From NCBI GenBank assembly GCA_965603825.1, contig CBFDEM010000014.1, positions 434,001 to 498,000 on the forward strand: a stretch of DNA of 64,000 bases, given 5' to 3'. The stretch's first letter is position 1; each line of letters starts with the position of its first letter. The translations under genes were made by a program, and so were the position numbers. Positions 1 to 64,000 of the stretch are shown in pieces. The notes beneath the pieces were generated by a model. That model was given only the letters and a program-made list of their open reading frames with translations. It was not told where the DNA came from and searched no databases. The DNA is from Blepharisma stoltei ATCC 30299. Its lineage: Eukaryota; Protista; Ciliophora.

Positions 1-122
1 CTTGCTTTTATAATGCTATTGTGCACAGTGACTAGCTCAGACTGCTCATGAGATTTATTATTTGAGGTAAAATTGAGCTCTTCTATTGAAAATGGATAAG
101 ATATTCTTGACGAGTCATCCAT
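1..122 (-). CDS. 5' part of a hypothetical protein running off the window edge
   Basis: ATG at 122 after AT-rich DNA; open frame MDDSSRISYPFSIEELNF... to position 1. Confidence 0.45.
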   Translation of the reverse strand, partial: MDDSSRISYPFSIEELNFTSNNKSHEQSELVTVHNSIIKA

Positions 123-398
123 GATACGTTAATGAAATTTCGAAAGTAATAATTGCCATTTTGCTATCGAATGCATAAAAATAGGGATCTTTTAATCTTA
201 GGATTTTTTTTTGAGAAAAGAAGATTTATTATATTATTTGCTGCTACCAAGAGTTTATTTATCAATTAATCTATCGTTTAATTAGTAAAGGCTACAAAAT
301 TCTCTTATTATCGATGAATATTAATCTTTAAGTGAAATAATAAAATTAAATAAATAAATAAATACAATATTTAAACATTGTTTATACTATAATATAGC

Positions 399-1911
399 TT
401 ATTTTTTCTTTTTAACCACAGGTGTTTTCGATCTTTTAGCGGGTATCTTCTTGTCATCGTTTGGCTGCTTGCCTGGAGTTATTGACCTAATTCTTATATC
501 CTTAACTGATTTTTTTGGCCTCAGCTCTTTCTGTTCAGCTTTCGCTTTAATGCTAACAGGTGGCAAAAATTTTACCAAGCTTTCTGAGGCTTTTCTAGAA
601 AAGTTAAACTTGCTGGATCTTTGTTTTGTTTTAATTGGCGTTGGCCTAACCATTTTTTCATCTATTGAGCTATCAAGTGACCCAAAATCAGCTAAAGTGT
701 CATCAAATTTATCAGTAAGATCCTTTCCTTGAATTATTTTTAGCTCCTTCGAATAATTTTTGCCTGAAACTTCAAAAACATTAGTGCGTTTTATTGAATT
801 TAGATCACGAAGAAAGCCTACATCGGCGACTTCAAGAATTTCATTAGCATTTGTAGAGCTGTCATCTCCTCTTGTTGAGTTTATTATTTCAAATACCATT
901 TCTTCTCTCATGCTTATAGGAATTCCTTCTTCTTTAAAAAGATCTAAAATGTCAGCTTCTTTTGCTTGCTTATTTAAAAGCTTTTCAAGTTTTACCTTCA
1001 ATCTTTCTCCTTTTCTTGGTGTTAGGGCTTCTGAAGGGCTTTTTTGTATATCTTCAAACTTTTTAATTATTTTCTTCTTAGTTGTTTCTTCCAATATCAT
1101 GGGATTCGGAATATAATTAAATTCTCTATGCTCCTCTGATAAATTTACTACATCAAATGAAAAATAATCAGGAAGCGGGGCCGCCAATGGAGAAGGTGGC
1201 TCAGTTTGCAGCTCTTTTGAGTCGACGAGTTCATAATATTTTCTATCAGTGCCTTGTGTAATTGAGATAAGTGTTTTTGCTACACCTTCAAGTGTATTGA
1301 CTAAGAGTTGAATATGATTATTTAGCATTTCAACTGTCTTGTCAGCACCCTCAACCTCACTTTCCATTGGGGCTAGCTCATTTTCGTTTTTCTGGCTTGA
1401 CTTTAAAGTTCCTGCCAAGCTTTCATTAACAGGCTTATACTTGATTTGTTCAATCAATACTTGATTAGGTACAAGCGGCTGCAACGCTTTTCTTAAATCG
1501 GCATCTAAGGTCTTAAGAAACATCACAAAATCTTCTTTGCACCTCTCCTTGTATTCTTTTAGAATCATTCCTACCCTTTTCAGGTCTCTTGAAATTCTTT
1601 TTGAATTACTTTGAACAAGAAAATTCAAGTCCTTTAGTTCTTTTCGAAGTTGAGATATAATTTCTGCTTGAGATTTATAAATACTTTGTTTACGATAGAG
1701 GTTGCTAAGTAAACAATCTTTTTCAAATAATTTTGAAGTGATTTTTGTCATTTCTTCATATGTAGATAAGTCTATGAAGACACGTTTCGGATCCTTTATT
1801 AGTTATTACGCTATCTCCATCTGGCTGAGCTTTATTTATAAGCTGTAGTAAGTCTTTATGGTATTTAGCGATTCCTCGATTTAACTTTCTCACTTGTAAA
1901 GAAAATGCCAT
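399..1911 (-). CDS. Hypothetical coiled-coil protein with basic C-terminal tail
   Basis: 450-aa ORF extends in frame to ATG 1911 (MAFSLQVRKL...) after removing a 16-nt intron at 1794-1809. Confidence 0.7.
1794..1809 (-). other. 16-nt spliceosomal intron
   Basis: GTAATAACTAATAAAG; removal joins two open frames. Confidence 0.7.
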
Positions 1912-2353
1912 TTCTTTGATTCTACTTCATAGTTACAAGTTATTTTAAGAGGAGAGAATATGATAATTTATTTGAAAAATGAGTATTATGATAATTATTA
2001 ATTTTGCCAAGCTGTAAATAATCAGCTATAAGGCAAGCAACAATTGCCATTTTTATATTTCGTTGCTTGCTTTCTTTGCATCGTTATCACCTTTCACTAT
2101 TTTTTAATTAAAAATGCAGCTTCAAAGGCTAATATTCTAAATATACTTTTCTACGAGACCAAACTTCATTGATTATCCTCCATTTTCATCCCTAAATTTT
2201 CAAACAATAGATACAGATCATTAGCATTCCACACCCTTTCTTTTTTAAAGTTCAATCAGCCACATAATTCGCTTAGTTCTCGTAACGTCTTTTCGCTCTA
2301 TCCAAATAGTTCATAAAACATATTTAAGGAAAATAATCTCCATTAAAATAAAG

Positions 2354-2803
2354 ATGACGCAAGAAGGAAACGAGATATCAATCCCAGTTGCTGTGCACTG
2401 GGATTCATTCAATACAAGCAACAATTTGCTGTTGCAACTTAAACAAGAACTTATAGCTGAACGACAAAAAAGTATGATTCTCGCTACAGCATTACTGCAA
2501 GAGAAACACAAAAGTTTCAGCCTCCAGAATTATCTAGCATCGATAGCCAGCGACTGCAAGAAAAATATGCCAAGGGTAAGCAGCTCTGAATCGCTCGCAA
2601 GCACCGCGGTAGATGAAGATGAAGAAAAGCCGCTCATAGGAATTTATTCACCAGCTGTTAGGAAAGAAAAAATTCAAAGATACAAGGATAAAATTAAAAG
2701 GTATCGGCAAAAAGTGCATGTATCCAGAAGTTTCTCGGGGAGAAGTTCAGTAGCTAAGCAAAAACTACGCATTAAAGGAAAATTCGTGAAAAGCAGCGAG
2801 TAA
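2354..2803 (+). CDS. CCT (CONSTANS/CO-like/TOC1) motif protein
   Basis: C-terminal RKEKIQRYKDKIKRYRQK...SGRSSVAKQKLRIKGKFVKS fits the CCT pattern (RY.EK...R...A..R.R.KG.F.K). Confidence 0.8.
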   Translation: MTQEGNEISIPVAVHWDSFNTSNNLLLQLKQELIAERQKSMILATALLQEKHKSFSLQNYLASIASDCKKNMPRVSSSESLASTAVDEDEEKPLIGIYSPAVRKEKIQRYKDKIKRYRQKVHVSRSFSGRSSVAKQKLRIKGKFVKSSE

Positions 2804-3819
2804 ATTTTGTCCGATAAAAAAGTTTAATATATCTTTTAGAAATGGTGAATGATTTTTTAATCTGATCTAAGCTTATGTGATTCAAAAGGTGAAAATAAAT
2901 ATTTAATAACCCAATGAAACTTATCGATTGCCATCTTAATTAATTCACCTTTCGTTTGATTTTATTCTTTTAAACTGATGATAAAGTTAATTTTTCAAAT
3001 TGGCTAGCTTAATATAACTGTTTTATCATTGTTAGGAAAGATTTGCACATTAGAAACTTCTTTAGAAGCTTTAAGTAACACTAAAAGGGATATTTTCCAT
3101 TCTTTTTAAAGGCTCATTTTTTAATTAGTAAAAAAATAATCAATAAAATAAAAAGTTAGATTTTGTTAGTGATTGGAATCTTTGATTTCTGCCACTATCA
3201 ATGAATATAGAAAGCGCCGAATGAGTTATAATGATTCTCAAAGAAGTATTTATTACACTAAAATCTTAAAATAGATGGCAGTAATTACAGACAGAATCAA
3301 AAATTTCCATCTTACATCTGAAAGAATCACCATTAGTCCTAAAATACGTTCCAGATAGCAAAGCTTATCAAGCACAAATTTATGCGCTTATAAGCGCCAT
3401 TTACATTGCAAGCTGACAAAAATCAATTTTACCATGACTATTTTGCAAACAAAATTATTAAATTGGCATTATCCTTTAATATTATTCTCTTTATCATTTT
3501 GGCTCCTTGCAAGATTTTTCTTATTTAAACTAAGACTATTTATATATCATAAGCAGCTGTCCAAATTCATCTGCTGCAAACAATTATTAAGATTAGCTGA
3601 CATTTTTATATGGAAATCAATAAAATCTCTCACTAAAGAAGAAAAAATAAAGGTTGTATTAAGACTGAGGAGTTTATAAATATAATTGCAAACAAAATTC
3701 AATCATAACTAATTTATTTTAGTTAATTCATGTAAAATAATGCGTTTTCACTTCTAAATTGAAGGAATATTGATGCCATCTCTATTTTATTAATAAATCT
3801 ATTACCAAATCATTGTAAA

Positions 3820-5046
3820 ATGAGCGTAATCACATGCTTGAAATGGGTTCCAAAAGGATATGCGCGCTCAGAGCCTCTTCTCGAAGAAGTCACAATGAAT
3901 GACATAGAAGATATCAAAGCTGCAGAAGGAGAGGACCTTAACATGGACACATATGATCAAGAAGAAGCCATCCCAGTATTCAGCAATGTTGAATACGAAC
4001 CACAGCTTGAAAACATTGAAGATGAAGAGGAAGAAGACAACAAAATCAACCCAGACGACGCTATAATTATTACTGGAAACCAAAAAGGCGATTTTAGTGA
4101 AGTCCATGTCTTCATATATGTGGAAAATTCAGGGGCCTTATACGTCCATCACGATTTTTTCTTAACAGCCTACCCATTAGCCTTAGAGTGGCTTCCTTAT
4201 AACCCACAAACACCTAATGAAGCTGGAAACTGTTTGGCAGTTGGAAGTTTCATGCCTGAAATCGAGCTTTGGAACTTAGACATCATTGATGTCCTTGAAC
4301 CCATTGGAAGATTAGGCGGCGTCAAGCGAGAAAAAGTCTCTGAAGGAAGTTCAAAAAAACGCAAAAGGACAAAAACCTACACAAAAGGAAGCCATCATGA
4401 TGCTGTGATGGCTTTAGACATCCACCCTACCAGAAAAAACATTTTAGCAAGTGGCTCAGCAGACTGCAAAGTCAAGGTCTGGGACATAATTGAGCACGAG
4501 TGCAAAATTACATTAAGCCACCATGAAGGAAAGGTGCAGTCAATTGAATGAAACCCAACTGAGGAAAAAATCCTAGTGAGCGGTGGGCTAGATGGCTCTG
4601 CTTTTGTGGTGGGCGTTGATTCGCCTGACTCGTCAAAGCAAATAAGAGTTCCATCTGAAATCGAAGCTGTCACTTGGAATCCTTTTAATCCTCTTGAGTT
4701 CTCACTTTCGACAGAAGACGGATTTTTATATACATATGATGCTAGAAATCTGGGAAAACCACTATACGAGGTCAAAGCACACAATTCGCAATGCACAATT
4801 GCATACAGTCCAGGCGTTCCTAATTTAATTGGAACTGCAAGCGTTGATAAAACAGTGAAAATTTGGCACGGAGAAGGGTTGAGAGGGATTGCAGAAAGAG
4901 ATATGAAAGTTGACTCACTGTTTTGTTTGGAGTTCTACAAAGATTCACCATTCACCCTCGCTACAGGTGGGACTGGAGGTGTTCTGGCAATTTGGGATAC
5001 AGAAGAAAATCAAAATGTTTGCAATTCATTTTCCAGGGCTAAGTAA
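3820..5046 (+). CDS. PWP1: Periodic tryptophan protein 1 homolog (WD40, ribosome biogenesis)
   Basis: N-terminal ITCLKWVPKG, LYVHHDFFL..YPLALEW, LASGSAD; TGA 4549-4551 read as W (VQSIEWNPTEE) fuses two ORFs. Confidence 0.92.
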
Positions 5047-5087
5047 TCTAATAAAATATCACAATTATAATTCCATTTTTTCTAAAA

Positions 5088-6080
5088 ATGCTGAGAGCTC
5101 TGAAAGGAACTTTTCGATTTTTCAGCACTGATATCAAAAAAGAAGCTATGGCAGCTATGGAAGAATACAAGACTTTTATATATGATATTGACTCATATAC
5201 TGCATGACTTAGCAAGGTTATGAAGTCCCCTGTACCAGTTGTCCTTAATTGCTATGCAGATTGGAGCAATCCATGCAGAAAGCTTGTCCCAATTATTCAA
5301 AAGCATGCGTTGGAAGCAAGAGGCAAATGGGCTCTAGCCAATTATAATATTGATGAACTTCCAGATTTAATGAAAGGTTTGCAGATCAAAGTTGTCCCGA
5401 CACTAATACTGATGAATGGGGGAAATTATATTAATAAGTTAGAAGGGATGCCTGATGAAGACAGCTTGGCTCAGTTTTTAAGTGATGTAAAAATGTTGGC
5501 TGGGCTGTTAACAGATGAGGATATTCTTGTTAGTGTATTAGAAGCCGCAAAAGATTTTCTGAATGCAAAAGAATACGATAACGCAGTTTTCAGCTACAAA
5601 GACGCATTGAAAAATGAAAAATATAGGGAAAAATACGAATATTTAATTTACTCAAATTTAGCAAATGCCCATTTTCTTAAAGGGGAGCTCGCGAAGGCTG
5701 AAGATTATGCAATTAAAGCTCGAAGTAAAAATCCAGATGAAGCAAAGACAAATAAAGAATTGGAAAATATATTAAATGTTGTGGAGCAAACAAGGAATAA
5801 CCAAGAATATACAGAAGTTCTAAATAAGCTTGAAGAAGAAGCCTCAGCTGATTTAATGAATATTTCAAAACAAACACAAATTGCGATGGTCCATTTAAAT
5901 TATGGATACCACCAAAAAGCAATAGACAAGGCAATCGAAATCATTGAAAAAGAAAAAAGTCTGAAAGGAGAAGGTCAAAAAACTTTATTAGAAATTGTAA
6001 AAGTATTAGGAGAAAAGCATGAATCAATTATTGCTGCAAGAAAAAGGCTGCAAAAATTAATGACAAAGATATATGTGTAA
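5088..6080 (+). CDS. Thioredoxin-like + TPR protein (CnoX/YbbN-like) with putative mitochondrial presequence
   Basis: ATG 5088 MLRALKGTFRFFST, TGA 5205-5207=W; Trx motif PVVLNCYADWSNPCRKL and cis-Pro VVPT; TPR helices; ends ARKRLQKLM. Confidence 0.8.
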
Positions 6081-6359
6081 TTAGCACAATAAAGCATAAA
6101 TAGGAATTAAGATTTTGATTAATAAGCCTGGTATATGAACAACTGTAAAAATTATTCATAGCTGAGATAAAAAAAAAAGTTGATGCTGCAATCATAAATA
6201 TTATTTATATAATACTCAGTATTGGCTCTAATAAGTTTTAATCTTAGTAGCTGACCAATTCCACTTATTATCCTCCTATTAATAATAAATTATTTATCAT
6301 TTGAAGGCTCTCAGCAGAATTTGAGTATATGTAACTCCTACTATTCTTATCTTATAAAT

Positions 6360-8111
6360 ATGAAAAAGAAGATAACCAAAAAGCCTGTAATACCTGCTAA
6401 AAAACCATCAAAATTGGTGCGGGAAGTAGAAGAGGATCTTCCACAAACCGAAGAAGAAAAAGAACAAATTCCTATGAACCCTACTCAAAACGTTCTTATT
6501 CATCCAACGGTATCAAAAGTTCAAAGACCTAGAAAGGTAGCCCCAAAAAGCAAGATGCCTAAACAAATGATGCAAAATGTTGTTTTATCGGAAGAAGAAG
6601 CTGAGAAAATGCCAGGAAAAGTTTTTGATGATGACGAACCATTACCTGTAAAGCCAGCAGAAGAAGCAAAAAAATCTTCAGAAGAAACAAAATCTCCTTC
6701 TGAGTCCACTGCAACCCCTAAAGAAACTAATCGCTTAAATATTTCAATGAAATTTGCAATGAATTATTTGCAGCTGAAAAGCACAGATGTGCAAGAAGTT
6801 CCATGCTGCTTAAGCCTTGAAGGTCTTGAAGCAGAAGAAGAGGAATCAAAACAGCAAGCAAGGTCAGGAATTGATGTAATTTGCGTGCTTGATGTAAGTG
6901 GAAGCATGTCTGGCGACAAGCTTGAGCTGGCTACAAAAACCTTGGAGTTTATGGTAACTCAGCTCGGCCCATATGATCGTGCTAGCATCGTTACTTTTAG
7001 CGATGACGCTTATAAACTTTCACCCTTAACTTGTATGAATGACGTTGGGAAAGAAAAATTAAATAAAAAAATTAAAGCAATTCGTGTCATTGGAGGAACT
7101 GAAATTATTAAAGGGCTGAGATGCGGGCTTCAAATTCTAGCTGGAAGAAAACAGTTTAATTCAGTAACTTCGATTGTTTTATTGACTGATGGGATTGATA
7201 ACAACCAAGAAACTGCAATGGGTAGATTGAGGGCTGTTATAAGGGAATATGATCCAAAAGTTGTTACTCAGTACTCAATTCATACATTTGGATATGGGTC
7301 TGATCATGATGCACACCTCATGAATGCTATGGCTGAAGTAAAAAACGGAGGATTTTACTTTGTTGAAAAAGAGGACTCGATACCTGAAGCGTTTTCTAAT
7401 TGTTTAGGAGAGCTCATGTCCGTTGTGGCTGACCAAATTCAAGTACAACTCCAAACACAGGCTTGCGATATCCCATTTGCATTAAGAAAAGTTTATAGTG
7501 AAACTGGAGACAGCAGCTTTAGGATGCCACCAGTGCTTTCTGGAAGCAAAAAAGAAGCGATTTTTGTGCTTAGCTTTCCACCATGCAATATTCGTGTTCC
7601 AGAAAATCACCAAATCCAGCCTATAAAAGCAAGCATTACTTATAGAGTTCCTCAAACTGGTGAAGAAGTAAAAGAGCAAGCATTTTTGATAATAAATGTA
7701 TTTAATGAAGACCATATAATAGATGAAATCGAGTTGGATGAAGATGTGATGATCAATTTTTATAGAGTTAAAGGAGCTGAAATATTAAAAGAAGCCGGAG
7801 ATTTTGGAGATCAGGGCAAAATGCAAGAAGCAAGAGACTGTTTAGCGAGAGGTGCTCAGGAGCTAAGAAACAGCGTTGTTGGTGGGAATGAGTTAATTCA
7901 AGTTTTGATAGCGGATATTGAAAATTCCGTCAGTAGATTTGCTGATAGGCAAGTATGGGAGCACGGAGGTGCAGCTGATCTGAAATCCAAAGCAAATGGA
8001 CATTGGGCTAAAAGAGGGCCATCAAATGCGATTTACCAAAATAAATGTCAAAAAACAATGTCTAAGAAATCAAAAGCATATTTTGGAGGAGAAGAAATGG
8101 AAGAGGATTAA
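6360..8111 (+). CDS. von Willebrand factor A domain protein
   Basis: MIDAS DVSGS, GGT, LLTDG, IHTFGYGSDHD; first ATG at 6360. Confidence 0.9.
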   Translation: MKKKITKKPVIPAKKPSKLVREVEEDLPQTEEEKEQIPMNPTQNVLIHPTVSKVQRPRKVAPKSKMPKQMMQNVVLSEEEAEKMPGKVFDDDEPLPVKPAEEAKKSSEETKSPSESTATPKETNRLNISMKFAMNYLQLKSTDVQEVPCCLSLEGLEAEEEESKQQARSGIDVICVLDVSGSMSGDKLELATKTLEFMVTQLGPYDRASIVTFSDDAYKLSPLTCMNDVGKEKLNKKIKAIRVIGGTEIIKGLRCGLQILAGRKQFNSVTSIVLLTDGIDNNQETAMGRLRAVIREYDPKVVTQYSIHTFGYGSDHDAHLMNAMAEVKNGGFYFVEKEDSIPEAFSNCLGELMSVVADQIQVQLQTQACDIPFALRKVYSETGDSSFRMPPVLSGSKKEAIFVLSFPPCNIRVPENHQIQPIKASITYRVPQTGEEVKEQAFLIINVFNEDHIIDEIELDEDVMINFYRVKGAEILKEAGDFGDQGKMQEARDCLARGAQELRNSVVGGNELIQVLIADIENSVSRFADRQVWEHGGAADLKSKANGHWAKRGPSNAIYQNKCQKTMSKKSKAYFGGEEMEED

Positions 8112-8280
8112 ATCATTAATAAAATTGTGGACTTTAAATTTCTTTTTTTATGAGGCATTGAGCCAGAAAAATTTATTCTAATGAGAGAAATTAGTTATAT
8201 GTTTTTCGAGGTTTCGATTGAATTGAAAGATCTTAACAGAAATCCCGCATAAATAATGTTTTCTATTCTTTTCTTATAAA

Positions 8281-9974
8281 ATGAAAAAAATAGCGAGCAT
8301 TAAGATTTCAAGACCCACTATTAAAGCATCAAAAATTACCATGGCATTTGAAGAATCTCATGCCCTAAAATCAAAAGATGGCTCGAAAAGGAGTAAATCT
8401 CATAATTCAGCTCGACAAGTAAAGAATATTTATATAGAAGAATTGAAAATAAAAAATATACCTTATATTTCTACATCAGGATTTAAACCTGCATGGAGGG
8501 CTTTATTGCAATTTGATGACGATGAACCATTGTCTCAGTTATCTTCACGCGACAAAAAGTTCTCTTCAAAGATAGTAAAAAATACAACTGAAAAAATAGC
8601 ACATTTTCAAGAAAATAAGCGTCTTATTCTCTCAATGAAATTTGCTATGAATTATTTGCAATTAAATAGTGTTCTCGAATAAGAGATTCCTTGCAGCCTG
8701 AATATTGAATCAATTGAAGAATCTAAGCAAGCTAGTTTTGGCATTGACATAATATTTGTGGTTGATATAAGCAGAAATATGTCAGGCTCAAAATTAACTT
8801 TAGTTAAAAAATCAATGGAGTTTATGGTATCACAATTAGGACCAAATAATCGTGTTTGTCTTATAATGTTTGGAGATTCTGCTTCAAGAGTTTGTCCTTT
8901 GACTTGCACTAATGAAAATGGAAAAAAAATATTAATTAAAAAAATCAATCAGATAGGTTGTGTCATATTAAAATCTGAAGTTCAAAAAGGGCTCAGTTTA
9001 GCCTTAAATGTTTTGGCGTTAAGAAGATATGTTAATTTAATGACTTAAATCATTTTTTTATCTGATGGAACTGAAAATAATACAGAATTCTCATTAGGCC
9101 GCTTCAGAGCAGTTTTAAATGAAGAGGATCCAAAAATTTCAAGCCCATATTCAATCCATAATCCATGCATTTGCGTATAGAGCAAATCATGACGCAAATT
9201 TTTTAACCGCTATGGCTGAAGAGAAAAACGGTAGATATTATTATATTGAGAAAGAAGATTCTACACCACAAGCTTTTTCTGATTGTCTAAACAGCTTAAT
9301 TTCTGTTATTGCAAACCATATTCAAGTTCAAATTCAAACTCAAGCATGTGATATTCCATTTGCATTGGGGAGAATTTATAGTGAAGCTTGTGATAGCAGC
9401 TTTAAAATGCCCCTGTGCTGTCTGGAAGTAAAAATGAAACAATTTTTACTCTTAATTTCCAGCCATGCCAAATTAATTCCCAGATAACTATAAAATCGTA
9501 CCTGTAAGAGCAATTGTCACTTATAGGATCCCTCAAACTGTGGAAGAGGTTATAGATCAGTGCTTTTTGAGCATCAATGTTTGCAATGAAGATTTTTTGC
9601 TTAATGAAATTGAATTAGATAAATGCTTAATAGTCAATTTTTATAGAGTTAAAGGAGCGGAAATTTTGGAAAAGGCTCATGTATTTTGAAATAAAAGAAG
9701 AATCGAAGAGTCAAAAGATTGCTTGGCGAGAGGATACCAGGAGCTAAGAAGTTGTGTAGTCGCTGAGAGCGAGCTCATAAAAATGCTAACAACTAATATT
9801 GAATATTATCTAGGGAGGTTTGTTGGTTGGGAAGCTAATAATGAAGGAGCAACAGAACTGAAATCAAACATGAAAACGTTTTGGAGCAAATCTTATCAGC
9901 CAAATATGGGTAATCAAAACAGCGCCCTGATATTGGTAAATAAAAAACCTAAAGACTATTTTATAAAAAACTAA
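8281..9974 (+). pseudogene. Decayed tandem duplicate of the vWA gene
   Basis: Colinear with 6360-8111 (SMKFAMNYLQL, IQVQIQTQACDIPFAL, NFYRVKGAEIL) but TAA at 8680 and 9046, a 7-nt duplication at 9153-9166, frameshifts near 9410 and 9480, and MIDAS changed to DISRN. Confidence 0.85.
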
Positions 9975-10083
9975 TTAACAAATAATTCATTTGAAAAGAA
10001 ATCGTTATACATAAAAAAAAGTGTTTATTAGAGAATTTGATTGAATGATATTTATCTTACTAATTCCGCATTAATTTAATTAG

Positions 10084-10341
10084 ATGGAGGGTGATTGGGA
10101 TCGAGTAAAGGCTCAAATAGCCCAAATGCTGGATAGTCGAGTTACACCTTTAGAGCAAGAGCTTGAGCAGCAGCGTGCACTTATAGGTCAACTTACAAAA
10201 GCAATTCAACTTCTCAGCGAATCCCTCACTGCATCTCCTTCTCAGACATTGGCAAAACCAGCTATGAAGGCTAAACCAAAGCAGCATCCGCCTACTTCTT
10301 CAGCTGGCAAAGCTACTAACAATAATGCAAACGAAAGCTAG
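10084..10341 (+). CDS. Small coiled-coil hypothetical protein
   Basis: 85-aa ORF with coding-like composition between AT-rich flanks. Confidence 0.65.
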   Translation: MEGDWDRVKAQIAQMLDSRVTPLEQELEQQRALIGQLTKAIQLLSESLTASPSQTLAKPAMKAKPKQHPPTSSAGKATNNNANES

Positions 10342-10511
10342 TTTTAATTTGAGTAAATAATCAGTACATAAACTAAGATTTTGCTAGTTTTATACACGCT
10401 GATAAAGCAAGCAGCTGAGTATAAGAAAACATAAAAATATTTCTATAGCCTATTTAGTTAAACAGAAAGAAATAAAGCAATTTAATCTAAGCTAAAATGA
10501 ACTAGTTATTT

Positions 10512-11720
10512 TTATGTTTGTTTTTCGCCTGTGTAAATTTTACGTGGTACTCTGAAAATAGGGATTTCGAGGATTTCAGCGAATTCCAACGGCAAATAGA
10601 TAGCCAAATGAGCGTAATTTAAAAATGCAGCTATCGAAAGTACTAGTTGAGCTCGGTATTCATCAAAAATATTAATTCCATATGCATGTGTTAGCGTATT
10701 CAAAATCATCCCACTGATTATTACAAAATTCGCCCATTGCAGCGGCTTATATTTTGTACTTGTCACATGTGCAATTTGAATGAGGGCAATTTCTTTAGCA
10801 AACACAAATCCAATACACAGCCCTACTTCTCTCCCAGCATTGTACCATAGGTCTGAAGGTGAAAGGTAAATTGCCAATAATAGAGCTAGGGAAATATAAA
10901 AAAAGGAAAAGGTTTTTAAATATGGCTCAAATTTCTTGGAAACTTGCAGTACGTTGTAAACACTAATTGAGAATTACTTCAGGACACTGATTGCTACAGC
11001 TGAAGATAATACAATCACAAATACAATTTCTCTGTACTTGATATCTTCACTATAGTTTCCAGAAAAATAGTCGGGGCCAATAATTCCAAGTGCAAACATC
11101 ATAAGTCCCATAAGCAGTGAGCCATCAGATGCCCCATTAAGAGCTCCGAACTCCATTTTGCCCACATAAAGTTCTTCCCATGTAGCAAAAAAGAAAGGTG
11201 TCCCTCCTATGAACCACGCGAGCAGATAGAGCCTTTCTTTTCCAGCCAAAAATGCTTGAGCGAGAAAAGCAGGAGTTATCGTCGCATGGAGGGCATCAAC
11301 TTGATGGTCAAAAACCATCCCTAAAGGACTTGAAAGCTGAATGCGTCTTGCCTGCTTGCCATCTATATTATCAAGAATAAGCCATCCAAAATAAAGCACA
11401 GCGCTGACAAGGATTCAATAATTTGGGATCCTGCATTCAGTATCTCGACCACATATATAAACAGTAACTAAATAAGTAGAAACCGAGCACGCACAGCCAG
11501 CAGCAGTGATGGCGTTTGGTCTAAGTGGAGTTTACGATATTCATTTGGGAAAGAATTTTACGAGAAATTCAGCTAATGGGGAAAGAAGATAGTTATAAGT
11601 TATTGAGGTATCAGATCCATGATACTTATACTCTCTCAAATTTGTTTCAGAGCCAGCTGGGATATAATTATATTTTTTCGGCTTCTTTTCAGAGTCCACG
11701 TATACACGCTTGAAATCCAT
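10512..11720 (-). CDS. CEPT1: Choline/ethanolamine phosphotransferase (CDP-alcohol phosphotransferase)
   Basis: YKYHGSD..., PKW(TGA)ISPNAIT, DNIDGKQARR..SSPLGMVFDHQVD; introns 11521-11535 and 10963-10977; two TGA=W. Confidence 0.9.
10963..10977 (-). other. 15-nt intron
   Basis: GTAATTCTCAATTAG. Confidence 0.85.
11521..11535 (-). other. 15-nt intron
   Basis: GTAAACTCCACTTAG; removal restores the conserved W.SPN.IT motif. Confidence 0.9.
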
Positions 11721-11780
11721 TTATTAATCGGGGCGTCATAGAATTTTAATAGTAAGTTTGTGTAGTGAGTTATGGAATAT

Positions 11781-12155
11781 TTATTCACAGGCTAAATACA
11801 CTACTGAAGATTTTATTAGGCTTAGAATTTCCTGAATTTGCTGTTCGTTAACTCTTTCTTCGATGTTTCCTATGATGAGATATAATTCAACTGCTTCCTT
11901 AGGCTGATGATTGAGGATTTGTAATATTTCTCCTTTGGAAAGGTCATATTTTTGTAAGTTCTCTGAAAGTAATGTTAAGGATTCTCGTCGCTGGTTGTAC
12001 GCTGGGGTTGTGTTTAGATATGTTCTTATTTCTTCTTCAAGCTTCACTTTTTCTAGATTTTCTTTAGTAGGGTGTTCTGATCTATATTTAGCGTTGTATC
12101 GGAGACACTGTAGCACTTCGTAATTTGTGATGGCTTCTTGACTTACAATATCCAT
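11781..12155 (-). CDS. RPC9: RNA polymerase III subunit RPC9/C17 (Rpb4 family)
   Basis: ITNYEVLQ..., YLNTTPA, LSKGEILQILNHQPKEAVELYLII..IEER. Confidence 0.85.
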   Translation of the reverse strand: MDIVSQEAITNYEVLQCLRYNAKYRSEHPTKENLEKVKLEEEIRTYLNTTPAYNQRRESLTLLSENLQKYDLSKGEILQILNHQPKEAVELYLIIGNIEERVNEQQIQEILSLIKSSVVYLACE

Positions 12156-12359
12156 TTTATGTAAAAATTTGCATAATTGACCTTAAAAACCATTATTAAA
12201 TTCTAAATCGTGCAGAGAATTGCTAGGAATTTGATGATTAAAACAAGAGATAGAGATTATCCCTAGATAATTTTTTTATATTTTTTTTGGTGCTGGAATA
12301 ATGGATTTATTTAAGATTAATAAATTTTTTATAATATCTGTTTTAGGAGTTATAAGAAA

Positions 12360-13604
12360 ATGTCAATGCAATATGCACCAGCCTGGTCACTTTACGGACG
12401 CAAATCAATGAAAAATCTTAACGATATTCCGGGTCCAGGAACCTATTCACCTAAAGACTCATTCGACTCACCAAATTACAAAATCGGGACAAGCTCAAGA
12501 ACAAATTTTTCCAAAATAAATAGCAATTCTCCTGGCCCAGGAGCCTACAATCCTTTAGAAACAAATTTTTCAACTGTATCTCAAAAATTCGGCTCTAGTT
12601 CTAGGAAAAGTTTGGTTTCTAATAGCAGTATATCGCCAGGGCCAGGAGCTTATGAAAACAACATCACTATTGGTAAAGGACCTCATATTACAATGTCAAG
12701 CCGTCTAGCAAAATTAACCTCTAGCCAAAATTTGCCAGGGCCAGGTCAATATGATGTAAATACCTTTGAAAAAATTATCCCCAAGGCTCCAGGATATTCA
12801 ATGGGATCATCACAAAGAGGCGAAAAATTGTCAGCAAGGTCAAACGATGGCATTCCTGGCCCAGGGACTTACGATAATAAACTTTCTATGACAGATGGTC
12901 CACGCTGAAGATTTGGGAATGACAGAAGAAGCCATTATAAAAAAAATAACAATCCAGGACCTGGATCTTATAACTTTTCAAGCACTTTAGACAGTCAGGG
13001 ATTCAGTATCACTGGGAGGATATCAGATAATAAAGAGCGATCAATTACTCCTGGGCCTGGCGCATATGATCCAAAATTAATTGTGGACACTCCACAATTT
13101 AGCTTGGGGAAAGCAGGTCGGACTGCGAATTCGCAGAAGAAATATATACCTGGGCCAGGCGCATATAATCCAAGCCATTCAGAACCCAATTTTGCATCAG
13201 TTTTTGGATCAGGTAAAAGAACTTCAATAAGCAAATGTTCAGATAACCCAGGCCCAGGTGCCTATTCTGTATCTTCTCAGCCTAATGGCCCAGTTTATTC
13301 AATTAAAGGAAAAAATCAAAACCAAAAATCAAACTATCTGCCAGGGCCTGGCCAGTATAACCCTCAAAAGCAGGATACTTCCTTAGCTTACTCAGTTAGT
13401 CATGCGAACAGAAACTCATTATCATACGCCAAAAATGAAGTGCCGGGTCCAGGTAATTATGATGCAAAATATTCAAGCCAAGTGCCTGAATGGGGATTCG
13501 GCAGTGATAGATGGAAGAAGAAATCTTTTAATGCATCTCCAGGGCCAGGCTATTATGAGATTCGTAATACAATAGGAGAAATACCTTCATATGCTAAAAG
13601 ATAA
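12360..13604 (+). CDS. SHIPPO/ODF3-like PGPGxY repeat microtubule-associated protein
   Basis: About 12 PGPG[ATQSNY]Y repeats; TGA 12906-12908=W joins the ORFs in frame. Confidence 0.9.
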
Positions 13605-13718
13605 ATAATTCATTATATTTATTTTTGAATTTAAAGAGCTATCGTTTTTTATTAAGCATTTAGCGAGTTTACAATTGATGGATAATTAAGATATTTATTT
13701 GTTTAAAAAATTATGATA

Positions 13719-14468
13719 TTAAGAATCCAAAATAAGCTCATCATTTTCTAGTTTTAAAAGCTTTAGAAGTTTTTCGTAATCCCGGGATTTTCCAATAATG
13801 CTTTTCAATTCGTTTAAGCTTATTTTTAGGGTATAAATTAAAGTTTCTCCATTATAAGCGTGAATTCAAGCATTTCTATTTTAAAATTACGATTTCTTTT
13901 TATATACTTCAACATAAAAAAATTTTTCTGATATCATTCCAGTTTTTTTGAATAGGAGCTGCTTTTCTTCCCCATCAATAGGGCTTAATTTTATCCTTTT
14001 ATGATTGAAATTCTTTGTGCTTGAAGTTTTATCACTTGATAACACTGGGCCAATAACATAAGGATATTCGCATCTAAGTGTGATATATTGCTCGTTTTGT
14101 TCACGGTCCTTCCTCAGCTGTTTTATATCATAAGACGATTTTCTGTTGTGCAATCTTTTTCATAGTTCAAAATTATCTGCAGTTATTTGCATCATCTCTT
14201 TTCTTCTAGCCTCTTTATTTAGGCTTTTTATTTCTTTTGATTTATTATGCCTTTTTACAGTTGCTTTATTTGCTCTTTCTGTCATTTTCCCTAAAAGAAT
14301 TTGACTTTCAATTTCAGCTACACTATATCTTTCATCACTTGGCACTTCAGCTTTTTTTAATTTGAGCGTTGGAAGTTCAAAATTTGCAGGAATAAATAAA
14401 TTCGGTAGTGAGTGCATATTTTTTAATTTTTGGATGCATTTATTAAAGCTTTGCTCGTCCCATTTCAT
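13719..14468 (-). CDS. Hypothetical protein
   Basis: TGA 14160-14162=W joins two ORFs; intron 13876-13890 extends the frame to TAA at 13719. Confidence 0.7.
13876..13890 (-). other. 15-nt intron
   Basis: GTAATTTTAAAATAG. Confidence 0.75.
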
Positions 14469-14881
14469 TCTTCTATATTAAATATACAATTTGTATAAAA
14501 AAAATAGTTTGATTAGAAATTTAATTACTGCTATCATTCTTTTTAAATGTTTTGGATTAAAACTGGATTTTGCTAAACACTTTGATCAATAATATTCAAT
14601 ATGTCTCATTAATTGGTAACAAAAAAATATTTTCATCAAATCCATTTTTTCTTGAAATGCTAATTTTATAAACAGCTTTGGTAAAATGTAAAAAACTAGC
14701 TAAGTACTATAGGCAACAACCTTTGATAACCCGAAATCTTTGAGCTGTTAAATTCACAATCAGCAAGACCAAATCGTGCTTTCGTTTAACCAAGCCAGCA
14801 TTTGATTTTACCAAATGGGGATCTTCACAGCCCAAAGAACTGAACTATTTATAACAATATGATATTATCTATTCATAGTAA

Positions 14882-16120
14882 TTAATATTTTTTACTACTT
14901 TCTTCTTTCAATTTGTTCGGTTTTTCGATCAGAAGTTCATATCCATCATATAAAACACTCCCCTTTTTTATCAAATTTTGAGCAACTTCAATATCATCAA
15001 ACTGCACAAAGCCAAAATCTTTTTCTCTTTCTTGTGGAATAGCGACACTTACAACTTGGCCGAATTGAGAGAAGAACTCTTTCAGATCTTCTAATTTGAA
15101 TGATTTAGTAAGATTTGGTATTAAAATAGAGCACATATTTCTTCTACTCACTTTTCGTATTGAATTCATTTGAGCATGAGTATCACCAAAGCGGCTAACA
15201 TCTATTGGGAAGCCTCTTAATTGGCGCTGGTCAATTTTTAATGCTCGTTTTGCAGCATCAGCATCTGTAAACTTAATAAAAGCAAATCCTGAAGATAAAT
15301 TTTTAACATCAATTTTTGTTATTTCTCCAAATATTGAAAAGATTGATCTGAGTTCTTCTTCAGTTATAGTGCTTGGTAAATTCCCTACGTGAATTGTATC
15401 TTCACCGTATTTGGCTATTTCAGAAGGGTCAGATTTAATAGAAACCGAAATAGTTTTTTTTCCTACTTCCTTTCCATCCATGGCTGCTGCTGCTTTTTCA
15501 GCAACTTCTGGTTTGCTGAATTCGATGAAGGCAGTTCCTGGCTTAATTAAAGGATTAGATTCGTCTTTGACAGCGATTTTCTCGATTTTACCAAATTTTT
15601 CAAACAAATATCTGAGGTTCGTTTGCTTTATGGTCACTGGAAGATGCCTTATGTAAATTGTGGATTTATCTATGATATCTTTTGGACGCTTGCTTTCTCC
15701 AGTCTTATTTCAGCTTAAGTTAACTTTGAGAGCCCTGCCATTGAAAATGCGTCCATCTTCTTCAAGAGCCAAAGTATTGTTCTTGGGAGATTCATAAGTA
15801 ATCCAAGCTTTGCCTTTTGACCTACCATCTTCATCTTTTGGAATAGATATCGATTTAATTTTCCCAAATTTTTCGAAGTGCTCCTTTATTTGATCCTCTG
15901 TTGTGTCAAAATTAAAGTTGCCAACATAAAGTTCATCAGTATTATTTCTTTTCTTAACTAATCCTGAGCTGCTTCCATCTTGCCTATCAACATACCCAAA
16001 TGGTCTTAAGATTAATCTTGACTGTATTGTCATTCCGTAAAGAGCAGAATAAAGTCTAAAAGGCTGCACAGACATAAGAAGTCTTTTTGAAAGTCTTAAT
16101 GGATTAGCAAAAAGCTTCAT
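14882..16120 (-). CDS. Four-RRM RNA-binding protein with putative mitochondrial presequence
   Basis: ATG 16120 MKLFANPLRLSKRLL...FRLYS; RNP motifs LYVGNF/KGKAWI, PGTAFIEF, IHVGNL/SGFAFIKF, KDFGFVQF; TGA 15710-15712=W. Confidence 0.85.
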
Positions 16121-16343
16121 ATTTATTCTATTTTCGATTATGAAAATCGTTTTTAGGCTACTTGTATCAAAATTATAAATTTTTGGGCAAGAAATTAGAG
16201 ATACCTTTGGAAAGAGTTTTTTTTTATAAAATCTCAAGCTATGATTTAAATATATATATTCATAAATTCAAATAGCATGGGCTCTATTTTACTTTATTGA
16301 AACTCAATAAAACAAATAATTGATTTTCAAGCATTTCTATAAA

Positions 16344-16775
16344 ATGAACATTGATCAAATGAATAAAGAATTAGAATCATTCAGATATCAACTTGAGGAT
16401 GCGCTAAACAATGGGCAAGTTGAGCAAGCAATCGGAATTATGACTGAGCTTCGAAAAAGAAATGTTGACATTCCAATTTCAATAGAAATACCTGATTACC
16501 CTGTCAATAGCAGCCCATCTTACCAGGATCCTCCATATCAAAATCTTTCTCAAGCTAGAACCCAACAATTTGTTAGTCCTCAAAGTTATAACTCACAGCA
16601 ACACCAACTATATAGCAGTAGTCCCTCAATGGGCAATGCTCCAAGCAGAGAAGAAATTAAAAGTTATTTGGTATCATTTGGCCTAACTCCTATAGATGCT
16701 CAAAGAATCTCAAAGCAAGCAAAAACCATCGATCAAGCTATAGATTTGGCTCAAAAAATTCCCAAAAAGCAATAA
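16344..16775 (+). CDS. Hypothetical protein with Q/S/P-rich linker and UBA-like C-terminus
   Basis: First ATG 16344; C-terminal LVSFGL...AQRI...IDQAIDL. Confidence 0.65.
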   Translation: MNIDQMNKELESFRYQLEDALNNGQVEQAIGIMTELRKRNVDIPISIEIPDYPVNSSPSYQDPPYQNLSQARTQQFVSPQSYNSQQHQLYSSSPSMGNAPSREEIKSYLVSFGLTPIDAQRISKQAKTIDQAIDLAQKIPKKQ

Positions 16776-16881
16776 TCATTGGAATAAATAAGAAATATTT
16801 GATAGATTACTAATTATAGCTAAATCTTTATAATTTGGCAAGAAAACCATTAGCTAGTATATTGAAACTATAAATCTGAAG

Positions 16882-17079
16882 TTATAGGCCTGATTGAGAT
16901 GGTAGGGATTCCAAAGTCTCCTGAAGCTTGCTTATAAGTAAGTCGCATGCGCATTCTATCTTTTTTGCTTCAATAATAAGCTTTTCAACATCTTCTTTTG
17001 TATTGGTAGTTATTGCTAAGTTAAGAGTAATGGACCAGGCATTGAGAGACGATTTTATTTCATTTAACTCTTCTTGCAT
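16882..17079 (-). CDS. Small helical hypothetical protein
   Basis: 65-aa ORF with amphipathic pattern, 21 nt downstream of the CKS1 stop. Confidence 0.55.
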   Translation of the reverse strand: MQEELNEIKSSLNAWSITLNLAITTNTKEDVEKLIIEAKKIECACDLLISKLQETLESLPSQSGL

Positions 17080-17100
17080 ATTTATATATTTTTTAAAGTA

Positions 17101-17397
17101 TTAATTATTATTCTTGATAAATGCTTGAGATTGATGTGCTGTTGGCGCCAATCCAGTCAATGGATCAGTCCCTTTAGGTCTTCTAAACAAAAGAACATGG
17201 GGCTCTGGCCTATGAATTTCATAGTGAACCCAACCTCTGCTTTGCTGAACCCCTAAAGCTCTCCACTCGCTCTCAGTCAAAAGTCTTCCTCTCGGCATTT
17301 TCTTGAAGGTTTGTTTTGGGAGATGAACGTGCCTATATTCATACACGTCGTCATTGTATTTTTCTGAATATTCTATCTCGTTTGGAAAATGAGGCAT
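17101..17397 (-). CDS. CKS1: Cyclin-dependent kinases regulatory subunit
   Basis: [52 protein letters not shown]. Confidence 0.97.
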
Positions 17398-17441
17398 TTA
17401 ATTATAAGCTTTCTAGTTTGCCGCTTAATTTTAATCGAAAA

Positions 17442-18092
17442 ATGTCAGATATCATTTTGCGCGTAAAAAGAAAGCGAGATGAGAAACCAGCAGATATAAT
17501 TGAAATAGAGTCCAAAAAAATAAAATCGGAATCAGTCGATGAAATGTTGTCTAATCTCTCGTTAAATCCCACCAGACTAGTCTTTAAACTCCAGAAGGAT
17601 TCTTTTGAGAAGAGAGCTGAAAATTTCCTTAAGCCTAATCAAGCTGGGACTGTTTTAGAAAACATAAAAACAAACTATATTGCCAATCATAGAGAACGAG
17701 CTAAGCTTGAAAGACTTCAAAAAGCTATTAATTTCAGGATTGATAAAACTATTGAAGGAGAAATGATGGATGGAGTTGTTTACTGCAATGGCAAAGCAAT
17801 GAAACTCTTAAATCCAAATCCAGATGAGATATATGAAGATTATGAGTATGATTGATATAAAATAGAAGAAGTCGGAACTGAAAATAGAAGCTATCAAGAA
17901 GGAATATTGTATTTGAATTCTGATGGAGAAAGCCCACAGTTTAGTGAAGAGTCTGATAGTGAGGATTCTAATCGAGAAAATCATCCTTATCATGATTATC
18001 CTGAAGAGGAAGATGAAAGCTATGGAGGCGAAAGCAGCGAAGAAGAAGCGTCAGATAAAAGCATCGAATATGAGTATGAACTTTCAGACTAA
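17442..18092 (+). CDS. IWR1: IWR1/SLC7A6OS-like RNA polymerase II nuclear import factor
   Basis: N-terminal ILRVKRKRDEKP; C-terminal DSEDSNRENHPYHDYPEEE; TGA 17853-17855=W. Confidence 0.78.
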
Positions 18093-18271
18093 TTTTTGGA
18101 ATAAAATTCCAATACCTGCTTTATTATGTGCATTTTAATGATAATCCAATTTCTAATATAAATAATTGCTAGGTTTAATATATTATGCTAATTGTAGAAA
18201 AATTAATTAAATTAAATTCAAATAATTAAATTACAAAATTATAAATAAAAATAATTAGATAAGCCCCTATA

Positions 18272-18601
18272 ATGCTAGAAGACAATACAAACGTTAAAAG
18301 AAAACAAGAAAAAAAAGAAGAATGCACTGAATTCTACTCTAAAGATATTTATGAAGCAGAAGCTGATTTCGAAGCATTTGGAGCCGAAAAATCAAAAAGA
18401 AGAGTAGAAATGGAAGAAGCCTTAAAAGTGCTTCATAATGATACGAAAAATATGATTCTTCTTGAAGTTTTCAATATTTACCAGCCAGTTAGAAAGTGCA
18501 GAGATGAGATTATCACTAAAATAGGAGAAGTAGACCCTAACTTTTGCGATTGGGTTATAAAGCAAGCCGAGAAAGATAGGCAGCCTGTTGATATTGATTA
18601 A
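18272..18601 (+). CDS. Hypothetical protein
   Basis: 109-aa ORF between AT-rich flanks. Confidence 0.65.
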   Translation: MLEDNTNVKRKQEKKEECTEFYSKDIYEAEADFEAFGAEKSKRRVEMEEALKVLHNDTKNMILLEVFNIYQPVRKCRDEIITKIGEVDPNFCDWVIKQAEKDRQPVDID

Positions 18602-18691
18602 TAAAATAATAAATTAAACATGAAATAAACAAAACAAAAAGTGAAATTTAAAAGACCTTTAAGATAAATTTATTATGGTAAATAATCAAAA

Positions 18692-19519
18692 ATGAGTTTG
18701 CCAATATTTATTAAATCTCTTAGGCGAACTTTATTTAGGTATTCTGGCTTTAGATATGCTTCAACTAGCATTAAATCCTTACAAGATAACGCTTTCCAAA
18801 GCTTTTCAAAAAGAGATAGAAGATTTGAAAGAAAAAACAATAATAAATTCGAGTTAGATAAAAAATCAGCTAAAGAAAATTCTGAAATGAAGGAGGAATC
18901 TAAAGAAATCCAATCTGAAGCAAATAAAAATGTAAAAGATGGCAAAGAAGATAAGCCTGCTAAAAAAGATAAATATTTTTCAGTTTTTGTAGGAAACCTT
19001 TCATGGGATGCGAAAGAAGAGCATGTAGAGTCTCTGTTTTTGCCCTATGGCAAGCCAATTTGAATTTCTTTTCTTAAAGACAACGAAACTGGATACTCAA
19101 AAGGTGCAGCCTTTGTCAAATACAAAGATGAAAAGAAGGCTTTGGCTTCTTTAGAATTGAATGGAAAAGTGCATATGGAGAGAACTCTTCAAGTTAATAT
19201 GGCAAGCGATAAAGAAGCTCTAGAAAAGCATAAAGCAATGATAATAAGTAGGACAAGTTCCACTATATATGTCAGCAACTTGCCATATAAATTAAGAGAT
19301 GAAAATTCATTCAGGGAGCTTTTTTCAAAATGTGGGAAAATAGTTAAGGTGACTTTTCCAAAAGATGAGGATGGGAAATACTTGCATTATGGATTTGTTG
19401 AGTTTGCAAGGCCTCAAAGTGCTAAAATTGCTCTTGGAATAAAAAATCCAATGTATGGGGGAAGAAAATTGAGAATTAAATTAGCAGAATTGAAAGAGGA
19501 AAATAATTATGATGAATAA
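18692..19519 (+). CDS. Two-RRM protein with putative mitochondrial presequence
   Basis: MSLPIFIKSLRRTLFRYSGFRYAST; VFVGNLSW, KGAAFVKY, IYVSNL, HYGFVEF; TGA 19061-19063=W. Confidence 0.85.
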
Positions 19520-19814
19520 ATACTTATTAGAATATAGTAGACGCTCTGAAATATTTAATTATTATAAAATTAATTGTAGGCTTTATTGTTTTTTTTTTGT
19601 TATGAAAATTATATGTCTACTCTAGCCACAGTAAATTTGGTTTCTGACAGAAAATCTCTAAATAGCTGCTCAGTAAGAAAAGGCCAAAATATAATAGATT
19701 TAGCTTAAAAGCTCATAGCCTATAGGCAATGACTTTCCATGAAGAAAATGGACTTTTCGAAATAACTCTTAACATTAAAAATTAATATGGTAAATAATCA
19801 AAATAATCTTTCCG

Positions 19815-20558
19815 ATGTTTATTAAATGCTTTAGACGGTCTCTATTTAAGGCCTCTAACTTCAGATATCTTTCCATTAGCACAAGATCACTTAAAGACAT
19901 TATTTCTAGCAGATCTTCTAAGGCAGGGCCAATTCTGGATATCGATTCCTTTAAATTTGATACAGATGATCCACGAAAACTTGAACCCAAATCAAGAGAA
20001 ATATTCATAGGAAATCTCGACTGAAACACAACAGAAGCTGAAGTTCAAAATTTATTGAAAGGCTATGGTCAAATCACCAGGATCATAATGCATAAAGATG
20101 ACAAAGGGAGAATGATGGGTGCATGCTTCGTCCAATTTTCAAAAGAGACTGAAGCTCTTTATTGTCTTTCATTAAACGATAAAGAATTAAATGGAAGGCG
20201 CCTAAAAGTAAACTTAACATGTGATGAAAAGGTTAAGGATCAATGAAGAAACTTTAAAATAGACAAAACAAAGAGAACTATTTTTATAAACGATGTCATT
20301 CAATCATATATATTGTCCAAAGAATTAGAACAAAGCTTAGAACAGTTTGGGAAATTGATAAAAATGACATACCCCACTTCTTCTGGCGGCGTGACTTTAG
20401 GATATGCATTTGCTGAATTTGAGACATATCAACAAGCAGAAAAAGCTTTAAAGCAAGGAAAGGTTACTATTAGGGGAAAAGACCTCAAAATTCAAAAGAC
20501 GTTTAAAGACATGACCAATCGCCAACTAGAAATGGACATGGGAAAAATTAAAACATAA
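19815..20558 (+). CDS. Two-RRM protein with putative mitochondrial presequence (tandem paralog)
   Basis: MFIKCFRRSLFKASNFRYLS; IFIGNLDW(TGA 20022), GACFVQF, GYAFAEF; second TGA at 20244. Confidence 0.85.
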
Positions 20559-20573
20559 TAATAATAAAATTTT

Positions 20574-21911
20574 ATGCAAAATAAAATTGTGGATACTGAT
20601 AAAAGCCAAGTCAAAGAGTTTGGAGGACCTGTTGGGACTTTTGTCCTCTTCTTATGGTCGCATTATATAATGCTATATTTTTGGCTCAGTCTAGAATTTT
20701 ATGACGGCGGCTTTTTTTATCCATCATCTTTTCAAGAAATTCCTAGTTTCTTCACCACTCATGTTGGAAAGATTATAAGCCATGGCTTACCCACTTGTGA
20801 ATCAATAACAATTCTCTCTGTATTCCTCATTATTGAAACGCTATTTGCTATCTACATGCCAGGGCCTGTCGTCAAAGGTCTCCCAGTTCCCTCTGAAAAT
20901 AACATCCAGCACACATACTATTGCAATGCCTATTCAAGCTGGTATACAACTCTCGCACTTTTAGCCATTCTAAACATCACTGGACTTTTTCCTTTGTCAA
21001 GGATTGTAGAACTTCATGGCCCCTTGATGGTAACGTCAATGATATTCTCAAACATTTTAGCAATCATTATCCACATGACTGCTATTTTGAAGGGAAAACA
21101 AATAAGGATGTCAGGGAACCATTTTTATGATTTCTTTATGGGAGCATGGCTCAATCCAAGAATTGGAAACTTCGACTTAAAGCTGTGGGCAGAAATCAGG
21201 ATCTCGTGGATGCAGCTTTTTATTATTACTTTATCAGCTGCAGTAAAACACTATGAATTAACAGGAGGAGTTTCAGGATCAATGCTCCTTATTTTGTTAG
21301 CTCACTTTTTATATTCTAATGCATGCATGAAAGGAGAAGAGTGTGTAGTCACTACTTGGGATATTTTTTATGAAAAATGGGGGTGGATGCTGATCTATTG
21401 GAACATCGCGGGAGTTCCTTACGTTTATTGTTTCCAATCGCTTTATATACTAAAAAATAATCCACATGTCCCAGCTCCTTTGCTTCTTATTTTTTGTGTT
21501 GCATTATTAGGAGCTTATTATATTTGGGACACTGCACAAGCCCAAAAGAATAGATTTAGAATGAAGTTAAGGGGCACTTATACTCCTAGAAACACTTTCC
21601 CACAATTGCCTTGGGGAACTCTAGAAAATCCAAAATACTTAGACACAGAAGCTGGAGACAAGCTTTTAATTGATGGCTGGTGGAAATATGCAAGAAAAAT
21701 CCACTATACAGCTGACATAGTCATGGCATTCGTGTGGGGTCTAAGTTGCGGTTTTCGAGGCATTCTTCCTTACTTTTATCCTTTCTTTTTCTTCGGAATG
21801 ATCATCCACAGATATAGCAGAGACATCGTAAGATGCAGAAGAAAATACAAGAAAGACTGGGACAAGTACCTTGAAATCGTCAAGTACGCTTTCATCCCAG
21901 GAATTATCTAA
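20574..21911 (+). CDS. ERG4: ERG4/ERG24-family sterol reductase, closest in motifs to delta24(24(1))-sterol reductase
   Basis: EFGG, YDFFMGAWLNPRIG, KGEECVVTTWDIFYEKWGWMLIYWNIAGVP, TFPQLPW, LLIDGWWKYARKIHYTAD. Confidence 0.88.
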   Translation: MQNKIVDTDKSQVKEFGGPVGTFVLFLWSHYIMLYFWLSLEFYDGGFFYPSSFQEIPSFFTTHVGKIISHGLPTCESITILSVFLIIETLFAIYMPGPVVKGLPVPSENNIQHTYYCNAYSSWYTTLALLAILNITGLFPLSRIVELHGPLMVTSMIFSNILAIIIHMTAILKGKQIRMSGNHFYDFFMGAWLNPRIGNFDLKLWAEIRISWMQLFIITLSAAVKHYELTGGVSGSMLLILLAHFLYSNACMKGEECVVTTWDIFYEKWGWMLIYWNIAGVPYVYCFQSLYILKNNPHVPAPLLLIFCVALLGAYYIWDTAQAQKNRFRMKLRGTYTPRNTFPQLPWGTLENPKYLDTEAGDKLLIDGWWKYARKIHYTADIVMAFVWGLSCGFRGILPYFYPFFFFGMIIHRYSRDIVRCRRKYKKDWDKYLEIVKYAFIPGII

Positions 21912-21943
21912 ATAATCCCTCTAGTTTAGAAATAATTTATAAT

Positions 21944-23770
21944 ATGGAGCTCGAACTTTCAGCAGTTATTGGATTTTCAGGGAACGTGATTCAAGGACTT
22001 ATTCTTCACCCCGACAATGAGCATATTATCTATCCCTTAGGCTCAACAATTGTTGTTCGACATATTGTTTCTCGAGTTCAAACTTTCCTTCGCGGCCATG
22101 ATCAGCGAGTATCGTGCATCACCATTTCTAGATCAGGCAATCTTATAGCGAGTGGACAGCAAACTCACATGGGATTTCAGGCTCAAGCAATAATATGGGA
22201 TTTCAATACCAAGCAGCCACTTCAAGTCATCAAACTCCACAAAGTTCTCATCCAGTCCCTTCATTTCTCGCCAAATGAACTCTATTTAGCCTCGCTTGGC
22301 GGCCAAGACGATAATATGCTTGTGATTTGGGATGTAGCGACCGGCAAAGGCTTATGTGGGAGCACAGTTGGCCATGAGCAAGGATTTGAAGTGAAGTTTT
22401 ATAATAGTTCAGACTCAAAACTCATTACAGTGCATAATTTGCTTGTCAAAATTTGGGACGCAGACTATGTCAGCAAAAAATTGAATTTCCAAGCTGTAAA
22501 CTTAGGAAACATCAAAAGGCAAATCCTCAATGTCGTCATTCATCCGAGTGACAGGTTTGCTTATGTAGGAACCCGCACTGGAGACATTTTAGAGCTTAAT
22601 CTAGAAACTGCTTTATACAGAAGGGCTGGACCTGCTAGAAAGCTTTTCTCTCAGGGAGTGCAATGTATGGCATTACTGCCTAATGGGGATTTATTAGTTG
22701 GTGCAGGAGATGGAACATTAGCAAAGCTTGGCAGCCAAAATCTGCAAGTCAAAGTCCAAGCAGAAGTGCTAGGAGGCCCTACTTCGATAAGTTTGACATC
22801 AGACGCAACCCACATGTTTCTCGGGACTTCCCAATCAAATATCTATTTCGTCGACTCTGATGAACTGAAAGCAGAGCTGAGAAACACATGCCATTATGAA
22901 AGAATCAACGACGTTGCCTTCCCATTAAACTATTCAGAAGTTTTTGCAACCTGCTCAATCAACGACATTCGCGTTTGAAATGCAAGAAACCGTCAAGAGC
23001 TCCTAAGAATCCAAGTCCAAAACTTAGAATGCAACTGCATAGGCTTTACCCCAGACGGGAAAAGCATAGTTAGTGGGTGGAATGATGGGAAAATAAGAGC
23101 ATTTTTGCCTCAATCTGGAAGATTAATGTATGTTATCAACGACGCCCATAGGCATGGAGTTACTGCAATCATTTCCGCAAATAACTCAACCAGAATTCTG
23201 TCAGGTGGGATTGAAGGAGAAGTCAGAATTTGGAAAATTGGGAAGCAGACTCAAACTATGGAATCTTCAATGAAAGAGCATAGAGGAAGAGTTTGGGCAA
23301 TCCAAATCAACAAAAATAACGACCTCGCTGTAACTGCCAGCTCTGACGGTTCTTGCATTGTGTGGGACTTAAGATCATTTACAAGAGTCATTTGTTTGTT
23401 CGAAAGCACCATGTTTAAGCAAGTCCTCTATAATCCTGACGAAAGCCAATTGCTAACTACAGGCTCTGATAGAAAAATCACATATTGGGATACTTTTGAC
23501 GGGCAGTCAATCAGAATGCTGGATGGCTCAGAAGAAGGAGAAGTCAATGCCTTGGCGATTACAAGAGAAGGCGACTATTTCGTGTCTGGTGGAGAAGACC
23601 AGAGAGTCAAGCTCTGGAGCTATGATGAAGGTGTCATTTTATATGAAGGAATTGGACACTCTGGAAGCATTAATAAAATAGCCTTTAGTCCAGACCAAAG
23701 AAACATTGTCACTGTTGGCGCTGAAGGAGCTATTTTCATGTGGAATGTTCCACAGGCTAACCCTCAATAA
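21944..23770 (+). CDS. CFAP52: Cilia- and flagella-associated protein 52 (WDR16)
   Basis: LELSAVIGFSG, HIIYPLGSTIV, SLGGQDD, NDIRVW(TGA 22976)N...QELLRI, DRKITYWD.FDG. Confidence 0.93.
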
Positions 23771-23801
23771 CTAAAATTTTAATTGAGAAATTGGATAAAT
23801 T

Positions 23802-24584
23802 ATGTCTGAAGAAGAAATCATACCTTTTGTTTCAAATTTCCCAGAAATGCTAGTTGCAAAGCTGTGGGATGACCCTGAGCCCATCAAGATAATAGGTCCG
23901 CTTGTAGCAGAAGCATTCAAAAGTCTTGATTTAGCTATGCATGAAGAAGATTCAAAGCCTCGAGCAATTATTTCTGAGCTGTTACTTCATACTTATGTGT
24001 TTGGAAAGAAACAAATGACACTTACTGATTCTCAGATCTCAGTTTTGATGCATATTGTATTTGATATCATAAAAAGGCCAGCAATATCTTCAGATTTTAA
24101 CATTGAAAAAGACAGAGATTATTTAAGAAATAGCTTAGTCCCTCACTGCTCAGGATACAGTCCAGTTTTTAACTTATTAGAGCTACAGAAAATATTAGAT
24201 TATCTCGATTTAACTTATTTCGCACACTATAACATGCTAAAATTTTTATTTACTATCAAAAGAGATCAAAAAAACATTGTGATTCAGCCAGATATAGACC
24301 TTCCTTTACCAAAGCCAGCGCATAGTGAAGGAGTATTAAGAGTAATCAAACCGCCTGAGAAATCAGAAGAAATTCCTGAAGGTGCTGAAGAAAATAAAGA
24401 AACCAAAGAAAGCTTGAAAGACAAGCTTTTAAATTCACTTGATGAATCTGTAAGAGTCAAGCTGCTTGAAAAAATAAATGAAGCTAAAGAAAATATGATA
24501 AAGCAGGTCGAGCAAAGGGATAAAAATTTGAAACAAAAATTGGAAGAAATTGAAAAAGAAATGAAGAAAAAGAGAAGAAAATAA
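23802..24584 (+). CDS. CFAP119/CLAMP-domain flagellar protein
   Basis: FNLLELQKILDYLDLTYFAHYNMLKFLFT motif and C-terminal coiled coil. Confidence 0.7.
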   Translation: MSEEEIIPFVSNFPEMLVAKLWDDPEPIKIIGPLVAEAFKSLDLAMHEEDSKPRAIISELLLHTYVFGKKQMTLTDSQISVLMHIVFDIIKRPAISSDFNIEKDRDYLRNSLVPHCSGYSPVFNLLELQKILDYLDLTYFAHYNMLKFLFTIKRDQKNIVIQPDIDLPLPKPAHSEGVLRVIKPPEKSEEIPEGAEENKETKESLKDKLLNSLDESVRVKLLEKINEAKENMIKQVEQRDKNLKQKLEEIEKEMKKKRRK

Positions 24585-24593
24585 GCTAAAACA

Positions 24594-25592
24594 TTATTTT
24601 ACAATTTTTAAGGTTTTGCACTTCCATACTTCAAACGATAATTTAATGACAAATCTCTACATATAAATTACAGCTTTAAATCTTCGTGCTTGCAGTTTTG
24701 TAACAAAGTTGCAAGTTTTTTGTTTCATTGAATTTTTACGAGTTGATTTTGAAAGTTTCTGTTCACGCTTGAATTTGTTTAAGAGGCACTTTAGTTTTTC
24801 AATCTTAATTAGCTCAGATTTGCTAGGGATTGTAACGTTTATAGGAGGGGTCAAATAGTCTGGATCATTTTTTTCAAGTGATGATCTGTTATTGCTCATT
24901 GTTCTATGTGATTTGTAAGAAGGGGTCTGAGGCAAATACATTTCTCGTAAATGAATTTTGCTTCTGCTTTTGGCATGTCTTGGAGAGTTTGCTTCTGTTT
25001 TAATATTCGTGAAATTGGAAGTTAGGTTTCTTTGGATTTTTTTTAGTGATTCTCTCGTAAATGATTTAGGATTTCTTCTAAGTGTAATGCTATGTGGCGA
25101 TTTCATATCATTCATTTGTGCGCTATTATTAAAAACTGGACTTACAAACGAAGTCGCAATTTCTTGCTTTTGATATAAACAGACAAATGATTTTGAATTT
25201 TCATGATTTCTTGCAATATTAGAGCTAGTATAAGAAAATTCAATGTTATACAGTATTTTGCATGGCTTTTCAATATGATTAATCAATAAATAAAAACTCT
25301 CATCTTCAGAATTGCACTTAAATGCCGCCAAAGCAATCCCTTTCAAAATTTTTTCAAAATTTAAATAAGAAATTTGAAGTTTGATATCAGGATTCAAATT
25401 GGCACTCATCGTTTTCATTACCACTCGTTTCAAGTCATATGAACTCATTAAATCTGGTATAATTTTTATAGCTGTACAAAGATTGACCAAATCATTATAT
25501 GACAGAGATTGCGCTGCAGGAGGAGATGTGTAGTGAGAAAATAAGCTGCGCAGAGCTGATCTGTTATTGTCTACAAGATATTTATCAACCAT
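24594..25592 (-). CDS. Hypothetical protein
   Basis: 311-aa ORF whose TAG is the acceptor of a 15-nt intron (24657-24671); continues RFVIKLSFEVWK to TAA at 24594. Confidence 0.7.
24657..24671 (-). other. 15-nt intron
   Basis: GTAATTTATATGTAG. Confidence 0.7.
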
Positions 25593-25667
25593 TTTATTAA
25601 TACAACTTATATTTATCCTTCAAGTTTCTAATAATGAATCCTATTAGAGTTTATCTAGATAATAATC

Positions 25668-27083
25668 TTATCTAAGTTTTTCCTGGAAGGATTGAGCGCT
25701 AAGGATACCATGAGGGTTTCCACCTAAAACTACTACAGTTGGGTATGACTTAAGCATTGCTGCAGCTGCTTTCCTAACTTGGTCAGTTGTGACACTCTCA
25801 ATATTTTTTTCGAAATCTTCATATCCTTTAAGTTCTCCTGTTTGTGCAAACTCTCTGGTGAGTTTAATCATTCTGGCATCAGGGTCTTGGTATTTGTTGT
25901 AAGTTGCCCTCTTAAGCTTTTGTTTGGCTCTTACTACTTCTTCATCAGTCACATTTTGCAGGTCACGGAGCTCTTTGACAAGAGCTTCACTGAGCTCTGC
26001 TGCTTTTTCATTTGGTGCTGCTACGTTGATTCTAAAATTGCCACTGTCTTGGAAAGTTTCATGGTGAGGATCAACATAAACAAGCCAAGGATTTTTTTGA
26101 TGGAAATTGGTGTGAGCTCTATTAAATAGCCCAGTGTTGCTTTGGCCAATTAAATATTTAAGAACACAAGCAGCATGACGCTCAGGCTGTGATCTCGAAA
26201 ATCCTTTGAAAGATAAACTTACATGAGTTAAAGGTGAATCACAGATTTCACGGAACTCTCCTCCTAAGTAAACTGAAGGTTCTCTTTTAGGAGCTTTGAT
26301 AGGGTCAATAAATCGATAATAGTCTGTAACTGTGTTCACAAATTCTTCGTGCTTATCAATTCCTGCTCCCCACACTACAATTCTGTCAGGTGTGATTGTT
26401 GCCTTTCTCCAATTATTCAGCATGAAAAACCCAATGCTTTGGAAGTGGGCTTGGTGTCCCATAAGAGGGTTTCCAAATCCTTTATACCCATAGGCAGTGC
26501 TGAGCCAGACATTTTCGATTTTCTTTGGTAGGGTTAAGTTATATTCATCAAGCCTGAATTTTTCATCTGTTCTCCACTGAGCTGCTTCTTCATCAATAAG
26601 AGTTTTTTCGTCAAGAACACAATCAGCAAGCATTTGGTTCATATCATAGAAATCGTGAGCTAAACAGTGGCCTTGATAGTTCATAAACTCTTGATTGAAC
26701 TCCATAGAGAATGCTCCTCCAGAGCTTTGTATCATACAGTAGTTGATTTGTTCATTGGTCCTGACATTGGTCTTTAAGAAAGTCTGTCTTAAAGCATTAA
26801 CTACTCCTGAGGTTTCAGCAGTCTCGTCACGAGTGCCTGCATCAATAGTTACGCCAAACCTCACATTTCCTGGGAATCTTGTGCTTTCTGTAACAATTCG
26901 AACACCATTAGGAAGAGTAGTTGATTGCAATTTTGGAGCAGTATCAGTTCGAGTTATTGGCTGGTGGTCTGGGATTTCACGGCCAGGTGGATAGCCTCCA
27001 ATAATCACTCCTGTGGTTGAAGGGTTTAATATGCCGAAGAAATTGCTGAGTATTCCAAACCTTCTCTTAATTGTGGTCAACAT
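25668..27083 (-). CDS. Non-catalytic M16 family protein (MPP-alpha / complex III core protein)
   Basis: Presequence MLTTIKRRF, TTLPNGVRIVTE, IDAGTRDE, YLGGE, FQDSGNF; no HxxEH. Confidence 0.88.
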   Translation of the reverse strand: MLTTIKRRFGILSNFFGILNPSTTGVIIGGYPPGREIPDHQPITRTDTAPKLQSTTLPNGVRIVTESTRFPGNVRFGVTIDAGTRDETAETSGVVNALRQTFLKTNVRTNEQINYCMIQSSGGAFSMEFNQEFMNYQGHCLAHDFYDMNQMLADCVLDEKTLIDEEAAQWRTDEKFRLDEYNLTLPKKIENVWLSTAYGYKGFGNPLMGHQAHFQSIGFFMLNNWRKATITPDRIVVWGAGIDKHEEFVNTVTDYYRFIDPIKAPKREPSVYLGGEFREICDSPLTHVSLSFKGFSRSQPERHAACVLKYLIGQSNTGLFNRAHTNFHQKNPWLVYVDPHHETFQDSGNFRINVAAPNEKAAELSEALVKELRDLQNVTDEEVVRAKQKLKRATYNKYQDPDARMIKLTREFAQTGELKGYEDFEKNIESVTTDQVRKAAAAMLKSYPTVVVLGGNPHGILSAQSFQEKLR

Positions 27084-27195
27084 ATTATTATTAGAAAATA
27101 CCTTATATCTTTATAGCTTGAAACATAAAAAGAGCTGCTTATTGATAATATCTTTGGAGATTTGAAAAAATGATGATGAAAAATAAATTATATAA

Positions 27196-27807
27196 ATGAA
27201 TTTTTGTAATTTGGGAGTATGGGAAGGGATTTTATTTGCTCTTGGGATATGAGTCCTTTTAAAAAGAAAAATCGAGAACTTTGAAAGGAAAAATTGTCTT
27301 GTATGCGAAGGAGGAGTCGAAAACTTAATCACTACTTCTTGTGGACATAAATTTTGTGGTAAGAGTAATTAAGGAGAGTGCATTTTTGATAATTATAGCC
27401 AAGGAAGAATATTAGAATGTCCGGCTTGTAAATCTCAAATATCTCTGCTGCTATTCGAGAATGCTAAAGGGTTTTCAAATGAAACACTAAAAGCAGTCTC
27501 AAAATTTAACATATCAAATGTAGAGAGAACTTTTTATCAAATTATGTATGATTCAATTTTTCTTATTTGAAATCTATTAGCCACTGCTTCAAAAGGCTCA
27601 TATCCAAAATATTGGAGAATTTACTTTGCTCTTATTGCAGGATTTCTTCATGCATGCCTATTTAACGATTTAATTGATGAATTTTTTAAAGTGCCCTTTG
27701 CCTTGGTTTTTAATTTATTGACAATGTTTGGAAGTTTAGTTTTATCTTCGCAGCTTTATTTTAATGCAAAGGTCTCAGAATCAGCACAGATTTTACTTGA
27801 TAATTAA
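27196..27807 (+). CDS. C3HC4 RING membrane protein (RNF170-like), absent from the ORF track
   Basis: N-terminal hydrophobic segment, CLVC...CGHKFCGEC...CPAC after removing intron 27359-27373, C-terminal hydrophobic segments; two TGA=W. Confidence 0.8.
27359..27373 (+). other. 15-nt intron
   Basis: GTAAGAGTAATTAAG; removal restores RING CxxC spacing. Confidence 0.88.
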
Positions 27808-28295
27808 TATTAAAAAGATTCAAATACTGTTTTAAATAATTTAATTATTAAGACAAACTCTTGAGTAATTTTTTTCGAAGCGGTGATAAGCCTTTTTTTC
27901 GTTACTATTAATTTTTCCATTACTTAAACTCTTTTCAATTCAAAATAAATCTGCAAACCTGATTGATCACCTCCAAAAATATACACATTTTACAATACTG
28001 AAGTCATCAGCTGTTTAGAAAATTATGAAATATTCTTGCAAAAACCTTATTTGTTTATATGCTATATTAAAAAAACTTCTTTTAGCTTTATATTTATAAG
28101 GTCAAAGTTTTAGGGATTTCATTAATAGAGAATATATCTCAATTTCTTCTTCTATAAGATTGGCTGAATCTTAGATATATCAAGTTGGGTTATTGCTTTC
28201 CATAGCTAGTTAAAATTATTCTTCATAATGATCATTTAATTCTATTTATCTAGCAATTTTGAGATGCATAATATCTAATAAATATCAAGTTAATT

Positions 28296-29171
28296 TTACT
28301 TCCCTTTCAGAAGAATATCTACAGAACTTTGAATATCGTATTTTGACTTCACAAGAGCAGAAATACACTTTAATGGGTCATTAAAGCCAAATTCTTTCAG
28401 CTTATTCACCATTTTCTGGATTTCTTTTCCAGTAGGCCTTTTATACATAGCCCCAGAGCAGTCAGCTTGGATTGGAGGATATTGTACATTTTTAATTTCT
28501 TGCTGCAGCTGGATAATTGGCTTTTTCACTGGCTCAATAACTAACGATGAGTCAGATCTTTTTCGCAGCTTATTAAACGACGATTTAATTTTTATGAGCG
28601 GATGGCTGTGCTCTACCCTATCTTCACACGTTTCACATAAAAAATAATTGCATTCCATGCAATGATAGAGGACCCCTACAACTGGCTCCACTTTACAATT
28701 TCCGCATTCGATTCCATCATGTATAACCTGGATGCTGGATTCGCGGATAATGCTTTTTCCTGCCAATAATTCGGCTTTAACTATATCCCTTATGCTCATT
28801 AACAAGCCATTTGGGATGCTTGACAGGTCTTGAATATTGTCAGTATCGATTTCAGTCTGGATGCCTTGTTCATTGATTTCTGATTTTTTAACTATTTCTT
28901 TTGCTTCTTCTTTTGATTCTCTGCTTTTTTTAGGACTTTCTGACTCAAGTAGAACGAGGTTGTCCGTTTTGAAAAGAGAAGTCTCAATTATTTCCGAGTT
29001 TTCTATTATTTTCTCTTCTTCACTTTCAATAGAGTGAAGAATGAATTCTTCGTCTTCATGCTCAGGGCTTGAGTCATCCGAATTGATGATGGGTATATTG
29101 TCTAGCAGTGACTCTTTAGCTTCGTTCGTGTCAGCACTGTTTAGTTGCATATCAGATTCTACTGAAACCAT
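28296..29171 (-). CDS. ZZ zinc finger + UBA protein (p62/NBR1-like, no PB1)
   Basis: HDGIECGNC..PVVGVLYHCMEC.YFLCETCE...H.H; C-terminal LKEFGFND...DIQSSVDILL. Confidence 0.82.
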   Translation of the reverse strand: MVSVESDMQLNSADTNEAKESLLDNIPIINSDDSSPEHEDEEFILHSIESEEEKIIENSEIIETSLFKTDNLVLLESESPKKSRESKEEAKEIVKKSEINEQGIQTEIDTDNIQDLSSIPNGLLMSIRDIVKAELLAGKSIIRESSIQVIHDGIECGNCKVEPVVGVLYHCMECNYFLCETCEDRVEHSHPLIKIKSSFNKLRKRSDSSLVIEPVKKPIIQLQQEIKNVQYPPIQADCSGAMYKRPTGKEIQKMVNKLKEFGFNDPLKCISALVKSKYDIQSSVDILLKGK

Positions 29172-29218
29172 CTTTATATTTTTTCAAATGATTAAATTAT
29201 ATATAAAATAGCAAATCA

Positions 29219-31096
29219 CTATGAATTGATTCTAAATATTTTGGTTTCTTTGGATTTAAACGATTGGTTTGTCTTGGTCATTAGATAAGAGCTCTTTGCT
29301 TCTTCATTGAGGGCACTGCTTTCAAGCGCAACTCTATTTATATAAGGATCAAAAGGAACTTCTTTTTTAATCCTTAACAAATCTTTAAACGACTTTCCTT
29401 TGTCTTCAGTGTCTTCCGACCATTCTTCTGTAGGCTCATACTCTGTTTCTTCTACTTTCATATTGTTTTCTTGGAACAAGTTCAGCATTCTTTCTTGAAT
29501 ATCATTTTCAAATAAATGAGATTTTCTTCGGTTTTTTGCAACCTCTAAAATCCTTTCGAGTTCGTCTTTAGGCTCATATTTTGTTCGAGCATTAGGGTCT
29601 TTAGGGCACTCTTGAGTTGAATGGCCAAGCAGCTTGCAATTCTATATATAATTTACCGTGCATCATCTGTTGGCGTTTTTCAAATTCTCATTAGTGACTT
29701 CAATTTCATCGTCATCTTTTGATGTATGCTTAGAAGAAACACATCCTGGGGCATCTTTACCTGTTTTTCCGCAGCACCAATACACATCTCCATTAAATTT
29801 ACTTTTATGAGTTTTGCAAGACCAATTATAGTTTTCAGACTCGATATAAGGCTTTTGGCAGTTTTTGCAAAACTTTTCTTCAATTTCTGATTGAAATTTG
29901 ACTTGCTTTAGTCTTTGCCGTAGTCGATTGTATTCATTTGATATATCATTGAATTTTTTTTCAAGAGTAGAGCATTCTTGCTTTGTTGTCACTAATTCTT
30001 GCTGAGCTTTTGTGAGCTCACTCTCAAGATTAGCAACTCTGTCTTTGAATGCTTTATAAATTTTGTCACGCTGACCTTGAAGCTCGCTTTTTAGCTCAAT
30101 GAGCTCAACAGAGTCTTTAAATAATTCATCCCTACTTGACGACACATTTTTCAATTCACTATATAAATTAATAAAATCATTTGACAATACTTTGCCTCAT
30201 TGGCTTAAAATCTCATATTCATCAGTTAGCTTAGCTTCCGCACTTCAAGCCTTAGTAAGAAGATCAAAAGACTCAAAAAGTCCTTTTAGTCTTTCCCCCA
30301 TAATTTCGCTCTGCATTACAAGCAAAGAATTTCCATGATGAAGCTGCAATGCAATATTCTTTAATTTGTCATTCTTTGCCATTTCATCATGCAGCTGAAT
30401 TCCTAGCGCGCTAACTTTAGTATCAAGTTCGCTATTATGTTTTTGATACTGCTGGATTTGCTCTTCAAGCATATTATAGTGCTGCTGGGCTCCTTGAAGT
30501 TCTTTATTCAACTCAATATGCTCAAAATTCAATGCAAAATAATTTGCCTCAACTCTAAATAGTGTATCCTTCACTTTATCAAATTCATTCTTTATTATTT
30601 CTTTTTCTTGTTCAACTTTTTTTACACATTGAACTTGCTTCTCAACTTCTTCTCTCAAAAGCTTGATTTCTTGGTTTAATTTATCACTGAGTTTTAATTC
30701 TGAATAAACAGTCCCATCTATAGCAGATAATGAGTTGTTTCTTGATCTTTCAGTTTTTGGAATCCCAAAAGCTTGAGATCTTTTTGTATCTTTGAGATTT
30801 CGAGTGTCAGCTTCAAACATCGGTAAAATATATTTTTTAACAACTTCTGCAGCTATATCAGGAGACACTTTTATATTCAGACTTTTGGAGTTTCTATGTG
30901 AAATTCGTTCAGTTGATGAAATCCCTTGTAAGTCAGCTTTAATTGTGCGTCCTCGGCTAATTGTCACATCTCGAGTTGTTGATTCAGAATTAGGGTGATT
31001 TAGCACTGGAGTCAGTCTAACAGTATTAGGAGAGATATTTGAAATGTTTGAAAGAGATAAAGAGTGAATTAAATCTTTTCTATTTCCTACAATCAT
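29219..31096 (-). CDS. Long coiled-coil protein with Cys/His zinc modules
   Basis: Three ORFs joined by TGA=W (30245, about 30197, 29663) and intron 29642-29656; CKNC..CKTH..WCC..GC..H followed by CCHC knuckle CTNCKLLGHSTQEC. Confidence 0.8.
29642..29656 (-). other. 15-nt intron
   Basis: GTAAATTATATATAG; removal restores a CCHC knuckle. Confidence 0.85.
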
Positions 31097-31898
31097 ATTT
31101 TAATTCTCTTTAATTAAACAATTAGATAAAAATGAGATAAAAGAGTGAAGGATGGGCTGATTAGTTTATTTCAAATAATGAGGATTTTTCAGAAACTAGT
31201 AAAAGATTTCAATTATAGATACCATTTTCTTAGTACTTTCTGATTCTGAAGGTTGCACTCTTTAGCTATGAATTTATAACTAGACTAATATAAAATTCCT
31301 TTTGATTCAAAATTTTATAATAGAAATAAGATTTTGTTGCTTTTGTTTATTAGTCCAAAATAGAAAATTTGATGTTATCGTGGTTTGAAGGTTTAAGGAT
31401 ATTATGTTTTTCTCAGATTCGGATAGTGGAGGAATATAAAATTTTGTATTTGAGATAAATTAAACTGATTTCTAGCACATTCTTATTTTAAAAATGTTTA
31501 CTTTTTGAAAGAAAAAATTAAATTGCGATTGCATTAGCTGTACTGAAACGACAAAAATTTAAATAACCTTGCTAAATATAATTTTTTAGCAAACTTATAG
31601 ATAAATTTACTATTCAACCCTATTTCTCATTTAAATAGTGGCTGAATAGATTCTTCCCTATTGCAAAAAAAATTCTTAAGTTTTATTCTATAATAAAGAT
31701 CGTTTCTGATCAGTTTAATGAATCAAGCAAAATCTTATGTTGAATATTAAAAATTTAATGCTCTATAGGCACAAAAAATTGAAAGCTATAACTTATAAAT
31801 AAAAAATAGTTAAGAATAAATTTAATAAACATCTTTCAATATAATAATCCTATTTGAAAATCATTCCATAGAATGGATTATAATTTTACATTAACTTA

Positions 31899-32525
31899 AT
31901 GAAGCGAACATATGTTTTTATTGCTATCGCAATCGCAACCCAAGCTTGTGACCAAGTTTGCCAAGATAAATGCACAAAACAAAATAAAGGTTCAAGTTGC
32001 TATGAATTATGCCAGTGCGAGTCCCCGCTGCCACCACCTTTAGAAGAATTTGTTGCCAAAGGCAATTCTTATTCTTTACCTAAAATTAAACAAGACGAAA
32101 AATTGTGGGCTGAGCGCGAGCTCGGATGCGACGTCACCTCTCTTGAAATCTGCTTACAACTTGCACAAAAAGGCGAAGACAAATATCAGTGTGCAATATA
32201 TTCTGGCTGTGAAGACCTCCTTGTCGAACAAAAGAAAGGGCAAATAATTGAGGCTTTCTCATATGATGCTGGTTGTACTGAAAACTGTGAGTTGTTGTGC
32301 AATGAGGCAGAGGGTAATCAAGAATGTACAATCAATTGTCAGCAACGTTTTTGTGTAGCAGAAGAGGAACTTGCTGAGGAGGAGGATGAGTTTGGCTGAT
32401 ATATAGCCATTCAGATTCTGCTGATCTTTCTGCTGGGGATTATATTATTGCTGGCAATCAGAAAACAAATCATACACAGAGCCATCAAACGGCGGTTTGG
32501 TAGACCTTTGCTTGTCAGCTATTAA
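31899..32525 (+). CDS. Cysteine-rich type I membrane protein
   Basis: Signal peptide, CxxxCxxxC clusters; TGA 32397-32399=W reveals a TM helix (YIAIQILLIFLLGIILLLAI) and a basic tail. Confidence 0.82.
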
Positions 32526-34043
32526 GCAAAATCTTTTTTCAATTTAAACTTAATAGATAACTATTGATGTTTCTTTGGTAAATCAATTTGTGTGTCTGTA
32601 CTGCCTTCAACGATTGTCTTCTAGATTTCAATAATTTGTAGAGAAAACGGATTTTTGCTGGTGAAATAAGAATTTAGAGCGCAAGAATTTAGGCCAAGCT
32701 TTGATTTGAACGTTTAATCTGCTAGCTACGTACTTAGCCTAAATTTATTGAAATAAAATTTTGGAAAGTAGTGATAAGAAGTGTTGCGAAATATATTGAT
32801 AATTATACTTGCAGAAGCTCAATACAAATAAATAAGCTGCTTTTGATGAAAAATCTATATTTTTGCCCATAGCAAGTCTCAACAATCAAAAGAATTTGAA
32901 TTATGTATTCCCAATTCGACACTTGGCTCTTCTAGTTATTCAATATAATTTCAAAGTTTTTCATCAAATTCAAATTATTAATCAATAAAGCAGAGGATTT
33001 GATGCAGTATTTATTCTTAGCTCTTTTTTCTCAAAATTTTTTGAATAAAAATTGAGCTAAGATTCAGTATAATAAGAATAATTGTTTGCAGAAAGTAGAT
33101 GAATTGCTTGAAATGAATTCGAAGGAGCTTCTTCCTTAGGAAGGTAAAAATGTGTAAATCTCTATCTTTAAAGTAGTTTTAAAGTAACGCTTTTAAAATT
33201 TGAGGAAAATTAGGTCTTCAATCTGAATTATTTCATTGAGCTCAAAAAACTAGGATAAAGCTTAAATTGACTCTTGCTTTAAGCTGACCTTATTTCAAAG
33301 CAAAAAAAGCGCATCCATTAAAATTATAGCCCATTTATGAAAGATTTCATTAACTTTCATAATTTTTAGAATTATTGATTTTAGCAATTTTAATTCCTAA
33401 TGCGAAAAGTAACAAATAAAAACTTTAGAAATTGAAGTATTTTTATAATAAATATTATAAAATAAAGTTATTTTATTAATATTTTTTTATTTTTATTATT
33501 CTTTAGGAAGTCATTTAGATTTGAGTCATATATATTCAACCTATAAAAGAATATGCAAGTTTTTTGTATAGAATTGGTGAAAATTATTTTGTTTTTGACA
33601 TTTTGATTAAATAGTCTTGTATCCATTTTTCAAGAAAATGGAAATCTGTTATTGTGAGTTTTCAAATAAAATGCTTGATAGAATTCTATTTAAGTATGAT
33701 AAACAAGCTTATATATCTTCATCAGTAATAAATATATATAGTTTATATGATCTAATGCTTTTAAGCTTATTTATTTTAATGTCTCAGACTCTTTTCTAAA
33801 TATCTTGAAAAAGATTTAGAAATTTAATTTCATAAAAACTTATTATACTTAGGCTATAAAGAAGTCGATCATTTTTAAAAGCAGCTCTATGATCTCATTA
33901 TCGCTTTTGATAAATAAAAATGATGTATTTTCATAGAGATATACAACTTAAGTTTTTCCCTTTAAAATTAAGAGACAAGATTTATGTATATACAAGTGAA
34001 AATTACTTTAGACACTATTAACATATATGTATATCAGAATTAT

Positions 34044-35138
34044 CTATGATGACAATCTTTTGTTGCCTTTTGCATAGTTTTTAATTTGCAGAGTTACCTC
34101 ATCTTCTTTGCTGTTGTGCATATTAGAATCAAACTGGTATCCCACAAAGAGTCCCTGTATTGATTCTTGTGCTAAGGATGGATCAATTTCATCCTTAAAA
34201 TCGCTGCACACTCTTGAGTCAAAATTATCTTCTTTCGGAGGCACATATGGAGCTTCTAATGATTTTTCCAGAAGCTTTTTCCATTGAAAATCTCTCAGCC
34301 ATGCGTGGTTCTTGACTTCAGAAGGCCCGTTATTGCCTAATCTGTTTTGTGATTTTCTTTGTAATAATTTGTTGATAAAATCTGCAGCTTCCATCGACCA
34401 TCCTGCAGGCACATCTGACTTTTTAAGCTGAACCTGCTTAGCTAAAATTTGTTCCTTGATTTCTTTTCTATTTCTTCCTAAGTAAGGCCTCCTACCAGTC
34501 ATGAATTCATAAGCTATGACTCCAACTGCAAAATAATCTGCAGCGATCCCATGGTTTTGTCTGCACATAACTTCAGGAGCCATGTATCCTGGTGTCCCAG
34601 ATGTGTCTCTATAATTCTCAGGTGTTATTACTTTTGAAATCCCAAAGTCAGTTATCCTTAGATACCCCTTATGGTCGAAAACTAAATTTTCAGGCTTGAT
34701 ATCCCTGTGAATAATTCCATTTATATGGAGGTATTCAAGCCCAGTTATGATGCACGCCACGAAGAACCTCGTTTGTTCTTCATTGAACCTCTTATTTCTT
34801 CCCAAGTGATAGCGTAGGTCTCCACCTGTCATGAGGTCCATTGCAAGATAAAGGTTGTCTCTGTCTTGAAATGCATACTGCATATTTACCATGAAGGGGT
34901 GTTTTATCATTGAGAGAAGTCGTCGCTCATTCATGACAGAAGAAACACTTCTTTTACTGACCACTCTCAATTTAAGCATCTCCTTCATTGCATAGACTTT
35001 CTTACCCTTTTTGAGCTCTACTTTCCAAACCCTGCCGAAACCTCCACGTCCGATGACGTTAAGAAAATTGAAGTGGCTTCTAGACATGATAGGGTTGTCA
35101 ACTTCTTGATGATTTGGCTTGTCTTGTATGCTGCCCAT
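34044..35138 (-). CDS. AGC-family Ser/Thr protein kinase (STK32/YANK-like)
   Basis: GRGGFG, YAMK, HRDIKPEN, DFG, GTPGYMAPE; MG start may be myristoylated. Confidence 0.95.
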   Translation of the reverse strand: MGSIQDKPNHQEVDNPIMSRSHFNFLNVIGRGGFGRVWKVELKKGKKVYAMKEMLKLRVVSKRSVSSVMNERRLLSMIKHPFMVNMQYAFQDRDNLYLAMDLMTGGDLRYHLGRNKRFNEEQTRFFVACIITGLEYLHINGIIHRDIKPENLVFDHKGYLRITDFGISKVITPENYRDTSGTPGYMAPEVMCRQNHGIAADYFAVGVIAYEFMTGRRPYLGRNRKEIKEQILAKQVQLKKSDVPAGWSMEAADFINKLLQRKSQNRLGNNGPSEVKNHAWLRDFQWKKLLEKSLEAPYVPPKEDNFDSRVCSDFKDEIDPSLAQESIQGLFVGYQFDSNMHNSKEDEVTLQIKNYAKGNKRLSS

Positions 35139-36026
35139 GCTTACGAGTTTATTAATTTAATATTATGGCTTAAATTACTCAGAAACAAATAAAAAGTGGA
35201 AAGTTTGCAAAAATATATTTAGGCATGTATATGAAAAAATCAGTGGTGAGTCGAAAAGAAATGATGGCTAAAGGCGTTTTTAAATTGGTTAGATTAAATA
35301 TGTAAATGGGAAAATTATGGTAGTTGCTGGAACAGATTTTGACATACAAGAGGCAAGTGAAGTTTTTATAAAAAAAAATATAACCAATTTACTGATTATA
35401 ACCTGCTAATATTCGGATATTAGTATCGCAAGCTTTAATTCGATAATTTTAAATAAAATTTAATTATAATGATATTTAAGATTGGTAATAATTTTTAACT
35501 GTCTCAATTTACTTATTGTTTTGAGAAAATCAAGCAAATTAAAAATAAATAAGATCAGTTCACACTAAGAAGAAATTATTTATTATTATAATCCTGAGCT
35601 GTAAAAAGAATAGACTATAAGTTTAACGCATATTTTTGCATGTAATTATTCAAAATCGATCAGAAATCATATTTAATTTTGAGACATTTCTAGAAGAGAA
35701 AAAACGTGTGAAAAAATAAAATAAATCGATAAGCTTTAGGCATTTTTGGTTGCAATAAGATTTCTAAGCCTCTTCAACGTTTTTTTTAAGTCATCAAATA
35801 TTTATAATTAACTTGAAATATAAATTCAAGTGCTAAATTTAAAATTATCATAAGGCTAAAATAATAAATTTAGGTAAATTCCTAATTTTAATTAAATTTC
35901 AAAATTTTTATGATTATTAAAGATTAAATATAAAATATCTTGCAAATATTTCTCAAAGTCTTAAATATAGCCCAATAAAAATTTATCATATTTCACTAAA
36001 TCTTTATGCTAAACCTTAAATAAAAA

Positions 36027-36320
36027 ATGGAAGAAGAGAACTACAAAGAAAAGTACAAAGCGCTAAAAAAGAAGTTCAAAGCATTGCAATCTGTGAGTTT
36101 AATATAGGAAAATCAAAAAGTCCAAGCACAGTTAGAACTAGCAAACAGAACGGGAAAAGCAATACAAAGAGAAAGAAAGTAAGATTTAAATAGCTTTCTA
36201 GTTGAAAAGCTTGCCTCTTCAATTAAAAAAAATCCACTACGAGATCGCCCTTCAAAGCGTCAAAAAATAGCTACTGATGAAGTGCCAGTTAAAACAGAAG
36301 AAAATAAAGCAAATCCATAA
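36027..36320 (+). CDS. Small INO80E/TFPT-like coiled-coil nuclear protein, absent from the ORF track
   Basis: Three exons: MEEENYKEKYKALKKKFKALQSENQKVQAQLELANRTGKAIQRERNFLVEKL...PSKRQK; introns 36093-36107 and 36179-36193. Confidence 0.78.
36093..36107 (+). other. 15-nt intron
   Basis: GTGAGTTTAATATAG. Confidence 0.8.
36179..36193 (+). other. 15-nt intron
   Basis: GTAAGATTTAAATAG. Confidence 0.8.
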
Positions 36321-37113
36321 ATTATTAAAACTTTACTTCTTACCCGAATAATTACATGCAGCTAACGCTGAAATTTTATTTTTCTGAATAAAATTTTCTT
36401 TAAGAGATTAGTTGATTTTAGTAAACAAGCCCCAATTTTAATCATAATAATCTTTATGCATTTTAGATTTGATATTGGCATAGAGAAACTGCTTCATTCT
36501 AGAGATCATGCAAAATCGTTTGTTTAAAGCTCCAGATTCCTCTATTGTTATAGCATTAATATTTTATTCGATCTGGCAAAGCTTACTATGTTTAGAATTG
36601 CTAAGAGTGATAAAGATTATATGTGAATAAATAATAATTCCAAGCATTTATGGCAGGAATAAATTAAGAAATATAGCATACACAACTCGTCTTTTGCAAA
36701 ATTCAATCTAGCTCGATATATAAAATCCCAGAAAAATATCATATGTCCACAAATTTCCTAAATTTTAATTTCTCATATAATGTATTATCAGCATAACCCT
36801 GGATAAAATTATCATCAAACTGCAATCAAATTTAAATTTTTAATTTTGATTCGGCTTGTATATGGTGCATTAGATTAGAGTTATAATAGCTTATCATATT
36901 TAAATAGCGACTATATCATAATAAAATATTTAAATATGACACCAAATTTGATATGAATTATAATTTTATTAAAACTAAAATTAACTCGACCCAGTCGATT
37001 TTCTAATCTTAACCAATTTAAGAAATTAAAAAGCCTGCCTTATTGCATCTGATCAGATCTGTCCTATTTATCCCCATCCGAATAATTGTTTATAAATTTC
37101 TGTTCAAGGGCTA

Positions 37114-38298
37114 ATGAGTCTGAACATCGCAGTAAAACTGATTTGTGGAAACCAAATACGTAAGCTCAAGCAAGCTCCTCAAACAATTCAAGAGCTTTAC
37201 CAAGAAGTCAACAAGCTGTTCGCCACCACTAAGTATCGCTTCAAGTATATGGACGAGGAAGGAGATTTAATCACAATCTCGACAACCACAGAATTGAGAG
37301 ATGCTTATCTGGCAGCTTCAGATTTGGGCGCTTTAAGCCTTAAAATACTATTAGAAGAAACCAATGAACCTTTATCTTCAACAGAAGTCTCTAGTGATGT
37401 CACCAAGGAAGACTACACAGTCTTGAGCTCAGATGAAGTTGAAGAAATTAAAGAATCAGATAGTGAAGAAGAAACCAAAGAAGAGATCAAAGAAGAAGAA
37501 AAGATTGATTATGAAATAACCGCCGAATACGAGGAAAAAGTCAGAGAACTGATCAGAGAAAGACTGAGAAAAAAGGTTGGACTTTCTGGAACAAATATCG
37601 TGTGGGAAGGGGTTTATTGTGATGGCTGTGGAGAAACTCCATTGAGAGGTCCAAGATTCCAATGCACTGTATGTGAAGACTATGATCTGTGCGAAGTGTG
37701 TGAAGGACTTATTCCTCATGATCATCCATTTTTGAAAGTTAAAAACCCTAACCAGTCAGTGTTTTATATTTCAGTGAATTTAGAAGAAAAGGATGTTGGA
37801 AAGACATGAAAAAATTTCCAAAAATTCATATCAAAAACCAAGCCGAAAATGCAAGTTTTGAGTGTTCCGATGGCAAGTGAGGAACAGTACGAAGTTGGGT
37901 CAAATTTCAAAAAGGTTTGGAAAGTAAAAAATTGTGGAAATGAGCCTTGGCCAGAGGGGACTTTACTTGTGCATTTGTCAGGAGAACTTAAAGGAGATAG
38001 TGTATATGTTCCTCCTGTTAAAGCTGGGAAGGAGATTGATCTAGAGGCAACTGTGAAAGTGCCTGAAAAGGAAGGAAAATATATAGCTGAATGAACTTTA
38101 ATTACCCCTCATGGGATCAAGTTTGGAAATAAGCTTAGTGTTGCAGTTCAAGCTATAAGAAATAACCCTGTATTTCAAAGAAATCTTGAAACTCTAATAA
38201 CGCTGGGCTTTCCTGAAGAAGAAGCACGCAAGTCGCTATCAAAATATCCAAATGATCTCGATGCTGCTGTATTAGATATAGTCCAAAATACAGCTTAA
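37114..38298 (+). CDS. NBR1: NBR1-like selective autophagy receptor (PB1-ZZ-FW-UBA)
   Basis: PB1 FKYMDEEGDLITI; ZZ CDGC..PLRGPRFQCTVCEDYDLCEVC; FW KKVWKVKNCGNEPWP..GKYIAEW(TGA 38092); UBA LITLGF..NDLDAAV; TGA 37807=W. Confidence 0.88.
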
Positions 38299-38539
38299 TA
38301 AGGCTAATCGTTAAAAAGTTCCTTAAATTATATTTTTAATTTTAAACAATATATTCATCGTTTCTTTTAAAAATTATATATGGCAGAAGTATTATATTTT
38401 TTTAAAGATCAATAATCTTATCTCAAATCATTTCATAAATTCAGGGTGGAATAAATGGCCAAAATACTTTAATTTATTAATTTATAAAAATTATTGAAGT
38501 TAATACCAATAAATTTATATCCTTACATGCAAATTATTC

Positions 38540-39649
38540 TTAGTTTTTAGGAGAAACTATTGGACAAATTAATCCCCCTTTGTCTAAATAAGATCCAGTT
38601 AGAACATAATCTCCAATCCTAATTGCACAGCTAGCACCTTTGAATATTCCTTCCTGAGTGAAAAGTCTTCTATAGACTAATCCTGTTTTATGCTCCCAGT
38701 CTTTAACTTCAATAGCTCCACCTACAACTGACCCATCTCCAAAAGCTTGAAATTGCCATGGAACTGCTCCTCCATAAACTCTCTGTGTGTATTCATCATA
38801 TAAAATTTTTTCAGTCCTATCTCTCAGCCCTAGCTTGAACTTTTCATTCAAATTCCCATTGCTTGATTTTGTATATTCACTTATCCAATTATAATCAATT
38901 GACGAATAAGCGACATAGTAGTCGCCAAATTTATTTTTAGTTATTCCAGTAATTGAAATTGCTTCTGTCTGATTTAGAGGCATACAGTCTGCAGTTGAAT
39001 TTACACTGAATTTGCAATAATAAATATATGTATTTGCTAATTGTAAAATATCAGACAATAAAGTAAGAAACTTTTGTGTTACTGGGATTGGACCACCATC
39101 TGAAGGCATTGGGATAGGCGTAAACTGCGTGAAATAGGCTTCATTATCTGTGTCTATAATAAAATCTCCAAAAATGCCTTGCAGATCTGGGTAAAAATTG
39201 AAGAAATTATAGTAATTTGCAGTGGTTTCTGTTATATTGAATATTTCGACCCTTGTCCCTCCTTCATGAAAGGCATGATTTAATACATATAAGGTGTTTG
39301 GCTTTACCAAGTATAACGCAAATGGATGAAATCCGACATCTGCAGGAAAATTTTGTATTGAAAGTTCAGTTATAGTAGGATTGTTGCTCGCGATTTTTTC
39401 AATGAGCAATAATCTTCCACTTTTGGCATTTTTGGGCCCTTCTGTATATATAGAAATCAAGTCATCTTCAGCTGCAATAACGCTATCTTCATAATAAGTG
39501 AAGTCAATAAAGCTTCCGGTCGAATTTAACCGAGAACAGCTTTCGTAGTGATGGAGCACCACATCTTTATCTGGATGAAGTATCCTTCGGTATTGAAGCC
39601 ATCCTACAATAGCAAGAAATGAAAATAATGCAAGTAATATTTTGGACAT
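38540..39649 (-). CDS. Paraoxonase/arylesterase-like beta-propeller, probably degenerate
   Basis: N-terminal anchor, G.LLL, FHPFALYL...LYVLNH...RVEIF, C-terminal GS...LIC. Confidence 0.72.
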   Translation of the reverse strand: MSKILLALFSFLAIVGWLQYRRILHPDKDVVLHHYESCSRLNSTGSFIDFTYYEDSVIAAEDDLISIYTEGPKNAKSGRLLLIEKIASNNPTITELSIQNFPADVGFHPFALYLVKPNTLYVLNHAFHEGGTRVEIFNITETTANYYNFFNFYPDLQGIFGDFIIDTDNEAYFTQFTPIPMPSDGGPIPVTQKFLTLLSDILQLANTYIYYCKFSVNSTADCMPLNQTEAISITGITKNKFGDYYVAYSSIDYNWISEYTKSSNGNLNEKFKLGLRDRTEKILYDEYTQRVYGGAVPWQFQAFGDGSVVGGAIEVKDWEHKTGLVYRRLFTQEGIFKGASCAIRIGDYVLTGSYLDKGGLICPIVSPKN

Positions 39650-40057
39650 TATACACGTGTTATTAAATTAAATTTAATTTGTTTCCAATAATCATAATAT
39701 AGTGCCATTAAATGCTGGGTTTTTGGAAATAAAATTAGATTAGAAAGATTCGATGTCCTTCGCTTTGGTTATCAATATAGCATTCAACTGTATAATACTA
39801 ATCGCTGATAATATTAAATCAAAAAACTATGCTTGGGATAATCGAATTCTGCATTTTTCAAATGAGAAAAGTAAAAATAAAAATTTCATTCCAAGAAAAG
39901 GTCATCAAAGATTAAACAAGAATCAAAACAGCAACTTCTGGTAATAAATTTGCAAAGAATTGTCGTTTCAATAAATTCTTTAGAATTCTCATTCCATTTT
40001 TATAGGCACAAAAGCATAATGTGCTTAAAAATCCAGCTAAACTAGCCAATAATCATA

Positions 40058-41155
40058 ATGGAACCTGACTGCACAACTCCTCTTCAAATAGAATCTAATT
40101 CAATTATCTCATCAGAACCCTCACCTCGTGGTACGCCCATGGTATCTGATCAGCCAAATCCTATATTTTCAGACCAGCGCTACGCATCCTCCGATTCTTT
40201 TGAAACCCCAGAAAGACAAGGAACCGAGTTTTCATCTTCAGCAATATTCGGATTTTCAAGAAATTCAACTGAAAAGATCCACCCTCATTCCAAGCTTCTC
40301 CGTATCACTCAAATGAGACCAGGCGACAGAAGGCCGCGCGAAATTTTGTTACCAATTTTTTATCACCAAAGGCATACACCGAAATACCGAGAGCACGCCA
40401 ATTTAAGCATGCAAACAGAGCCTAAATCATTAAGCCAAATATTAGAAGGTCTGAGAGAAAACCCAAGATCAAAATTTGGGTCTAGAAGCAGAGTTCATAG
40501 AAGTAACAGGAAAAGAGTATCATTTGGGAGTGATTTAGGAGACCCAATTGAAATTGAAGGATTCAGCTCAATTGGGAGATCAAGCGGGCAAAGTTTCTTT
40601 GACTCAATTTTGTCGATACCAAAAGATAAAGATAAGTTTTCGAATTCTTCTCTGGATAGCTTGGAGATTGAAGAAATTATTCCAACAAAAGCAAAGGAAA
40701 GCATGGCCACGATACCTACTGCTACAAATTCAGTTGCTGAGCCGAAATCGTCAGCTATTTATCCCTTAAGTAAAAATCAAGCCATGCAGCTTGTTGAAGA
40801 AGAAAAGATTATAACTACACAGGCAGGTACTGTTAGTACACAAGGAAACGTTGATAATGAAGAGGTCCCAGATTTATTCTACGAACGAGAAGTATTTGAG
40901 TACGAGCAGGAAGCCAAAGCAAGCTCAGTGTTCCAGCAGGTTTCTGAGTTCAATGAATACCCTGCTGTAATTTATTGTGAAAATTGTAAAAAAGAAATAA
41001 TAACAACGGTGAAGCCAGAAATCAAACAAGAAAAAGGCTTTTTCAAAAAACTTGACTCCTTTCTATGCTGCTGCTCAAATTTATGGATGAAAAGTCATGT
41101 ACTTGTGCATTCTTGCCCTATATGCAATCAAGAAATTGCGAAGGTGAGTGCTTAA
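40058..41155 (+). CDS. LITAF-domain protein with long disordered N-terminus
   Basis: PAVIYCENCKKEIITTV ... HSCPICNQEIA. Confidence 0.82.
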   Translation: MEPDCTTPLQIESNSIISSEPSPRGTPMVSDQPNPIFSDQRYASSDSFETPERQGTEFSSSAIFGFSRNSTEKIHPHSKLLRITQMRPGDRRPREILLPIFYHQRHTPKYREHANLSMQTEPKSLSQILEGLRENPRSKFGSRSRVHRSNRKRVSFGSDLGDPIEIEGFSSIGRSSGQSFFDSILSIPKDKDKFSNSSLDSLEIEEIIPTKAKESMATIPTATNSVAEPKSSAIYPLSKNQAMQLVEEEKIITTQAGTVSTQGNVDNEEVPDLFYEREVFEYEQEAKASSVFQQVSEFNEYPAVIYCENCKKEIITTVKPEIKQEKGFFKKLDSFLCCCSNLWMKSHVLVHSCPICNQEIAKVSA

Positions 41156-41233
41156 TTCTTATAATTTTAATTATCAATGCATTCAAGCAACCAGAGATAA
41201 TAAAATTAGCGTTCATACACTCGTATATAATTC

Positions 41234-42454
41234 TTAAGCCCACAGCCCTCTTTTAATCCTCTTGTAACAATATCCATTCGTTTCTGTATACCTCATCTTC
41301 TTTAATAAATCCAGCTGCTCCGGATCAAGCATGCATTTAAAATATTTGATGTTATCTTTGCTTTCAAAATTCAGGGCATAGCTTAGAAGCATTTTCTTTG
41401 TCTTTTTGTCTCCAGATCTCTTTAGAATTGTAAAAATAAGACTATCTTCTCTAGCATCAGGCAACAATTTTATATCGATTCCGATCTCTTCAATCAGGCA
41501 TTTTAATAGGTTTAAGTCACCTTTTTTAACTGCAATTTGCAGCAGTTTTAGGTATCCTGCCCATTCACTATTGGGATTATCTGTAGCAAAATCTAGCTTT
41601 ACTATATAAAAGTAATACCTGATGAAATCTATATTACCATTATATGCAGCTCGAGTAAGTGAATTGACTAAGCATGACTTAGGCGTTGGCTCCGTTTCTC
41701 CTAAGGGAAAGAGTTTTTTAGGATTAAAGATCATTCTAAAATATGTGATAAGAAAGTCCAGCACTTCAGTAGACCCTTGTGCAACTGAGCTGCTTATAGC
41801 TACTTCAAGTATGGAGTGTTCTTTAAAATCTGTAATCCCCATCACGAATCTAATAAATTTCAGCGACTCAATTGATCCTCCTTTGACAGCCGACTTAATA
41901 AGTATTTCGCTTCGATTTGGAGTTATTCCTACTTCTCTCCAGAGATATTCCAAAATATCCGCCCTATCAAGTCTGGCAGCTCTATCCAATAAAAAGCTTT
42001 CGTCGCTTGAAAGGCCAAGCTCTTTGTGTAAGACAATCATCATTTCATATTGCCCTGAAGATGCCGCATGTTCAAATAGGTTGTACTTAGATGAGTTCAC
42101 GACATGGATATAAATTCCAAAAGAATCAATTATATGTTTGACTGAATCAATTTCTCCACGACTCACCAGGTCAAAAAGATATTCAATCAGCATCTGCTCA
42201 GTGCATTTATCATAAAAACATAAAAAAGGAAACAAGTCTAGCATGTGGAGGGCTCCATCTAGGTTTTGATTCCACAGTAGCCGTTGAAAAGCGTTAAATG
42301 TCAACAAGATAAATTGCTCATGACGCAACTCTTCTAGTTCTTTTAGGGTTCCGAACAAGTCTAGCAGATTTTCTGTTTCTGCATAGTTGTTGATGGCGTC
42401 AATGAGGCTATCTTTTTCATAAATGTCATCTTGGCTTGACATATTACAATCCAT
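41234..42454 (-). CDS. Ankyrin-repeat-like protein
   Basis: Repeated AA..G..E.L.YL units; first ATG 42454. Confidence 0.78.
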   Translation of the reverse strand: MDCNMSSQDDIYEKDSLIDAINNYAETENLLDLFGTLKELEELRHEQFILLTFNAFQRLLWNQNLDGALHMLDLFPFLCFYDKCTEQMLIEYLFDLVSRGEIDSVKHIIDSFGIYIHVVNSSKYNLFEHAASSGQYEMMIVLHKELGLSSDESFLLDRAARLDRADILEYLWREVGITPNRSEILIKSAVKGGSIESLKFIRFVMGITDFKEHSILEVAISSSVAQGSTEVLDFLITYFRMIFNPKKLFPLGETEPTPKSCLVNSLTRAAYNGNIDFIRYYFYIVKLDFATDNPNSEWAGYLKLLQIAVKKGDLNLLKCLIEEIGIDIKLLPDAREDSLIFTILKRSGDKKTKKMLLSYALNFESKDNIKYFKCMLDPEQLDLLKKMRYTETNGYCYKRIKRGLWA

Positions 42455-42844
42455 ATTAGAAAAGAATAGATATGGCCCAATCAAAATGCAATTCACTTTT
42501 AATAATAAAAATAAGAGAAATCTATACGTTGCTCAATACTGAAATTTAATAATTAAGGGTTTCTCCAACAAAATAGATAATTTTTAATTTTTTGCGGACA
42601 AATATTTAATTATAAAAATATGAATTTCAAGTTATTAGAACTTAAAACTGGCGATATATTTAATTTAATATGCACAGCTAGAGAATTAAAAATATAGCAC
42701 TCATTTTAGGACTATTTAATTAACATCTTTTAATGATGCTCATCAGTAAATATTGAAAACTAGAAAATTGGCTGATATTCGTATTATTAGAAATATATCA
42801 AAATCAAAATAATGCTATGGTAAATATATTTTATATCAAAATAA

Positions 42845-43492
<648 letters not shown>

Positions 43493-43559
43493 TAATTCTA
43501 ACAAGCTGCAAACAAAATAATCCTCAATTTTAGCAATATATATTTAGCAAAAATAATTT

Positions 43560-44249
43560 CTAACTGATATTTGAAGCATACTCTCTAAGCTTCAATTCTG
43601 CATATTTTACTATATCTTTAATTGTGTCCGGCTTATTATCCCTTTGAAAATTAAGAGCAATCATTTCTCTCTCTTTCTTATAATAAAATTCTGGCTTGTA
43701 CCAAAATGGATCAAAGCTTCTTGTTAAAATATTGAAATAATAATAAACTGCAGTGATTCAATCCCCCAATGTCACCGTCTTATGTCTCAAGTAGTTGTCA
43801 AGATCATACCTTTTATTTCTATTCAAATTATAAGCTGCAAGCCTTGAAAAATGCTCTACCACGTTTGGATCTTTTAAAGCTCCATAGTGATATGGAGGCA
43901 GCACAATTTTCTCAAAGTTATGGTTTCCTTGAAGATCTACATGATAGATCATTTTTGATTCAGGATCCCAATTAGAAAACGTAAATGTTGTAGGGTACCC
44001 TTCTCTTAATCTTACATATTCAGTATTAATGTAATGCTCTCTTCTCGAATACAAAACTCAGTTTGGGACCCAGATTTTTCGTTCCCACTCCTCTTGGAAA
44101 AAAGTCCTATGAATTTCATGTCCAAAAAGATAAGCAGCTGCCAAATATAAAAGCTTCCTATATCTTCTCTGCTGTTTTTCCTCAAGGATTTTAACTCCTC
44201 TCAAGTAAGCCTTTATATTTTCACTTTTAATTCTGGAGAACCAGGACAT
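43560..44249 (-). CDS. Hypothetical aromatic-rich protein (229 aa), possibly mitochondrial membrane
   Basis: TGA 44058 and 43758=W give one frame to TAG at 43560; short hydrophobic segment LLYLAAAYLFG. Confidence 0.72.
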
Positions 44250-44262
44250 TATTTACTATTAT

Positions 44263-45480
44263 CTAATAAAATGATGAAATTGAATATAGAGTGCAGAGCA
44301 GAGGAGGACCTGTTATAATACCTGTCCAAAAGAGATAAAGTCCAAACTCTTTCCCACCGACTTTCGCAATCAGCACTAAAGGAATCTGAAACATCATCAG
44401 CCCAAGCAAGTAAGGCCTGATTGTTTTACAAACCAAGGCTACCACCATCTCATGGCACAGTGATGAAAAAAAGTATGTGAAATAAGCTGCATTTTTCTCA
44501 GTAAGACCCCACCTTTCTTTGGCTTCGAGATAAACATGCTTGTACAAGAATTGATGCACTGGGCGATTCCATTTCCTTGAGAAGTCTGCAAATGTGTTAG
44601 AGTTCCACCAGTCTTGGTAAAATTCTCTGTCCCCAAATAAGGAAAGTTCTGCGAATAAGTTGAGGATTTGTTCGAAAGTTATAAAAAAGACCAGCCAGTA
44701 AGTAACAAGACAAGGAATCGCAAGTTTCATCCAAGAGATGAAGAGGGGACTTCTCTCATTTATAATTGGAAGGATATGATCAGAGATGCATATATATAAA
44801 GTTATGATCTGAACCGATAATAAGGCACATTTCTTTAAAAAGTAACTTATCCTGAATTTTGGAATGGATGGATAAGAAGTTTGGTAAACCAAAACAGGCC
44901 TTACCATATACATAAGATAGTCATAAAATGTAATATTCTTGGGATATGCTGAATCCTTTGGGTTCTTCAGCCATTCTTCTCTTAGATCTCGATTAATCTG
45001 GGTGTATGAGTGCATCTTCATAAAGTGAGTAAAGCAAAGGAATGTTATGAAAATCGTTTGAGTGAAGCCCCAATCTCTGGTTAAAACCAAATAGGAAGTA
45101 ACCAGAAACATCAGACTTTGAGAAGAGTGCTGGATTATCCACGATCCACTGTGAGGAAGTCCAGCCAGTATCAGTCGCTGATGGAAAAATGCTATCCATG
45201 AGTACAAAAATACGCACGGCCAAATAAGCACAACAAGTTTTCCATCCCTTACCATGTTCTCAAAAAATGTTTGCTCGAAGAATGAGCCCTCTGACATGAA
45301 CTTGATATAGCACGATATCAAAATGTAGTAGCCAACCAGCAAAACAATCATGATGTAAAACCCCTTCATTTCACACTTATGAATGGGCGCATTTGGCTCA
45401 GTGATGTCAAAAAATGACGTCCTGTTTGTTGTGTATGTCAATCTCTTCTGTTCACTGGGCATATTTTTTGTATTCTCCAT
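44263..45480 (-). CDS. MBOAT sterol O-acyltransferase (ACAT/ARE/DGAT1 family)
   Basis: MKMHSY, FGDREFYQDWWNS, RKWNRPVHQFLYKHVY, SSLCHE catalytic His; first plausible ATG 45480. Confidence 0.9.
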   Translation of the reverse strand: MENTKNMPSEQKRLTYTTNRTSFFDITEPNAPIHKCEMKGFYIMIVLLVGYYILISCYIKFMSEGSFFEQTFFENMVRDGKLVVLIWPCVFLYSWIAFFHQRLILAGLPHSGSWIIQHSSQSLMFLVTSYLVLTRDWGFTQTIFITFLCFTHFMKMHSYTQINRDLREEWLKNPKDSAYPKNITFYDYLMYMVRPVLVYQTSYPSIPKFRISYFLKKCALLSVQIITLYICISDHILPIINERSPLFISWMKLAIPCLVTYWLVFFITFEQILNLFAELSLFGDREFYQDWWNSNTFADFSRKWNRPVHQFLYKHVYLEAKERWGLTEKNAAYFTYFFSSLCHEMVVALVCKTIRPYLLGLMMFQIPLVLIAKVGGKEFGLYLFWTGIITGPPLLCTLYSISSFY

Positions 45481-45496
45481 CTTTAAAACACATATA

Positions 45497-48400
45497 ATGA
45501 ATAACAGAGTCAAAACAATCAATTGTGTAAAAGGCGAAATCCACAACCTCCTGGCCATCATGCGCTTCGTTCCTGACTTCACAGCATCTCCAGAAATCGT
45601 GATTTATATGTAGTATATAGCAGAGTTCAAAAGCTTGTTCCAATCCTTGCTTGTATGTTCTGACGTGGACTCATTGGATTTTTGGTCGCCATTCCTAAAA
45701 ATCATACAATCCACTGAAGTGGCAGGTCCTATTGTAGGCGTAGCTTTGTCCTCGATCCACAAATTTCTATTGTATGGGTTTTTGTCACCAACATCAGGAT
45801 TCATTCTGAATAACATCGTCAATAGTGTGGTTCAATGAAATATTCCAGGGCTTTATTCAAGCAATGATGAAGTGATATTTATGAAACTCCTACAAGTCTT
45901 CTTAGAGTGCTTGAGAACACAGGCAAGTATTTATTTGACTGATGCAAGTGTTTGGAGCATTGTAAAAAGATGCTTTGATGTATTTGATAAAGAAAGAGTA
46001 AGCGAACTTTTAAAAAAGACAGCCCAAAACACTTTGCTGCAAATATTTATTGTTATTTTCAACAGAACCGCAGAAATGGGGAATGAAGAGTGCTATGGTG
46101 TTCCATGTGTCAGAAATATTTTGCTGAAATTAGCAAATCTGATTGGGACAAATGAGAAAAATGAAGCTAATTGGAAAGAAAAGAGATGCTTGGGACTGTT
46201 TTTGATGAACACAGCACTTGAAACAGCAGGCGAAGCAATGGGCCTGCACGAAGGAATTGTGCTTATAATCCAAGATGAAGTCTGCAAGTCACTCCTGATT
46301 AACTCAAATACAGGAGATTTGTTCATTTTATCGCTAACTTTAAGAGTGGTTTTCAACCTCTTTCAATCCATCAAAAGACATTTAAAGGTCCAGCTAGAAG
46401 TATTCTTTAACAGCATTCATCTTAAAATTGCTTCTGAGTATGAAGATTCACAAGATCCCTTTGTATACCAAAGAAGCGAACTGGCACTAGAAAGCATTGT
46501 GGATTTTTGCCGAGAGCCAAGTCTAGTTCTTGAGCTTTATACCAATTATGACTGTGATCTCCATTTTGCAAACCTCTTTGAAGCTTTGTCAAAATTTTTA
46601 TGCAAGCATGCTTTCCCTCTGCATCAAAATTTAATAAGACTTAATGAGCTGTGCCTCCAAGGACTTTTAGCAATAACTTCAACAATATCTATTAGATGTG
46701 ATCCTGAAATGCATAATATTGAGCCAGAGCCACTCGAAAATAAAATTAAAGAAAATAAAGTAATGAAAGAAAAATACTCAGAATCTGCTTATATCTTTAA
46801 TAACCATCCCAAAGATTTTATTGTGAAACTTCAAGAAAAAAATTATTTGCCTAAAAATTGTGACGCAGAAGCTGTTGCGAAATTTTTAAAAGAAAATCCT
46901 GCAATAGATAGCACGTCTTTAGGAGAATATCTTGGTAAGCCTGGAGAGTTCAATCAAGAAGTGCTCCGCCATTATTTGAAATTCTTTGACTATGGAGGTA
47001 TGAGAATAGACCTTGCGTTAAGATTAACTTTTACAAGTTTAAAAGCCCCTGGCGAGCCTCAATGCATTGATAGAATTCTTGATGCATTTGGAAAAGTCTA
47101 TTTTCAACAAAACCCTGAGTTTGCAGATGAAACTGCTTCCTATGTCCTTGCATTCAGCATTATCATGCTCAATACAGATTTACATAGCTGTGCAGTTATA
47201 AATAAAATGAGCATAGAAAGCTACATGAGAAACGTGAAGGGTGTAAATGGAGGAAAAGATTTCCCTCAAGAAATGCTTATTGAAATCTATAATAGCATAA
47301 AGAACGAGCCAATTCAAGTCTCAGAAACTGTAAATGTCGTCAAAAGTGAGGATTTGGCTGATAATGATCTAGCCAATAACACATGGAAAAAGATTATCAA
47401 GAGGACTAAAGGGTCAATGAATTATAGAATGCTCAATGAACTCATGCTTCAGCCAGCAGGAGAAAATGAAAAAGATATGCTGGATATATTATGGGAGTCC
47501 GGGATCCTAGGGACATTAACAAATGCTATGGATTGTGCAGGAGAAGAAAAATCATTGAAAGCAATTAAAGAGCTTTTTATAGAAATCTCTAAAATTTGCA
47601 CATATTTTAATATGACTGACCACATAAACCGACTTCTGAGCACTCTTTGTCAGTGCTTTTTAAGAAATACTGACTCTATCATTGCATTTCATCACAGTAA
47701 AAGAGCTCTTTATGCCCTTGAAGCTGCAGTTGAGTGTGCAATTGCATGCAAAGACCACCTAAATGGTGTTTGGGGCCACCTCATTAACTGTCTATTTAGA
47801 CTTCACTCATTGAAATTATTGCCACAGCAATTAATTGACCTTGATGATTTTGTAGACAAAGAAGGAAGAATTCTGCCAATGTCAAACCCAGTTCTTGACG
47901 ACTCATTTTTTCAGTACTTCAGAGCAGGATCTAAAGTATCCAACCCTCCAAGCCATAAAAGTGAAGATGATACAGTCGAAGAATCTTCTGGGCTCTGGGC
48001 TTCTTTTGCTATGTATTTAGGAGTGCCAACTCAGCCAGCCAAAAGAGGAGATGAGCTGATGCAAGAACTTACACAAGAGCTGAGAGAAAAAGTAATAGGG
48101 ACTGGAATACATCAAATCTTTTTAAATACCAAATCTTTACCTTTGGAATCATTGAACTACCTGCTTAGAACTTTAATTCAAAGATGTAAGGATTCTAATG
48201 AAGAAGTTAATATTGTCCTTAGCCTCGAACTTTTAACAAACTCTATACTTTCAAATGCAATCAGGCTGGAGGTATCTGAATGAAAATCAGCTATAGCACA
48301 TTTAGTTAATGTTGTGACAAGTACTCATCACTCTTGGAGCACTGAAAGAGGGCTTGTATGCTTACTGAGATTATGCATTCATCACCATGACGATATTGTT

Positions 48401-49402
48401 GACTTAAAAGCCAGCTTGGTAACTGTATTGGAGCATATGGCTGAATTACCTCCCAAAAAACTGTCAAGATATGCTGATCGTTTGGCGGCTGGCATTTTAA
48501 TACTAATGAACTCAGGAAATACTAGCTTTTTGATTCAAGGAAGCTCTTGGACCTTACTGCTGAAAATTCTGAACTCTTTTTCTTTAATAGAAAGAACAGC
48601 TATGACTGGCTTCGAAATCGTCTCTTTAATCATCCACCACCTTCACGAGTGGCCTGGGGTTGAGCTAAAAATGTATGAAGAACTCTTAGATCTCATTATT
48701 GTGTATATAAGGCAAGATCTTCCTTCATCTGGACGAATTTCGCTTGGACTTAAACTAGTGCACTCCTTACACAAGCAAATTTTAAAAAGAAACACATCAG
48801 AAGTAGTCATCTATTTTTGGAAAAAAATTCTTGCATTGGTTGGAAGACTCTGCCAAGAACAAAAGCAGGCATTAAGGCTTCAAGCTTATACACTGCTTCA
48901 AGAAATAATTCTGACCAGCAGTTCTCATCCTGATTTAGAAAAATGGCCGCTTTGGAAAGAATGCTTTGAGCGAGTTCTATTTCCTCTTGTCGTCGAGCCA
49001 TTTATGATTACTAGAGAAATGCTAAAAGATATATCTGATGAAAAAGCCACTATCATGAAAAAAGAATTTGAAATGTGCAGAGAAAAAGCTATGGATATCA
49101 TCTGTTACGCAGTTTTATTTAAAATCAAAACCCTGAACACAGCTTCTGAGTTCACCACTTTTTGGGTCCGTCTGCTTAAACTATTATCACAGACTTTGAA
49201 AAACAAAGAAAGTGGGGACGTAAATGAAAAAAGCTATGAAATGTTAAAGAACTTGCTTTTGGTACTGAAAACTGACAATGATTTGAATCAGGAACAGTGG
49301 ACACTTACTTGGGAGATTATTAATTTGGATGCTCTAAGACACGAAATAGAGCCTGAAACGGCTTCTCAACAACACATTGATGACACAATTGAAGTTTTAT
49401 AA
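45497..49402 (+). CDS. GBF1: GBF1/GNOM-type large Arf-GEF (Sec7)
   Basis: DCB PFLKIIQS.EVAGPIVGVALSSIHKFL, HUS LYTNYDCD, Sec7 PGEPQCIDRI and SIIMLNTDLH; intron 45599-45613; TGA 45836 and 48281=W. Confidence 0.93.
45599..45613 (+). other. 15-nt intron
   Basis: GTGATTTATATGTAG. Confidence 0.85.
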
Positions 49403-49433
49403 AGACTTAAAAAATTTTCTTCATAAATTATAG

Positions 49434-51257
49434 TTACTTCTTCTTAGAAATAATAGCCTCACAGTCGTTGCACACTCTAACTGGAGTTTTTGTATATCCG
49501 AGTATTGGGATGAATTCCCGTTTAAGACTGCAGTTGTTGCAAATGACTAAACCACAGTTCCGGCAATGATGCTTTCTTATCAATAGCCAAAATCTCACTT
49601 GGCATTTCGGGCAGATTTCAGCAGTCTCGTCAGGAACCCATTTTGGCATCTTCACAAGTAGCCATTCAGCAGCTGATTTGCTTTGGATTTCTTTTGTCTC
49701 TTCCTTCAGTCTGTAGTGCAGGGTTAGCATTGAGGACCCTCACATGTCGTTTTGGACGTCTTTTAGGGTCATATATGGGCTTAATACGCGCCCTTTACAT
49801 AAAATCTACATTGTTCTTACATCAATCTCAATATTTTGTTGATCCAGTTTCCTTGTAACATAATGACCCACCCTTTGAATAGTCAGAGAACTCCTTGTTC
49901 TCAGTATATTGTTTGTAATAAGTCCAAGGACGGTGTCGCTAGGAAGCAATTGAAATCTGAAAATGTCTTCTCTAAGCTCAACTAAGACACCTTTAAATAT
50001 TTTTCTATCGTCTTCTGATAGTAATTTGCAGTTATGAAGCAATATATGCTCAAGATTTTTGCATGAGTTGCTGATGAAGTTTAACCCTTCTTTTGTTATA
50101 TAAGTGCCTGATAAATTTATCTTTTTCAAGCTATGGCAACCCTTAACAAGCAGTTCAATTCCTTTATCAACAACTGAATAGCAGCCAAGTAAACTCAAAT
50201 CTTCTAAGCGCCTGAGTTTTCTTAAATAAGCCACTCCTTGATCAGTAACACATCTGCATTCAGATAAAGATAGCCGAGTAAGCCCTCTGCCGCCTCCTTT
50301 TAAGTCCACAGGGAGAATTGTTCCATCAATCCCACTTATCTCAGAATCAATCGAGCTGAGCCTAATTTGTCTTGGGTTTGGAAACTTTTCAGTCAAGCAC
50401 ACCAGTGCATGGTCATCAACTCCATCACATCCATCAAGCAGTAATGTTTGAAGCCTGCATAAATCTTACGACAAAGGATTGCAATTTTGAGCAATTGCAA
50501 GAAGTGACTGCGCATCAATATATTGGCAGTATCTGAAATCTAAAGAAGTGAGCTGCCACGCCCTTTGGCAAATAGCTTTCAGCCTTTGTGAATCAAGAAT
50601 GAACTTATTCGGAAAAACAGAAAGTGTCCTTCACAAAATGGGCTGCAGTGAAATTTGGTTCCATCTCTTTGACACTCTCGCTACTTTGCTGAGGTCTTCC
50701 AAGTTCAAGTAGCCGAATATTTCAATAAAAAGAGCATCAGGCAGTGCATCCAAGTCAGATACATAGCCTTTATTAATATATTTTTCATGGATCTGGTTTC
50801 TATATAATAAATAAGTTTTATATTTTTTGAATTTCTGCTGTATAATAAGAGCTGCTTCAGCTTCCTTAAGCTCAATGTCAGGAACTTGTAAGAACTCTCT
50901 GATTAAGTATACCCATGGAGCTTTTGGATTAGAAGCGACGAAATAGTTGTGGATCTCAACAAGAGATTTGATGTAGTAGTTTAAGTCGATTTTTCGTTCT
51001 TTTATGGCAGCTTCTGATACACTGCTCATAAATACTTGTTGGCTGGGCAGTTTTGGGATCAAATCAAGAAGCTTCTTTTTGGAATTATATTCCGTATGTG
51101 AAAAATAGCACAAAACGCACTGAAATTTGTAAAAATCATTGAATCTTTTGGTAACAACAGTGCGTGAGAAATTGGTATAAACTTCGATTCCGTACAGAAC
51201 GAAAGGATTTTTGTTTGGCACGATGATATGTAAATTCAAGCTTGCAGAAATCTCCAT
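49434..51257 (-). CDS. PX - IQ - F-box - LRR - RAWUL/ubiquitin-like - FYVE multidomain protein
   Basis: Three ORFs fused by TGA=W (50631, 49740) and introns 50455-50469 and 49806-49820; PX KRFNDF..PKLP..ERK.DL..Y, IQ AALIIQQKFK, F-box LPDALFIEIFGYL..VSKRW, LRRs, FYVE WVPD..RKHHCRNCG..RVC. Confidence 0.85.
49806..49820 (-). other. 15-nt intron
   Basis: GTAAGAACAATGTAG. Confidence 0.85.
50455..50469 (-). other. 15-nt intron
   Basis: GTAAGATTTATGCAG. Confidence 0.85.
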
Positions 51258-51437
51258 TTTATAATTTATAAAGTGATTGCCTTTATTCATCCACGATTAG
51301 AGTGGATTATTGTTTTTCAGTAGTCATTATATTTATTTTTTAGATAGGAATTTGTTGAGCTGAATTTATTGATTTTTTTTTAATTTGACAATGATACCAA
51401 TACAGTCATAATTTAAAATTTATATAATTTGCAAACA

Positions 51438-52263
51438 ATGATAGCTAATGATAATGGAAGATCTTCACCAGATAAAGGCTTAGATGGAGAAACTAGAAGC
51501 ACTTTTTATGAAACTCCCAAGTATTGACGGGTGAAACAAATTTCTTCAAAATTAAACAATTATGAGGCTGACGCAAAAGCAGAAGTGGAATCTCAAAATG
51601 AAGCCTTAAATAAGCGTATTGAATCACTTCAAAATAAAATAACATCATTAAAAGCCTTAGAAGAGACCAAACTCGAGGTAATTTCGAATTCAGTCAGTAG
51701 AAGATAGCATTTCTGCTCTACAAGAATCGTTTCTCGATGAAGCCCAATCCCTTGAAGCCCTGAGCGAGAAAAAGACCAAAGAGTTAAAACTATCTGAAAA
51801 TAATCTGATTATCAGCATTACTGATGAAAAACAAGAAAGAAAACTCCATGAAATGAAAAGAAACAAAAACCTCGATGAAAAATTTGTCACGTTAAAAATC
51901 GATGTTTCCAATGAAATTAAGATGAGAGAAGAGTCAGAAGAGTACCTTATCACAGATTTCGAAACTGATATCATCAATTTAAACGAAAGTGTCAGCAACG
52001 AGTCAAAAATTAGAGATGACAGGTTTGAAGACTTGATCAGAATCATTGGAGATAATTTAAGCAGAGGCTATCAAGCTCTTGATGCTGAGAGGAATAGCAG
52101 AAAAGCTATCCATGAACTTTATAAAAAATTTGTAAACGAGCTTAAAGCAAAAATCGAAAGTCAAATTGCACAAGATCGAAGAGAAAGAGAACTGTTTGAA
52201 GAAAACTTAATAAGGGTGCTAGAGAATGCTTGCAGGAGCATGGAAACTGGAGTCAAATTATAA
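51438..52263 (+). CDS. SF-assemblin/beta-giardin-like striated fibre protein
   Basis: Short head plus coiled coil with periodic E...R; ends ERELFEENLIRVLENAC; one TGA=W; 16-nt intron 51678-51693. Confidence 0.72.
51678..51693 (+). other. 16-nt intron
   Basis: GTAATTTCGAATTCAG; removal restores frame. Confidence 0.8.
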
Positions 52264-52326
52264 GAATTATTTAATTTCCATCAATTAATTGCATATTCTA
52301 GACTAAATGGCATTTAGTTGTAAATT

Positions 52327-54852
52327 ATGGAGGTATCCTACACTCTTTTGCATGATGAGGCTGAGTGGCGAAAATCTCTAATAGAAGGAAATGTGCAATA
52401 TGAGCTATTCTTGAGCATTGGCGAAGACTCATTCGTAGGGAGTGTCTCAATCCAATTTTTTTTGAATTCGGCTCCTACAAAACTTTGGTTGGATTACTCA
52501 GGGAAATTTATTAATTCCATTGAAGTCAATGATTCTATTTGCCAATCAACTAGGTCTGATAATAAATTGTACCTCAAATGCCTCAAGCAAGGCCTGAACC
52601 AAATTCAAATATCATTTGAGTCTTACTACTCCACTAATGGAACAGGATTGCATAAGTTCACAGATCCTATGGATGGTCGGACTTACATATATTCATATAT
52701 GTGCCCATACTATGCCAATAAAGTGTTCCCTTGTTTTGATCAGCCTGACATCAAAGGGGAATTTACAATCACACTTGAAGCTAATGAAGACTTCAAGGTA
52801 TACTCCAACGTAATTATGAGATAGGAAGAAGTACGGTCCAGGTCAAGGGCTTATGGCAGAGCAAACCACATTTTCTGCCCAACAAAACCTATAAGCACTT
52901 ATATTGTCGCAATTATTTGTGGAGAATTCACAGGGAGGAAAGATGAGCTGGATCGGGGAATTTTTTGCCGTCAAAGTTTGTTTAATTTTATTCAATTTGA
53001 AGGGGTTTTTGGCTGGACTAGAGGAGGAATGAACTTTTATCAGGAGTTTTTTCAAAAAGAGTATGCATTCGGGAAATACGACCAAGTGTTTTGTCCTGAA
53101 TTCAACATGGGTGCCATGGAGTGTGCCGGATGTGTGGAAATTAATGATAATTATGTATGAAAAGAGCAAGCAGTAAAAAGCGAAGAGTTTTGGCTATATA
53201 ATACTGTTCTTCATGAAATGTGCCATATGTGGTTCGGGAATCTAGTCACACTGAAGTGGTGGGATGATTTATGGCTCAATGAAAGCTTTGCTACTTATTT
53301 CTCATTCTACGCAAATGAAGAAATCGCAGGCGGTGATTCATGGATATCATTTTTAGAAAATAAAGTAAGGGGTTATGCTGCTGATACTCTTAAATCAACT
53401 CATGCTGTCCGAGTACAAGTTACAGATACTCAAGAAGCCATCTCAAACTTAGATTCCATCACATATTGAAAAGGAGCTTCCCTCTTAAAGCAGCTCATTT
53501 TTACGATGGGCTTGGATGCGTTTAGACGAGGGATGGTGTCTTATTTCAATAAATACGAATTCCAGAACGTGACAGTTTATGATTTTGTTGATACTTTGCA
53601 AGACGAAACTGAATTTAACCTTAGAGATTGGACACAAGAATGGGTCTTAGAAGCTGGAATAAATTCTATAAGAATTGTAAATGCTATTTAGGAATGGGAA
53701 GTCGAAGATGGGATCATTTTAAATGCAACGGCTTATCAGAATATTACAAGTGGGACTATTTTGAGAAAGCACGTTTTACTTGTAGAAGGAATGAATGAAG
53801 AAGGAACTCTTTTTAAAGAAAAAATTAAAATTTCTAATGTAGAGCAACAAATTGTTTTAGAACTTATAGGGAAGCCAGCGCCTAAAGGCATTATTGTAAA
53901 CTCTGAAGACCACGCATATGTAGAAATCCTTATTGATTCGAAGTCTTTGGAATTTTTCTTTATAAACAGACAAATAAACTCAATCTCTCTTCTAAACCGA
54001 GGAGTGCTTTGGCTATCAATTTGGTCTCTAGTAGAAGAACAGCTACTTTCTTCCACAGTTTTCCTTGATCTTGTATCACAACTTTTGCCATCAGAGCCTT
54101 GCGACGAAATAGTTGACATAATTCTTGGAAACGCGCTGAAAGCAACATTTAATTATTTGCCTTATGAAATGATTTCCGCTCATAGTCAATCTTTGGTTCA
54201 AGCAATCAAAGAGAAATTGTCTAATAATGCAGCTGATAAAAATACACGTAAGCTTTATTTAGAACGAAAATTATTTGGATTTTTATTTTCAGACGACGAC
54301 ATCAGAGAAGCTTATCGATACTCTTTATCTCTGGCACGAGCTGAAACATGGAGAGGGATAATGTCGCTGGCTTCGATTATCCCTTATGAAGAAATCAAAG
54401 ATATACTTGCCCAAGAACTTAAATATGACACGACTGACAACTCACTCAAATTGAAATTATATTGTGATGGTGCTGCATTTGATAATAAAAAATTTTCTTG
54501 GGATCTGATTTTGAGTAGAGGTGAACTCTCATTGTCTCAATTGGAATTTCTGATGAAGGGATTTAACCAATTTAACCAAAAAGAAGTGCTAAAGGAATAT
54601 GCCCAGCAGTTTTTCGAATATTTACCATCTATTTTTAATTCTCAAGATAGAGAATATGCTGAAGCATTTTTCAGATATCTTCTACCTAGATATGAAAAGC
54701 CTGAAGTAAATATTGAAAAATTGCTAAAAATTAACTCGAACCAGAAATGAGTACAAAGAATATTAGATGAAACAATTGAATCGTTGAGAAAGGATAGCTC
54801 GTGCCAGATGGTTGTTAAGGCAATGCTTGATGAAAATAAAGAATCTTCTTAG
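52327..54852 (+). CDS. M1-family aminopeptidase N
   Basis: FPCFDQPDIK, KYDQVFCPEFNMGAMEC, HEMCHMWFGNLVT..WWDDLWLNESFA, ITYW(TGA)KGAS; introns 52810-52824 and 53677-53691; three TGA=W. Confidence 0.93.
52810..52824 (+). other. 15-nt intron
   Basis: GTAATTATGAGATAG. Confidence 0.87.
53677..53691 (+). other. 15-nt intron
   Basis: GTAAATGCTATTTAG. Confidence 0.87.
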
Positions 54853-55288
54853 ATACTAATATTTAATAAGTTAATATCTCTATAAGAAGCAGGAAGTTTA
54901 AATATAAAATATTAATATCATTTTTGCGAAGGCAATAAATTATAAGCATATAGTCAATGCTATTTTAATCATAAATTAGGAGATTTTGATCTTTGAGGCT
55001 CTATATTTACTTGGCTAATTTTAAAAAATATTTGAAATGTATTCAGAAGCCTAAAGTCATAAAATTGATAATTTCAATCTGTTTTCTGATCATTCTTTGC
55101 ATTTTTCTGGATATAAACCTAAAAAAACAGTTTATCCCTTTACTTGGCCTCCTCTAGATTTTTCCATTTTTAATTTTTATATCCCAATATCTACATTAAC
55201 CTCTAATACTCCATATTTAAATTTCAAATTCCAGATTTTTTATAAACTATAAAAATTGATATCCCAAAAGTGTTTATATAAAAATAAA

Positions 55289-57230
55289 ATGTCAAGCGAA
55301 GGACCATGTATTGGAATTGATCTTGGAACCACATACAGTTGTGTTGGTGTGTGGCAAAACGACCGTGTCGAGATCATAGCAAATGATCAAGGCAATCGGA
55401 CAACTCCCTCATACGTCGCATTCACTGAAAGCGAAAGACTAATTGGAGATGCAGCTAAAAACCAAGTTGCAAGAAACCCTGAAAATACAGTTTTTGACGC
55501 TAAAAGATTGATTGGAAGAAAATTCAACGAGCCAGTTGTACAAAGTGATATGCGACTTTGGCCTTTTAGAGTTATCTGTGGAGCTGATGAACGTCCTCAG
55601 ATTGTTGTACAATTCAAAGGCCAAGAAAAAAGATTTTACCCAGAAGAAATTTCTGCTATGGTACTCACAAAAATGAAAGAAACAGCTGAAGCTTATCTTG
55701 GGAGATCAGTAAAAAATGCTGTTGTCACTGTCCCTGCTTACTTCAATGACTCTCAAAGACAAGCTACCAAAGATGCAGGAACTATAGCAGGACTTGAAGT
55801 AAAGCGAATTATCAATGAGCCAACTGCAGCAGCTATTGCATATGGACTTGATAAAAAAGGCCAAGGCGAAACAAATATTCTTATATTTGATTTGGGTGGC
55901 GGGACATTCGATGTATCGTTACTTACTATTGATGACGGGATTTTTGAAGTAAAAGCAACGTCAGGAAACACCCACTTGGGAGGAGAAGATTTTGATAATC
56001 GAATGGTAGAATTTTGCGCTAATGATTTTAAGAAAAAAAAGGAGCTGACATAAGGTCAAATAATCGCGCTTTAAGAAGGCTTAGAACTGCTTGTGAAAGA
56101 GCTAAAAGAACGCTTTCATCAGCCACTCAAGCAAGCATTGAAATCGATTCTCTTGCAGAAGGCACTGATTATTTCACTACGATTACCAGAGCTAAATTTG
56201 AAGAATTGAATATGGACTACTTCAGAGGATGCCTTGAGCCAGTTGAACGCGTTTTGAGGGACTCTGGGCTGGCTAAGAGCCAAGTCCATGAAATTGTGCT
56301 CGTAGGTGGGTCTACAAGAATTCCAAAAGTGCAGCAAATAATTCAAGAATTTTTCAATGGAAAAGAACCATGCAGAAATATAAACCCAGACGAGGCTGTA
56401 GCGTATGGAGCTGCTGTACAAGGAGCAATACTTTCAGGAGAATCCTCAAGTCAAGTGCAAAGCGTAGTTTTATTAGATGTCACTCCTTTATCACTTGGAA
56501 TTGAAACGGCTGGAGGGGTTATGACAGTGCTTATTCCGAGAAACTCGACTATCCCAACTAAAAAGGCCCAAACTTTCACAACTTATGCAGATAATCAGCC
56601 TGGGGTTTGCATTCAGGTATTTGAAGGCGAAAGATCAATGACGAGAGATAACCATCTCCTTGGAAAATTCAACTTAGAAGGAATCCCGCCAGCACCCAGA
56701 GGAGTTCCACAAATTGAAGTGCCTTTGATATCGACGCAAATGGAATTCTAAATGTGTCAGCTCTCGATAAAGCTACTGGGAAAGCTAATAAAATTACTAT
56801 TACAAATGATAAAGGAAGACTCAGTAAAAATGACATTGAAAAAATGGTAATTGAAGCAGAAAGATATAAGAGAGAAGACGAAGAAGCCAAACAAAAAGCT
56901 GAAGCGAAAAACGGGCTAGAAAGCTATACCTACAATATGAGGAACACTTTGAATGATGAAAATTTGAAGGATAAAATTCAAGCAGGAGACAGACAAATTA
57001 TTGAGTCGAAAATTGATGAAGTTCAAAGATGGCTGGAGGCACATCAAAATGTAGAAACCAAAGAGTATGAAGCGAAGCAGAAGGAACTGGAAAATGTTTG
57101 CAATCCAATTATGATGAAGATCTACCAGAAAGGAGGAGTACCAAATATGAATGGAATGAATGGCACTCCAGGAGGACAGAAGAATGAAGGAAGCCAAGGA
57201 AGAGGGCCAACTGTTGAAGAAGTTGATTAA
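55289..57230 (+). CDS. HSP70: Cytosolic HSP70 interrupted by two 1-nt deletions (sequence error, young pseudogene or recoding)
   Basis: [43 protein letters not shown]; frame breaks at the A8 run 56033-56040 and at about 56722. Confidence 0.9.
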
Positions 57231-57394
57231 ATAATTAAATTGATTTAAGAATTGCCTTTTATTAATTAATTATTCATGGCTTGAAATAAAAATTGTATTT
57301 TTGATATATATAGATAAATAAATTAAATTATAAGCTAAAACTTATTATATTAGAATAAGTAATTAAACGTTATAAAAAATTATAAGAAAAATAA

Positions 57395-58210
57395 ATGAGT
57401 TATCCAAGCCCATATGAACTAGAAGCTGAATCATTAATTACTTTAGCATTTGAAAGTGAAAAGGTTGCTCGCATAGAAGAAATAAATTCCCATAAGCTCA
57501 GCCCAAGTGGCTCTTTTAATATCTCGTCATGAACTAATCAGCAGGCTCCGATTGATATGAGAATTACTATCAGATTAAAAGACTCCCCTTCTCCTCCAAT
57601 AATTGAAGAATTCCACTATACTCAATCGGTTTTCAATTACAAGCCTTCAATTGATGCTGAAAAACTTATTTCTCCATCAACCTCTAACAATGTTGGCATT
57701 ACTAAAGATATAAGTAATGAAAAAGTTACACAAATCAGGCACATTACCCCAACTCCAAAAAAGGCTGTTGAAAAAATAAAGCTGAACACTATAAGAATAG
57801 AAAACAATTGTTCTGCACCTAGAAAAAGCAACGCTCTTCCTACAAGCTATGCTGTCAATCATGTGCTTCATAGGAAAATGAAGTCTGATGCTGAGCGCGT
57901 AAAGGTAATTTAGACAACAAAGGTTTCTGATTGATGATCAAGTCCTTCAAGTCGGCAGTCACGAGCGCAAAAGAAAAGATTTGAACTGCCAGAAATACAC
58001 AAAACAGTCCCAAATTACAAAAATAGGAGAGAAAGCGCTTTGAATCTGCATGTTGTGACGTCTCCAGTAAGCATTGATAATGGAAAAAAGCATTTATTTA
58101 ACAATAACTATGTCAAACTTTCATCAAGAAGTCCAGGGCATGCTTTTTGGAATGCTTTAGACTCAAGATTAACTGATAAAATCTATATTACTCATAGAAG
58201 TGATTCATAA
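57395..58210 (+). CDS. Hypothetical S/P/K-rich protein
   Basis: ATG 57395 with one TGA=W; continues in the same frame for 95 codons past TAG 57911 if 57905-57922 is spliced. Confidence 0.6.
57905..57922 (+). other. Candidate 18-nt intron
   Basis: GTAATTTAGACAACAAAG; canonical donor, A at +10 and -6, open frame follows. Confidence 0.5.
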
Positions 58211-58250
58211 AATTAAACAATTCAAAACTCATTATTTATATATTTTTGAA

Positions 58251-59069
58251 TTATTTTTTCTTTCCTTGAGATTTTATGACTCTATTAATTATGATGCTTC
58301 CTTTTGGCTTTTCAGCAGCTTTAACTTCATTATCAGGCCCTGGTTTATGGTTTTCTATTGCTTTGTCTTTATGCTTTGTACTTTTTAATAGAACTGGCAA
58401 AATTTTCTCAGCGAAAATGATATCAAATTTTTCAGATTTGGTAAGAATTGGCTTATATACTCTTGTTTTTTCATTGGGTGATTTTTGAATTTCCTTTTTT
58501 TCTTTTTGAGGAATTTTTGATTTCTTTTCAGGAAGAGGGCGTATTGGAGAAACATCAGGTGTTTTTTGAAGGATTTTTAATGATGGAACTGGCTTAATAT
58601 CATTGCCTAGCTTTGAGATTTTTGAATTTTTTCCATTAGATTCTTTTAATGCTAAGCTCGATTCTGAGCCCGAAGTTGAGCTTTGAGAGTGTCTATTTTC
58701 AATATTAGTAGCCTTGGTTTTTTCTCTTTTAAGTATTGAACATAATGACTGATTTGCTGCTGAGGCCAGAGCAAGAATAGATTCATTATGTTCTAAGCTC
58801 ACCTCACTCCTTCTCTGAAATTTAGGTGACTGAAGCTTGCATTTCATAAAACTTTCGTTGAAAATGCAAGAGGCTGTGAGATTCAAAGTTGTCTCTTCTG
58901 AAAAAAATGCTGAGTCGTTGGCAGATGATTCTTGATTTTTTCCATAAGTTCTCATATGGGCTCTTTCCTCATTGAGATTTTTAAGGCGGATTGGCTTTCA
59001 TTTCTTACTAAAGCTTAAAGGAGAAGTGAGCGATAAGTCTACAGAAGAGCTGGATCGGTTAGACTCCAT
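58251..59069 (-). CDS. Hypothetical S/K-rich low-complexity protein
   Basis: 234-aa ORF extends through one TGA=W to ATG 59069. Confidence 0.7.
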
Positions 59070-59765
59070 TTCAGTTAATTTAAAAATATTAGATATTTAT
59101 GATTGGCGAAGAAGATTAAAGCGATTGCGTTATTTTAAAGTTAAGATGACAGTGAAGTTTTTTTACGAATAAGCAAACAGATTGAATGAAAGATTTAAAT
59201 CTTAGTATGGACATATTATGAGTTATTTTTGATCTTACTAAAACAAAATTTTACTATTATTATTGCAAACAATAAAACTGAGGATTTATAAAAATTGCTG
59301 ACAATCGCTTTTACTCATTCTCGCATTTAAATTGAAATTGAAATTGAAATACAATTAAATTCATCAAATATATTACTTTTCGCTTATCAAAGTATTTTTA
59401 TATTATTATTTGCAAGCTATAGACCACAAATCAGATAAAAAGGATTAATGTATCCGAAAAATAAATTATCGGCCTACAATTTACATAAATCGAGCCTAAA
59501 TGGATTAGTGCTTTATCAGTCCTTCATCCTGAATTAAATGGGCTTATTTTGATACGTTAAATACCTCATTACTTCCAAATATACTAACCAAGTTCGACAT
59601 TTTCATTTCCCTTCTGAATCAATAAAAAAAAGATTGAAAATTATATAAAGAAATTTCTATTATGTATCTAAACGCCCCAACCTAGGTAAATACCTTAACT
59701 TTTTACTAGATAGAATGACCCTATTTTAATGACACCCTAATGCAAAAATTATAGTGATATAAAAT

Positions 59766-60348
59766 ATGGCTCGTAGGATGCTGAAGCTGTATATTGATTG
59801 TCTTGATAAATATCCTGCATTAACAAAGTAAATTTTATATCAGAATGCTTACTGGAGTTTCTCTTGTCGGCGGAGGAGACATCATTGCTCAGAAAATTTT
59901 GGAAAGAAAAAGTGAAATCGACAAGAAAAGACTATTAAGCTTGTCCATGTACGGATTTTTCATTGCTGGAGGAGTGGGGCATTTATGATACCGAGGGTTA
60001 GACTATGTGATTGGGTCTCAGATGTCATTAATGACTGCTTTTAAAAAAATTCTCATCGATCAGGGGATATTCGCACCACTGGAAATCATATTTTTCTTTG
60101 GATGGACACATTATAGTAAGCATCAGCCTAATTCTCTTCAAGATAAGATCCAGGCTGATTTAAAAGACACATTGCTTGCAAACTATAAGTTGTGGATCCC
60201 TGGGCAATTTTTAAATTTTTACTTGATACCAGAAAAACATAGGGTCTTGTATTCCTGCGTTTTATGCGTCATTTGGTATTCTTTTATTTCAAATGTATCT
60301 CATACCGATTCAAACGAAAGAACAAAATTATACAAAGTTAAATCATAA
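59766..60348 (+). CDS. Mpv17/PMP22 family membrane protein
   Basis: Y..CLDKYPALTK, GDIIAQ, GHLW(TGA 59986)YRGLD, DQGIFAP, NYKLWIPGQFLNFYLIP; 16-nt intron 59828-59843. Confidence 0.9.
59828..59843 (+). other. 16-nt intron
   Basis: GTAAATTTTATATCAG. Confidence 0.87.
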
Positions 60349-60495
60349 AATAATTGAAAACTACAAATTTGGTCACTCATTTAGCAAATAAGCTTAATCT
60401 AATTATGTTTATCTTTCAGAAGAAAAATTAAGTTAGCATATTAATTTAGCCATTTATGTAAGGTTATTGCTGATTTCAATAAGGAATTTCAAAAT

Positions 60496-61299
60496 TTAAG
60501 ACACCAGGGCAATTGATTTTGTTACTTTTTTCTTAAAATCAAACTCCCATAATTCCTGCTCATTTACAATAAAATAAATACCGCTTTTAAGCTTTAAGCA
60601 ATATGAAAAAGAGTTGCATCCAATACAGCAGTCTTTCGACACATTCTGCCAATTATAAATATCTCCTAAACTGCTTTCAAATAAACCACCTTCTGTTTCA
60701 AGCACATAAACCCTATTATCTACTTTCATGAGTATTTTGTGAGTTCTGTGAAAGCCATACACTAGAGAATAGCTGTCAATCGCTGGATCATAGACACATA
60801 ATCATCGGTGTGATCTTCCAGCAACTAATATTTTCCCTTTGAACTCAATAGAATTGCAAAAATCTGAGAGTTTTGGAAGATTTGCTAAGCTTCTTCATTC
60901 ATTTGTTTTAAAATCGTATTTCGTCGCATATTTTGGAGAAACCACTTCGAAGCCTCCAAATGTGAATATTTCTTTGTTGAAGAATGTGCAATTAGTAATG
61001 TATACTGGAGCATTATGCGACATTAAAGAAGTTTTTCCTTCAGAATAATCAAAAACAAAAGAGATTCCTCAAACTTTTATCATTGACTTTATATATCCTA
61101 TGCAAAATAAGATATGGCTATCTATGGGTGATACGCAGGAAATTAAGAGGTTTGGCTCTAATACACGCTTTTCTGTTTTTATCCTTAAGTCTACGTTGTA
61201 TGAGTAAATCTTTTGGCCTCCTGGGTAATAAATATTAAGAGGCTCAATTCTATTTTCGTTTTCATCAAGACTTTGATTGTCAGAAAGGAGTGCGTCCAT
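60496..61299 (-). CDS. Kelch-like beta-propeller protein
   Basis: One frame via TGA=W at 61069, 60895 and 60802; IFTFGG..KYDFKTNEW..LANLP. Confidence 0.78.
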
Positions 61300-61768
61300 A
61301 TTTTATAATATGACTTCATAGATTATAACTTTGAACTTGGAATGGATACCAATGTTTTTAAAAATCATTCTAAAAGTTATCACATTCTAACTTTTCAAAA
61401 GATGCTTAAGAGTTAATAGTTTGTCATTGAGTTATAATTGATTGAAATTGTATGGCATTGGTACCGTAAGGATCAATCAGTATTTATAAAGAAATAATAT
61501 GTTAAAATACATAGCAATAATTCAGTTTTAATTCAGGGCAGCATCAATTAGCCAAATAAAATAATAATATTAATACATTATAATGATAAATCTAAAAAAA
61601 AATTTTAAAGCGATTTATGACTGATCTTACTCTTTTAATTTTTAAATTAAAAAATATTGCGGGATTATTTGCTATGATATAAATAATCTAATTACTTAAT
61701 AACTGTTAAGTTGCTGCATCAATTTTTAAAGACGCAATTCAATTGTTACCTCTATACCTCAATTTATC

Positions 61769-62884
61769 TTACAATTGACTATTCTTTTTTCTTTTGCATT
61801 TCATTAGCATCAAGGCAAGTCCAATAAAAGGTAAAAATAAATTCAATATGAAAAATGCCAATGCTATCAAAATAATCGAGATTGGTGTCACTAATATCGT
61901 AATTGCTACACAAATTGCACATTCTCCATATTTCTTAACCTTATCTCTCAGATGAAATTTCTTAGTTATAAATGTTGAGAACTCAATTCCACTGCTTACT
62001 CCTGCAGCGAACAAGAAAACAAGTGAAATTATAGGACTGGCCAGAACAACTGAAATATATGAGCATGATTTGCACTTTCTTGTTCTCCAGCTTCAAGCTT
62101 GATCGTCTATTCCAGCCCAATTTTCAGATATATACACAATTATTAGCCCTGTTTCAAATGGGAATAAAATTCAAGCAAACAGAAGCACAAGCAAGAATGT
62201 CCAAGATGCATTAGAATACTTTCCTCCAAGCATACATCTTAGCATGTCATGATTAATATCAATGATTTTACCACAGTTCATACAAATATTAGCTCCGCAT
62301 TTACACATAACAGATGGGCAACCCCATGCTTTTTCAATGTAAAATTTGCAGCGAGGGCATTCTTTTAAGCCATTTTCTTTGATATAAGATCTTAATTCAG
62401 GCTCCTCTGGTTGGCATGCACCTTCATGATAATCATGACTGCAATTTCCACAGTAAGTGTATCCACACACATTACATGAAATCTTGAGACCCGAATTTAT
62501 AAAGCCATATCCTTGGCAGTTTGGTTTTGGGCATCATCTCAGGTTTGGGTCTTTTTCTAATATTGCATTTCTTCTGAAAATTTTGTATTTTTCATAGAGT
62601 TTTGAGTCTACTATGTCTATAATTGACGAATCTATGTCTTTATTTTGGCAGGTATATCGCGGGCACTCAATTGGGAATACTTTGCGCTCACTAATTCTAA
62701 ACTCTACATAGCTCTTTAAACATGATGAGCAAAACCTATCATTGCATTCTTTAACTTGGATGAAGTGATTACTTGGAGTGAGTTGAGTGCAAATTTGGCA
62801 AATTTCAAGTCTTTCAGGGGTTGAAGTATCATGCTTCCGAATATAAATCATATCGAGTTCTGACATTAAAGGTTCTATACTCAT
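61769..62884 (-). CDS. RBR (RING-IBR-RING) E3 ubiquitin ligase with C-terminal transmembrane segments
   Basis: CQIC..C.DRFCSSC..CP; RW(TGA 62534)CPKPNC; ECPRCKFYIEKAWGC; further TGA=W at 62171 and 62093. Confidence 0.88.
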
Positions 62885-63195
62885 ATGTAAATTGATTCAT
62901 TAACATGGAGATTTTTTTCGATTACAAAATATAGCTTTTCTGATAAGAATAATTAAGATTTAAACAAATAAAACATTCAGTTAATAAATAATTCTATTTT
63001 GGAAACATATTAAATGCTTTTAATATTTAATCAGATAAATCAGATTTTCTCTTAATTCAACCTAATAAAACTATTGAATCGCTATACCACCAGAAAGTGA
63101 CCAGAATTTGTCCAAGTAAAAATTAAAATCTTCAGAACAAAATAACAGCCTTTAATGCTCAAATGGAATTCATTAACTATTACCAGCTAATAAAT

Positions 63196-64000
63196 ATGGA
63201 TAGACTTTCGCCTGTATGCGTGTTCTTTCTTTTTTATTTTGTTATCGCATTAATTTTCTCAAGACTTCTTAATCCGCCTCATTATCTTACGATTAAAGAG
63301 AGTAAGGATTATATTGGACAACACATTTCTATTATCCATGCCTACTGTGGCTTATTACTCGCCACAATAGTTTACTTTATTGAAGGAGGAATCAATTATA
63401 ACGCTCCCACAAATTATCTTCACATTATAGTTTTTGCAGTATTTGCTAGTTAGAATTCGCTTGGGTATTTTATTTACGATTCATTTTACGCAGAAATTTT
63501 TAAACTTCATGACTGGCCTATGAGATTCCATCATGTTGGAGCTCTTACGGCCTTGACTGGTCTGTACTTTGCGGAGTATGGAGGTTCAGCTGGAGTTTGT
63601 AATTTTTATTTAGTGGGAATCATCTTAACTGAAATTTCCAATCCTTGTATACTGAAGAGACACATCATGAAGGCAATGTGCTTAGAAGATACCCCAAGAT
63701 ATAATTTTTACGAAACAACGTTTGCAATGCTGTTTGTATTTTCCAGGGTTATAGTGGGAACATGGTATATGCTGAATGTCTGGGCTTCAGTTATTACTCC
63801 AGTATATAAACTTACTGTTTCTGCATTATTTGGGGTTTCGCTGTTTTGGGTTTTTATATTGGTTTTTATGGTTGTTAAAAAGATCGAGAAGAATGATGAC
63901 AACAGAGCTTTTTTAAAACGGATTATTTGGGGAATTAACTGGATAAAGCATAGAAAATTCGTATTGCTTTCTTCAATACTCCTAATATCTTTGGCACTTC
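63196..64000 (+). CDS. TLC-domain (TRAM/LAG1/CLN8) membrane protein, 3'-truncated by the window
   Basis: SLGYFIYD, FHH, EISNP, F.FSR motifs; intron 63439-63453 and probable intron 63599-63613. Confidence 0.85.
63439..63453 (+). other. 15-nt intron
   Basis: GTATTTGCTAGTTAG. Confidence 0.87.
63599..63613 (+). other. Probable 15-nt intron with no in-frame stop
   Basis: GTAATTTTTATTTAG matches the consensus; retention would add 5 aa without a stop. Confidence 0.65.

Follow-up and report, generated by a model that had tools for sequence, protein, structure and literature searches.

A conserved PX–F-box–LRR–RAWUL-like–FYVE protein hidden by introns and code reassignment in Blepharisma stoltei

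One spliced gene behind three open reading frames

We analysed a 64,000-nt stretch of the genome of the ciliate Blepharisma stoltei ATCC 30299 (the window), in which a gene of 597 codons plus a stop codon lies on the minus strand at 49434–51257. The coding sequence starts with an ATG at 51257 and ends with a TAA at 49436–49434, and subtracting 30 nt of introns from its 1,824 nt leaves a protein of 597 amino acids when UGA is read as Trp. Three exons (51257–50470, 50454–49821 and 49805–49434, −) are separated by two 15-nt introns of the form GTAAG...AG with an A at position 10, each containing an in-frame stop: intron 1 (50455–50469, −; phase 2) has a TAA inside it, and intron 2 (49806–49820, −; phase 0) has a TAG at its end. 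Two in-frame TGA codons, at 50631–50633 (−) and 49740–49742 (−), specify Trp209 and Trp496. The unspliced frame is interrupted by TGA 50633, TGA 49742, the TAA in 50469–50455 and the TAG that ends 49820–49806. Both the reading of UGA as Trp and introns of 15 or 16 nt have been described for this strain (PMC9942806).

The gene converges on one for a GBF1-like Arf-GEF of the Sec7 type (45614–49402, +), which reads as a single frame through TGA and lies 31 nt from our gene's stop codon. Upstream are a coiled-coil gene resembling SF-assemblin/beta-giardin (about 51434–52263, +), from which a 16-nt intron near 51676 is spliced, and an M1 aminopeptidase gene (52327–54849, +) split by TGA codons and probably by small introns. 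The order Sec7 gene, PX–F-box–LRR–FYVE gene, M1 peptidase recurs in a syntenic genomic orthologue (L033).

The original prediction of a single hidden gene of about 600 residues, assembled from separate open reading frames through two TGA codons and two 15-nt introns, was borne out by transcript data. In each of three runs from one study, a single contig (~49409–51255) spanned the gene with exactly two 15-nt deletions, at intron 1 and intron 2; it did not end at TGA 50631 or TAG 49806, as transcripts of separate genes would have done. That these runs are RNA is a presumption, which the precise loss of the introns supports. No contig from these three probable-RNA runs covered the intergenic bin at 51324–51424. 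Other 15–16-nt GT..AG intron candidates within the gene were retained in the RNA contigs and were rejected. Both introns were also absent from two JGI transcripts in another collection, which come from a relative (93% nucleotide identity), and the codon differences between this relative and our gene comprised 110 synonymous and 7 non-synonymous changes; the gene is under purifying selection.

Comparison with homologues supported the same model. The syntenic orthologue (71% nucleotide identity) has both introns, whose internal sequences differ, and, like a paralogue described below, has TGG at the position of the second TGA. A standard-code homologue of 569 aa (P0002) aligned with the unspliced gene over its whole length (50% identity) and has Trp at the positions of both TGA codons, and other Trp codons interchange TGG and TGA between the gene and its relatives. 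That the locus instead holds three separate genes, or fragments lined up by chance, is all but excluded: standard-code ORF calling does yield three ORFs and database gene callers cut the relatives likewise, but this reading is refuted by the spliced contigs that span the gene, the intronless paralogue, unbroken homologues of 569–596 aa and the TGG/TGA interchange. The locus produces one transcript and one protein, and the gene model is settled.

Domains of the protein

The domain order that had been predicted, PX, F-box, LRR, RAWUL-like and FYVE, holds by Pfam, PDB and family-profile matches. At the N terminus, a PX domain (approximately 50883–51257, −; Pfam core 51167–50952) matched PF00787 with 30.3 bits against a cut-off of 21.6 (E = 6e-7). 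An intact PX phosphoinositide site comprises an RRY-type motif in β3, a Lys after the proline-rich element and an Arg in α2 (PMC8340361). Two of these three elements are present, the β3 Arg–aromatic pair (KRF) and the α2 Arg; the residue after the proline-rich loop is Gln, and the Lys is kept in a distant relative, P0012. At the C terminus, a FYVE finger (49449–49643, −) scored above the Pfam cut-off (E = 3e-21), with all three PI3P motifs (WxxD, RKHHCR and RVC) and eight Cys zinc ligands; the HH pair is lost in some family members. The canonical FYVE finger was therefore as predicted. It had also been proposed that the protein carries a lipid-binding module at each end. By its motifs FYVE is predicted to bind PI3P, but a PI3P module at both ends is doubtful because the PX domain has Gln in place of a phosphoinositide-coordinating Lys.

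A long predicted helix joins the PX domain to the F-box and contains an IQ-like motif (50802–50855, −). This segment has a conserved IQxxF/Y(R/K) core, and the core pattern [FILV]Qxxx[RK] occurs in the helix of this gene and of most full-length members, although so short a pattern is weak evidence. The strict pattern [FILV]Qxxx[RK]Gxxx[RK]xx[FILVWY] was matched by no family member tested. Seven of ten slices gave weak matches to Pfam IQ_SCN5A_C (best E = 3e-4, none above the cut-off), and the slice from this gene itself gave none. The IQ motif of the original prediction is thus reduced to an IQ-like core in a helix, with an incomplete consensus.

The F-box (50622–50753, −) scored above the Pfam cut-offs for PF12937 (40 bits, cut-off 24.3; E = 3e-10) and PF00646 (30.8 bits, cut-off 20.5), and ends in an L–W motif whose Trp is encoded by a TGA codon. 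Directly adjoining it on the C-terminal side are FBXL-type leucine-rich repeats (approximately 49985–50621, −), about seven by count in a structural model of P0002. Their Pfam LRR scores fell just below the cut-off, and their best PDB match was FBXL2 (E = 7e-21), in line with the FBXL-type arrangement that had been proposed. Our structural models are of the homologue P0002 and stand for the Blepharisma protein by homology. Foldseek placed FBXL2 first for the full-length P0002 model, followed by KDM2B (in 5JH5) at rank 2, with FBXL17, FBXL5 and Skp2 also among the top matches; the model had a pTM of 0.55 and does not establish a composite surface of LRRs and ubiquitin-like domain. An ESM Atlas fold search returned FBXL clusters only, and ESM Atlas feature searches returned no matches. 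Weak, overlapping Pfam side matches to Zn-ribbon, SWIRM and bHLH domains were rejected. Judged by its sequence, the protein is an FBXL protein and not a member of the WDR48 or PCGF families, although it carries their domain.

That domain, a ubiquitin-like beta-grasp domain of the WDR48-SLD2/RAWUL type, lies between the LRRs and the FYVE finger (49692–49982, −). It is split in this gene by intron 2 and a TGA codon and is unbroken in the paralogue, where it matched RAWUL (1.8e-5) and DUF3337 (5.6e-5). The gene's own stretch reached 25 bits against PF11816, below the cut-off; 22 of 26 family members matched PF11816 and PF16207, with P0012 above the PF11816 cut-off (41.2 versus 35). A profile built from the 26 members found UAF1 residues 566–678 (E = 1.8e-9), BMI1 (2.6e-6) and PCGF1 (5e-4), with the best Atg8 at 0.47. 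An AlphaFold model of the P0002 middle domain showed a beta-grasp fold (pLDDT 87.5), for which Foldseek ranked UAF1 first (TM 0.74). VIA gave Z scores of 12.2 for Atg12, 11.7 for BMI1, 11.2 for PCGF1, 11.1 for RING1B and 10.4 for UAF1, with GABARAP/LC3 proteins also high; the Atg12 match had an rmsd of 2.1 over 85 residues at 15% identity, compared with 24–29% identity for UAF1. Fold similarity by itself cannot tell the subfamilies apart, but the sequence can, favouring the SLD2 of WDR48/UAF1 and then the Polycomb RAWULs. Together, the profile and the predicted fold uphold the earlier assignment of a RAWUL/WDR48-like domain. Between P0002 and four closer homologues the ubiquitin-like domain is the best-conserved domain (65–69% identity, versus 52–56% for FYVE); between P0002 and the distant P0012, FYVE is better kept (47%, versus 40%). 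No exon piece or full-length homologue had a WD40 or RING match in Pfam.

Family members and their distribution

We searched the 41.46-Mb assembly (64 contigs) and sequence collections with the exons of the Blepharisma gene separately, and for the whole architecture with the 363-aa open frame of the paralogue and with full-length homologues. This paralogue, on contig 56 (L006:2112–3827, +), is intronless and full length (571 aa; 35–49% identity by piece). A shorter paralogue of ~169 aa on contig 32 (L007, about 2126–2635, +) consists of the PX domain and IQ-like helix only and has lost the PX Arg–aromatic motif. The gene at 49434–51257 and its full-length paralogue on contig 56 hold the only RAWUL/DUF3337 matches found in the genome, with no other WDR48/UAF1 C terminus or PCGF/RING1 RAWUL among the matches, and these counts are lower bounds. 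The contig 56 paralogue is fast-evolving in our tree, which covers the exon-2 region only, has long branches, is unrooted and gives no origin or order of events; an expressed orthologue of this paralogue (L018) shows TGG-to-TGA swaps.

Beyond this genome, exhaustive searching with the paralogue frame and profile searching found more than 20 environmental or transcriptome clusters with the whole architecture or pieces of it. One named member, SteCoe_24630 of Stentor coeruleus (OMJ76069.1, UniRef100_A0A1R2BH55; 573 aa), has the same architecture. In one transcript, TGA stands at conserved cysteines, as in the Euplotes code; its PX domain lies in another frame ~500 nt upstream of the rest (L023:63–985), through a retained intron or a frameshift. 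The complete architecture was also found in the EukProt entries GILJ01 and GILK01, which are 97% identical to one another and possibly contaminants; these prefixes may denote strains of colponemids, which are sister to all other alveolates. Among the matches listed, most of which are unnamed, there was none from Tetrahymena, Paramecium or apicomplexans. The C termini of the homologues checked had no CaaX tail. These results show that the architecture is conserved across distant ciliates.

The original prediction had also noted that no characterised protein with this architecture was known to it. The family is already present in databases as a hypothetical protein, and it is not unique to this genome. 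We found no paper on the family or its architecture in searches with poor coverage of subscription journals, including searches for RAWUL with FYVE and for F-box with FYVE, PX and LRR in ciliates. A 2010 survey of FYVE/PX architectures does not mention 'F-box', SteCoe_24630 is absent from the text supplements of the Stentor regeneration paper, and our searches returned no study of it. The locus thus encodes a real, expressed and conserved domain architecture that is apparently uncharacterised. Each module is familiar, and protists commonly shuffle domains around FYVE and PX, so that the combination is less surprising than it might seem.

Proposed function and comparison with known systems

We propose, with a probability of roughly 55%, that the protein is a membrane-targeted SCF substrate receptor that is held on PI3P membranes by its FYVE finger and uses its SLD2/RAWUL domain as a partner dock. 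Binding of PI3P by FYVE would keep the protein on membranes that contain this lipid, such as those of endosomes or food vacuoles, with the degenerate PX domain perhaps adding a weak contact to lipid or protein. The F-box would bind one of the genome's Skp1 proteins and thereby a cullin-RING core, and target selection may be shared between the LRR solenoid and the SLD2/RAWUL domain directly next to it. The SLD2 of UAF1 recruits its substrates by binding SIM-like motifs (PMC4835495), and RAWULs engage their partners by extending a sheet (PMC5310723); by analogy, the ubiquitin-like domain could take up a short strand from a substrate or cofactor. Membrane-associated proteins would then probably be ubiquitinated and in this way sorted or turned over. 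Calmodulin might regulate the protein by way of the IQ-like helix, which is the weakest step of the proposal. In the genome we counted at least 11 matches to Skp1, about 12 full-length cullins and three strong PI3K accessory-domain matches, which are candidates for Vps34.

At least 89 PX matches were also found, and the PX, Skp1 and cullin sets are large expansions. Separately, apparent fusions of an F-box with cullin repeats occur at L035:441–2141 (+; contig 13) and L036:369–2066 (+; contig 32), where an F-box and a partial cullin (PF00888) share one frame of ~566 codons with UGA read as Trp; adjacent matches at contig 6:164075–162762 (−) point to a probable third.

The same anatomy fits equally well a Skp1–F-box trafficking adaptor that works without a cullin, as Rcy1–Skp1 does in endosomal recycling (PMC7185969), or a scaffold whose F-box serves mainly its own turnover, as has been suggested for the trypanosome protein TbFRP, whose F-box has an unclear role (PMC3593210). 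The Rcy1 example indicates that F-box proteins can act cullin-free, and the 11 or more Skp1 paralogues leave room for specialised complexes. However, an F-box followed by LRRs is the classic layout of an SCF receptor and the nearest structures are mostly active SCF receptors, so we regard an adaptor or scaffold of this kind as a real but secondary possibility.

A bolder form of our proposal is that these proteins form an ancestral alveolate family of SCF receptors that target themselves, a UAF1-type SLD2/RAWUL having passed from deubiquitinase or Polycomb complexes to an E3 adaptor as its third context. On PI3P membranes, controlled by calcium/calmodulin, such a receptor would recognise SIM-like strands and, in predatory protists, govern how food vacuoles mature. 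We consider this fairly unlikely in its entirety.

A role on the autophagy side, with recruitment by PI3P to phagophores and the ubiquitin-like domain acting as an unconjugated Atg12/Atg8-like docking module, draws on the rank of Atg12 as top VIA match, the high scores of GABARAP/LC3 and the precedent of FBXL20, which ties an FBXL to Vps34 and autophagy (PMC4298137). Atg12 nevertheless scored within 1 Z unit of BMI1 and PCGF1 at lower identity than UAF1, the sequence profile favoured UAF1 far above any Atg8, and the domain cannot be conjugated because it is internal; we therefore find this role unlikely. Very improbable is a fused nuclear counterpart of the PRC1.1 core (KDM2B F-box–LRR, SKP1 and PCGF1 RAWUL): a RAWUL/PUFD pair straddles the F-box–LRR in that complex (PMC5310723), KDM2B ranked second by Foldseek and this gene and its full-length paralogue hold the only RAWUL/DUF3337 matches found (a lower bound), but RING, CxxC, JmjC and PHD domains are absent, a canonical FYVE and a PX are present, the ubiquitin-like domain is nearer WDR48 than PCGF and the match to KDM2B is no more than the similarity shared by FBXL proteins in general.

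Lipid anchors or partner proteins are the usual means by which F-box receptors come to membranes. To our knowledge, substrate-docking ubiquitin-like domains of the SLD2/RAWUL type have otherwise been found in just two settings, WD40 (UAF1) and RING (Polycomb) proteins. Judging from its domains, the family described here appears to carry its own PI3P reader together with such a docking domain, which would place RAWUL/SLD2 in a third protein context, and on our preferred reading as an SCF receptor its likely task is to tag proteins at endosomes or food vacuoles. It could offer an entry point into how ciliates couple ubiquitination to the maturation of endosomes or food vacuoles, and through the Stentor homologue the family can be tested directly by RNAi. 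Together, code reassignment and 15-nt introns keep families like this one out of sight; most of its database members are fragments.

Among known systems, the FBXL receptors (FBXL2/FBXL20, FBXL17, FBXL5 and Skp2) share with the ciliate protein an F-box followed directly by cysteine-containing LRRs. FBXL20 acts on Vps34 (PMC4298137), and IQ motifs in the substrates of FBXL2 make it sensitive to calmodulin (PMC7729025), whereas the ciliate protein adds an IQ-like helix in cis, as well as PX, SLD2/RAWUL and FYVE domains; no match spanned the whole architecture. TbFRP (Tb927.7.3790), a FYVE–F-box–GTPase of Euglenozoa, likewise has FYVE and an F-box in a single chain, and its FYVE–F-box construct is membrane-associated and wortmannin-sensitive, an experimental demonstration of PI3P-dependent membrane targeting (PMC3593210). 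This comparison is by shared domain types: TbFRP differs in domain order, has a GTPase where the ciliate protein has the LRRs and ubiquitin-like domain, lacks PX and belongs to another lineage. The SLD2 of WDR48/UAF1 (Pfam DUF3337, Ubl_WDR48-Bun107) is the closest sequence match to the middle domain and its first-ranked fold match in Foldseek, but in UAF1 the domain comes after a WD40 propeller and SLD1 and serves deubiquitinases, whereas in the ciliate protein it comes after the LRRs of a putative E3 adaptor. The Polycomb RAWULs (BMI1, PCGF1 and RING1B) belong to the same beta-grasp subfamily. PRC1.1 brings an F-box–LRR and a RAWUL together as separate chains, whereas the ciliate protein holds both in one chain, has no RING and carries lipid-binding domains in place of chromatin readers. 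SteCoe_24630 of Stentor has the same architecture, is 48–58% identical to the Blepharisma protein in each of the three pieces compared and is named only 'hypothetical' or 'FYVE-type domain-containing protein'.
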